Source: Spirochaetales bacterium
GTDB lineage: Bacteria; Spirochaetota; Spirochaetia; DSM-27196; SLAA01
DNA length: 36,192 bases
Assembly: GCA_007126415.1 (NCBI GenBank)
Contig: SLBH01000010.1
Coordinates: forward strand, 1 to 36,192
Reading direction: 5' to 3'
Shown here: positions 1 to 36,192 of the stretch, piece after piece
Layout: each line of letters starts with the position of its first letter
How positions within the stretch are numbered: position 1 is the stretch's first letter
The notes under the pieces: generated by a model
The model's input: the letters and a program-made list of their open reading frames with translations, nothing else
Database searches by the model: none
What the model was told of the DNA's origin: nothing
Translations under genes and position numbers: made by a program

Positions 1-218
1 AGTTGCCCGATGAGGCCGAGCAGTATCTTGAGCGTTTGCTCGAGCTCAGTCCGAGCCGGTGGGAAGCGCAGTTCTTGAAGGCGCGGATGCGCATTATGCA
101 GGGAAGGCCGGAAGAGGCCGTGTCGATCTACGAGCAGATCGCGGATGAAGCCCCCGGCTCTTCAGATCGCGAAGCCGCGCGCGGTAACCTGCGCGAGCTA
201 CGGGAGGCGTCGCAGTGA
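1..218 (+). CDS. TPR-repeat protein, C-terminal fragment (5' end outside window)
   Basis: The ORF is open to the window edge (codon frame starts at nt 3). The tail ...AEQYLERLLELSPSRWEAQFLKARMRIMQGRPEEAVSIYEQIA... has the helical-hairpin A/L/Y spacing of TPR repeats. Stop TGA 216-218 overlaps the next gene's GTG (GTGA). Confidence 0.55.
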   Translation, partial: LPDEAEQYLERLLELSPSRWEAQFLKARMRIMQGRPEEAVSIYEQIADEAPGSSDREAARGNLRELREASQ

Positions 219-1285
219 GTCGGGAACAGGATCGCATGCTACTGATGCTCGCGCTGAACCGTCGACAGGCGTTCAGCTCGGCCGACAAACGCTATATCGC
301 CGAGATACTGCGCGATACCGTCGATCTCGAGCGGATTCCGGAGCAGGAGCTGAACGAGATGACCGAGGGAGACCTGCTGGATGAGCTCAGCAGCCCGTGG
401 GACCCGCTGCAGCTACTCGCCGAGGCCGAGGAAGAGCTCAGCTTTCTCGAACGCCGGCAGATAGAGGTGGTGGTGTTCGGGCAACGTGAGTATCCGCCGC
501 AGCTACTGGAGCTCTACGATCCGCCTGCGGTGCTGTATCTGCGGGGCCGGTGGCCGGCGCACAGTTGTCCGCAGGTCGCGATAGTGGGTACCCGCCGACC
601 GAGCCCGGCGGCCGAGCGCGCCGCGGTCGCTCTCGGCCGCGGTTTGGCAAGAGCCGGTATACCGGTGGTCTCGGGACTCGCCCGCGGTATCGACGGGGCC
701 TCGCATCGCGGTGCGTTGCAGCTCGACGGTTCTACGGTCGCGGTGCTCGGTTCCGGGATAGACCGCATCTATCCGCCGCAGCATGCGCTGCTTGCGGCGC
801 GCATCGTTGAGGCCGGCGGCGCGATTGTGAGCGAGTACCCAACCGGGTTCGATCCCGACAAGCTGCGCTTTCCGGAGCGAAACCGCATCATCAGCGGGCT
901 CGCGCGCACCGTCGTGATCTGCGAAGCTCCCAAGAATTCCGGAGCGCTCATTACCGCCGAGTACGCGCTGGACCAGGGTCGCGATGTGGTTGTTCATGCC
1001 GCCGGCCTGCGCGGCGTGAAAGGCGCCGGCACGCGCGCGCTCGCGACCGACGGGGCCGCAGTTATCGAGACGGCCGAGGATATTCTTCGCGACTGGGGCT
1101 TGGAGCGCCGCCGCGCCGTGGCCGGATCGGCCGAGCTATCGGCGGCCGAGCTACTGGAGGCCGAGCTAGCGGCGGCCGGCGGCGGCGAGTGTAAGGGCGC
1201 CGGCGAGCGGGGCTCCACCGGCGGCTCGGCCGCGGTTGGGCAAGCCCTGGCTTTGGACCTCATGAAGGAGTTGCACCGGACATGA
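215..1285 (+). CDS. dprA: DNA-processing protein DprA (Smf)
   Basis: 356-aa ORF with the DprA Rossmann-core motifs VVSGLARGIDGASHRGAL, AVLGSGIDRIYPPQH and RFPERNRIISGL. GGGAGG lies about 7 nt upstream of GTG 215. Confidence 0.9.
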   Translation: MSREQDRMLLMLALNRRQAFSSADKRYIAEILRDTVDLERIPEQELNEMTEGDLLDELSSPWDPLQLLAEAEEELSFLERRQIEVVVFGQREYPPQLLELYDPPAVLYLRGRWPAHSCPQVAIVGTRRPSPAAERAAVALGRGLARAGIPVVSGLARGIDGASHRGALQLDGSTVAVLGSGIDRIYPPQHALLAARIVEAGGAIVSEYPTGFDPDKLRFPERNRIISGLARTVVICEAPKNSGALITAEYALDQGRDVVVHAAGLRGVKGAGTRALATDGAAVIETAEDILRDWGLERRRAVAGSAELSAAELLEAELAAAGGGECKGAGERGSTGGSAAVGQALALDLMKELHRT

Positions 1286-2235
1286 AACGCGAGCTCGACC
1301 AATACCTAGCCTATCTCTCGAGCGTGCGTAACCTGAGCCCCAGCACGATTCGCGCCTACCGGGCCGACCTCAGCGCGTTTCTCGACTGGGTCTCGAGTGA
1401 AGGACTCGCGTACGAAGAGCTGTCGCTTCGCGACGCGCGCGCGTATGTCGCGCACTTAACGCGCAATAATGCGGCCGGAACGTCGGTGAACCGCGCGCTC
1501 TCGGCGCTCAAGGGGTTCTATCGGCATCTCGTTCGTGTGGGTGCGCGCGAATCATCACCGTTCGACGGCGTGCGCAGCCAGACGAACCGGCGTAGACTGC
1601 CCGAGTTTCTGTTTGAGCAAGAGATGCAGCGCGTACTCGAGATAGACGGCACCGGTTTCCTCGATCTGCGAGATCGGGTGTTGCTCGAGGTACTGTACTC
1701 CGCCGGAGTGCGCATCAGCGAATGCGTTGGGATTAACGTGACCGACCTCAACCTCACGCGCAAGACCGTTGTGGTGCACGGCAAAGGGCGTAAGGACCGC
1801 GCGGTGTTTCTCGGCGATCCTGCGCTTGCGGCGGTAAAAGAGTATCTGCCGATGCGCGAAGCCTTTCTGCGGCGCAAAGGCTTGAGGCATGAACAGGCGT
1901 TGTTGTTAAACAGCCGAGGTGGTAGGCTGTCGGCGAGGGGTGCGGCCGAGATCGTGCATAAGCGTGTCGAACGTGCCGATACGAGCAAGCATGTCACTCC
2001 GCACACGTTTCGGCATAGTTTCGCCACGCACGTGCTCGAGCACGGCGCCGATATACGCGTGGTGCAGGAGTTGTTGGGGCACTCGAGCCTCTCGACAACG
2101 CAGATCTATACGCATATGGGGCTCGGAGCGTTGCGCGAGATCTATGCACTGGCGCACCCGCACGGAACGCGACGCACGAAAAACGGAAATAAGGAAGCAT
2201 TATGGGAACACAAGGGAACAAACGCCAAGAGGTAA
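1282..2235 (+). CDS. xerC: Tyrosine site-specific recombinase, XerC/XerD (CodV) family
   Basis: 317 aa. The N-terminal core-binding domain reads [29 protein letters not shown]. The catalytic C-terminus reads [42 protein letters not shown] overlap with the dprA stop. XerC versus XerD cannot be settled by eye. A roughly 25-aa C-terminal tail overlaps hslV by 34 nt. Confidence 0.88.
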
Positions 2236-2755
2236 GGTCCACAACGGTGGTCGCGGTTCGCCACAACGGCGCGATCGCGATGGCCGGCGACGGACAGGTC
2301 ACCATGGGCGATACCGTCTTGAAGGGTACCGCGCGTAAGGTGCGCAAGATTTACGACGACAGGATTCTGGTGGGCTTCGCGGGAGCTACCGCCGACGCAT
2401 TTACGCTGTTTGAACGGTTCGAGGGCAAGGTCAAGGAGTACTCAGGAGATATAACGCGTGGGGCGGTTGAGCTCGCAAAGGAGTGGCGTACCGATCGAAT
2501 GCTTCGCCGTTTAGAAGCGCTGCTGTTGGTAGCCGACAAGGACAAGATCCTCGAGATCACCGGTAACGGCGATGTCGTTGAGCCCGATTACGGCGTGATA
2601 GCGATTGGGTCGGGCGGGGCGTATGCGCAGGCCGCTGCGCGTGCGTACCTCGATTCCTCATCGCTGAGCGCGCGCGAGATCGCCGAGCGTTCGTTGCAGA
2701 TTGCGGCCGATATCTGCATCTACACCAACTCCCAGATAGTGGTGGAGGAGATCAC

Positions 2756-2759
<4 letters not shown>
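2202..2759 (+). CDS. hslV: ATP-dependent protease subunit HslV (ClpQ)
   Basis: 185 aa. Ntn-hydrolase signature ...[22 protein letters not shown]... plus [23 protein letters not shown] about 5 nt upstream of the ATG. Confidence 0.93.
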
Positions 2760-4204
<1,445 letters not shown>

Positions 4205-4218
4205 CGCGGCGTTCGGGA

Positions 4219-4257
4219 GCCGTTCGGGGAAAGGGTGCCGTGCGGGGCCCGAACGGC
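4219..4257 (+). terminator. GC-rich inverted repeat just downstream of hslU (possible terminator/attenuator or binding site; no U-tract)
   Basis: gccgttcggg (4219-4228) is the perfect reverse complement of cccgaacggc (4248-4257), with a 19-nt loop. It starts 15 nt after the hslU stop. It is not followed by a T run. Confidence 0.25.
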
Positions 4258-4354
4258 CGGAAGCCGAGCAGCGGCGAAATAAGGACTTAGCGTGTGCGCT
4301 ATATCGGCCGAAACTAGAAAACGATGAAGACTCGTGAACGAGGAGCATACAACA

Positions 4355-4774
4355 ATGTTTAGTGGTAATACCTTCGGACGGACGGCCGATATATTACACC
4401 GGTCTATGGACGTGAGTCTGATGCGTCAGGACGTGATCGCCGACAATATCGCGAACTCAGACACGCCGAACTTCCGGCGCAGCGTCGTGAACTTCGAGAC
4501 GCAACTTCGCGACGCGCTCGAAAGCGAGCGTCCGCCGCGCTTCCGGGAGCGTCTTACAAACGAGCGCCACATTCCGTTCCACCGCCCGACCGATTATCGC
4601 TCGGTGCGCCCGGTACGGCAGCTCGACTACTTCACACAGACCAAGAACAACGGAAACAACGTCGATATCGAGGAAGAGACCATGAACCAGCTGCAGAACC
4701 AGCTGATGTACACCATGATGTCGAACTCCTTGAACTCCGAGTTTCGCCGTGTGAATCTGGTGCTGCGAGGATAG
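4355..4774 (+). CDS. flgB: Flagellar basal-body rod protein FlgB
   Basis: FlgB signature ...MRQDVIADNIANSDTPNFRR... The ORF opens at GTG 4334, but ATG 4355 sits about 9 nt after AGGAG (4341-4345), so the ATG is preferred. The stop is unambiguous. Confidence 0.9.
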   Translation: MFSGNTFGRTADILHRSMDVSLMRQDVIADNIANSDTPNFRRSVVNFETQLRDALESERPPRFRERLTNERHIPFHRPTDYRSVRPVRQLDYFTQTKNNGNNVDIEEETMNQLQNQLMYTMMSNSLNSEFRRVNLVLRG

Positions 4775-4787
4775 GGGGTAACCGAGT

Positions 4788-5246
4788 ATGGGCATGTTTT
4801 CGAGCATTAACACCGCCTCGAGCGGACTCACTGCGCAACGCTTGCGACAGGACGTGATCGCCGACAATATCGCGAACGTCAATACCACCAGGACTACCGA
4901 AGGCGGTCCGTTCCGTAGGAGCCGAGTGGTGATGCGCCCGCGTGTAGACCAGCCTTACTGGAGGACGCCGTTTCTGCCGCGTCCGCTCGATCACGGCGTC
5001 GGCAATGGGGTGCGAGTTACCAGTGTAGAGAAAGACATGGACGCCGACCCGCGTCTGGTTTGGGACCCCACGCACCCCGACGCTATACAGTCGGGGCCAA
5101 ACGAAGGCTACGTCGAGATGCCGAATGTCAACGTCGTAAGCGAGATGACCGACATGATCTCGGCTTCGCGCTCTTACGAAGCCAATCTTTCGGTAATAGA
5201 CGGAGCTAAGAACATGTTCGAGCGCGCGCTCGACATCGGTAGGTAA
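4788..5246 (+). CDS. flgC: Flagellar basal-body rod protein FlgC
   Basis: 152 aa. The N-terminus reads MGMFSSINTASSGLTAQRLRQDVIADNIANVNTTRT. The C-terminus reads VEMPNVNVVSEMTDMISASRSYEANL. Confidence 0.94.
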   Translation: MGMFSSINTASSGLTAQRLRQDVIADNIANVNTTRTTEGGPFRRSRVVMRPRVDQPYWRTPFLPRPLDHGVGNGVRVTSVEKDMDADPRLVWDPTHPDAIQSGPNEGYVEMPNVNVVSEMTDMISASRSYEANLSVIDGAKNMFERALDIGR

Positions 5247-5264
5247 GAGAGCGGGAGGTACTAG

Positions 5265-5591
5265 ATGAACGTGTTTGGACCAGAGCAGGCCGGGGGGCAT
5301 ATCATACAACTGCACCGCACGAACCCGGGGCATCTGCCCGGGAAGTTCGACGCGGCGCCGAGCGAACGCGCCGAGGGCTTCGCGGGAATGCTGTTCGAGA
5401 GCCTCGACGGAGTGAACCGCCGGCAGCATCAGCACGCCGATCTTTCGGTGCAGGCGCTTGTTGATCCGGACTCGGTCAATCCGCACGATGTAACGATAGC
5501 CGGAGCAAAGGCGGAGATGTCTTTGAATATAACCAAGAATGTTGTCGATAGAGTGATTCGCGCGTACCGCGATATCACGACGGTCCGATAG
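5265..5591 (+). CDS. fliE: Flagellar hook-basal body complex protein FliE
   Basis: 108 aa. FAGMLFESLDGVNRRQ... and C-terminal ...KAEMSLNITKNVVDRVIRAYRDI match the FliE pattern. GGGAGG RBS. Positioned between flgC and fliF. Confidence 0.88.
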   Translation: MNVFGPEQAGGHIIQLHRTNPGHLPGKFDAAPSERAEGFAGMLFESLDGVNRRQHQHADLSVQALVDPDSVNPHDVTIAGAKAEMSLNITKNVVDRVIRAYRDITTVR

Positions 5592-5640
5592 GTAGCCGCC
5601 GATGTAGACGGAGCTTTTTCGGAATACTGGGAGGGGAACA

Positions 5641-7347
5641 ATGAGAGAGTGGCTCAGAAAGGCGTTCGGCCAGATATCCGGCCTCTGGACGCAATGGAAG
5701 CCCGTACAAAAGGCAATTTTCGCGAGCGTCATCGGTGTCGCAGTTCTGGGTATCGTGCTGTTGGTAACGTTCAGCGCGCGACCCAGCATGGTTCCTCTTC
5801 TCAGCAGGCCGGTCACCGACGACGCAGTGCTCGACCGCATCGCGCTGCGGCTCGATGAGGAGCGAATCGAGTACCGCATCACCGGCGATAACCTCATTAT
5901 GGTGGAGGATCAGCGCACCGCGCAGCGCGCCCGCACGATCTTGGTCCGTGAGAACCTGGTACCCAGCGAGGCCGATCCGTGGGATCTCTTCGATGTGGAG
6001 CGCTGGACCCAGACCGATTTCGAGCGCAACGTGAACCTGCGGCGCTCGATCACCAGACAGCTCGAGCAGCATATCACCGCGCTAGAGGATATAGACTCCG
6101 CGAGCGTTACCCTTGTGCTGCCGGAACGCGAGTTGTTTCTCGAGGATCAGGCGCCGGTCACCGCCTCGGTTATCGTGAGCCCCCGACCCGGAAGCGATTT
6201 TCGTGAGAATCGCGCCAAGGTCGAAGGCATCGAACGGCTGATACAGCTTGCGGTCGAGGACCTGCAGCCCGAGAACATCACGATCACCGACCGGCGCGGA
6301 ATAGTGCTGAACGACTTCGAGCGCATGCAGGACTTTGATGAGCTGGAGTTAACTCGCCGTGAGCTCGCGCTGATGCGCGACAAAGAGCGCGAGTATCGCG
6401 AAGCGATCATCGACGCGCTGCGGCAGATCTACGGTTCCGACCGCGTCAAGATTCTCAACATCGACGTCGATCTCGATCTCGGGAAGCGCACCACCGAGAC
6501 CGAGGAGCACTTTCCGATCACCACACGGCCGAACAATCCGCTCACCCCGTTCGATGACTCCGAGTTCGTACTTTCGATCCCGCGCTCTTCGGAGCAGCTG
6601 AGTGAGGAGTACCGTGGAACCGGCTTCAACCCGCAAGGGCCTCCCGGACAGGAGGGGCAAACGCCGCCGGCGTATCGAGATCTCGAGGGTCTAATCGGCG
6701 AGTGGTCGAGTAGCGAGGACCGCACCAATTACGAGATCAACACCCGCCGAATTCTCGAGCGCGGCAGCCCCAGCATTCGGCGTATCACCGCGAGCGTCGC
6801 GCTGGACGGTCGCTGGGAGCGCCGGTATACTGAGGATGGAGACGTTATCTTTAACCCCGACGGAAGCATCGCGCGCGATTACATCCCTGTGGAGGACGGT
6901 GATCTCGAGACCGCTGAGGATCTTGTGCGGCACGCGGTGGGGTTCAGCGAGGAACGCGGCGACAGCGTGACGGTGCGCAACGTACAGTTCGACCGAAGCG
7001 ATATGTTCGCCGAGGAAGACGCCGAGTACCGGCGTCGCCGTCAGATTCAGATGATCATCCTCTACAGCCTGATCGGTATCGCCGCGATCCTCGTGATTTT
7101 TATCGCGTTTCGGCTCATATCGCGCGAGATCGAGCGTCGAAGGCGGCTCAAGGAAGAGGAGCTCGCGAGGCAGCACCAGGCGATGCGCGAGGCGGCGTTA
7201 CGGAGCGCCGAGGAAGAAGGAACCGAAGTCGAGATGTCGGTCGAGGAGCGTGCTCGGCTCGAGATGCAAGAGAACGCGATCAATATGGCGCGTGAGCATC
7301 CCGAAGACGTGGCACAGCTCATACGCACCTGGTTGATGGAGGAGTAG
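5641..7347 (+). CDS. fliF: Flagellar M-ring protein FliF
   Basis: 568 aa. N-terminal TM (IFASVIGVAVLGIVLLV), periplasmic YscJ/FliF ring-building region, second TM (IILYSLIGIAAILVIFIAF) and a FliG-binding tail ...EDVAQLIRTWLMEE. Confidence 0.94.
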   Translation: MREWLRKAFGQISGLWTQWKPVQKAIFASVIGVAVLGIVLLVTFSARPSMVPLLSRPVTDDAVLDRIALRLDEERIEYRITGDNLIMVEDQRTAQRARTILVRENLVPSEADPWDLFDVERWTQTDFERNVNLRRSITRQLEQHITALEDIDSASVTLVLPERELFLEDQAPVTASVIVSPRPGSDFRENRAKVEGIERLIQLAVEDLQPENITITDRRGIVLNDFERMQDFDELELTRRELALMRDKEREYREAIIDALRQIYGSDRVKILNIDVDLDLGKRTTETEEHFPITTRPNNPLTPFDDSEFVLSIPRSSEQLSEEYRGTGFNPQGPPGQEGQTPPAYRDLEGLIGEWSSSEDRTNYEINTRRILERGSPSIRRITASVALDGRWERRYTEDGDVIFNPDGSIARDYIPVEDGDLETAEDLVRHAVGFSEERGDSVTVRNVQFDRSDMFAEEDAEYRRRRQIQMIILYSLIGIAAILVIFIAFRLISREIERRRRLKEEELARQHQAMREAALRSAEEEGTEVEMSVEERARLEMQENAINMAREHPEDVAQLIRTWLMEE

Positions 7348-7350
7348 GGT

Positions 7351-8418
7351 ATGGCCAAAGCACGAGGTGGTGCAGCCGCCGGCGCCCAGCAACAACAGAA
7401 AAAAGGCAGCGGTCAGAAGAAGGAGCTCAACGGCCGGCAGAAGGCCGCAATCTTTCTTGTTACACTCGGCAGCGAGATCTCCTCCGAGATCTTCAAGCAT
7501 ATGCGAGAGGACGAGATAGAGACCCTGACCTTCGAGATCGCACGGCTTGAAAGTATCGATTCCGAAGACCGTGACCGGGTTCTGCAAGAGTTTCAGGAAC
7601 TCATGATGGCGCAGGACTTCATCACGAGCGGCGGTATCGATTACGCGCGTGAGTTGCTCGAGAAGTCGCTGGGGTCGCAGAAGGCGGTCGACATCATCAA
7701 TCGCCTTACCTCGAGTCTCCAGGTGCGGCCGTTCGATTTCATTCGACGAACCGACCCGACGCACCTCTTGAACTTCATCCAACAGGAGCATCCGCAGACG
7801 ATTGCGCTGATTCTCGCGTACCTCGAGCCGCAGAAGGCGTCGATCATTCTCTCGAGCCTGCCGCACGATATTCAGTCCGATGTTGCAAAGCGAATCGCAA
7901 CGATGGACCGCACCTCGCCGGAAGTGCTCCGCGAGGTAGAACGCGTGCTCGAGAAGAAGCTCTCCACGCTCTCTAGCGAGGACTACACAGCCGCGGGCGG
8001 TGTCGAGAGTATCGTCGAGATTCTCAACCTGGTAGACCGCTCCACCGAGAAGACAATCATCGAGAGTCTCGAGGAAGAGGATCCGGAGCTCGCCGAGGAC
8101 ATCAAGAAGCGCATGTTCGTGTTCGAGGATATCGTTATGCTCGACGATCGCGCGATACAGAAGGTGCTGCGTGAGGTCGATACCTCCGAGCTTGCGAAAG
8201 CGCTCAAATCTGTCGATACCGAAGTACAGGACAAGATCTTTCGCAACATGTCGAAGCGCGCAGCGACGTTGCTCAAGGAAGACATGGAGTACATGGGCCC
8301 GATTCGCATGAAGGACGTCGAAGAGTCACAGCAGAAGATAGTTTCGATCATCCGCAAACTCGAAGAGCAAGGCGAGATTGTGGTTGCGCGTGCCGGCGAA
8401 GACGAACTGGTGGTGTAG
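7351..8418 (+). CDS. fliG: Flagellar motor switch protein FliG
   Basis: 355 aa. GRQKAAIFLVTLG, EHPQTIALILAYLEP and the C-terminal torque-helix region MSKRAATLLKEDMEYMGPIRMKDVEESQQKIV. It has a roughly 25-aa Gln/Lys/Gly-rich N-terminal extension. Confidence 0.94.
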   Translation: MAKARGGAAAGAQQQQKKGSGQKKELNGRQKAAIFLVTLGSEISSEIFKHMREDEIETLTFEIARLESIDSEDRDRVLQEFQELMMAQDFITSGGIDYARELLEKSLGSQKAVDIINRLTSSLQVRPFDFIRRTDPTHLLNFIQQEHPQTIALILAYLEPQKASIILSSLPHDIQSDVAKRIATMDRTSPEVLREVERVLEKKLSTLSSEDYTAAGGVESIVEILNLVDRSTEKTIIESLEEEDPELAEDIKKRMFVFEDIVMLDDRAIQKVLREVDTSELAKALKSVDTEVQDKIFRNMSKRAATLLKEDMEYMGPIRMKDVEESQQKIVSIIRKLEEQGEIVVARAGEDELVV

Positions 8419-8427
8419 GAAACGAGT

Positions 8428-9345
8428 ATGGCGAAGAACGTGTTCCGCTCAGGCGAGGTTGCGGTGTCTCAGAGCCGTGTTTTCATTCCCGCGCCGGAGC
8501 AGCGCATTGCTCCGGTCACGATCGACGAAGCCCCGGAGCCCGAGGAGTACAGCGGTCCTACCGCCGACGACCTTAGGCGCGAGGCCGAGGAGTTCAAAAA
8601 GCAGTGGGACGCCGAGCGCGAGAAGATGATCGCCGAGGCTCGCGAGGAAGCAGAACGTATCGTCGCCGAAGCCGAGCAGACCGCGTTCGACGAGGTCAAG
8701 AAGAAGAACGAACAGGCCCATCAGGTTAAGCACGAGGGCGAGCAGGAAGCCGAGCGCATCAAGCAGGAGGCTCAGCAGCAAGCTGAGCAAATTGTGCAGG
8801 AGGCGGAGCAAAAGGCTCGCCAAACCGAAACCGGCGCGTTTGAACGTGGACGTAAGGAAGGGCACGAGCAAGGTTTTCGGGAAGGGCATGCCGAGGCCGA
8901 GCGCGTGATCGAGCGCCTGCACACTATACTCAACCGCGCGATAGATCGCCGCAAGCAAATTCTCGAGGAAAGCGAGTCGCAGATCGTGCACCTGGTGCTG
9001 GAGATCTCAAAGAAGGTCGTGAAGGTCCTTTCCGAGAACCAGAAGAACATCGTGATCAACAACGTGGTGCAGGCGTTGCAGAAACTCAAGGCCAAGTCGG
9101 ACGTGATTGTGCGCGTAAACTTCGCCGACCTCGAGATGACGAGCAAACATGTAGAGACCATCGTTGAGCGTATCGAGCGTGTGGGCAACATCACGGTGGC
9201 CGAGGATTCGTCGGTTGACCCGGGAGGCTGTGTGATAGAAACCGATTTCGGTGAGATAGACGCGCGAATATCGTCGCAGCTGCGCGAGATAGAAGACCGC
9301 ATTCTGGAGCTCGCACCGATTCGAACGTACCAGCGCCAGGAGTGA
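8428..9345 (+). CDS. fliH: Flagellar assembly protein FliH
   Basis: 305 aa. A long Glu/Gln/Ala coiled coil is followed by a FliH-type C-terminal domain (...VRVNFADLEM...GGCVIETDFGEIDARI...). It lies between fliG and fliI. Confidence 0.85.
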   Translation: MAKNVFRSGEVAVSQSRVFIPAPEQRIAPVTIDEAPEPEEYSGPTADDLRREAEEFKKQWDAEREKMIAEAREEAERIVAEAEQTAFDEVKKKNEQAHQVKHEGEQEAERIKQEAQQQAEQIVQEAEQKARQTETGAFERGRKEGHEQGFREGHAEAERVIERLHTILNRAIDRRKQILEESESQIVHLVLEISKKVVKVLSENQKNIVINNVVQALQKLKAKSDVIVRVNFADLEMTSKHVETIVERIERVGNITVAEDSSVDPGGCVIETDFGEIDARISSQLREIEDRILELAPIRTYQRQE

Positions 9346-9385
9346 TTGCCCGGCGCGCGCCGTGTACGGGAAGGAGGGGCCCGTC

Positions 9386-10804
9386 GTGAGCGTTTTAGAT
9401 AAGTATACCGCGCTACTGGACCGTCTAGACCCGATCAAGCAGATCGGGCGGGTACAACGCGCTCAAGGACTGATTCTCGAAAGTAACGGCCCGCAGGCAT
9501 CGGTGGGCGAGCTGTGCCAAATTGTGCTCAGCAGCCTGACCGTCTGGGCGGAGGTGGTGGGGCTGCACGGCAACATCGTGCAGCTGATGCCGTTCAGCGA
9601 GGTTTCGGGCGTGGCGGTTGGCGCACCGGTGATAGCAACCGGCGACCGCTTGCGCGTACCGGTCTCGGACAAACTGCTGGGGCGGGTTCTTGACGCGCGC
9701 GGCTTCCCGATAGACGGAGGCCCCGATATCGGCTCGGCCGAGTTCTACCCGGCAGTCGCGGACCCGCCCGAGGTGCTGGAGCGTAGCCGAATCGACGAAC
9801 AGATGGTTACCGGGGTCCGCGCGATCGACGGGTTCATCGCAACCGGGAAGGGGCAACGGCTCGGTGTATTCTCCGGAAGCGGCGTCGGCAAGAGCACCTT
9901 GATCGGCATGATCGCGCGTAACACCGCAGCCGACGTCAATGTCATTGCGTTGATCGGTGAGCGTGGTCGTGAGGTGCGCGAGTTCATCGAGAACGATCTC
10001 GGCGAGGAGGGGCTTGCCCGTTCGGTGGTGGTGGTCTCTACCTCCAACACTCCTCCGCTCGCACGCCTGCGCGGCGCGTATGTTGCTACCGCGGTAGCCG
10101 AGTATTTTCGTGACCGCGGCAAAGACGTCACGTTGTTGTTCGACTCGGTAACGCGCTTTGCGCGCGCTCAGCGCGAAATTGGGCTCGCGGTCGGCGAGAC
10201 TCCGGCAAACCGCGGCTTCCCGCCGTCGATGTTTTCGTTGCTTCCTAAGCTGCTCGAGCGTAGCGGTACTTCCGGCAGCGGGAGCATCACCGGGTTTTAC
10301 AGCATCCTTGTGGAAGGTGACGACATGGACGAGCCGGTTGCGGATACGGTTCGTGGTATTCTCGATGGGCACCTCGTGCTCAGCCGTCGCCTCGCCGAAC
10401 GCTATCACTACCCCGCAGTCGATGTGCTCGGTTCGGTGTCGCGGCTTGCAAACAAGATCCTACCGAAGGATGTGCAGCAAGCCGCAGGGCAGTTGCGGCG
10501 AATGCTCGCGGTGTATCGCGATGCCGAGGACTTGATCAACGTCGGCGCCTACACGCGCGGCAGCAATCCGGAGATCGATGAAGCGATCGAGCGCGTGCCG
10601 CTTATCAACCAGTTCTTGCGGCAGGATGTGGAGGAGAAGGCGACGGTCGAGGATACGCAGCAGCGCGTGCTCGAGCTCGCCGGCATGGCGGAGCCCGCGC
10701 ACCCCCAGGAGTCCGCCGACGCGCCTGCGGTCACGGCGCCGCCGGCCTCGAGCGCTGCGGCGCTTCTGAACGGCATGGAGCCGATGGAGCGCGCCGATGC
10801 GTGA
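9386..10804 (+). CDS. fliI: Flagellum-specific ATPase FliI
   Basis: Walker A GSGVGKSTL and Walker B region TLLFDSVTRFA, typical of a T3SS/F1-type ATPase. The ORF opens at GTG 9362, but GTG 9386 lies about 8 nt after AGGAGG (9372-9377). Either start gives the same protein core. Confidence 0.93.
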   Translation: MSVLDKYTALLDRLDPIKQIGRVQRAQGLILESNGPQASVGELCQIVLSSLTVWAEVVGLHGNIVQLMPFSEVSGVAVGAPVIATGDRLRVPVSDKLLGRVLDARGFPIDGGPDIGSAEFYPAVADPPEVLERSRIDEQMVTGVRAIDGFIATGKGQRLGVFSGSGVGKSTLIGMIARNTAADVNVIALIGERGREVREFIENDLGEEGLARSVVVVSTSNTPPLARLRGAYVATAVAEYFRDRGKDVTLLFDSVTRFARAQREIGLAVGETPANRGFPPSMFSLLPKLLERSGTSGSGSITGFYSILVEGDDMDEPVADTVRGILDGHLVLSRRLAERYHYPAVDVLGSVSRLANKILPKDVQQAAGQLRRMLAVYRDAEDLINVGAYTRGSNPEIDEAIERVPLINQFLRQDVEEKATVEDTQQRVLELAGMAEPAHPQESADAPAVTAPPASSAAALLNGMEPMERADA

Positions 10805-11249
10805 GTTTCGTTTTCGACTCGAGCGGATTCTCTCGATACGACGGCACAAAACCAAGGAAGCCGAGATTGAGCTCGCACGTGTCGATGGGGAGTGCCTGCA
10901 GCTCGAGCGCCGGATACAGGAGCTACAGGAGGAGCGCCGCGCGGTATACCACGGCGGCCTTGGCGCCGATCTCGAGTTTCGTGTTGCTCAGGCGGCGTAC
11001 ATTGAGCGCCTCGGCGCAGCGCTCGAGGAGTCCGGGCGTCGTTTGGATGAGCGGGCCGCCGAGCGCGAGCGCCTGCGTGAGAGCTATCGCGAACTCGCTC
11101 GCGAGGAGCAGGTGCTCGATAAGCTACGCGAGCGTCGTGCCGATGAGCACTATCGCGCCGAGCGGGCGGATGAGCTTTCCGAGATGAACGAAATCGGGGT
11201 GAACATTACCGCAAGGCGGAATAAAAACCGAGGAACTCCGCCGAAGTAG
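10797..11249 (+). CDS. fliJ: Flagellar export chaperone/stalk protein FliJ
   Basis: 150-aa Arg/Glu-rich all-helical protein (MREFRFRLERILSIRRHK...). The ATG overlaps the fliI stop by 8 nt. Position and composition fit FliJ. Confidence 0.78.
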   Translation: MREFRFRLERILSIRRHKTKEAEIELARVDGECLQLERRIQELQEERRAVYHGGLGADLEFRVAQAAYIERLGAALEESGRRLDERAAERERLRESYRELAREEQVLDKLRERRADEHYRAERADELSEMNEIGVNITARRNKNRGTPPK

Positions 11250-11265
11250 GAACGTAGGAGCGCGT

Positions 11266-11889
11266 ATGCCTGAGTATAGACGCTTTGGACCATTGTTACA
11301 GATTCTGATGCTCGTGTTGTTGGTGGCGGTGCTGACGACCGGTGGAGCATTGTGGTTCGATTACCTCGGCGTCATCGATACCGGTCGTACCTTCGCACCG
11401 ATCCTCCGACTGGTGGGCATCGATCGTCGTCCGCCGGTTGAGGATCTGGAAGATCCCGGTCTCCTCGAGGCCGAGCGAGCCGAGCTACAAGCCGAAGCCT
11501 TGGCGTTGCGCGAAGAGGAGCTCGAGGAGCGCCGGCGTGAGCTCGAGCAGGAACGTGCCGAGGTTGAGCGGCTGCGTGAAGAACTCGAGACTCGAGAGCA
11601 AGAAATCGAAGATCGTGAATTTTCATTTAATGAGCGGGTCCGGCAGTACGAGAATAGAAGGGAGGCTGTGATTCAGAACTCGCGGGATCTGACCAACATA
11701 CCGCCGGATCAGGCGGTGCAGATTCTTGAGAGTTATGACGATCAGGACTTAGTCGACCTGTTCCGGGTCACCGAGGAGCTTGCTCAGGAAGAGGGCGCCT
11801 TCTCGTTCGTATCGCTCTGGCTGGCTCAGATGCCGCCGGATCGAGCGGCCGAGATTCAACGTAAGATGACGGTGAGGGCGGAACAGTGA
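11266..11889 (+). CDS. flbB: FlbB-like flagellar collar protein (TM + coiled coil + MgtE-N/MotE-like domain; YlxF position)
   Basis: 207 aa. N-terminal TM (LLQILMLVLLVAVLTTGGALWF), an ELQAEALALREEELEERRRELEQERAEVERLREELE coiled coil, then ...PPDQAVQILESYDDQDLVDLFRV...LAQMPPDRAAEIQRKM. AGGAG RBS. It occupies the same slot as Borrelia flbB and Bacillus ylxF. Confidence 0.6.
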   Translation: MPEYRRFGPLLQILMLVLLVAVLTTGGALWFDYLGVIDTGRTFAPILRLVGIDRRPPVEDLEDPGLLEAERAELQAEALALREEELEERRRELEQERAEVERLREELETREQEIEDREFSFNERVRQYENRREAVIQNSRDLTNIPPDQAVQILESYDDQDLVDLFRVTEELAQEEGAFSFVSLWLAQMPPDRAAEIQRKMTVRAEQ

Positions 11890-11904
11890 CGTGGAGGAGC
11901 CTGC

Positions 11905-13959
11905 GTGCTGCAACAGTATCAGTTTGGGCAGTCCGGACAGTTCGCGAGGACCGCAGATCGCGGAACCACTCAGTTGTCCGATCTCGCTGCTCAGAGGGGG
12001 CCCGGGAGTATCGGGCATTCCGCCCGCTTCAGCAATCCCGCCCCGCGCTCGGAGAGTCAACCCACCGATCTCTTCTCTTCTGAGCTCGATCGCGCGCTGT
12101 TCCCGGCGCCTGGTGAGCGCCGCGGCGGACCCGCGCTAACCAACCCATCCGAGATTCTTCAACGACTGGGATTAGATCGAAGCGGCGTGGGCCACCGCGC
12201 GGTGCAACGCACCGCCGTCCGGCTCGTCGACAGCATGCACGAGCTCGACGCCGGAATCGAGGACCGCATTCGTGCGCGACTGCGGGCGCTCGAGGACGAC
12301 CGCAGCAGGGCGGCGCACGAGGCCGAGGAACGCTCGCGGAACGCCGAGCGCGCCCGAGCCGCCCAGGACGAAGAACAGGAAGAACGCGCACGGAGCGCCG
12401 AGCGCGCCGCGCGGCAGTTTCGGGATGTAATCGCGGGGCTCCTTGCGCGGCTCGACCGGGACAGCGGCGATGAGAGCGCCGAGCAACTCGCTACACGCGA
12501 GCGGCCCGATGCCGCGCAGTCGCCCGACCGTCGGGCCGTCGCCGATGCCGCCGCGGCGGCGCGGGCTGCGGAGTTCACCGAAACCGGCGAACGCGATGAC
12601 ACCGCCGAGCTCGATCTCGAAGCACTCGAGCAACTGCTGCGTCTCATTCAAACTCAACAAGGCCGAGAGGGCCGAGATGCGGGCCCCAACGTGGTGACGC
12701 TCGACGCCGGAGCCGGTGAGCGCGGTGTGCGCCTAGAAGCGTTCTCGGAGTTATTCGAAGGCGTCTTCAATGCGCGCGAATCGGCGGCGCAGACCGAGCA
12801 GAGCGGAGACACCGAACGGTTGCAGGCCCTGCGTCAGCTGCTCGCCTCGATTGAACGCGTTCTCGGAACGTCGGCGGGAGAAGAGCAGGCCGGCGTGCGA
12901 GCGACCCGAACGGACGCTTCCGAGACCGCTTCACAGGAGCGCACGGCGCTGCTGCGTCTGATCGACGGTGACGCGAGCGCCCGCGGTGAAGGTGAGCAAG
13001 GCGCAACGGAGGGCTCCGCGCGAAACGCGCGTGCCGAAACGCTCAACCTCGAGCGAATCGCCGAGCTCGTGAAACGCTTGCGCGAGGACGGGGCAGGAAG
13101 CGAGGAGCGCGTGCAGTCTGAAGCGGTCGCTCGTCTGCGCGCTGCTCTCGAACGCAAGGACGGCGCCCAAGACGACACCGAGCGCAAGATCGCGCGGATG
13201 GCCGATCGTGAAAGCGAGCGCGAGGAAGCGGGTGGCGATCGCCGGGTTCGCGTGCGCGATCTGCGCTCGCGCGGGGAAGCGCGAGGCGATACTCGCGGCG
13301 AGGCACGCTCGCAGGCGCGCGAAGAGCGTGCCGAGGGTGCACGGGGCGCACGCGCGGCCGCCGAGGGCGCCGGCCGCGCCTCGGGCGGGCGGGGCGAAGC
13401 CGGTAGAAGCGAGTTTCGCCTAGAGCGTACGGAAGGCGGTGACACCGCCGCCGACCGTGCCGCGGGGCTCCGCTCCGGCGAAGCCGCTGCCGCAACGCGG
13501 CAGGCGCCGCTCACGCGTTTCGGAGCGCAGCAGCAGGCCGAGGCGCAACTCGCGCGCCACATCCGAAACGAACTTCCGGAGCAGGTGCTGAAGCAGGCGC
13601 GAATGGTGATCCGGGGCGATAACGACGGTGAGATGCGCCTCAGCCTGAACCCTCCGGAGCTCGGAGGCGTGCGGGTGCGCATGCAGATACAGGACAACCT
13701 AATCGCGGTGCGCTTTATTGTCGAGAATAATAGCGTGCGCGATGTATTCGAGCAGAACATGCCGAGCCTGCAACAGCAGCTGGCCGAGAACGGGTTCGAG
13801 AACGCCGGGATCGAGGTTTCGGTCGGCGGCAACTCGGATGCCAACCAGGAAGGCCACGCGACCGGCGAGGGCGGTCGCGGACTCGAGGAACTCGATGCCG
13901 GCGTGCCTACGGCGACCGAGTCATATAGAGAAGAAACGCGCATCGATTTGATGGTGTAA
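11905..13959 (+). CDS. fliK: Flagellar hook-length control protein FliK (Tap1-like), unusually long
   Basis: The C-terminal Flg_hook/T3S4 domain reads GEMRLSLNPPELGGVRVRMQIQDNLIAVRFIVENNSVRDVFEQNMPSLQQQLAENGFENAGIEVSVGG. GGAGGAG lies about 5 nt upstream of GTG 11905. The central roughly 400 aa are Arg/Glu/Ala-rich low complexity. Confidence 0.85.
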   Translation: MLQQYQFGQSGQFARTADRGTTQLSDLAAQRGPGSIGHSARFSNPAPRSESQPTDLFSSELDRALFPAPGERRGGPALTNPSEILQRLGLDRSGVGHRAVQRTAVRLVDSMHELDAGIEDRIRARLRALEDDRSRAAHEAEERSRNAERARAAQDEEQEERARSAERAARQFRDVIAGLLARLDRDSGDESAEQLATRERPDAAQSPDRRAVADAAAAARAAEFTETGERDDTAELDLEALEQLLRLIQTQQGREGRDAGPNVVTLDAGAGERGVRLEAFSELFEGVFNARESAAQTEQSGDTERLQALRQLLASIERVLGTSAGEEQAGVRATRTDASETASQERTALLRLIDGDASARGEGEQGATEGSARNARAETLNLERIAELVKRLREDGAGSEERVQSEAVARLRAALERKDGAQDDTERKIARMADRESEREEAGGDRRVRVRDLRSRGEARGDTRGEARSQAREERAEGARGARAAAEGAGRASGGRGEAGRSEFRLERTEGGDTAADRAAGLRSGEAAAATRQAPLTRFGAQQQAEAQLARHIRNELPEQVLKQARMVIRGDNDGEMRLSLNPPELGGVRVRMQIQDNLIAVRFIVENNSVRDVFEQNMPSLQQQLAENGFENAGIEVSVGGNSDANQEGHATGEGGRGLEELDAGVPTATESYREETRIDLMV

Positions 13960-13977
13960 TACAAGGAGTATCCGCAG

Positions 13978-14412
13978 ATGGAACTTAATCCTACGATGGG
14001 CGGCAGCGAGCTGTCGCGTTTGAAATCGCAGATCGAGCAGTACAATCAGAGCCTGCACGAGGAACGGGCGCCGAAACAGGAGCTCGGACGCGACGACTTT
14101 TTGAAGATTCTCATCACCCAGTTGCAGAATCAGGACCCTACCGCTCCGATGGAGGACAAAGAGTTTATCGCGCAGATGGCGCAGTTCTCCTCGCTCGAGC
14201 AGATGACCAATATCTCGGACGAGTTCCGGCGGCTTGCGTCTCTTGTGAACTCCGGTCATGCGGCGCAACTCGTCGGTAAGACCGTTGAGGTCCAGCAGGG
14301 TGAGAGCGTTGTTGAGGGTGTAGTTGAGCAGGTTACCACCGGCGAGTTCCCGCAGGTGAAGCTCAACGACCGGTTTTATGACTACGAAGACGTTGTCCGC
14401 ATTAGTAGGTAA
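13978..14412 (+). CDS. flgD: Flagellar hook assembly (capping) protein FlgD
   Basis: 144 aa with the FlgD signature DDFLKILITQLQNQDPTAPMEDKEFIAQMAQFSSLEQM. AAGGAG RBS. Confidence 0.92.
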   Translation: MELNPTMGGSELSRLKSQIEQYNQSLHEERAPKQELGRDDFLKILITQLQNQDPTAPMEDKEFIAQMAQFSSLEQMTNISDEFRRLASLVNSGHAAQLVGKTVEVQQGESVVEGVVEQVTTGEFPQVKLNDRFYDYEDVVRISR

Positions 14413-14426
14413 GGGGGCGTAACGAT

Positions 14427-15836
14427 ATGATGCGATCGCTGTACTCCGGTGTCTCCGGGCTTCAGAATCACCAGACAAGAATGGACGTGATCGGTAACAA
14501 TGTCTCGAACGTCAACACGACCGGATTCAAGCGCGGGCGGGTGAACTTCCAGGACATGATCTATCAAATGACGCAGGGTCCGGCGCGCCCGCGAGAGCAG
14601 GTTGGGGGTATCAACCCTCAGCAAGTTGGTCTCGGCATGCAGGTGGGTTCGGTGGATACCATCCATACGCAAGGCTCGCTGGAAACCACAGGCGTTCGGA
14701 GCGATCTCGCACTGCAGGGCAACGGCTTCTTCGTGATGCGCGACGGCGACCAGCGGCTCTACACGCGTGACGGCTCGTTCAACGTCGACTCGGAAGGCAT
14801 TCTCGTCAATCCGGCGAACGGCATGCGAGTGCAAGGGTGGCAGGCCGAAACCGAGGACGGCCAAACCGTAATCAACACCGCCGGTCAGATCGGTGACCTG
14901 CAGATCCCGATCGGGGGCAAGGACCCGGCTCAGCAGACCAGCGAGGTGTACCTCGCGAGCAATCTCAACAAGATGACGCCGGTGATTCCCGAGGACGCCG
15001 GCGCCGAGCAGGTGCGCGAGGGGACATGGGTCGTTGAGCAGGATATCTACAACTCCTTCGGCGGTACGCATACCCTGCGCGTAGAGTTCACGCGCGTGCC
15101 CGATGAAGAGAATCAGTGGCTCACTACGGTGCAAATAGACCCCGAGGGCGATGAAGAGGTGGAGCAAAACATCTCGGTCGGCGGGGTAACCAGTGCCGAC
15201 GGGCAGAGTTTCATCCTTGAGTTCGACAACGACGGTACGCTACGGCGGGCTTTTAACCCCGAGGGTGGTATGATGGATACCGATGAGGTGTTCGTGAATC
15301 TCGAGTTTGAGGTCCCCGAAACCTCGATCCCGGAGGACGAGGATACCGGGCTGCCGGGTGAAGTGGTCACGCAAGACTTCAACTTGAATCTCGGCCAGGT
15401 CGGGGCGTTTACCGATTCCATGACACAGTACGCTTCCCAGAGTTCAACGAAGGTGTTCAGCCAGAACGGAAACCCGATGGGGTATCTCGAGGACTATCGC
15501 ATCGACCAGTCGGGAACGATCACCGGCGTGTTCTCGAACGGAACCAACCGTGAGCTCGGCCAGGTGGCACTGGCGTCGTTCACGAACGTAGGCGGTCTCG
15601 AGAAGAGCGGAGAGAACAACTACCGCGAATCAATTAACTCGGGGCTCGCCGATATTACTCCCGCCGGCGTTGCCGGCAAGGGCTCGGTTATTTCCGGCGC
15701 ATTGGAGATGAGCAACGTAGACCTGTCGCAGGAGTTCACCGATATGATCGTAACGCAACGAGGCTTCCAGGCCAACTCGCGCACGATTCAGACGGCGGAC
15801 CAGATGCTTCAGGAGGTCTTAACACTCAAGCGCTAA
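14427..15836 (+). CDS. flgE: Flagellar hook protein FlgE
   Basis: 469 aa. The N-terminus reads MMRSLYSGVSGLQNHQTRMDVIGNNVSNVNTTGFK. The C-terminus reads LEMSNVDLSQEFTDMIVTQRGFQANSRTIQTADQMLQEVLTLK. Confidence 0.95.
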   Translation: MMRSLYSGVSGLQNHQTRMDVIGNNVSNVNTTGFKRGRVNFQDMIYQMTQGPARPREQVGGINPQQVGLGMQVGSVDTIHTQGSLETTGVRSDLALQGNGFFVMRDGDQRLYTRDGSFNVDSEGILVNPANGMRVQGWQAETEDGQTVINTAGQIGDLQIPIGGKDPAQQTSEVYLASNLNKMTPVIPEDAGAEQVREGTWVVEQDIYNSFGGTHTLRVEFTRVPDEENQWLTTVQIDPEGDEEVEQNISVGGVTSADGQSFILEFDNDGTLRRAFNPEGGMMDTDEVFVNLEFEVPETSIPEDEDTGLPGEVVTQDFNLNLGQVGAFTDSMTQYASQSSTKVFSQNGNPMGYLEDYRIDQSGTITGVFSNGTNRELGQVALASFTNVGGLEKSGENNYRESINSGLADITPAGVAGKGSVISGALEMSNVDLSQEFTDMIVTQRGFQANSRTIQTADQMLQEVLTLKR

Positions 15837-15856
15837 AACGGTAGGATTTAAATTCG

Positions 15857-16057
15857 ATGATTAAGGTTACGCGGCTCGGGGGGTCCGATACCTACTATGT
15901 AAACCCGCACCAGATCGAGTACATCGAAACCAACCCCGATACAACGCTGGTGATGCTCTCGGGTAAACGCCTGATCGTCGCGGAGGACTTCCAAACTTTG
16001 TTTAACGAGATTATCGCCTACCGCCGGCTGATCGGTGCATTTAAGAACGAGGAGTAG
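15857..16057 (+). CDS. flbD: Flagellar protein FlbD
   Basis: 66 aa. MIKVTRLGG..YYVNPHQIEYIE..PDTTLVMLSGKRLIV matches the FlbD family pattern. It sits immediately upstream of motA. Confidence 0.85.
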   Translation: MIKVTRLGGSDTYYVNPHQIEYIETNPDTTLVMLSGKRLIVAEDFQTLFNEIIAYRRLIGAFKNEE

Positions 16058-16060
16058 GGT

Positions 16061-16846
16061 ATGGATCTCAGTACCATTATTGGCGTAGGCGCCGGCTTTT
16101 TGATGGTGTTCGTCGGAATCATCATCGGCGGTGCAGGGCTCGGTGTCTATGCCAGCCCGGAATCGGTGCTGATTGTGTTCGGCGGCTCGTTCGGCGCGAT
16201 GATGGTTGCAAACCCGTTGTCGCGCATGCTCGGTATCATGCGCTACGTCAGTCACGCGCTGCGAACCTCCGACTGGCGCGAGCAGCAACTCATCAACGAG
16301 CTTGTCGGGTTCTCGGATCGCGCCCGCCGCGAAGGTCTGCTGGCTCTCGAGGACAACCTCGACCAGGTTGAAGACGAGTTCATGCGCAAGGGCGTGCAGC
16401 TGGTTGTAGACGGCACCGACCCGGAGATTATCAAGAGCATCCTCTACAACGATCTCAATCAGTTGCAGGAGCGCCACGATACCGGTATCAAGCTGTTCGA
16501 GGACTGGGGCAAGATCGCTCCGGCGTTCGGGATGATCGGAACGCTGGTGGGGTTGGTCGCGATGCTCGTGAACATCGGCGCCGACCCCGAGATCATCGGG
16601 CGCGGTATGTCGACGGCGCTGATCACGACTCTGTACGGGTCGTTCTTTGCGAACCTGATTCTGATACCGCTGAAAAGCAAGCTCGAGGACCGCGACAAAG
16701 ACGAAACGCGCGCGAAGGAGATCGTGATAGAAGGAATCCTCTCGATTCAGTCCGGCGACAACCCGCGTATTCTGCTTGAGAAGCTCGTATCGTTCTTGCC
16801 GCCGCGTGAGCGCGAGGCGATGCGTCAAGAGTCCGGCCGGGCGTAA
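16061..16846 (+). CDS. motA: Flagellar stator protein MotA
   Basis: 261 aa polytopic membrane protein with MotA/TolQ/ExbB motifs APAFGMIGTLVGLVAML and TTLYGSFFANLILIPL. GAGGAG RBS. Confidence 0.93.
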   Translation: MDLSTIIGVGAGFLMVFVGIIIGGAGLGVYASPESVLIVFGGSFGAMMVANPLSRMLGIMRYVSHALRTSDWREQQLINELVGFSDRARREGLLALEDNLDQVEDEFMRKGVQLVVDGTDPEIIKSILYNDLNQLQERHDTGIKLFEDWGKIAPAFGMIGTLVGLVAMLVNIGADPEIIGRGMSTALITTLYGSFFANLILIPLKSKLEDRDKDETRAKEIVIEGILSIQSGDNPRILLEKLVSFLPPREREAMRQESGRA

Positions 16847-16870
16847 CCGGCGTGCAGAGGAGGTGCCGAT

Positions 16871-17617
16871 ATGGCCCCTGAGCAGAAGAAGCGTCAACGG
16901 AAGAAGGTAGGCGGGGGTGGAGTGCCCGAGTATATGCTTACCTACGGAGACATGGTCACGCTGTTGCTGACCTTCTTTGTGCTGTTGCTCACCGTCGCCG
17001 AGATCGACGGGTACGAGCTGCGGCTGGTGCTCGCGGCGTTCCCGGGACTCGGCATTCAAACCGGTGGGCAGACGCTCCAAGAGGGCCGCCTCGCCGAGCT
17101 CGGGAACACGCTCGAGTCCTTGCCGTCGATGGACCGTGGGCGGCAACTCGATAGAGCCCGCCAGACGGCGGTTTCGCTGTTCCAGCCCGAGATCCGCAGC
17201 CAACAGGTGCGGGTTACCGAGGACGAGCGCGGCTTGATCATCTCGCTCGGCGCCGATGCGTTCTTCCGCACTGCGAGCGCCGAGGTAGACATAGAGCGCG
17301 CGCGCAGTGTACTGCAGCGGCTGGCTCAGCTGCTCAGCTCCGAGCAGCTCGGGGATCGGCTGTTTCGCATCGAGGGGCATACCGACAACATCCCGACCGA
17401 TCCCGACGGGCAGTGGCCCACAAACTGGGAGCTCTCGGTAGATCGCTCGCTGTCGGTGTTTCGTTATCTGTTGGATTTTGCCGGGCGTGATATTGAGGAC
17501 CAGTTTCAGATTATGGGGCTCGGTGAGCAGCGCCCGTTGTTCGACAACGATACGCCCGAAGGGCGAGCGTACAACCGACGCGTCGACGTCATTATTCTCA
17601 GCGAGGGGCATCTCTAA
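16871..17617 (+). CDS. motB: Flagellar stator protein MotB (OmpA-like)
   Basis: 248 aa. Basic N-terminus plus a TM carrying the conserved Asp (YMLTYGDMVTLLLTFFVLL). C-terminal OmpA-like peptidoglycan-binding domain (IEGHTDNIP...NWELSVDRSLSVFRYL...NRRVDVII). Confidence 0.93.
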   Translation: MAPEQKKRQRKKVGGGGVPEYMLTYGDMVTLLLTFFVLLLTVAEIDGYELRLVLAAFPGLGIQTGGQTLQEGRLAELGNTLESLPSMDRGRQLDRARQTAVSLFQPEIRSQQVRVTEDERGLIISLGADAFFRTASAEVDIERARSVLQRLAQLLSSEQLGDRLFRIEGHTDNIPTDPDGQWPTNWELSVDRSLSVFRYLLDFAGRDIEDQFQIMGLGEQRPLFDNDTPEGRAYNRRVDVIILSEGHL

Positions 17618-17652
17618 GTGCCGCTCGCCGTGCTGTGGGGGAGGAATCCGCG

Positions 17653-18228
17653 ATGTCGGATGAAGATCTTTTTAGTGAAGACGAAGAAGTAATATCCGGC
17701 GATCAGGAGGGCGGCGGCGGTCGTAGACGCATCGGGCTCGTTCCCGGGATCGTGATTCAGGTGCTCAAGTGGACCGGCGTGATCCTCGGTGCAATTATCT
17801 TCATCGTGACGGTTGTGGTGATCACGATGAACATCATGCTCGACCGGCGTCCCGAGGCGCAGACGCGCGTGCCGCAGACCGAGGCGTACCAACCGCGTAG
17901 GCCGCCGATGGACTGGTACGCGGTGATGGGTGAGGGCGAAACGCTGCGGGGAAGCACCGACGATCAGCCGCGGCGCACCTTCATCGTGCGACCCCATATC
18001 GGCTATCCGCAAGACGCGGGCGCGCTGCTGTCGGAGTTAACCGCGCGACGCATAGAGATACGCGAGATCATCAGTTTGTATTTCAGTTCGCGCAGCGCGA
18101 ACGAGTTGCAGGGAGCCGAAAACCGCGAGCGAGTGAAACGAGAGCTGCGGAGCAAGGTCAACGACATTCTCATAGAGGGCCGCGTACAGGAGGTGGCGTT
18201 CGACGAGTATCAAATTGTCGAATTCTGA
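17653..18228 (+). CDS. fliL: Flagellar basal-body-associated protein FliL
   Basis: Single TM (VLKWTGVILGAIIFIVTVVVI) followed by a FliL-type C-terminus (REIISLYFSSRSANEL...RVKRELRSKVNDIL..GRVQEVAFDEYQIV). ATG 17653 lies about 7 nt after GGGGGAGGA. The ORF track opens at GTG 17635. Confidence 0.85.
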   Translation: MSDEDLFSEDEEVISGDQEGGGGRRRIGLVPGIVIQVLKWTGVILGAIIFIVTVVVITMNIMLDRRPEAQTRVPQTEAYQPRRPPMDWYAVMGEGETLRGSTDDQPRRTFIVRPHIGYPQDAGALLSELTARRIEIREIISLYFSSRSANELQGAENRERVKRELRSKVNDILIEGRVQEVAFDEYQIVEF

Positions 18229-18248
18229 TACTTATTGCAGAATCGCCG

Positions 18249-18277
18249 TTGCATAAGCGGCGAAAATGTGAGAAAAT
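18249..18277 (+). promoter_or_regulatory. Candidate internal sigma-70-like promoter in the AT-rich fliL-fliM spacer
   Basis: TTGCAT (18249-18254), a 17-nt spacer, then GAAAAT (18272-18277). It lies in the only conspicuously AT-rich intergenic stretch of the operon and is preceded by a small 5-bp hairpin, cgccg(18244-48)/cggcg(18258-62). The match is weak. Confidence 0.25.
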
Positions 18278-18304
18278 TTGACCCGGACGAGGGGAGCTAT
18301 TTGA

Positions 18305-19330
18305 ATGACCGAGGTACTGTCTCAGGACGAGATCGATCAGCTGTTGACCGCGATCTCATCGGGTGATGTAGAAACCGAGGAGATCACCCAACCCGCGGAT
18401 CAGCGCAAGATCAAGATCTACGACTTCAAACGTCCCGACAAGTTCTCGAAGGAGCAGATCCGCACGGTCTCGATCATGCACGAGACCTTTGCGCGCCTGA
18501 CCACCACCAGCTTGAGCGCTCAGCTTCGCAGCTTGGTGCAGGTCCATGTCGCATCGGTTGATCAGCTCACGTACGAAGAGTTCATTCGCTCCATCCCTAA
18601 CCCCACAACGCTTGCGGTCATCAACATGGACCCTCTCAAGGGCTCGGCAATTCTCGAGATAGATCCGGCTATCACGTTTTCAATCATAGATCGCCTGTTT
18701 GGTGGACAAGGCGAAGGAACCAAGGTCACCAGAGACTTAACCGATATCGAGGCTTCGGTGATGGAAGGCATCATCGTGCGCGTGCTCGGCAATATGCGCG
18801 AGGCCTGGAGCCAGGTTATCGACCTGCGCCCGCGGCTCGGTCAGATCGAGACCAACCCGCAGTTCGCCCAGATTGTGCCGCCCACCGAGATGGTGGTGCT
18901 CGTTACGCTTGAAACCAAGGTCGGCGAGGTCGAAGGTATGATGAACTTCTGTATACCGTACCTCACGATCGAGCCGATTATCTCTAAGCTTTCCGCCCAG
19001 TACTGGTACTCTTCGGTTCGCCGCGGCACTACTACCGAGAACCTCAACATTCTGCGCGAGCGGCTTTCCACGATTGCGGTTACCATGGTGGCCGAGATCG
19101 GGCAGCTTGACCTTACGGTACGCGAAGTGTTGTCGTTGCGCCCCGGCGACGTCATTCGGTTGCAGAACACCCGCACCACCGATCCCATGAGGCTTACAAT
19201 CGGAAACCGGCCGAAGTTTCTCTGCAAGCCCGGACAGATCGGCAAGAAGCTCGCCGTTCAGATTACCGAAAAACTTGAAGACATCGAGCAGGAAGACTTT
19301 GAAGAGTTGGCCGCTGAGGAAGGAGAATAG
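18305..19330 (+). CDS. fliM: Flagellar motor switch protein FliM
   Basis: 341 aa. N-terminal CheY-P binding peptide LSQDEIDQLL, middle domain with LFGGQGEG and a C-terminal SpoA/FliN-like domain. GAGGGGAG RBS. Confidence 0.95.
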   Translation: MTEVLSQDEIDQLLTAISSGDVETEEITQPADQRKIKIYDFKRPDKFSKEQIRTVSIMHETFARLTTTSLSAQLRSLVQVHVASVDQLTYEEFIRSIPNPTTLAVINMDPLKGSAILEIDPAITFSIIDRLFGGQGEGTKVTRDLTDIEASVMEGIIVRVLGNMREAWSQVIDLRPRLGQIETNPQFAQIVPPTEMVVLVTLETKVGEVEGMMNFCIPYLTIEPIISKLSAQYWYSSVRRGTTTENLNILRERLSTIAVTMVAEIGQLDLTVREVLSLRPGDVIRLQNTRTTDPMRLTIGNRPKFLCKPGQIGKKLAVQITEKLEDIEQEDFEELAAEEGE

Positions 19331-19332
19331 GT

Positions 19333-20475
19333 ATGAGCGATGGTTCGCTATCCCAAGACGAAATTGATGCGTTACTGCAAGGTTCCACAGGGATGGATCT
19401 CGGCGGATCTTCTGCTCCCGCAGGCGGCGGTGCCGGTGGTGAGCCGTCGCCCGACGATCTGCAGGCGTTCGGCGCGCTGTTGAAAGGTACGGTCGAGAGT
19501 CAGCAATCAAACCTCTCGATGCTCACCAGTGCGCAGGTCTCGATGACCGGCCCGGAGCTCGAGATGAGCGACCCATCCTCGATCGCGGCCTCGATCGGCG
19601 ACCCGGTCGTGCAGCTTCACCTCAACTTCTCGGAGGGCGTCGACGGCGTGCATCGTTACCTGATGTCGTCCGATGCAGCGGTTCGTATCGCCGGTGCGAT
19701 GATGGGGCAAGACGACATAGAGCTCGACGACGCGGCCCTGAACGCCTTACAGGAGGCGTTTTCGCAGCTCAATGGGCCGGTCTTGACCACGCTCGGCGAG
19801 AAGGCCGACAAGAGCATCATGACCGAACCCCCGAGTGCCGAGTCGGTCGGCGGAAACGAGGTTTCCGGAGCAGGCGAGCGCTTGGTCGCCGCGCGTTACA
19901 GCGTTACGATCGGCTCCGATGCGCCGGCCGAGATCTACGAGCTGTTCGATCCGAGAGTGATCCCGCAGATACTCGGGAGCTCGAGCGCCGCACAGCAGAC
20001 CGCTCCGCAGCAAGCACAGCAACCGCAACAGGCCGGTGCCCCGGGCGGGTTTGGACAGGGCGGTTTCGGTCAGCAAGCAGGTTTCGGTCAGCAAGCAGGT
20101 TTCGGTCAGGGTGCCGGATTCGGCGGCGGCCAACAAGCGGCCGGGTTCGGCGGGGGGCCGAGTGTGCAGTCGGTACAGTTTCCGGATCTCCAGCAGTCCG
20201 AAGGGCCGAGCGAACAAGGCAATATCGGGCTCTTGATGGACGTCTACATGGAGATGACGGTAGAGCTCGGCCGAACCAAGAAACTGATTCGTGAGATTCT
20301 CGGTATGGGAGAAGGCACGATTATAGAGCTAGATAAGCTTGCCGGTGAACCGGTAGACATATTGGTAAACCACAAACTGATCGCGAAGGGTGAGGTTGTG
20401 GTTATCGACGAAAACTTCGGCGTTCGCGTCACCGAGATCGTCTCACCGATGGAGCGTGTGAGTAACATGACCTAG
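19333..20475 (+). CDS. fliY: Flagellar motor switch protein FliY (CheC-like domain + FliN/SpoA domain)
   Basis: 380 aa. N-terminal LSQDEIDALL peptide, CheC-like middle region, Gln/Gly/Phe-rich linker, and a C-terminal FliN domain reading MEMTVELGRTKKLIREILGMGEGTIIELDKLAGEPVDILVNHKLIAKGEVVVIDENFGVRVTEI. Confidence 0.9.
   Translation: MSDGSLSQDEIDALLQGSTGMDLGGSSAPAGGGAGGEPSPDDLQAFGALLKGTVESQQSNLSMLTSAQVSMTGPELEMSDPSSIAASIGDPVVQLHLNFSEGVDGVHRYLMSSDAAVRIAGAMMGQDDIELDDAALNALQEAFSQLNGPVLTTLGEKADKSIMTEPPSAESVGGNEVSGAGERLVAARYSVTIGSDAPAEIYELFDPRVIPQILGSSSAAQQTAPQQAQQPQQAGAPGGFGQGGFGQQAGFGQQAGFGQGAGFGGGQQAAGFGGGPSVQSVQFPDLQQSEGPSEQGNIGLLMDVYMEMTVELGRTKKLIREILGMGEGTIIELDKLAGEPVDILVNHKLIAKGEVVVIDENFGVRVTEIVSPMERVSNMT
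20062..20109 (+). repeat. Perfect in-frame 18-nt tandem repeat (2.7 copies) inside fliY encoding GFGQQA units
   Basis: ggtttcggtcagcaagca occurs at 20062-20079 and again at 20080-20097, followed by ggtttcggtcag at 20098-20109. Diverged copies flank it (20047-20061 and 20110-20160). Confidence 0.9.
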
Positions 20476-20518
20476 CTGCTGCATCTGAGCCTTTGTGGCG
20501 TAGGCGCGTGAGCGCCGT

Positions 20519-21364
20519 TTGACAACTACTACGTTTCAGTTTAACGGGAGGGGAGAACTGAAATACTTACTCATCTTAACCGGGCTTCTGGTGGTGCTTG
20601 TGACCCCTGTGGCCGCGGAAACGGAAAGCGCACAGAACGAATCTCCAAACGAGTTTGGCCTCGACACCGGCGCCGACCCCGACCCCGATGCCGCCGCCGA
20701 TGCTGCGCGGGCGGAGGAAGACGGTTCGGACGACTCGGCGACCGTGCCGGACGAGTCCATGCTCCTGTTCGATGATCCCGAGGCGGGCGACGGCGAAACC
20801 GATCCGCAGCTCGGCGAGGGTATCGGGGCGTTCGGGATATGGGACTTAGTGCGCATGGTGGTGGTGCTCGGGCTCGTGATCGGCGCGGTGTACGGCGTGT
20901 TCTTCCTGCTTCGTCGTACGGCCGGCGGTCGGTTTCGCAACACCGAGCTGATTAAGCTGCTCGGCTCGCAACCGCTTCCGGGGAACCGCTCGCTTCATCT
21001 CGTTCAGGTGGGGTCGCAACTGTTTCTCGTGGGCTCGGCCGATTCGGCTGTGAACCTCGTTTCGGAGATTAACGACAAAGAGACGATAGACGAGATTCGG
21101 TTGAGCGCCGGCAACACCGAGGAACAGGTCGAGTCTCGCGGGTTCTCGGAGCTGATCTCTGCCGGGCTTCGCTCCGTCGGTCGAGGTACTAGGGCAAACG
21201 GCGGTGTAGAGGCGGGCGGCGGCTTTGCAGCAGGCGGCGGCGCCGGAGGCGCCGCGGGGTCAACCCGGGGTCAACCCGGCGCCGCGGAAACCGGCTCCGA
21301 AGACGCTTTGAACCCGGTACAGTTCATGAGCCGGCAGCGCGAGCGGCTGCGCAACTTGCGCTGA
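20519..21364 (+). CDS. fliO: Flagellar biosynthesis protein FliO/FliZ family, with signal-peptide-like N-terminus and acidic extension
   Basis: 281 aa. TM WDLVRMVVVLGLVIGAVYGVFFLLRR followed by a FliO-type segment LIKLLGSQPLPGNRSLHLVQVGSQLFLVGSADSAVNLVSEI. It sits directly upstream of fliP. The start is uncertain: either TTG 20519, or CTG 20558 just after GGGAGGGGAG. Confidence 0.7.
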   Translation: MTTTTFQFNGRGELKYLLILTGLLVVLVTPVAAETESAQNESPNEFGLDTGADPDPDAAADAARAEEDGSDDSATVPDESMLLFDDPEAGDGETDPQLGEGIGAFGIWDLVRMVVVLGLVIGAVYGVFFLLRRTAGGRFRNTELIKLLGSQPLPGNRSLHLVQVGSQLFLVGSADSAVNLVSEINDKETIDEIRLSAGNTEEQVESRGFSELISAGLRSVGRGTRANGGVEAGGGFAAGGGAGGAAGSTRGQPGAAETGSEDALNPVQFMSRQRERLRNLR

Positions 21365-21381
21365 GCAAACGGAGGCGGATC

Positions 21382-22173
21382 ATGACAAAACGTGTCGTCA
21401 CTGCGGTCCTTTGTTTGGTGCTTCTGCTGTTGCTCGTACCGGCCGAGACGGTTGTGGCGCAGGAAGCCCCCGGAGAGGAAGCGCTACAGATCCCGTTTAT
21501 GGACCTCAGCATTCGTGAGCCGCAGAGTGAGCAGGAGGTGGCGTTCTCGCTGCAGTTGCTGTTGATTCTCGCGGTGCTCAGCCTTGCGCCTTCGATCATT
21601 ATTCTCATGACGTCGTTTCTACGTATCGCGATCGTACTCGATTTTGTAAAGCGTGCGCTGAGTCTGCAGCAGGTTCCGCCGAATCAGGTGCTGATGGGAA
21701 TCGCGTTGTTTCTCACGATGTTCATTATGTGGCCGACTCTCAACGAGATCTACGAGGAAGCGTACCAACCGTTTTCCGAGGGTGAGATCGGGCTCGAGGA
21801 GGCTTACGCCGGCTTTGAGCGTCCGATGCGGCTGTTCATGTATCGCCAGATGCAGGGTAATCCCGAGAGCGTGAGGCTGTTCATGCGTATGAGCGACTTA
21901 CCGCGACCGGCGAACCTCTCGGAGGTGCCGACGCGGGTGCTGATCCCGGCTTTCATCCTGCACGAGCTTACGGTTGCGTTCAAGATCGGCATACTGCTGT
22001 TCCTACCGTTCATCATCATCGACCTCGTGGTTGCCTCCACGCTTATGTCGATGGGTATGATCATGCTTCCTCCGGTCATGATTTCACTGCCGTTCAAATT
22101 GATTCTCTTCGTACTAGTCGACGGGTGGGGTCTGATCACTCGCCAGTTGGTCGCGAGCTTTGGAGGCTTATAA
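21382..22173 (+). CDS. fliP: Flagellar export apparatus protein FliP
   Basis: 263 aa. Signal-like N-terminus and FliP signature SFLRIAIVLDFVKRALSLQQVPPNQVLMGIALFLTMFIM. GGAGG RBS. Confidence 0.95.
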   Translation: MTKRVVTAVLCLVLLLLLVPAETVVAQEAPGEEALQIPFMDLSIREPQSEQEVAFSLQLLLILAVLSLAPSIIILMTSFLRIAIVLDFVKRALSLQQVPPNQVLMGIALFLTMFIMWPTLNEIYEEAYQPFSEGEIGLEEAYAGFERPMRLFMYRQMQGNPESVRLFMRMSDLPRPANLSEVPTRVLIPAFILHELTVAFKIGILLFLPFIIIDLVVASTLMSMGMIMLPPVMISLPFKLILFVLVDGWGLITRQLVASFGGL

Positions 22174-22442
22174 TGGATTTCGGATTTGCGATGAACCTGA
22201 TTCGCACCGGTGTGTTCTATGTGCTCATCATAGCGTCACCAGTCTTGCTCATCGGCATGGGCGTGGGGTTGATCATTTCGATCTTCCAGGCGACAACCTC
22301 GATTCAAGAACAGACGCTCACCTTTGTGCCTAAGATCGCTGCGGTTCTGTTGTCGTTCATGTTTTTCGGCCCGTGGATGTTTCGACTATTGATTCAGTTC
22401 ACAATCAACCTGCTCAATCAGATCCCGATGGTTGTGCGGTAG
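22173..22442 (+). CDS. fliQ: Flagellar export apparatus protein FliQ
   Basis: 89 aa, two TMs, IISIFQATTSIQEQTLTFVPKI. ATG 22173 overlaps the fliP stop (TAATG) and follows GGAGG. The track ORF start (22125) lies inside fliP and is not used. Confidence 0.92.
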   Translation: MDFGFAMNLIRTGVFYVLIIASPVLLIGMGVGLIISIFQATTSIQEQTLTFVPKIAAVLLSFMFFGPWMFRLLIQFTINLLNQIPMVVR

Positions 22443-22451
22443 GAGCGCTGA

Positions 22452-23258
22452 ATGCCGACCGAGCTCATGACCGACCAACTGGTAGCCAACGCGCAGGTGT
22501 TCTTCCTCGTGTTTGCGCGCGTGCTTGCGATGACGCAGGTGGCGCCGGTGATATCCTCGGAAGGCATTCCGTTCGTCGCCCGCACCGGGCTCGCGTTCAT
22601 GGCCGCGGTAACGGTGTTCCCATGGGTGCTGGAGGCCGGGTACGCGATTCCGGACACGCTCGGCGCGTATGTGATTCTGCTGATCGGCGAAGCAATGATC
22701 GGCATCTTGGTGGGGTTCTACGTCACGGTGCTGTACAGCGCGTTTCTGGTCTCGGGACAGTTTTTCTCGCTGCAGCTCGGCTTCGCCGCTTCTCAGGTTA
22801 TGGATCCGCTCTCGCAAGTTCAAATTCCGGTCATGGGACAGTTCTTGAACCTCGTCGCGATGCTGATCTTCGTCACGACGCTCGGCTTTCAGCGGTTGTT
22901 TCTTACCGGTGTGTACGGCTCGTTTCGCGCGCTGCGAGCGATAGACTTGGTGCTGCAGCGCGAGGACATCGTGATCATGGTGGTCACCAGTCTCTCGCGT
23001 ATGTTCGAGTACGCGTTGATGCTCGCGTTTCCCATTCTCGGCACCATGATCCTGATTCAGGTTACGATGGGTCTGCTCGCCAAATCGGCGCCGCAGATGA
23101 ACCTCCTGATGCTCGGCTTCCCGGCCTCAATCTTGGTCGCGTTTTCGATTCTGGTTGTTGCGGTTCCGCTACTCATGACGCAGTTCGATCGCATCCTCGA
23201 CATGAGTTTCGAGGAGCTGATCCGCATGTTTACGCTGTTGCGGGGGAGTAGCGCATGA
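22452..23258 (+). CDS. fliR: Flagellar export apparatus protein FliR
   Basis: 268-aa polytopic membrane protein (FLVFARVLAMTQVAPVISSEGIP...). It lies between fliQ and flhB. AGGAG RBS. Confidence 0.9.
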   Translation: MPTELMTDQLVANAQVFFLVFARVLAMTQVAPVISSEGIPFVARTGLAFMAAVTVFPWVLEAGYAIPDTLGAYVILLIGEAMIGILVGFYVTVLYSAFLVSGQFFSLQLGFAASQVMDPLSQVQIPVMGQFLNLVAMLIFVTTLGFQRLFLTGVYGSFRALRAIDLVLQREDIVIMVVTSLSRMFEYALMLAFPILGTMILIQVTMGLLAKSAPQMNLLMLGFPASILVAFSILVVAVPLLMTQFDRILDMSFEELIRMFTLLRGSSA

Positions 23259-24403
23259 TCGTCGCACGCGAGCTTGAACGCGAACGCTTTCTCCGCGAGC
23301 TTGAGGCGGTGCACCTGCACTGGTTCGCCGCTGAGGACGAAGGGCGCACCGAGGAGCCGACCGAGCATAAGATACGCAAGGCGCGCGAGGAAGAAGGCAA
23401 GGTCGCGAAGTCGCAGGACGTCTCGGCGGCGATTATTCTGCTGTTTTGTGCGGTTACGCTCGCGCTGCTGTCGGGGTACCTCTTTCAGGTCTTTCAGGAT
23501 ATGGTGCGCTATTTTCTTTCGCGCTCCACCGAAATAGACGTTACCGAGAACCACACACTCCTCGCGACGTTCTACGGCTTTTTCTTGCGTCTCACGCTGC
23601 CGGTGGCGTCGGTTGCGCTCGTCTCAGCGGTACTCGGTAACTTGATTCAGGTCGGGTTTCTGTTCACCACCAAACCCATTACGCCCGACCCTAAGAAGAT
23701 CGCGCCGAACTTCGCGCGCTTCGTGCAGAAGTCGTTCCTTTCTACCGAGGCAATCTTTAACCTCGCCAAGGCGATCGGCAAGGTTATTGTGATTGCGGCT
23801 CTGGCGTTCATCAATATTCGCAGCGAGATCGGGCGGATCGTGAATCTCGCCACTCCTAACATCGCGCAGTCGTTTGGGCTCATCGCCTGGATCGCGTTTA
23901 GGATCTTGGTGCAGGCCTCGATCATCCTGCTGTTTCTGTCGCTGTTTGATTACCTCTTTCAACGGCGGCAACATCGCGAGCAGTTGAAGATGACGAAGCA
24001 GGAAGTTAAGGAAGAGCGCAAGACCTACGAAGGCGACCCGATGGTGAAAGGGCGCATGAAGCAGCGCATGCAGGAGATGCTTTCGCGCAATATGGTTCGC
24101 AAGGTTCCGGAAGCCGACGTAGTGATTACCAACCCAACGCACTACGCGGTGGCACTCGAGTACCAGCGCGACCGGATGCAGGCACCGATGGTGACCGCCA
24201 AGGGGCAGGACGCGGTTGCCGAGCGGATGAAAGCGCTCGCGGACGAAAGCGGAGTCCCTATTATCGAGAACAAGCCGCTCGCGCGCGCGTTGTACGCCGA
24301 GGTGGAGATCGGCGACATCATTCCGGAACGGTTTTACGAAGCGGTTGTTACGGTATTGAAGCAGGTCTACCAGATGGACAAAGCCCGCGCGCGAATGTGG
24401 TAG
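23255..24403 (+). CDS. flhB: Flagellar export apparatus switch protein FlhB
   Basis: 382 aa. N-terminal TMs and the NPTH autocleavage motif (VVITNPTHYAVALEY). ATGA overlap with the fliR stop. Confidence 0.95.
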   Translation: MIVARELERERFLRELEAVHLHWFAAEDEGRTEEPTEHKIRKAREEEGKVAKSQDVSAAIILLFCAVTLALLSGYLFQVFQDMVRYFLSRSTEIDVTENHTLLATFYGFFLRLTLPVASVALVSAVLGNLIQVGFLFTTKPITPDPKKIAPNFARFVQKSFLSTEAIFNLAKAIGKVIVIAALAFINIRSEIGRIVNLATPNIAQSFGLIAWIAFRILVQASIILLFLSLFDYLFQRRQHREQLKMTKQEVKEERKTYEGDPMVKGRMKQRMQEMLSRNMVRKVPEADVVITNPTHYAVALEYQRDRMQAPMVTAKGQDAVAERMKALADESGVPIIENKPLARALYAEVEIGDIIPERFYEAVVTVLKQVYQMDKARARMW

Positions 24404-24434
24404 CCGGAGACTAGGGTAAAAAACGGGGGGGCCA

Positions 24435-26525
24435 ATGGCCGATACACAACAACAAACGCTCTCGGGCATGTTTCTCAGTCAGCGGACCGACGTGCTGGTT
24501 GCGATCGGCGTCATTGTGGTCGTGATGATGCTGATCATCCCGCTCCCGACCGTTCTGCTCGACACTCTGATGGCCCTGAATCTCGTGTTCAGCCTGCTGA
24601 CGATTCTCATTGTGTTGTATACCAAGAGCGCGCTCGATTTCTCGGTCTTCCCGACTATACTCCTTGTGGTAACGGTGTACGGTTTGGCGCTCAACGTGAG
24701 CTCTACGCGCTTGATCCTCTCGATGGGACAGCAGTTCGACGGGCAGATCGTCCAAGCCTTTAGTGATTTCGTGGTTGGAACGCCGGGAGCCGAGGGACTC
24801 GTCATTGGGTTGATCATCTTCACGATCATCGTGGCGGTGCAGTTCATCGTTATCACCAAGGGCGCTACCCGTGTCGCCGAGGTCGCCGCGCGCTTCACGC
24901 TCGACGCCTTGCCCGGTAAGCAGATGGCGATCGAGGCCGAGTACAACTCCGGCGTGCTTACCGAGGAGGAGGCCGCCAAGAAGAAGCTCGAGCTCGAGAA
25001 AGAGGTCGATTTCTACGGCGCTATGGACGGTGCTTCAAAGTTTGTATCCGGCAACGTCAAGGTCGGAATTCTCATAACGGTGGTGAACATCATCGGCGGC
25101 TTGGTTGTCGGGATGACGATACACGGCGAGCCGTTTAGCCAAGCGCTCTCCACCTACGTCCAGCTCGCGATCGGAGACGGGTTGGTTACGCAGTTTCCGG
25201 CGCTGCTGATCTCAACCGCAACCGGCTTGATCGTCACGCGCGCTATCTCGGACGCCACCTTCGGTGAGGACATGACCGAGCAGTTCTCGAGACAGTCGCG
25301 CGTGTACTGGATCGCTACGGCGTTCTTGGCGGTGCTCGGCGCATTGCCGGGCTTTCCGTGGTACGTGCTGTTTCCGATGGCCGGTTTGTCGGCGCTGCTC
25401 GCGTATCGGCTCTCGCGCCGCGAGCAGGCTGAGGCGACGCAGGCTGCGAAGCCCAAAGCCGAGGCGAAGGCGCAAGAGACGCCGGCCGAGATCTCGCCGG
25501 TTGCTCCGCTCGACCCAATCAGCCTCGAGCTCGGCTACGGGCTGATTCCGCTTGTCGATAAGGACAAGGGTGCCGAACTGCTCGACCGGGTGACGCGCAT
25601 ACGTCGCGAGACCGCGCTCGAGCTTGGGCTCGCGGTTCCGCGCATCCGTATTATCGACAACATGCGCCTCGAGCCGTCGCAGTACTGCTTCAAGATACGC
25701 GGCGTGGAGGTGGGGCGCGGTACGATCCGGATGGGGCATTATCTTGCGATAAATCCCGGGTCGGTGCGCGAGGACGTCGACGGCGAGGCCACGCGCGATC
25801 CGGCGTTCGGTTTGCCCGCGCTCTGGATAACGGAAGAACGGCGCGAAGCGGCCGAACGGGCCGGCTATACCGTGGTTGATCCGCCCTCGATCATCGCGAC
25901 GCATCTCACCGAACTCATCAAGCGCCACGCGGCCGAGATACTCGGCCGCCAGGAGGTGCGGGCTATCCTCGACGCGCTCAAGCGCGACTATCCGGCGGTG
26001 GTGGACGAGGTGCAGTCGGTGCTCGGCGTCGGTGAGGTGCAGAAAGTACTGCAGGGATTGCTGCGCGAGCAAGTCTCGATCCGCAACGTCGTGACCATAT
26101 TGGAAACGCTCGCCGATTATGCTACGATCACCAAGGATGTCGCGTTCTTGATTGAAAAAGTTCGCCAGTCTTTGAAACGACAGATCTGCCTGCAGTACGC
26201 CGACGAAGACAAGACGCTTAGCGTCTTGACGATCGAGCCTTCCTTGGAGCAAGCGATCATAGAGTCGCGGGTAGAGACCGCCGGTGGGGTCACGCCGGCG
26301 CTCAAACCGGAGTTACATCGAGCGTGGATAACGGCGGCGCGGAACAAAGTCCGGGCGGTGCAGGAACAAGGTTATATGCCGATCGTCCTATGTTCCGAGA
26401 CCGCGCGGGCGCTTGTGAAGAGCAGCACTGCGCGGGAGCTTCCCGACTTGGTAGTTCTGTCGGTACAGGAAATTCTTCCCGAGATTCGCGTCGACAGCCT
26501 CGGTGAAATTCGAGTCGAGGAGTGA
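24435..26525 (+). CDS. flhA: Flagellar export apparatus protein FlhA
   Basis: 696 aa. Polytopic N-terminal domain with FHIPEP signature ARFTLDALPGKQMAIEAEYNSG, plus a large cytoplasmic C-terminal domain. Confidence 0.96.
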   Translation: MADTQQQTLSGMFLSQRTDVLVAIGVIVVVMMLIIPLPTVLLDTLMALNLVFSLLTILIVLYTKSALDFSVFPTILLVVTVYGLALNVSSTRLILSMGQQFDGQIVQAFSDFVVGTPGAEGLVIGLIIFTIIVAVQFIVITKGATRVAEVAARFTLDALPGKQMAIEAEYNSGVLTEEEAAKKKLELEKEVDFYGAMDGASKFVSGNVKVGILITVVNIIGGLVVGMTIHGEPFSQALSTYVQLAIGDGLVTQFPALLISTATGLIVTRAISDATFGEDMTEQFSRQSRVYWIATAFLAVLGALPGFPWYVLFPMAGLSALLAYRLSRREQAEATQAAKPKAEAKAQETPAEISPVAPLDPISLELGYGLIPLVDKDKGAELLDRVTRIRRETALELGLAVPRIRIIDNMRLEPSQYCFKIRGVEVGRGTIRMGHYLAINPGSVREDVDGEATRDPAFGLPALWITEERREAAERAGYTVVDPPSIIATHLTELIKRHAAEILGRQEVRAILDALKRDYPAVVDEVQSVLGVGEVQKVLQGLLREQVSIRNVVTILETLADYATITKDVAFLIEKVRQSLKRQICLQYADEDKTLSVLTIEPSLEQAIIESRVETAGGVTPALKPELHRAWITAARNKVRAVQEQGYMPIVLCSETARALVKSSTARELPDLVVLSVQEILPEIRVDSLGEIRVEE

Positions 26526-26533
26526 GGGGAGCC

Positions 26534-27742
26534 ATGCAGTACTTTATCGAGCAGGCATCAACGCATCGTGAGGCGGAAGCCAAGGTTCGGCAGAAGTACG
26601 GTGACCGAGCTCGCATCATGAGTCACAAAAGCGTCCGAATCGGCGGCTTCTTGGGCTTGTTTTCGCGCGAAGGCGTGGAGGTAACCGGATATTTCTCGGA
26701 TGAACCGGTGCGCCGTGAGCCCCCCAAACGCAGCGCCGACGTAGAGGAAGAGAAGAAGAAGATCCTCGGCACGGTAAAAAACGACAAAACCATAGAGATG
26801 GTGCTGAAGGAGCTTCAGGAGCTGCGTGAGACTCTCAACAGCGAGGAACGCACAACGCGTGCCCCGGCCGCGGTGCAGCAGAATCATCCCACGATCGAGC
26901 GAATCATTGAGCTCTTGCGTCATAATGAGTTTGTTCCCGAGTATATCGATGAGATGGTCGCGCGCGTGCGAAACGAGTTCTCGTTCGAGCAGCTCGAAGA
27001 CTTCGAGTTGGTGGAGCGACAAGTCGTGCGCTGGATCGGCGACTCAATCAGTCTGCTGCCGTTCGATACCAAACACAAGCCCAAGATCATGGTACTTGTG
27101 GGGCCAACCGGGGTCGGTAAAACTACCAGTATTGCCAAGCTCGCCGCTATCTACGGTATACAGGGCGTAAACGGCATCATAAGCGACGTGCGGGTGGTAA
27201 CTATAGACAACTACCGCATCGGAGCGAAGGAGCAAATCGAGACCTACGGCCACATCATGAACATTCCGGTCACCTGCGTCGAGACTTTCGACGAGTTACG
27301 CAAGCAGGTGGCGCTGTACCGTGATGTAGACGTCGTTTTCATAGATACCGTCGGGAAGAGCCCGCGAGATTTTGCCAATCTTGGAAAGATGAACTCGCTG
27401 TTGCAGGGATGTGGCGGCGCCGGTGAGGTACACTTGGCGTTAAGCGCCACCACCAAGACGAGCGACCTGCAGCAGATCGTGCGGCAGTTCGAGTCGTTTG
27501 GAACCGCGGCCGCGGTCATAACGAAGCTCGATGAAACCACACGGGTTGGGAATGTGATTAGCGTTCTCCATCAAAACCGTAAACCGATTTCATTTATTAC
27601 CGATGGTCAAGGTGTGCCCCAAGATATTGAGCCGGCTTCAATTCCGAGGCTGCTGATCAATCTCGAGGGGTTTACCGTGGATCGCGAAGACATCGAGCAG
27701 CGATTTGCGGAATCACGAGCGACGGAGAACCAAAGTGGCTGA
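26534..27742 (+). CDS. flhF: Flagellar biosynthesis GTPase FlhF (SRP family)
   Basis: G-motifs [25 protein letters not shown] and TKLDET. ATG 26534 follows GAGGGGAG. The track ORF opens at GTG 26522, which overlaps the flhA stop. Confidence 0.92.
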   Translation: MQYFIEQASTHREAEAKVRQKYGDRARIMSHKSVRIGGFLGLFSREGVEVTGYFSDEPVRREPPKRSADVEEEKKKILGTVKNDKTIEMVLKELQELRETLNSEERTTRAPAAVQQNHPTIERIIELLRHNEFVPEYIDEMVARVRNEFSFEQLEDFELVERQVVRWIGDSISLLPFDTKHKPKIMVLVGPTGVGKTTSIAKLAAIYGIQGVNGIISDVRVVTIDNYRIGAKEQIETYGHIMNIPVTCVETFDELRKQVALYRDVDVVFIDTVGKSPRDFANLGKMNSLLQGCGGAGEVHLALSATTKTSDLQQIVRQFESFGTAAAVITKLDETTRVGNVISVLHQNRKPISFITDGQGVPQDIEPASIPRLLINLEGFTVDREDIEQRFAESRATENQSG

Positions 27743-28598
27743 TCAAGCGGAAACGCTTCGTGAGATTATGAAGGCTCGCAGCGTGCCGGAGAAAACCGGA
27801 ACCCGTATTATTGCTGTTGCCAGCGGCAAGGGCGGGGTTGGCAAGACGAACATCTCAACCAATCTGGCGCTGGCGTACGCCAAACTTGGTAAACGCGTGG
27901 TGTTGATGGATGCCGACCTGGGACTCGCCAACGTCAACGTGGTCCTGGGTGTGATCCCAAAGTATAACCTGTATCACTTGATCCGCAAGCAGAAATCACT
28001 GACCGATATTCTGATGGATACCAGCTACGGCATACAGATTGTGGCCGGCGCCAGCGGTTTTGCAAAGATCGCGAACCTCAACGAGGATGAGCGGGAGTCC
28101 TTCGTGGAGGAGTTAAGCGGTCTCTCGGCCGCCGATGTCATCATCATAGACACCAGCGCCGGTGTTTCAAACAATGTACTGTCCTTCATCGCCGCAGCCG
28201 ATGAGGCGATCATCGTAACCACGCCGGAGCCTACCGCGATTACCGACGCCTACGGCATTATCAAGATCATCGCTACCGAGATAGACAACCTCAGCCTCGG
28301 GCTGAAGCTGATCGTCAACCGCGTCGGCTCGGTTACCGAGGGAAAACAAGTCGCCCAACGCGTGGTTAATATCGCATCGCAGTTTTTGAACCTCAAAGTG
28401 GATTATCTTGGGTATGTGTACGAGGACGCGGCTGTTCATCAGGCGGTGTTGCGCCAGAAGCCGTTTATGGTAACCGATCCCAAGAGTCGGGCCTCGATCT
28501 GCATACAGCATATCGTCGGGCGGATGGAGAAAATAGATGTAAAGGAGGGCTCCGGTATCGGGCAGTTCCTACGGCGCCTGTTTTCGCGCAGTAATTGA
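27735..28598 (+). CDS. flhG: Flagellar number regulator FlhG (MinD/ParA-type ATPase, YlxH)
   Basis: Deviant Walker A SGKGGVGKT, DADLGLANV, and a C-terminal amphipathic membrane-targeting helix GIGQFLRRLFSRS. GTG 27735 lies about 7 nt after GGAG and overlaps the flhF stop. The track ORF opens at TTG 27705. Confidence 0.9.
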   Translation: MADQAETLREIMKARSVPEKTGTRIIAVASGKGGVGKTNISTNLALAYAKLGKRVVLMDADLGLANVNVVLGVIPKYNLYHLIRKQKSLTDILMDTSYGIQIVAGASGFAKIANLNEDERESFVEELSGLSAADVIIIDTSAGVSNNVLSFIAAADEAIIVTTPEPTAITDAYGIIKIIATEIDNLSLGLKLIVNRVGSVTEGKQVAQRVVNIASQFLNLKVDYLGYVYEDAAVHQAVLRQKPFMVTDPKSRASICIQHIVGRMEKIDVKEGSGIGQFLRRLFSRSN

Positions 28599-28610
28599 GC
28601 TGTGCCGCCG

Positions 28611-28645
28611 AGCTGGGCGGGCGCCGAGCGCAGGCCCGCGCAGCT
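28611..28645 (+). terminator. GC-rich hairpin 12 nt after the flhG stop (possible operon boundary; no U-tract)
   Basis: agctg(28611-15)/cagct(28641-45) and gcgggc(28617-22)/gcccgc(34-39 of 286xx) pair with one internal mismatch and an 11-nt loop. There is no adjacent T run. Confidence 0.3.
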
Positions 28646-28673
28646 TGACGGCGCTACCGTTTTGGCCTAAGCT
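28645..28673 (+). promoter_or_regulatory. Candidate sigma-70-type promoter for the post-flhG gene block
   Basis: TTGACG (28645-28650), an exact 17-nt spacer, then TAAGCT (28668-28673). It lies 30 nt upstream of ATG 28703, in the longest intergenic gap of the second half of the window. Confidence 0.45.
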
Positions 28674-28702
28674 GTCGCCAAGCTACTGGAGATTGTGGCG
28701 CA

Positions 28703-29563
28703 ATGCGGATTACCTGGCAAGCCGCCGCGGCCGCGGCCGGTGTTGGTTTTCTGATCTCGGTTCTGAGCGGCCTGTTCGGGGGCGTCACACTTGGTACGCT
28801 TCTCTTCCGTGCCGTGCTTGCTGCGGTCATTTTCGGCGCCGGGGCGGTTGGCGTTGAGCAGATTTTTCAACGTTTTTTGCCTGAACTCTTCACTGGAAGC
28901 GACGGTGAGGCCGGCGAGCGCGACGCTGTGCCCGGAGCGTCGTCGAGCGCCGAGGCCGGCGGAGGCGGGAATGTCGAGATTGTGTTGGAAGAAGACGAGT
29001 ACCGGCCGGATGCAGGCACCGACGTCGGCTCTGCGGAGGCCTCGGAATCCACCGGGGCAACGGGAGCGGCTGCGAGTTTAGCAAGCGCGTCGGGCTTTAG
29101 CGCAGAGGCGGGGACCGAAGACGAGAACTCGAAAGCGGATGCCGAGTTCAACGTCGGGCTGCATAGTTTCGAGGACTCCCTCGTTGAGGAGGTCTCGGAG
29201 GAGCTTGGCGGCGTTGAGCCGGGCGGGTTGCGTGACGCGCACCCCGAGCCCGACGACCTTGGGTCTGAGGACGGTCACGTCGCGGCGGCCGAGACCGAGT
29301 CTGCCTCGGTTGAGGGAGCCGGCGACGCCGAAGGCGGCGGGGTGCCGGAGGTTGACCCTGGCGAGCTCGATACGCTGCCGGATATCGAGGCGTTTTCGGG
29401 CGATTTTGCAAGTGATGTTGGTACCGGCGGAGGCGCGGGGCGCGGCTCCGGCTCAAGCACTGGGGCGTCCTCGCAGCGGGAGGGTGACTCAAGCGATCAG
29501 GACCCGTCGGTGATGGCAAAAGCGTTACAAACGATGTTGAAGCGTGACGAGCAGCGCAAGTAA
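28703..29563 (+). CDS. Hypothetical membrane protein: two N-terminal TM helices plus a long acidic Gly/Ser/Ala/Glu-rich disordered region and a short conserved-looking basic C-terminus
   Basis: 286 aa. TM1 is [26 protein letters not shown] and TM2 is [15 protein letters not shown]. About 190 aa of D/E/G/S/A low complexity follow, and the protein ends [21 protein letters not shown] recognise no family. Confidence 0.6.
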
Positions 29564-29576
29564 CCAAGGGACGCAG

Positions 29577-30365
29577 ATGAGCGAGAACGCGTTAGCGACA
29601 AAGTCCGAGGCGGAGCTGTGGCGACTGTATCGGCAGAACCACGATCCGCGAATTCGGGAACAGCTGGTAAAACAATACGCGCCGCTGGTCAAGTATGTCG
29701 CCGGCAAGGTTGCGATTGGTATGCCTCACAACGTGGAGTTCGACGATCTCGTCGGCTACGGGGTGTTTGGGTTGTTCGACGCGATCGAGAAGTTTGACCC
29801 GGATAAACATGTGAAGTTCAAGACCTACGCCGTCACCCGCATCCGCGGTGCAATCTTCGACGAGCTGCGCTCAATAGACTGGGTGCCGCGTTCGGTACGG
29901 CAGAAGACACGCGAGGTCGAGGAAACGGTGCGAAGGCTCGAATCTTCGCTGGGACGCGCTGCGTCCGACCAGGAGATCGCGGGTGAGCTCAATATCTCGG
30001 TCAAAGAGTTCGAGAAGCTGATGCTCAAGATCAGCGGCACCTCTATTATGTCGCTGAACGACGTGTGGTATACCGGCGAAGAGAGCGACACCGTTTCGAT
30101 CGCCGATACCATTGAGTCGCCGCAGAGCCTAAATCCCGACATCATAGTCGAGAAAGACGAAATGAAGCGCGTGATCGTTCAGTCGATCAACGAGCTTCCC
30201 GAAAAAGAAAAGAAGGTGCTCGTGTTATACTATTACGAGGACCTGACGTTGAAGGAGATCGGGCAAGTCCTTGAGGTCACCGAGTCACGAATCTCGCAGC
30301 TGCATACAAAGGCAATTATGCGGCTTCGCGCGAAGTTGACCAACCTCAAGAAAGGAATTATGTAG
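29577..30365 (+). CDS. fliA: RNA polymerase sigma-28 factor FliA/WhiG/SigD
   Basis: Region 2 reads [43 protein letters not shown]. Region 4 HTH reads [37 protein letters not shown] 29577 follows AAGGGA. The track ORF opens at GTG 29544 inside the upstream gene. Confidence 0.92.
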
Positions 30366-30367
30366 CC

Positions 30368-32311
30368 ATGGTCGGTATGGACCGGCTCAAGGAGTACATG
30401 CAGCGGCAGTACTCCGAAGACCAACAGCGAACCTTCGTCCACGTTGGCGGTGATACGCTCGAGGAGGCGCTGAACGCCGCCGCGATCGAGCTTTCGATAC
30501 CGCTAAAGCGTATCGAGTACGAGATCCTCGAGAAAGGGACGAAAGGCGTGTTGGGGGTGGGAAAACGGCCATACAGCATCCTTGCCTATCCGGCGGCTCC
30601 CGAACAAGAACCGGAATCGCTCGAGCTTTCGGGTGACGAAGACCTCGAGCTCGACGGTCTCGGCGGCAAGCAGCGCGACGGTGAGGCGCTTGTGCGTCGT
30701 ACGCCGCAGGGGGTGCTGCTTAAGGTCACAAAGCCCGAAGGCGGCGGCCGTACCGTCACCGAGAACGATGCACTCGAGGTTCTGCAGCGGCGGTTCGACG
30801 GTTCGTACGACGTTGCGACGGTAGCCAAAGTAGTGAAACGCGCCGACGGTGAGTTCGTGAAGGTCGCCGAGATGCAGCATGACCCCTCTAACGACGCGAT
30901 GCTCACCGTGAACATCGTAGAGCTCGATATGAAGGCGTTGTTGGTAGCGATGCCGCCGGGGCCCGGCGGGGCGGACCCCGAGTACGAAGCGATCATCGGC
31001 TTTCTCAAGGCCAACGGCGTGGTTGAAGGCATTAAGACCGAGGCGATCGAACGCTTCGTCGAGAAACCCGAGTACAACCAGCCGCTGCTGGTCGCCGAAG
31101 GGCGAAGACCGCGCAACGGTGCCGATGCGCGCATCGTGTACGAGTTCGAGACCGACAGCACACGGATCAAGCTCAAGGAGAGCGAGGGTCGGGTAGACTT
31201 TAAAGACCTGAACATCGTTCAAAACGTGGTGGCGGGCCAGGTTGTGGCGCGCAAAATTCCGGCCGAACCTGCCGAGCCGGGAGTAACGGTCACCGGTAAG
31301 GTGCTCCCGGCCGAGGACGGCAAGGATGCCGCGATACAGGCCGGGAAAAACGTTAAGCTGTCGGAAGACGGTCGGACCGCGATGGCCGAGATCAACGGCC
31401 AGGTGGTTATCGCGGCCGGGAAGATCAACGTTGAGCCGGTTTACGTTGTCAACGGCAACGTCAGCCTCAAGACCGGAAACATCTTGTTCCTCGGTACGGT
31501 TGTGGTTAAGGGTCACGTTGAGGATGGGTTCGATGTCAAAGCCAGCGGCAACATCGAGGTCATGGGCGGTGTCGGCAAGAGCAACCTAGACGCCGAGGGC
31601 GACATAATTGTGCACCAGGGCATCGGCGCCAAGAGCGAAGGTACGGTGCGAGCCGGGCGTAACGTATGGTCGAAGTTCATCGAGAACGCCGAGGTTAGCG
31701 CGGGCGATCTGGTGGTGGTAAGCGACGGAATCATGAACTCGCACGTCGTCGCGCAACGGAAAGTGATCTGTAAAGGTAAACGCGCGAGCATCGTCGGTGG
31801 CGCGGTGCGCGCCGCTGAGGAGATTAACGCGAAGTCCCTCGGAGCGGTTGCCGGCACCGAAACCATCCTCGAGGTCGGCTACGACCCAACCAGCAAGGAG
31901 CGCCTTGCCGCGCTCGAGCAAGAGCGGGGCGAGTATCAAAAGAAGCTCGAGGAACTGCAGCGTAATCTCACCACGCTCGAGAACATGCGGCGGCAGCACA
32001 AGAAGCTCACGAAAGAGAAGATCGAGAACTACAAGCGGCTCATGAAGAGTAAGGAACAGCTTACGGCCGAGACGCGGCGGGTTGCCAAGGAGATTCAAGA
32101 GATCCAAGAGTACCTCGGCGAGCTCAGCACCACCGGTCGCATTAGCGCCTCGGCTACGGTCTTTCCGGGGGTCAAGATGTACATCAAGGACGCGCCGTTG
32201 GCGGTGAAGAACGAGTTCAAGGCCGTCAGCTTCGTGGCTGAAGGTGATGTGGTGAAAGTCACTAAGTATCAGGAGTCGGATGAGGATTTAGCGTCGGCGC
32301 GCAAAGCATGA
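30368..32311 (+). CDS. FapA-family (DUF342) protein with Jag_N/KhpB_N-like N-terminal domain and C-terminal coiled coil
   Basis: 647 aa. The N-terminus VHVGGDTLEEALNAAAIELSIPLKRIEYEILEKGTKGVLGVGKRPYSILAY resembles the Jag N-domain. The centre has beta-helix-type repeats (GNILFLGTVVVKGHVEDGFDVKASGNIEVMGGVGKSNLDAEGDIIVHQGI...) typical of DUF342. A Lys/Glu-rich coiled coil follows (YQKKLEELQRNLTTLENMRRQHKKL...). It starts 2 nt after the fliA stop. Confidence 0.75.
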   Translation: MVGMDRLKEYMQRQYSEDQQRTFVHVGGDTLEEALNAAAIELSIPLKRIEYEILEKGTKGVLGVGKRPYSILAYPAAPEQEPESLELSGDEDLELDGLGGKQRDGEALVRRTPQGVLLKVTKPEGGGRTVTENDALEVLQRRFDGSYDVATVAKVVKRADGEFVKVAEMQHDPSNDAMLTVNIVELDMKALLVAMPPGPGGADPEYEAIIGFLKANGVVEGIKTEAIERFVEKPEYNQPLLVAEGRRPRNGADARIVYEFETDSTRIKLKESEGRVDFKDLNIVQNVVAGQVVARKIPAEPAEPGVTVTGKVLPAEDGKDAAIQAGKNVKLSEDGRTAMAEINGQVVIAAGKINVEPVYVVNGNVSLKTGNILFLGTVVVKGHVEDGFDVKASGNIEVMGGVGKSNLDAEGDIIVHQGIGAKSEGTVRAGRNVWSKFIENAEVSAGDLVVVSDGIMNSHVVAQRKVICKGKRASIVGGAVRAAEEINAKSLGAVAGTETILEVGYDPTSKERLAALEQERGEYQKKLEELQRNLTTLENMRRQHKKLTKEKIENYKRLMKSKEQLTAETRRVAKEIQEIQEYLGELSTTGRISASATVFPGVKMYIKDAPLAVKNEFKAVSFVAEGDVVKVTKYQESDEDLASARKA

Positions 32312-32327
32312 CACACGGAAGGTGCAG

Positions 32328-32660
32328 ATGTCGTTGCTACCGATCGACCTTCAAACCCTATTTCTCAGGATGAGTCAAGTTGGGCAGGATCAGGCCGCCC
32401 AGCGCGACTCCATCATTCAGGGGCAAGACGTCGCCGGCAGGGAGATTGCGCAACGCAGCCGGCAACATCAGCTCAGTGTCGGCGAGGCCCAGCGTGTTGA
32501 AGAGGGTCCCGACGCAATCAACGAGCACGACTCGGGAGCGCAGACCGAAAGCGGTGAGCAGGGCGAACAGGCCGCGGACAATGCCGAGACAAAAGGAACC
32601 GAGGAAGAGAATGTGTTTCAGGATCCCGATCTCGGCCGCAATATCGACATTTCGGGGTAG
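32328..32660 (+). CDS. Small acidic hypothetical protein (110 aa), hydrophobic N-terminal helix plus disordered tail
   Basis: MSLLPIDLQTLFLRMSQVGQDQAAQRDSIIQGQDVAGREIAQRS... is followed by a Glu/Gln/Gly/Ala-rich tail. ATG 32328 lies about 5 nt after GGAAGG. GTG 32322 is an alternative start. I recognise no family. Confidence 0.55.
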   Translation: MSLLPIDLQTLFLRMSQVGQDQAAQRDSIIQGQDVAGREIAQRSRQHQLSVGEAQRVEEGPDAINEHDSGAQTESGEQGEQAADNAETKGTEEENVFQDPDLGRNIDISG

Positions 32661-32666
32661 TTCCGG

Positions 32667-33281
32667 ATGCCCTTAGTCGTACCCATCGCTCTCAATATTG
32701 TAGTTCTCGCTATCGGCTTTGTGTTTCTGCATGCCAAGCTCGACCGCAAGGTGCGCCCGGACGCCTTGCTGGACGAGATCAAGCGCGAAGTTAACAGCAT
32801 TATCGTAGAGCTGAACCAAACCACCGATCGAAATATCGGCCTCATTGAGGAGCGCATCGAGACGCTCAACGCCATGCTCGAGAAGGTGGACAAGCGCCTT
32901 GCGTTGATTCGGCGCGAATGGGAGCAGCACGAAGCCGGAGCTCGTGTGTACACCGACCTCAAACGTGTCGCGAAACAGAGCAGAAGCTCGGGTGGCGGAC
33001 TCCCGCCGGCAGCCGGTTCGTCCGAGGCTCGGCGGGAGCCGGGGGCCGAGGCGCGCTCGGAAAAGCACCCTGAGGACGCCTCCCGGCCGTCGGGCGACTC
33101 GGAGACGCTGCCGAGCGGTTCCGAGAGCGCGAAGCGATCGCAGGAGGCGCGCAGCCGCGTGCGCGAGCAGGTTGTGTCGTTACATCGTAAGGGAATTGCG
33201 CCGAACATTATAGCGAGCCGAGTGGGCTCGACGCTCGGCGAGGTAGAACTCATCATAGCTTTGCACGACGGAAAGGGTTGA
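32667..33281 (+). CDS. Membrane-anchored coiled-coil protein with C-terminal helix-turn-helix-like segment (DUF2802-like architecture)
   Basis: 204 aa. N-terminal TM PLVVPIALNIVVLAIGFVFL, helical segment EIKREVNSIIVELNQTTDRNIGLIEERIETLNAMLEKVDKRL, a disordered Ser/Gly/Glu/Arg linker, then SRVREQVVSLHRKGIAPNIIASRVGSTLGEVELIIALH, which has HTH-like spacing. Confidence 0.6.
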   Translation: MPLVVPIALNIVVLAIGFVFLHAKLDRKVRPDALLDEIKREVNSIIVELNQTTDRNIGLIEERIETLNAMLEKVDKRLALIRREWEQHEAGARVYTDLKRVAKQSRSSGGGLPPAAGSSEARREPGAEARSEKHPEDASRPSGDSETLPSGSESAKRSQEARSRVREQVVSLHRKGIAPNIIASRVGSTLGEVELIIALHDGKG

Positions 33282-33282
33282 T

Positions 33283-35007
33283 ATGCAGCCGATCATCGGA
33301 ATCGATCTAGGAACAACTAACTCCAGCGTCGCTGTCGTTCTACACGACGAGCCGCGCACGGTGGTCAACGCAGTTGGAAGCCGAACTACGCCTTCGGTGG
33401 TGTCGCTCGCGGGCGACGGAGAGGTGCTTGTCGGACAGTCCGCTCGTAATCAGGCCGTGAGCCGTCCGGAGGTGACGGTTCGAAACGTGAAACGCTTGAT
33501 CGGCACCACCGAGTACTGCAGCCTTGGAGGTCGGCGTCACTCGCCGGAAGAGATCAGCGCGCTCATTCTCAAGCAGCTTCGAAGCGATGCCGAGGCGTAC
33601 CTGGGTGCGGCGGTACAGGACTGTGTGATCACGGTGCCGGCGCATTTCTCACAGGCACAGCGCCTCGCGACGCGCGAGGCCGGTCGCTTGGCAGGGCTCG
33701 AGGTGCGGCGGATCATCAACGAGCCGACCGCGGCGGCTCTGGCGTACGCTTCGGAGCTCGCTCGGCAGGCGCGCATCGTGGTGTACGACCTCGGCGGCGG
33801 AACCTTCGATGTTACCTGCCTCGAACGCGATGGGGAGAAGTTCGCGGTACGCTCCACGCTGGGTGACGGCGCACTCGGCGGCGTTGAGTTCGATAGAATG
33901 CTGCTCGAGCACGTGGTAGGGGAGTTTGAGCTCCAAGCCGGCACGCGGCTGCAGGAAGACCGCGTCTTGATGCAACAGCTGCAGGAACTCGTTGAGCGTG
34001 CAAAGATAGAGCTCTCGAGCCGGGTCTCTAGTACGGTAGCGTTGCCGTTTTTCGGGCGCAACGGCGGCACGCACTTGACCTGCGAGCTTACGAGAGAGTT
34101 GCTTGAGGGGTTGATCACACCGATGCTGCACCGAAGCGTAGGCCTTACCGAACAAGCCGTTGAGGAAGCGGGATTCAACGACGAGAACGGAATTGATTAC
34201 CTCGTTCTCGCCGGCGGATCAACGCGGATTCCGTTGGTGCAGCGCTACCTCGAGCGCAAGCTGGGGTGTCGTCCCTCGGCGCGAATTAATCCTGATGAGG
34301 TAGTAGCGCTCGGTGCCGCGCTGGATGCCGAGTTGGTGCGTTCCGCCTCGGAGCGCAAGCGCGTACAGGACGTGACCGGCTTTGCGTTAGGTGTTGAAAC
34401 CGAAGGAAATACCGCCACGGTGCTTATCCCGCGTAATACTGCGCTACCGGCGCGTGTGACCGAGGTCTTCACCACGGTGAGCGACCGTCAGCACTCGGCG
34501 CAGATTCACGTGCTGCAGGGTGAGGAGCGGGCCGCGTCGCAAAACAACTCGCTTGGTCGCTTCATGCTCGCCGGCTTGAGCGAAGGCGCGCGCGGTGAAC
34601 CGCGCATTGAGGTGAGTTTTGACCTCGACCACGACGGGATCGTGACGGTGCGCGCCCGCGACCTTGCTTCGGGGGTTGAGGAGCAGACCACGGTGGTGCC
34701 GGTCTTTGAGGAAGGGGGGCGGGAAGGGCGCGACCGGGACTCCGGCCGCGACGACGAGTTGCGATCCGCGCAACGGCAGGTGCAGCGGCTCGTTGCGTAC
34801 CTTGAGGCGCAGCTATCGAAGCATGCCGATGCGATAGAAGCGGAGTTTCGCTCCGAGATAGAGGAGCTTCTGCAGGGAGCGCAGCACGCCGCGCGTACCC
34901 TGCGGCAAGCGGCGCGTCTGCACGAGTATCGCATCGCGCTTGAAACCATTGTGCAGGAGCTGCGCGCCGTTGATCTCGAGGCGGAGGTCGGCAATGAGGG
35001 CGCATGA
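33283..35007 (+). CDS. Atypical short Hsp70-family ATPase (DnaK paralogue, HscC-like size)
   Basis: 574 aa. Hsp70 motifs IIGIDLGTTNSSVAVV, NVKRLIG, IINEPTAAALAY, VVYDLGGGTFDVT, LVLAGGSTRIPLV and INPDEVVALGAA. A beta-sandwich substrate-binding domain is present (DVTGFALGVETEG...IEVSFDLDHDGIVTVRARD). The hydrophobic VLLL linker is replaced by KRVQ, and the helical lid is short. Confidence 0.88.
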   Translation: MQPIIGIDLGTTNSSVAVVLHDEPRTVVNAVGSRTTPSVVSLAGDGEVLVGQSARNQAVSRPEVTVRNVKRLIGTTEYCSLGGRRHSPEEISALILKQLRSDAEAYLGAAVQDCVITVPAHFSQAQRLATREAGRLAGLEVRRIINEPTAAALAYASELARQARIVVYDLGGGTFDVTCLERDGEKFAVRSTLGDGALGGVEFDRMLLEHVVGEFELQAGTRLQEDRVLMQQLQELVERAKIELSSRVSSTVALPFFGRNGGTHLTCELTRELLEGLITPMLHRSVGLTEQAVEEAGFNDENGIDYLVLAGGSTRIPLVQRYLERKLGCRPSARINPDEVVALGAALDAELVRSASERKRVQDVTGFALGVETEGNTATVLIPRNTALPARVTEVFTTVSDRQHSAQIHVLQGEERAASQNNSLGRFMLAGLSEGARGEPRIEVSFDLDHDGIVTVRARDLASGVEEQTTVVPVFEEGGREGRDRDSGRDDELRSAQRQVQRLVAYLEAQLSKHADAIEAEFRSEIEELLQGAQHAARTLRQAARLHEYRIALETIVQELRAVDLEAEVGNEGA

Positions 35008-35896
35008 ACTCTACAAGGAGCTCGGCCTGAAGCCCAACGCCGACCCGGTTGAGGTCAAGCGAGCGTACCGGGCTCTTCTGAAACGCTACCATCCCGACCT
35101 CGCCGGCGCCAACAACCATACCGAACGCCTCGATCGGATCGTCGCCGCGTACCGCGAGCTGATGAGCCGTCGCGAGCCGATCCCGTTTCGAACCCGCGAG
35201 CAAACGAACAGGCGCGCGCAGTCACGGGCACGAGGCACCTCGTGCCGAACCGGCGCCGGGCGGGCACAAGGCGCCGGGCGGACACAAGGCACCTCGTACC
35301 AAGCCGGCGCTGGGCGGGCACAAGGCGAGGGCCGGCCCCCGGGCGGCGCGCGGCACGGCACCACCGCGCGCGGTTGGACCGATGCCGGAGCCGACGGTAC
35401 CGCCGCCGGTCCGCGTGGCGCAACCGCAGCCGACGGTGGGGCGGAGCGCGAGTACGATCTATTCACGCTTGGGCGTATGGCGGTTGAGTCCAACAGTGTC
35501 AGTCGGCGCGCCTTTGCGGTGCGTATGCTCGGCAATCGTCGCAAGAAGCTTGCGTACGGTTACATTCGGCAAGCGCTGAACGACCCCGCCGAGATTGTGG
35601 TGCTCGAAGCGGTGCGTGCGGTCGCTAAGCTCGAGATCCTGCAGTCGGGCGGGGAACTCGCCACGGCGTTTCATCGCGACTCCGCGGCGGTAAAGACTGC
35701 GATCCTAACCGCAGTGGAAACGATAGCTCGACCGCAGCACTTTCATTCGGTGATCCTCTCCGGCCTACGCGAAACCGACCCTGTTCTGCGCCGCCGCAGT
35801 CTGCGACTGTTTCGCCGCTACACCCAGGCCGATGCGTCGGACACCGGTACCTCTCGATATCGACGTACAGCCTCGTTCGGTGAGGGCGGCCGATGA
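34994..35896 (+). CDS. J-domain protein with Arg/Gly/Gln repeat linker and C-terminal HEAT-like repeats
   Basis: The J-domain reads MRAHELYKELGLKPNADPVEVKRAYRALLKRYHPDLAG (HPD present). The C-terminus RRAFAVRMLGNRRKKLAYGYIRQALNDPAEIVVLEAVRAVAKLE...DSAAVKTAILTAVETI...LRETDPVLRRRSLRLF looks like HEAT/PBS-lyase-type repeats. ATG 34994 lies about 6 nt after GGAGG and overlaps the Hsp70 gene by 14 nt. The track ORF opens at 34940. Confidence 0.8.
   Translation: MRAHELYKELGLKPNADPVEVKRAYRALLKRYHPDLAGANNHTERLDRIVAAYRELMSRREPIPFRTREQTNRRAQSRARGTSCRTGAGRAQGAGRTQGTSYQAGAGRAQGEGRPPGGARHGTTARGWTDAGADGTAAGPRGATAADGGAEREYDLFTLGRMAVESNSVSRRAFAVRMLGNRRKKLAYGYIRQALNDPAEIVVLEAVRAVAKLEILQSGGELATAFHRDSAAVKTAILTAVETIARPQHFHSVILSGLRETDPVLRRRSLRLFRRYTQADASDTGTSRYRRTASFGEGGR
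35234..35327 (+). repeat. Imperfect in-frame 54-nt tandem repeat (with an internal 18-nt sub-repeat) in the J-protein linker
   Basis: ggcacctcgtgccgaaccggcgccgggcgggcacaaggcg (from 35234) and ggcacctcgtaccaagccggcgctgggcgggcacaaggcg (from 35288) match at 36/40 positions by eye. The sub-unit gcgccgggcgg[g/a]cacaag occurs twice in copy 1. The repeat encodes (A)GRAQG/GRTQG units. Confidence 0.8.
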
Positions 35897-36192
35897 GCGG
35901 CCTTCGCACGCTCTCACACGACGGCTCGCCACGCTCGGCAGGCTCGGGCCAGGGCCGCGCACGAGCGATGGAGTATCGCCGACGCCTCGGCCGTACCTTT
36001 CTCGACGACGGACGCGTGATGCTCGAGGGGCTTAAGGATGCGATCGCCCAGATCGGGCAGTCGGCGGATTCCGGCGCGCTCGTGAACCAAGCGTTTCGCT
36101 ATGCGCATTCGTTGAAGTCGGAAGCATCCTTTCTTGGGCTGACGCCGTTGTTCGAGCACGCGTATGCGCTCGAGGAGTATCTTGCGTTGGTG
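35893..36192 (+). CDS. Hpt-domain protein, N-terminal fragment (CheA-like histidine kinase start; 3' end outside window)
   Basis: This ORF is not in the supplied track because it is open at the window edge. My own translation from ATG 35893 (ATGA overlap with the J-protein stop) is MSGLRTLSHDGSPRSAGSGQGRARAMEYRRRLGRTFLDDGRVMLEGLKDAIAQIGQSADSGALVNQAFRYAHSLKSEASFLGLTPLFEHAYALEEYLALV. The segment FRYAHSLKSEASFLG matches the Hpt phospho-His motif (compare CheA P1 ..AHSIKGGA..F..). There is no stop for 100 codons. Confidence 0.6.
   Translation, partial: MSGLRTLSHDGSPRSAGSGQGRARAMEYRRRLGRTFLDDGRVMLEGLKDAIAQIGQSADSGALVNQAFRYAHSLKSEASFLGLTPLFEHAYALEEYLALV

Follow-up and report, generated by a model that had tools for sequence, protein, structure and literature searches.

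Correspondence between the downstream end of a spirochaete flagellar super-operon and the bb0268-bb0264 genes of Borrelia

The eight genes that follow flhG in a 36,192-nt stretch of DNA from a Spirochaetales bacterium (the window) very probably form the downstream end of a flgB-type super-operon, and the bb0268-bb0264 genes of Borrelia would represent the same block after loss of fliA and of a J-domain/HEAT gene. The match between the window and Borrelia is real and mostly not new, because its core was published in 2024 (Zamba-Campero et al., Nat Commun 2024; PMC11607428). In that work, FlgV, sigma-28, FapA, a small protein labelled 'YjfB' and a TM+HTH protein were described as one sub-module that extends beyond spirochaetes and from whose position sigma-28 has been lost in Borrelia. 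The text of the same paper only counts the bb0264 Hsp70 in the operon and does not mention a J/HEAT partner. The point added here beyond the literature that we found is that the Borrelia 'dnaK-1' appears to belong to an old flagellar Hsp70 lineage, which has its own J-domain/HEAT partner in many other spirochaetes and whose partner Borrelia has lost.

Gene order after flhG and its Borrelia counterpart

All eight genes of the block delimited by a first-pass annotation of the window are present, closely packed, on the plus strand and at the same coordinates (Table 1). Upstream within the window lie genes for the rod, FliF, FliI, FlgE, MotB, FliM, FliP, FlhB, FlhA and FlhF. The window flhG is the counterpart of BB0269, itself named flhG in PMC11607428, and its product is 50% identical to B. 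persica FlhG. The order downstream of flhG is orf286, fliA and fapA, then genes for a 112-aa protein, a protein with a TM helix and an HTH domain, a short Hsp70 and a J-domain/HEAT protein, and finally the beginning of cheA. Successive intergenic gaps from flhG to cheA are 104, -20, 2, 10, 6, 1, -14 and -4 nt, the last three being those between orf204, Hsp70, J/HEAT and cheA (negative values are overlaps of start with stop), and scanning the block for consensus sequences gave no convincing promoter or terminator within it.

Table 1. Coordinates of flhG and of the eight genes downstream of it in the window
Feature	Coordinates	Strand	Description
flhG	27705..28598	+	MinD/ParA-type flagellar number regulator; Pfam CbiA/ParA/AAA_31; upstream boundary of the block
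orf286 (FlgV type 1)	28703..29563	+	Assigned by alignment, phmmer and position; counterpart of BB0268
fliA (sigma-28)	29544..30365	+	Pfam sigma-70 regions 2, 3 and 4; NF004935, TIGR02479
fapA	30368..32311	+	Jag_N + FapA_N + FapA beta-solenoid (FapA E 9e-75); counterpart of BB0267
orf112	32322..32660	+	Small, acidic, mostly disordered; putative counterpart of BB0266; alignment of 27 members
orf204	32667..33281	+	TM segment, long helix, disordered linker and an HTH-like C-terminal domain of three helices (DUF6115/DUF2802-like); counterpart of BB0265
Flagellar-operon Hsp70	33283..35007	+	574 aa; PF00012 E 7e-147; counterpart of BB0264 'dnaK-1'
J-domain/HEAT co-chaperone	34994..35896	+	J domain (HPD) + Arg/Gly-rich linker + HEAT repeats
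cheA 5' end (Hpt domain)	35893..36192	+	Pfam Hpt; cut by the window end

Two Borrelia loci, from B. persica (L012) and Borrelia sp. BU AG58 (L013), were used as stand-ins for B. burgdorferi. As in the window, they read flhF-flhG-FlgV-FapA-small ORF-TM/HTH-Hsp70, but they lack fliA, J/HEAT and cheA at this site. The first-pass annotation had given the order and annotation of BB0268-BB0264, and these agree with the B. burgdorferi B31 entries in the supplementary data of Lin et al. (2012), which place BB0265 at 278537-279058, BB0266 at 279078-279386, BB0267 at 279407-281311 and BB0268 at 281314-281793, with BB0263 (lepB-3) on the opposite strand. It had also proposed that four genes followed by an Hsp70 are what the block would look like without fliA. 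This proposal is borne out by sequence comparison, in which each of the five Borrelia genes appears as both a positional and a sequence counterpart of a window gene, the match of the small ORF being weak. FlgV, FapA, the small ORF, TM/HTH and Hsp70 correspond one to one in order and in size (159, 634, 102, 173 and 491 aa in B31; 161-173, 631-632, 103, 165 and 492-503 aa in the Borrelia loci compared here). Beyond the genes absent at this site, Borrelia differs in an Hsp70 that has lost most of its lid and in a FlgV whose tail is shorter by some 100 aa. The same annotation had ended the flgB operon at BB0269; the literature instead counts the super-operon through bb0264 and reports bb0268 to be co-transcribed with bb0272-bb0264 (PMC11607428).

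Proteins of the FlgV, sigma-28 and FapA sub-module

The gene order of the window after flhF-flhG is identical to that of the published sub-module, and the predicted product of orf286 is a FlgV type-1 protein, not Hfq. Its two TM helices, at roughly residues 6-25 and 28-51, are followed by 'PELF', and Arg36 lies inside the second helix ('LLFRAVL') in a column where most of 30 aligned family members, including Borrelia, carry Arg. Residues 61-265 form an acidic, disordered tail (50 D/E versus 6 K/R, and 93 G/S/A), and the C-terminus is a conserved 17-residue peptide that aligns with the consensus DPxxxAxAIRTxLxxDE of the same alignment. These family features agree with those listed for FlgV in PMC11607428. 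Matches to Borrelia FlgV range from E 3.5e-9 (B. persica) to 5e-6 in phmmer, with 37% identity over 49 aa to the B. persica protein in blastp. The gene sits between the flhF-flhG and fliA/fapA sub-modules, an order repeated in 48 surveyed loci.

The first-pass annotation had raised the possibility that orf286, like BB0268, is an atypical Hfq, following a 2010 proposal of an Hfq-like RNA chaperone. The disordered C-terminal tail is a trait that Hfq tails share, and the older annotation cited there is the sole annotation in favour of this assignment. No Pfam or NCBIfam model matched orf286, and an Sm/Hfq domain is thus absent in these searches, while conservation is limited to the two TM helices with their intramembrane Arg and the short C-terminal peptide. 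For BB0268 itself the Hfq assignment has been withdrawn, the protein being neither an Hfq homologue nor an RNA-binding protein; FlgV of B. burgdorferi is a basal-body protein that adjusts how many flagella form and how long they are (PMC11607428). We therefore regard an Hfq-like function of orf286 as having almost no remaining likelihood.

The sigma factor gene exceeds the cut-offs of FliA/WhiG models (NF004935, 434.7 bits versus 343; TIGR02479, 294.8 versus 189.6), and its true start is likely the ATG at 29577. It is the sole core gene absent from the Borrelia loci, and four whole Borrelia genomes contained no FliA-class sigma factor above cut-off, in line with the earlier statement that Borrelia lacks sigma-28. 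FapA scores 252.2 bits against PF03961 (cut-off 31) and 166.4 bits against PF20250 (cut-off 27). It matches Borrelia FapA with a phmmer E-value of 1e-97, and its identity to the B. persica protein is 33% over 631 aa. The gene bb0267 is also named fapA in the literature (PMC11607428; bioRxiv 10.64898/2026.10.14.759253).

The product of orf204 carries an invariant ELNQTTDRNI motif in its helix and matches the Borrelia TM/HTH protein with phmmer E-values of 6e-22 to 1.6e-23, the latter in B. persica. Against DUF6115 (cut-off 27) it scores 23.7 bits and its Borrelia orthologue 29.3 bits; the Borrelia orthologue also scores 22.7 bits against DUF2802. In an AF2 model (pLDDT 77) the TM helix is followed by a long helix and a C-terminal domain of three helices, and Foldseek returned only weak matches, every one of them a small HTH domain.

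The weakest-supported of the five pairs is orf112 and BB0266, where the putative relationship rests on short end motifs and position. The N-terminal 'PIDLQT' and C-terminal 'DPxLGRNIDI' motifs are conserved among the 27 aligned members, and the 103-aa Borrelia small ORF retains 'MDIN...' and 'DPKIGRNIDIER'. Pairwise E-values are weak (0.004-0.008); phmmer, which finds all five Borrelia counterparts, finds this one in L012 alone (E 0.007), with no match to the small ORF of L013. The protein at this position is labelled 'YjfB' in PMC11607428, but the window protein has no Pfam match and fails the YjfB_motility model (PF14070, cut-off 27 bits), as do all family members (0 of 27 at E<=1). A six-frame search of the genome with PF14070 finds another ORF of 78 aa (C31, 36.4 bits) rather than orf112, and the model occurs in 4 of 41 genomes of the class, never at the orf112 position. 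An hhalign comparison of the orf112 family with four true YjfB proteins gave a probability of 31% and an E-value of 5e-4 over just 15 C-terminal columns ('LGxxIDI').

A small, acidic and disordered protein encoded two genes 3' of fliA could also be an anti-sigma-28 factor, a FlgM analogue, in which case the block would mainly be a sigma-28 regulatory cassette. A bona fide FlgM is, however, encoded elsewhere in the genome (C272, 43.1 bits, above cut-off), Borrelia keeps the orf112 family even though sigma-28 is missing throughout the four Borrelia genomes searched, and some lineages that retain fliA are missing orf112, leaving a FapA-TM/HTH gap of 21-37 nt. These observations make an anti-sigma role very unlikely.

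A probable flagellar Hsp70 lineage and its J-domain/HEAT partner

The window Hsp70 has intact ATPase motifs, a deletion of about 22 aa in the NBD and a shortened lid, and falls below the cut-offs of canonical DnaK models (NF001413, 543 versus 648; TIGR02350, 528 versus 823). It matches the Borrelia Hsp70 with phmmer E-values of 4e-99 to 4e-102. It should be noted that the window and Borrelia proteins are each about 40% identical by BLAST to the other and to DnaK, and that the Borrelia Hsp70 aligns slightly better with a canonical 652-aa DnaK encoded in the window's genome (350 bits) than with the Hsp70 of the window itself (334 bits). Because BLAST alone does not favour the Borrelia Hsp70, orthology rests on the tree, a shared indel and position. 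In the ML tree, 16 flagellar-operon Hsp70s are split from 7 DnaKs with 100/100 support, a split for which long-branch attraction is not excludable from the tree alone, and the Borrelia Hsp70 is nested in the 11-row group that holds the window Hsp70. The NBD deletion is common to all aligned flagellar Hsp70s, with ATPase motifs retained, and does not occur in DnaK.

These results bear on the simpler explanation that Hsp70 and J/HEAT are ordinary stress chaperones lying beside the operon, and that the Borrelia match reflects positional coincidence or independent recruitment. Such an explanation draws on the slightly better BLAST score of the Borrelia Hsp70 with DnaK, on the absence of the Hsp70/J-HEAT pair from most sampled lineages and on the viability of Borrelia BB0264 transposon mutants. 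Against it stand not only the tree and the deletion, but also the genomic setting: genomes carrying the flagellar Hsp70 encode a separate canonical DnaK/DnaJ, the flagellar gene always lies directly 3' of the TM+HTH gene, frequently with a 4-nt overlap, and one lineage still keeps a reduced, SBD-only Hsp70 and a HEAT-only partner at the same operon position. On balance, we consider ordinary stress chaperones improbable and favour a dedicated flagellar lineage.

The longest ORF of the adjoining J/HEAT gene runs from a TTG at 34940. Its J domain is detected by PF00226 (43.2 bits, cut-off 27.8), with the HPD within 'YHPDLAG', and HPD is present in all full-length family members. The HEAT_2 model (cut-off 27.7) gives 20.9 bits for the window protein and 39.7-49.4 bits for its aligned relatives. 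A search of four Borrelia genomes returned no protein that combines a J domain with HEAT repeats. HscA and HscB are a dedicated Hsp70/J-protein pair of Fe-S assembly. The window pair is similar to them in that a non-housekeeping Hsp70 adjoins its own specialised J-protein, whose HEAT part would here select the client; it differs in its flagellar rather than isc context, and its Hsp70 scores higher with DnaK models (543 bits) than with HscA models (409 bits).

Distribution across spirochaetes and possible role

A jackhmmer survey covered 60 FapA loci from 42 family codes, the core being defined as FlgV and TM/HTH encoded on the same strand as FapA. The core order was kept in 48 of the 60 loci and in 31 of the 42 family codes, and this shared gene order far exceeds chance. 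All 48 core loci contain fliA, except for six Borrelia loci. Among the 12 loci missing the core, eight have FapA without same-strand flagellar neighbours and are probably paralogues or rearranged clusters, two (family f22) lack orf112 and orf204, one has no detectable FlgV and one is a short contig. Where at least 2 kb of sequence lies beyond the core, a full-length Hsp70 comes next in 10 family groups; one more (f8) has it at a contig end. The Hsp70/J-HEAT extension is thus patchy, and it is missing in most sampled motile lineages, including presumed Treponema-, Leptospira- and S. thermophila-like genomes; the pair is therefore not essential for motility.

The block may accordingly be pictured as three layers: an ancient sub-module of FlgV, sigma-28, FapA, a two-motif small protein and a TM+HTH protein; an older, repeatedly lost extension in which a dedicated Hsp70 is paired with a J-domain/HEAT co-chaperone of its own; and, in the window lineage, a lone cheA. 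Compared with the published sub-module, the window lineage carries the J/HEAT gene and the cheA in addition. The products other than FlgV, sigma-28 and FapA, namely the two-motif protein, the membrane-anchored HTH protein and Hsp70 (together with J/HEAT in lineages that have it), would act on the same motor-proximal complex as FlgV and FapA. There Hsp70, brought in by J/HEAT as its adaptor, would be a remodeller powered by ATP rather than a general folding chaperone.

The first-pass description of the module as functionally unassigned no longer holds for FlgV (2024) or FapA (2026 preprint) and still stands for BB0266, BB0265, BB0264 and J/HEAT. In B. burgdorferi, BB0267 FapA attaches to MotA5B2 from the cytoplasmic side and covers the FliG interface; beneath the MotA pentamer it keeps the stators disengaged as a molecular clutch, and unassigned globular and ring-shaped densities adjoin FapA/MotA in the motor (bioRxiv 10.64898/2026.10.14.759253). 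Transposon insertion in BB0264, BB0266 or BB0267 leaves Borrelia viable but attenuated in mice (Lin et al. 2012). With functions now assigned to two of the five Borrelia genes, attention falls on BB0266, BB0265 and BB0264: these are conserved, co-transcribed and dispensable, and the attenuation of their mutants in mice makes them good candidates for the unassigned densities of the motor. FapA of the window is homologous to BB0267 over its full length and shares its Pfam domains; the clutch function has been demonstrated in Borrelia alone. One speculative extension, which we regard as unlikely though worth stating, is that the BB0266-, BB0265- and BB0264-type proteins (plus J/HEAT) might set and release the FapA stator clutch and explain the densities next to FapA/MotA, with Hsp70 stripping FapA off MotA in an ATP-dependent manner. 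The analogy is the uncoating of clathrin by Hsc70/auxilin. More generally, the correspondence carries Borrelia genetics and in-situ cryo-EM results to free-living spirochaetes, and the reverse.

The outermost gene of the block has no cheA counterpart at the Borrelia loci L012 and L013. In a 96%-identical relative (L001), a full 676-aa CheA (Hpt, P2, HATPase_c, CheW) occupies the position of the Hpt domain and is followed by non-motility genes.

The block downstream of flhG and its Borrelia counterpart

The window (~60% GC) carries one long flagellar super-operon on the + strand, with Pfam matches upstream of the block to a rod protein, FliF, FliI, FlgE, MotB, FliM, FliP, FlhB, FlhA and FlhF. 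A gap of 104 nt separates flhG from orf286, the first of eight further genes, all on the + strand, whose junctions from orf286 through the Hpt fragment measure -20, 2, 10, 6, 1, -14 and -4 nt. In L001, a locus from a 96% identical relative, a complete CheA of 676 aa starts with this Hpt domain, and the operon stops after it. Scanning the block for consensus promoters and terminators gave no convincing candidate. The gene content established with Pfam and NCBIfam, the shared strand and tight packing, the L001 CheA and the consensus scan therefore confirm as written the order of eight genes after flhG described in the first-pass annotation. The nearest public relatives of the window organism are MAGs from soda-lake sediment.

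Features of the window block and related loci. Coordinates are those of the window unless a contig (C) of its genome G000, a contig of genome G102 or another locus (L) is named; phmmer E-values are for window proteins against the B. persica and Borrelia sp. BU AG58 loci (L012, L013).
Feature	Coordinates	Strand	Profile matches and properties	phmmer E, L012/L013
flhG	27705-28598	+	upstream neighbour of the block	
orf286		+	no Pfam or NCBIfam match	3.5e-9 to 5e-6
fliA		+	sigma-70 regions 2, 3, 4; NF004935 434.7 bits and TIGR02479 294.8 bits, both above cut-off	no match
FapA		+	Jag_N, FapA_N, FapA; E 9e-75	1e-97
orf112		+	no Pfam or NCBIfam match	0.007 in L012; no match in L013
orf204	32667-33281	+	TM segment; DUF6115 below threshold	6e-22 to 2e-23
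Hsp70		+	574 aa; PF00012, E 7e-147	4e-99 to 4e-102
J/HEAT		+	J domain; weak HEAT signal	no match
Hpt fragment		+	cut off by window end	no match
Borrelia orf204 orthologue	L012:10251-10748			
YjfB	G000:C31:7243-7374 (L063:1408-1644)	- (L063)	78 aa; 36.4 bits	
FlgM	G000:C272:2170-2349		43.1 bits	
DnaK	G000:C248:5663-7345		652 aa	
DnaK	G000:C189:23915-25711		652 aa	
SBD-only Hsp70 / partner remnants	L007:10973-12104			
SBD-only Hsp70 / partner remnants	L008:11046-12326			
SBD-only Hsp70	L006:4126-5163			
Detached unit (L010)	G102:C1:774000-790000			
cheA after the TM+HTH gene	L005:8382-10745			

The same annotation had proposed that this block, with fliA removed, mirrors BB0268-BB0264 of Borrelia. 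The Borrelia sequences compared were B. persica No12, Borrelia sp. BU AG58 and four genomes (1.0-1.3 Mb, ~30% GC, one genus code) with FapA at ~280 kb, from which FapA or FlhG served as the query to retrieve the two named loci; B. burgdorferi B31 was included through its published coordinates. All six Borrelia loci read flhF, flhG, a 161-173-aa ORF, FapA (631-632 aa), a 103-aa ORF, a 165-aa ORF and Hsp70 (492-503 aa), followed by an opposite-strand signal peptidase gene and then an M23/LysM peptidase. In B31, BB0268 (159 aa), BB0267 (634 aa), BB0266 (102 aa) and BB0265 (173 aa) are conserved hypotheticals and BB0264 (491 aa) is annotated dnaK-1; BB0264-BB0268 lie on the reverse strand with BB0263 (lepB-3) on the forward strand (Lin et al. 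2012, supplement). This series is identical to the order read in the Borrelia loci, so the B. burgdorferi gene numbers and annotations cited in the first-pass annotation were right. All five window proteins matched their counterparts in L012 by phmmer, orf112 most weakly. The absence of sigma-28 from Borrelia also held: a genome-wide TIGR02479 search of the four genomes (98-99% complete) found no FliA-class sigma factor above the cut-off, only RpoD (118 bits) and RpoS (~85 bits), and a 1.14-Mb genome taken as Treponema pallidum-like scored 290.7 bits.

The inferred correspondence is thus sound and the finding real, but it is not new, as the core appeared in print in 2024. In that paper (PMC11607428), Zamba-Campero et al. 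describe the flgB super-operon as bb0294-bb0264, with bb0268 co-transcribed with bb0272-bb0264. They place the flhF/flhG sub-module on one side of flgV and, on the other, a second sub-module made up of sigma-28 ('lost in Borrelia'), FapA, YjfB and a protein with TM and HTH parts, and report this arrangement across spirochaetes, Bacillota and other phyla. Hsp70 and J-proteins are not mentioned in the text of that paper.

FlgV, the small ORF and the TM+HTH protein

The suggestion that BB0268, and with it orf286, might be an atypical Hfq did not survive: bb0268 has been renamed flgV and the Hfq assignment rejected (Zamba-Campero et al. 2024, PMC11607428), and nothing in orf286 is Hfq-like. The predicted protein has every sequence feature described for FlgV type 1: a pair of TM helices, the second of which contains an Arg, then 'PELF', and a disordered, acidic tail that ends in a conserved peptide.

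In an alignment of 27 orf112-family members two stretches are conserved, 'PIDLQT' at the N-terminal end and 'DPxxGRNIDI' at the C-terminal end, and the Borrelia small ORFs retain 'MDIN...' and 'DPKIGRNIDIER'. We take orf112 to be homologous to the Borrelia small ORF on the basis of motif and position, the pairwise statistics being poor. The position is labelled 'YjfB' in PMC11607428, a label not confirmed here, as the Pfam YjfB_motility model failed on orf112. A true YjfB is encoded elsewhere in the genome; the model matches in 4 of 41 genomes of the class, never at the orf112 position, and in profile-profile comparison only a C-terminal 'LGxxIDI' stretch of orf112 aligns with YjfB (31% probability). 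It is also unlikely that orf112 is a FlgM-like anti-sigma factor, since a bona fide FlgM lies away from the super-operon and Borrelia keeps the orf112 family without sigma-28.

In the AlphaFold model of orf204 (pLDDT 77), a TM helix is followed by an 80-residue helix bearing the invariant motif ELNQTTDRNI; a disordered linker then leads to a C-terminal domain of three helices, which weakly resembles small HTH DNA-binding domains (all Foldseek matches non-significant). The Borrelia orthologue exceeds the DUF6115 threshold. The HTH-like domain (residues 153-197) weakly matches the C-terminal end of an NCBIfam model, 'SpiroCoCo family coiled-coil protein', with scores of 27.6 bits for orf204 and 34.9 bits for the L012 orthologue, far below the 125 cut-off; this small domain may therefore be common to another spirochaete protein family.

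The flagellar Hsp70, its J/HEAT partner and candidate roles

Reciprocal BLAST did not single out the Hsp70 orthologue, with Borrelia and window proteins ~40% identical and each ~40% identical to canonical DnaK. Orthology was accordingly assessed by a tree and an indel in place of reciprocal best hits. In the maximum-likelihood tree (LG+C20; 16 flagellar-operon Hsp70s and 7 DnaKs), a 100/100 branch splits all 16 flagellar-operon copies from the DnaKs, and the Borrelia protein falls within an 11-row group that includes the window protein (support 100/100). As evidence separate from the tree, all flagellar copies have in common a ~22-aa deletion in the NBD that is not found in DnaK, and they keep the DLGTTNS, NEPTAAAL, DLGGGTFD and GGSTRIP motifs; the window protein scores below the DnaK equivalog cut-offs. 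With position, tree and indel taken together, the best reading is that the Borrelia and window Hsp70s are orthologous, long-branch attraction being a caveat for the tree alone.

The window J-protein keeps its HPD motif, and a word-based protein search with its HEAT region returned only 5 near-identical proteins. None of the three J-proteins encoded in Borrelia genomes carries the HEAT part. Loci L006-L008, from one lineage, retain just the substrate-binding domain of the flagellar Hsp70, which matches only positions ~393-495 of the HSP70 profile. In the two loci checked, L007 and L008, the adjoining gene keeps its HEAT repeats but has lost the J domain, a coherent pattern in which ATPase and activator have been lost together while what is left of each gene stays in place.

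Besides the flagellar Hsp70, the window's genome has two full-length DnaK genes. In the tree, the C189 copy groups with the DnaK of a same-order genome (G210) and the C248 copy branches beside that pair; one of the two may be a true paralogue or may come from the 2.8% contamination.

The first-pass description of a functionally unassigned module stands in part. FlgV (2024) and FapA (2026 preprint) have been characterised, which narrows the question of function to the small protein, the TM+HTH protein and the Hsp70, the last together with its J/HEAT adaptor. FapA (BB0267) binds under the pentamer of MotA, where it masks the interface with the rotor, fapA deletion lowers both swimming speed and reversal frequency, and unassigned motor densities lie beside FapA (October 2026 preprint, bioRxiv 10.64898/2026.10.14.759253). 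The 2012 transposon library has insertions in all five Borrelia genes, and positive mouse sites at the first and second time points numbered 1/15 and 0/15 for the BB0267 mutant, 7/15 and 7/15 for BB0264, and 7/15 and 2/15 for BB0266; 'DnaK-1' is among the candidate virulence determinants in that paper's main text. Our literature search found no dedicated papers on BB0264, BB0265 or BB0266. The simplest hypothesis would have the three remaining products act on the FapA/stator/FlgV assembly; it draws on their place in the operon, on translational coupling, on the attenuation of the Borrelia mutants and on the motor densities still without an assignment. An ATP-driven clutch release is speculative, and we consider it improbable.

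Distribution across Spirochaetota

FapA (PF03961) occurs in 297 of 301 sampled Spirochaetota genomes, many with 2-5 FapA-domain genes. For ~45 genomes (60 loci), the ~14 kb surrounding the top FapA hit were annotated with jackhmmer, each profile being started from a window protein; the Treponema pallidum-, S. thermophila- and Leptospira-like labels of these genomes are ones that we infer from genome size and GC. FlgV and the TM/HTH gene lie on the FapA strand in 48 of the 60 loci (31 of 42 family codes), and fliA is present in all 48 of these core loci except the six from Borrelia. The orf112 family was detected in 36 of the 48; it is truly missing in some lineages, where FapA and the TM/HTH gene are only 21-37 nt apart. 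Ten family groups have a full-length Hsp70 after the TM/HTH gene and, Borrelia excepted, J/HEAT as well; in an eleventh (f8) Hsp70 sits at a contig end, with any downstream J/HEAT beyond readable sequence, and in twenty other groups Hsp70 is absent.

The core is missing in 12 of the 60 loci, and in eight of these no flagellar gene accompanies FapA on its strand. In nine loci (L019, L020, L030, L033, L036, L037, L045, L054 and L058) the FapA with the highest score is separated from flhG, fliA and the TM/HTH gene; these are either paralogues or cases in which the flagellar cluster is arranged differently.

In L010, from the 1.14-Mb single-contig T. pallidum-like genome, a FlgV-fliA-FapA-TM/HTH unit without small ORF or Hsp70 is detached from, and convergent with, flhA-flhF-flhG, so the sub-module can stand alone. 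In three lineages (L005, L034 and L051) cheA comes immediately after the TM+HTH gene, and neither Hsp70 nor J/HEAT lies between the two; the lone cheA that closes the operon therefore predates the chaperone pair or is independent of it.

Follow-up and report, generated by a model that had tools for sequence, protein, structure and literature searches.

Three types of prokaryotic Hsp70 are counted in a current review, namely DnaK, HscA and HscC (PMC8215388). HscA and its private J-protein HscB are encoded inside the operon of the pathway that they serve and act on one native client (IscU). HscC, another specialised Hsp70, has a short lid, a partly polar linker (VILTD) and no C-terminal tail, and a dedicated non-DnaJ J-protein, DjlC, is encoded nearby. 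In Mycoplasma, TopJ is a class-C J-protein dedicated to assembly of the motility organelle. In Myxococcus xanthus, loss of the Hsp70 paralogues SglK/MxDnaK2 or StkA affects S-motility and development but not viability (PMC11019930). Both have a DnaK-like architecture, and the movement concerned is social gliding based on type IV pili and exopolysaccharide, not on flagella. To our knowledge, no HEAT-type J partner and no location in a motility operon has been described for either. In E. coli and Salmonella, housekeeping DnaK acts in flagellum biogenesis via FlhDC. Housekeeping DnaK likewise takes part in flagellum biogenesis in P. aeruginosa (DnaK-FliC; PMC11816700). Expression of flagellar genes and the handling of flagellin can in such cases depend on Hsp70 activity, but this activity is supplied by the general DnaK/DnaJ/GrpE system and not by an operon-encoded specialised pair.

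In spirochaetes, BB0264 (hsp70, dnaK-1) of Borrelia burgdorferi has long been annotated at the end of the flgB superoperon (PMC11607428; PMC3485029 supplement); it is the last gene of that superoperon and is co-transcribed with bb0272–bb0264 (PMC11607428). A BB0264 transposon mutant (T05TC397) could be isolated; it was positive at 7 of 15 mouse tissue sites, and its infectivity in mice is reduced (PMC3485029 supplement). The preliminary description of the locus analysed here had known of no Hsp70/J pair described from a flagellar or chemotaxis cluster. This has to be qualified, as an Hsp70 had already been annotated in such a cluster. No description was found in the literature of the function of BB0264, of a J-protein partner with HEAT-like repeats (J-HEAT) or of coupling to a CheA.

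The window (the whole stretch of DNA analysed, 36,192 nucleotides) covers positions 1–36,192 of the forward strand of contig SLBH01000010.1 from a Spirochaetales bacterium (GCA_007126415.1). It carries a spirochaete flagellar superoperon in the order hslVU, fliF…flhA-flhF-flhG-FlgV-like-fliA-fapA-YjfB-like-TM+HTH-Hsp70-J-CheA, which is closed by the Hsp70, J-HEAT and CheA genes. The features at its 3′ end are as follows.

32322..32660, forward strand: small conserved protein of 112 aa in the ‘YjfB-like’ slot of the σ28-FapA-YjfB-TM+HTH sub-module (context gene).
32667..33281, forward strand: TM+HTH protein of 204 aa; a TM segment lies at its N-terminus and an HTH-like domain (DUF6115) at its C-terminus (context gene).
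33283..35007, forward strand: atypical Hsp70 of 574 aa (Pfam HSP70, E=7e-147).
34994 (ATG) to 35896, forward strand: J-HEAT co-chaperone of 300 aa, sharing 14 nt with the 3′ end of the Hsp70 gene.
35225..35327, forward strand: tandem repeat of 54 bp, 1.9 copies, within the J-protein linker (TRF).
35893..36192, forward strand: CheA N-terminus (Hpt/P1), with an ATGA overlap with the J stop, running off the window end.

The chaining of the last three genes through a 14-nt and an ATGA overlap, as described earlier, was borne out by the ORF coordinates, and the stop codon of the TM+HTH gene lies 1 nt before the Hsp70 start. The sub-module that precedes the Hsp70 was named in PMC11607428. The 112-aa protein in its YjfB slot had no Pfam or NCBIfam match; a homologue lay directly 3′ of fapA in most of 80 surveyed loci, with no match in five. 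The TM+HTH protein matched DUF6115 below the Pfam cut-off (23.7 bits) and weakly matched SpiroCoCo_C (NCBIfam), and its gene was found upstream of Hsp70 or CheA in all surveyed loci.

BB0264 occupies the same slot, after fapA (BB0267), BB0266 and BB0265, and hslU lies upstream of the operon as in the window. BB0264 overlaps BB0265, and the window Hsp70 nearly overlaps its upstream gene. BB0264 differs in its length (491 aa, against 574) and in being followed by neither a J-HEAT gene nor a CheA gene; the adjoining BB0263 encodes a signal peptidase on the other strand. The B. burgdorferi Hsp70 would therefore need another J-protein. On synteny, which agrees with published coordinates, BB0264 is a putative positional orthologue of the window Hsp70 and may belong to its clade.

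The arrangement was surveyed in the 80 best FapA loci from a genome scan, which gave 67 informative species-level loci. All three genes (Hsp70, J and CheA) were present in 32 of the 67; the Hsp70-J pair occurred without CheA in 12, CheA was found at the same position without the pair in 14, and neither was present in eight. In the 12 pair-only species the operon closes with the J gene and is followed by an unrelated, convergently oriented gene. Every locus with Hsp70 had the J-HEAT gene after it (44/44), mostly with the two reading frames sharing 14, 8 or 4 nt, and the pair lay at the 3′ end of the superoperon in all pair-carrying loci surveyed, so that the motility linkage proposed earlier held across species. 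Dozens of species with FapA only 48–60% identical share this gene order and these short overlaps, and the arrangement is therefore not due to chance. No intact J-HEAT gene without Hsp70 was seen in the surveyed loci; two remnants were found, one an in-frame deletion fusion (L012) and the other a HEAT fragment (L073). An exhaustive profile search returned about 120 J+HEAT representatives, and the most divergent of those sampled had the same genomic context wherever flanking DNA sufficed. The Hsp70-J cassette was lost at least five times with retention of the flanking flagellar genes and CheA, and is therefore dispensable for building the flagellum.

Membership of the window Hsp70 in the Hsp70 superfamily was given by PF00012 (490 bits), but the protein scored below the NCBIfam cut-offs for DnaK (NF001413, 543 vs 648; TIGR02350, 528 vs 822). 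The operon Hsp70s formed their own clade (177 of 200 NJ bootstraps, in a comparison set that held no spirochaete DnaK), distinct from DnaK, HscA and HscC and not inside ordinary DnaK or HscC. The clade is about 41% identical to DnaKs, which are 59–68% identical among themselves. Beyond its own members, the clade is closest in sequence to bona fide DnaKs (42–49% identity), and the best solved-structure match is Geobacillus DnaK. A canonical DnaK identity was rejected on equivalog scores, linker, lid and tree position. HscA was rejected on its NCBIfam score (TIGR01991, 409 against a cut-off of 708) and on the flagellar context, which is not that of isc; identity to HscA is 34–35%, and HscA, unlike the clade, keeps an LLLD linker and works with an HscB whose client-binding domain is of another type. 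HscC was rejected on identity (32–33%) and on the absence of its SBD-β insertion (…NRQGVSG…), so that the HscC-like character noted earlier holds for size and short lid but goes no further. HscC lies outside the clade, and DjlC has no HEAT domain, is not translationally coupled and is found in a context unrelated to flagella.

The window Hsp70 (AF2 model, pLDDT 86) consists of an NBD (~1–354), a linker (355–363, …KRVQD), an SBD-β (364–471), a disordered tether (477–488) and a three-helix lid (485–572). In an alignment of 50 clade members, the ATPase residues (D8, K70, E171, D194, T199 and D201), the J-contact residues (R167, N170, T173 and P419) and the substrate-pocket residues (F426, V436 and I438) were invariant or nearly so, in agreement with the intact ATPase motifs and β-sandwich SBD recognised in the preliminary description. 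The acidic J-docking residues of DnaK (E206, E217 and D477) were not conserved in the clade, and neither were the lid latch residues (D540, H544 and K548). The clade also lacks a 24-aa NBD segment, likewise absent in HscC and in Gram-positive-type DnaKs. The missing hydrophobic linker was confirmed: VLLLD of DnaK (389–393) aligns to K-R-V-Q-D, in which only the equivalents of L391 and D393 are retained and which is less hydrophobic than the clade consensus, [I/F/L]-R-[L/V/F]-R-D. Judged from the sequence and from the role of the interdomain linker described in PMC8215388, classical allosteric coupling might be weakened. An acidic residue (Glu/Asp) stands at the arch position equivalent to M404 of DnaK. 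About 97 residues follow the SBD-β; the corresponding figure is 131 for E. coli DnaK, 82 for HscC and 86 for the clade median. The protein lacks the C-terminal tail, helix A and the first half of helix B; the loss of the tail had been correctly noted, but that of the lid had been partly overstated, as a three-helix bundle remains in the AF2 model behind the disordered tether.

The J-HEAT protein comprises a J-domain (1–60), a disordered Gly/Ala/Arg-rich linker (61–151) and four HEAT-like repeats (156–283), and both the intact HPD and the HEAT-like repeats reported for it earlier were recovered. The DnaJ profile (PF00226) matched residues 6–58 with 43.3 bits against a cut-off of 27.8, with the HPD at 33–35; the HPD was invariant in a 24-sequence alignment of the J family and occurred in all J ORFs taken from the loci. 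The J-domain helices were modelled with a pLDDT of ~85. HEAT_2 scored below its Pfam cut-off in the window protein (20.9 vs 27.7 bits), and orthologues carry PF13646; in the AF2 model, residues 156–283 form eight helices (pLDDT > 93) arranged as an α-solenoid. The best PDB matches of this domain in Foldseek (probability 1.0) were alphaRep/PBS-type HEAT-like proteins, deoxyhypusine hydroxylase (DOHH) and CpcE/F. These matches are engineered or natural protein-binding HEAT-like repeats, and the HEAT assignment is thus borne out at the level of structure. DnaJ and HEAT_2 were the only domains detected, with no G/F region, zinc finger (PF00684) or DnaJ_C (PF01556). Because these class A/B domains are absent and the DnaJ equivalog scores (NCBIfam) do not exceed 34 bits, where the cut-offs lie above 330, the protein was assigned to class C. 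Its likeness to TopJ is restricted to the J-domain (23 bits with the NCBIfam TopJ models, cut-offs 300 and 512); TopJ exceeds 800 aa, has unrelated domains and works with the housekeeping DnaK instead of a private Hsp70. No earlier description of a J-domain joined to PBS-type HEAT repeats was found in the literature. The 54-bp tandem repeat gives rise to a length polymorphism of 18 aa, variants of 282 and 300 aa being found on near-identical contigs.

The third ORF begins with an Hpt domain, as first described (37.1 bits, cut-off 24.6), with His72 in FRYAHSLKS and the phospho-acceptor codon at 36106–36108. On longer contigs (L001/L002) it was seen to continue into a complete, divergent CheA of 671–672 aa, with Pfam matches to Hpt, P2, HATPase_c and CheW-like (27.4 vs 23.5) and an alignment to solved CheA structures, namely to that of E. 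coli CheA over residues 34–643 and to P3–P5 of T. maritima. P5 is weak and was undetected by Pfam in several orthologues, and the protein fell far below the NCBIfam cut-offs (NF041336, 150 vs 950; NF007835, 88 vs 793). The true start could lie at a further in-frame ATG (Met26, 35968); on the longer contigs, gene prediction placed it at the ATG of the ATGA overlap. No cheW or cheY was found downstream of CheA on the longer contigs, where the next gene is HlyIII.

The cassette is probably a spirochaete-specific unit of two genes, a specialised Hsp70 and a private class-C J-HEAT protein, that serves the motility apparatus. Its gene content, intact domains, distinct clade, obligate co-occurrence of Hsp70 and J, overlaps, fixed position and repeated loss as a unit are observed; by extension, the J-HEAT protein would stimulate the ATPase of this Hsp70, pair with it privately and act with it on a motility-related client. 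The non-conserved acidic J-docking residues, the 44/44 pairing, the overlaps and the lack of a lone intact J-HEAT gene are signs of private pairing. The altered linker, acidic arch residue, short tethered lid and changed J surface fit a machine with one partner and one J-protein, not one for general folding. Placed within the 3′ end of the superoperon, after σ28-FapA-YjfB-like-TM+HTH, the cassette would be expressed along with late flagellar and motility proteins and at a level that follows theirs. The C-terminal PBS-type HEAT domain is the putative targeting or client-binding module and would bind a single, defined partner or site within the apparatus for motility. The long flexible linker would then let the J-domain reach the Hsp70, and the HPD would trigger ATP hydrolysis, locking the SBD-β onto a segment of the partner, which would thereby be assembled, remodelled or held. 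Operon membership alone is no proof of a motility client. The candidate clients, in order, are a product of the operon tail (the TM+HTH protein, FapA or σ28) and then, where present, the CheA-like kinase.

The preliminary description had named the kinase or chemoreceptor array among its examples of a single client. On this reading the pair would be a chaperone devoted to the downstream CheA or to the array, and translational coupling would set the ratio of chaperone to kinase. CheA does directly follow J in 32 of the 67 informative species, often with an overlap of 4–8 nt, and as an orphan without adjoining cheW/cheY, far below the NCBIfam cut-offs and with a weak P5, it could plausibly need help in assembly. 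The pair is nevertheless kept without CheA at this position in 12 species and CheA without the pair in 14, its phospho-His and N, G1 and G2 boxes being equally conserved in the family either way; CheA is therefore a neighbour and not an obligate partner. No CheA stands beside BB0264, and a chaperone devoted to the kinase is unlikely. The pair could instead bind a native regulator encoded upstream (σ28/FliA or the membrane-anchored TM+HTH protein) and tune late flagellar expression rather than assemble a structure, by analogy with DnaK/DnaJ on σ32 and HscC on σ70; Hsp70s are known to keep native sigma factors inactive (PMC8215388). The σ28-FapA-YjfB-TM+HTH sub-module invariably precedes the cassette, whose Hsp70 starts 1 nt after the TM+HTH stop much as BB0264 overlaps BB0265, and the Glu/Asp at the arch position might favour basic segments. 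Against such a regulatory role, which we consider improbable, Borrelia has lost σ28 and kept BB0264 (PMC11607428), and loci without the cassette retain fliA and the TM+HTH gene.

The pair might also be a routine second proteostasis system of the DnaK/DnaJ type that happens to stand last in a large and strongly expressed operon and has no motility-specific role. This would accord with the bona fide DnaK relatives and Geobacillus DnaK match of the Hsp70, with the frequency of DnaK duplications in bacteria (PMC11019930) and with the repeated loss of the cassette. We regard this as very unlikely, given the fixed position and overlaps conserved over deep divergence, a J-protein devoid of the generic client-binding domains, and the remodelling of linker, arch, lid and J-interface relative to DnaK. 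The L039 genome, moreover, has a few kb away a second Hsp70 gene followed by a J-domain gene, apparently a canonical dnaK-dnaJ pair; with the clade HMM this second Hsp70 scored 625 bits and the operon copy 822.

By score, tree and architecture, the clade lies outside the three recognised types of prokaryotic Hsp70. As a natural Hsp70 that keeps its catalytic residues and has arginine in place of two of the four linker hydrophobics, it offers a test of the linker-docking model, and the flexible tether that replaces helix A/B is likewise a useful test for chaperone mechanics. More tentatively, a fourth bacterial class of Hsp70 and its J-HEAT adaptor may act, as an integral component, in assembling or remodelling the spirochaete periplasmic-flagellar motor, its export apparatus or the proteins that control it; this would be the first chaperone machine encoded within a flagellar operon, and its linker and lid would couple ATP hydrolysis to client capture in a different manner. 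For the long-annotated but unexplained BB0264/dnaK-1 gene of the Lyme spirochaete, the fixed position at the superoperon end provides a testable hypothesis, and the client, if found, could reveal an unknown step in the assembly or control of the periplasmic flagellum.

The 3' end of the window held the three overlapping plus-strand ORFs claimed in the preliminary description, all of which were recovered by ORF calling and Pfam searches:

33283..35007, plus strand: Hsp70, 574 aa (Pfam HSP70, E=7e-147)
34994 (ATG)..35896, plus strand: J-protein, 300 aa, its start overlapping the Hsp70 stop by 14 nt
35225-35327: 54-bp tandem repeat, 1.9 copies, inside the J-protein linker
From ATG 35893 past the window end, plus strand: third ORF (CheA N-terminus), ATGA overlap with the J stop

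The J-protein matched Pfam DnaJ at residues 6-58 (43.3 bits, cut-off 27.8; HPD at 33-35) and HEAT_2 at 20.9 bits, under the cut-off of 27.7; the third ORF matched Hpt (37.1 bits, cut-off 24.6), with His72 within FRYAHSLKS. The remainder of the window was a spirochaete-type flagellar superoperon, running from dprA, xerC-like, hslV and hslU into fliF-fliG-fliH-fliI-fliJ-…-fliK-…-flgE-…, then …-motA-motB-fliL-fliM-fliN/Y-fliO-fliP-…-flhA-flhF-flhG, and ending with a 286-aa membrane protein (the FlgV slot), fliA, fapA, a 112-aa protein, a 204-aa TM+HTH protein (DUF6115) and Hsp70-J-CheA. Between the TM+HTH gene and CheA, a search for promoters and terminators gave no signal over background.

The genes directly upstream of the superoperon (215-4204) were dprA, a xerC/D-type recombinase, hslV and hslU; since hslU also adjoins flgB in B. 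burgdorferi (BB0295), synteny with Borrelia reaches past the flagellar genes. The 286-aa ORF (28703-29563), in the flhG-fliA gap, has an N-terminal membrane segment, is without a Pfam or NCBIfam match and occupies exactly the place of FlgV (BB0268 family) in the published superoperon scheme; it is probably a long FlgV homologue. Two minus-strand ORFs, 4632-5897 (421 aa, without a match in a Pfam search) and 15848-17611 (587 aa), overlap plus-strand flagellar genes and resemble shadow ORFs in GC-rich coding sequence, not genes.

In homologue searches the closest relatives of the Hsp70 were a tight group of 'Hsp70 family proteins' of 554-581 aa (46-68% identity) from Spirochaetaceae and Alkalispirochaetaceae MAGs, and ordinary DnaKs ranked next (42-49%). 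The Hsp70 phylogeny called for in the preliminary description was built by neighbour joining (numpy, 200 bootstraps) from 50 flagellar-operon Hsp70s, 84 DnaKs and the three E. coli Hsp70s (DnaK, HscA and HscC). The operon-encoded Hsp70s were monophyletic in 177 of the 200 bootstraps and formed a clade separate from DnaK, HscA and HscC. Identities within and between the groups were as follows:

Sequence identity of the operon-encoded Hsp70 clade and its comparison sets
Clade and DnaKs: 41%
DnaKs among themselves: 59-68%
Clade and HscA: 34%
Clade and HscC: 32%

The Hsp70 also fell short of the NCBIfam equivalog cut-offs for both DnaK and HscA. An HscC-like protein and a plain DnaK duplicate were both rejected on score, tree and architecture; the pair falls outside DnaK, HscA and HscC alike, and the Hsp70 is a distinct subfamily. 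Its nucleotide-binding domain (NBD) lacks, between residues 77 and 78, a 24-residue segment that E. coli DnaK has, a trait common to Gram-positive-type DnaKs, HscC and this Hsp70. The best solved-structure match was Geobacillus DnaK, and both this match and the nearest non-clade relatives are Firmicutes DnaKs. The missing segment and these nearest relatives hint at a Gram-positive-type dnaK as the origin of the paralogue, instead of a duplication of the spirochaete's dnaK.

Site-by-site comparison across the clade showed that the ATPase residues are all conserved, and that the J-contact residues R167, N170, T173 and P419 and the hydrophobic pocket (F426, V436, I438) are kept. The DnaK linker VLLLD is replaced by [I/F/L]-R-[L/V/F]-R-D in the clade and reads KRVQD in the window, which bears out the earlier reading that the hydrophobic VLLL is missing. 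Arch residues are altered (M404 to Asp/Glu, A429 to Val), the DnaK latch residues are lost, and E206, E217 and D477, the acidic residues of DnaK that dock the J-domain (PMC8215388), are not conserved. After SBD-beta there are 97 residues in the window Hsp70 (clade median 86), 131 in E. coli DnaK (median of the DnaK comparison set 134) and 82 in HscC; helix A, the N-terminal half of helix B and the C-terminal tail are absent from the lid. In the AF2 model (pLDDT 86) a disordered tether (477-488) is followed by three helices. The protein is predicted to be a working ATPase and peptide clamp, whose allosteric and lid elements are remodelled and whose J-binding surface is changed.

The J-protein family alignment showed three parts: a J-domain whose HPD is invariant and whose helix II is basic, a linker of highly variable length and a conserved domain of ~130 aa. 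The window linker is of ~90 residues, of low complexity and rich in Gly, Ala and Arg; the 54-bp repeat within it explains the 282-aa and 300-aa variants. Versions of 282, 300 and 340 aa were found on near-identical contigs, so linker length is polymorphic within the population. AF2 gave a confident eight-helix solenoid (residues 156-283, pLDDT >93), with best PDB matches to alphaRep proteins, which are built from PBS-type HEAT-like repeats, to deoxyhypusine hydroxylase and to CpcE/F lyase. The domain search turned up neither a G/F region nor a zinc finger nor a DnaJ C-terminal domain, which places the protein in class C of the J-proteins, with its repeats as a protein-binding module. The architecture, J-domain plus HEAT repeats, is new in the literature covered. 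Word-indexed searches, with the J-protein alone or a 24-sequence profile, returned just 8-13 true relatives; an exhaustive profile search brought out ~120 J+HEAT representatives of 50%-identity clusters. Among the most divergent of these, four were checked: the three whose neighbour genes had recorded Pfam matches share the neighbourhood (upstream Hsp70 and/or downstream CheA), and for the fourth, whose contig spans 1.9 kb, similarly tight gene packing is all that is seen.

The exact Hsp70 sequence was found on contigs of up to 132 kb, where the third gene is present in full and encodes a CheA of 671-672 aa, in line with the CheA-like Hpt protein of the preliminary description. In the full-length CheA Pfam detects Hpt, P2 and HATPase_c and, marginally, a CheW-like domain; the protein aligns with E. 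coli CheA over residues 34-643 and with P3-P5 of T. maritima. The family retains the phospho-acceptor His as well as the N, G1 and G2 boxes. The protein is nonetheless very divergent (NCBIfam CheA scores 150 and 88; cut-offs 950 and 793, respectively), and the CheW-like P5 domain was undetected by Pfam in five scanned orthologues (loci L007, L008, L009, L030 and L053). The cheW or cheY asked about in the preliminary description did not appear on contig extension: HlyIII came next, then a ParA-like gene, opposite strand. On one of the longer contigs (L002:12611-15328) no cheW, cheY, cheX or cheB lay near the operon-end CheA, which HlyIII adjoins. This CheA may be a specialised kinase apart from the main chemotaxis CheA.

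For an unbiased view 3' of fapA, GTDB species representatives were scanned with FapA, not the chaperone, as anchor. The best 80 of 387 matches (FapA 48-96% identical) were all from uncultured Spirochaetota; Borrelia, Treponema type strains, Leptospira and Brachyspira lay outside them, and BB0264, the Hsp70 gene that is last in the B. burgdorferi flgB superoperon, is absent from the tree. Downstream genes were classified by HMMs at the 67 of these 80 loci with enough downstream DNA.

Gene order after fapA, the small-protein gene and the TM+HTH gene (67 loci among the best 80 of 387 FapA matches)
Hsp70-J-CheA: 32 loci, plus 1 with an in-frame deletion
CheA directly, no pair: 14 loci
Hsp70-J, no CheA: 12 loci
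Neither pair nor CheA: 8 loci

The J-HEAT gene lay directly 3' of the Hsp70 gene in 44/44 assessable loci among these best 80 of 387 matches, mostly with an overlap of 14, 8 or 4 nt at the Hsp70 stop. At loci with the pair and no CheA, the J gene closes the operon, and an unrelated, convergent gene lies beyond it. The patterns are interleaved on the FapA similarity tree, implying that the pair was lost as a unit five or more times independently, and two losses are caught midway. At one locus (L012:12892-13419, PUPD01000269.1) Hsp70 residues 1-43 run in frame straight into the J-protein HEAT domain, the deletion taking out nearly all of the Hsp70 and the entire J-domain and leaving the downstream CheA intact; the fusion represents a natural knockout under way or, alternatively, an artefact of assembly. 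At another (L073:13068-13292) the only cassette trace is a short ORF 3' of the TM+HTH gene that scores 45 bits with the HEAT-domain HMM and is probably a decayed remnant; this lineage is otherwise cassette-free, yet lies within a Treponemataceae-like group that has the cassette. A third locus (L039:17949-21051) carries, ~1 kb downstream of CheA, another Hsp70 gene with a J-domain gene behind it; the two look like a canonical dnaK-dnaJ pair. The clade HMM scored this second Hsp70 at 625 bits and the operon copy at 822 bits; with the second pair beside the cassette, two Hsp70 systems coexist.

Comparative genomics points firmly to an obligate, co-evolving Hsp70/J-HEAT pair that is part of the flagellar superoperon tail and whose link to CheA is facultative both ways. 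The emphasis of the preliminary description on CheA does not hold, since 12 of the 67 loci from the best 80 of 387 matches have the pair without CheA and 14 have CheA without the pair; CheA as an obligate client was rejected on these presence/absence patterns. The CheAs of loci with and without the cassette were also compared, and catalytic motifs and length were the same in both groups. The products of the invariant neighbours (TM+HTH, FapA and sigma28) are no less likely than CheA to be clients. Judged from the integrity of the domains, the HEAT domain would select a partner, the J-domain on its long flexible linker would fire the Hsp70 ATPase, and the Hsp70 would clamp a segment of the selected partner. 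This standard mechanism of specialised Hsp70/J pairs is the best-supported one, and the pair resembles in outline the known bacterial examples, HscA/HscB and HscC/DjlC. Because it has been lost repeatedly, the pair is accessory and not a core assembly factor.

Mycoplasma TopJ is another motility-linked chaperone. So are the Myxococcus DnaK paralogues (PMC11019930), and housekeeping DnaK acts on flagellin in P. aeruginosa (PMC11816700). A review of prokaryotic Hsp70s covers only DnaK, HscA and HscC, with spirochaetes and flagella unmentioned (PMC8215388). The neighbourhood analysis in the FlgV paper names a sigma28-FapA-YjfB-TM+HTH sub-module, and the chaperone pair and CheA are not named in it (PMC11607428). 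In the part of the literature covered, the only Hsp70 or J-protein of a spirochaete flagellar operon was BB0264, as an operon boundary, the flgB superoperon being defined as bb0294-bb0264 (PMC11607428), and as a transposon target, the mutant giving 7/15 positive mouse tissue sites (PMC3485029 supplement). The earlier statement that no described pair was known at a flagellar cluster stands, in the literature covered, as far as the pair goes, but an Hsp70 gene in the superoperon-end slot has long been annotated, and is uncharacterised, as BB0264.

The mechanism is conventional in outline and the cassette dispensable in many lineages, which limits the weight of the finding. The arrangement is real and conserved, and thus more than a one-contig curiosity; its genomic context, the flagellar superoperon tail, is new and fixed. 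The finding is solid and testable, and it bears on an unexplained gene of the Lyme spirochaete, BB0264.
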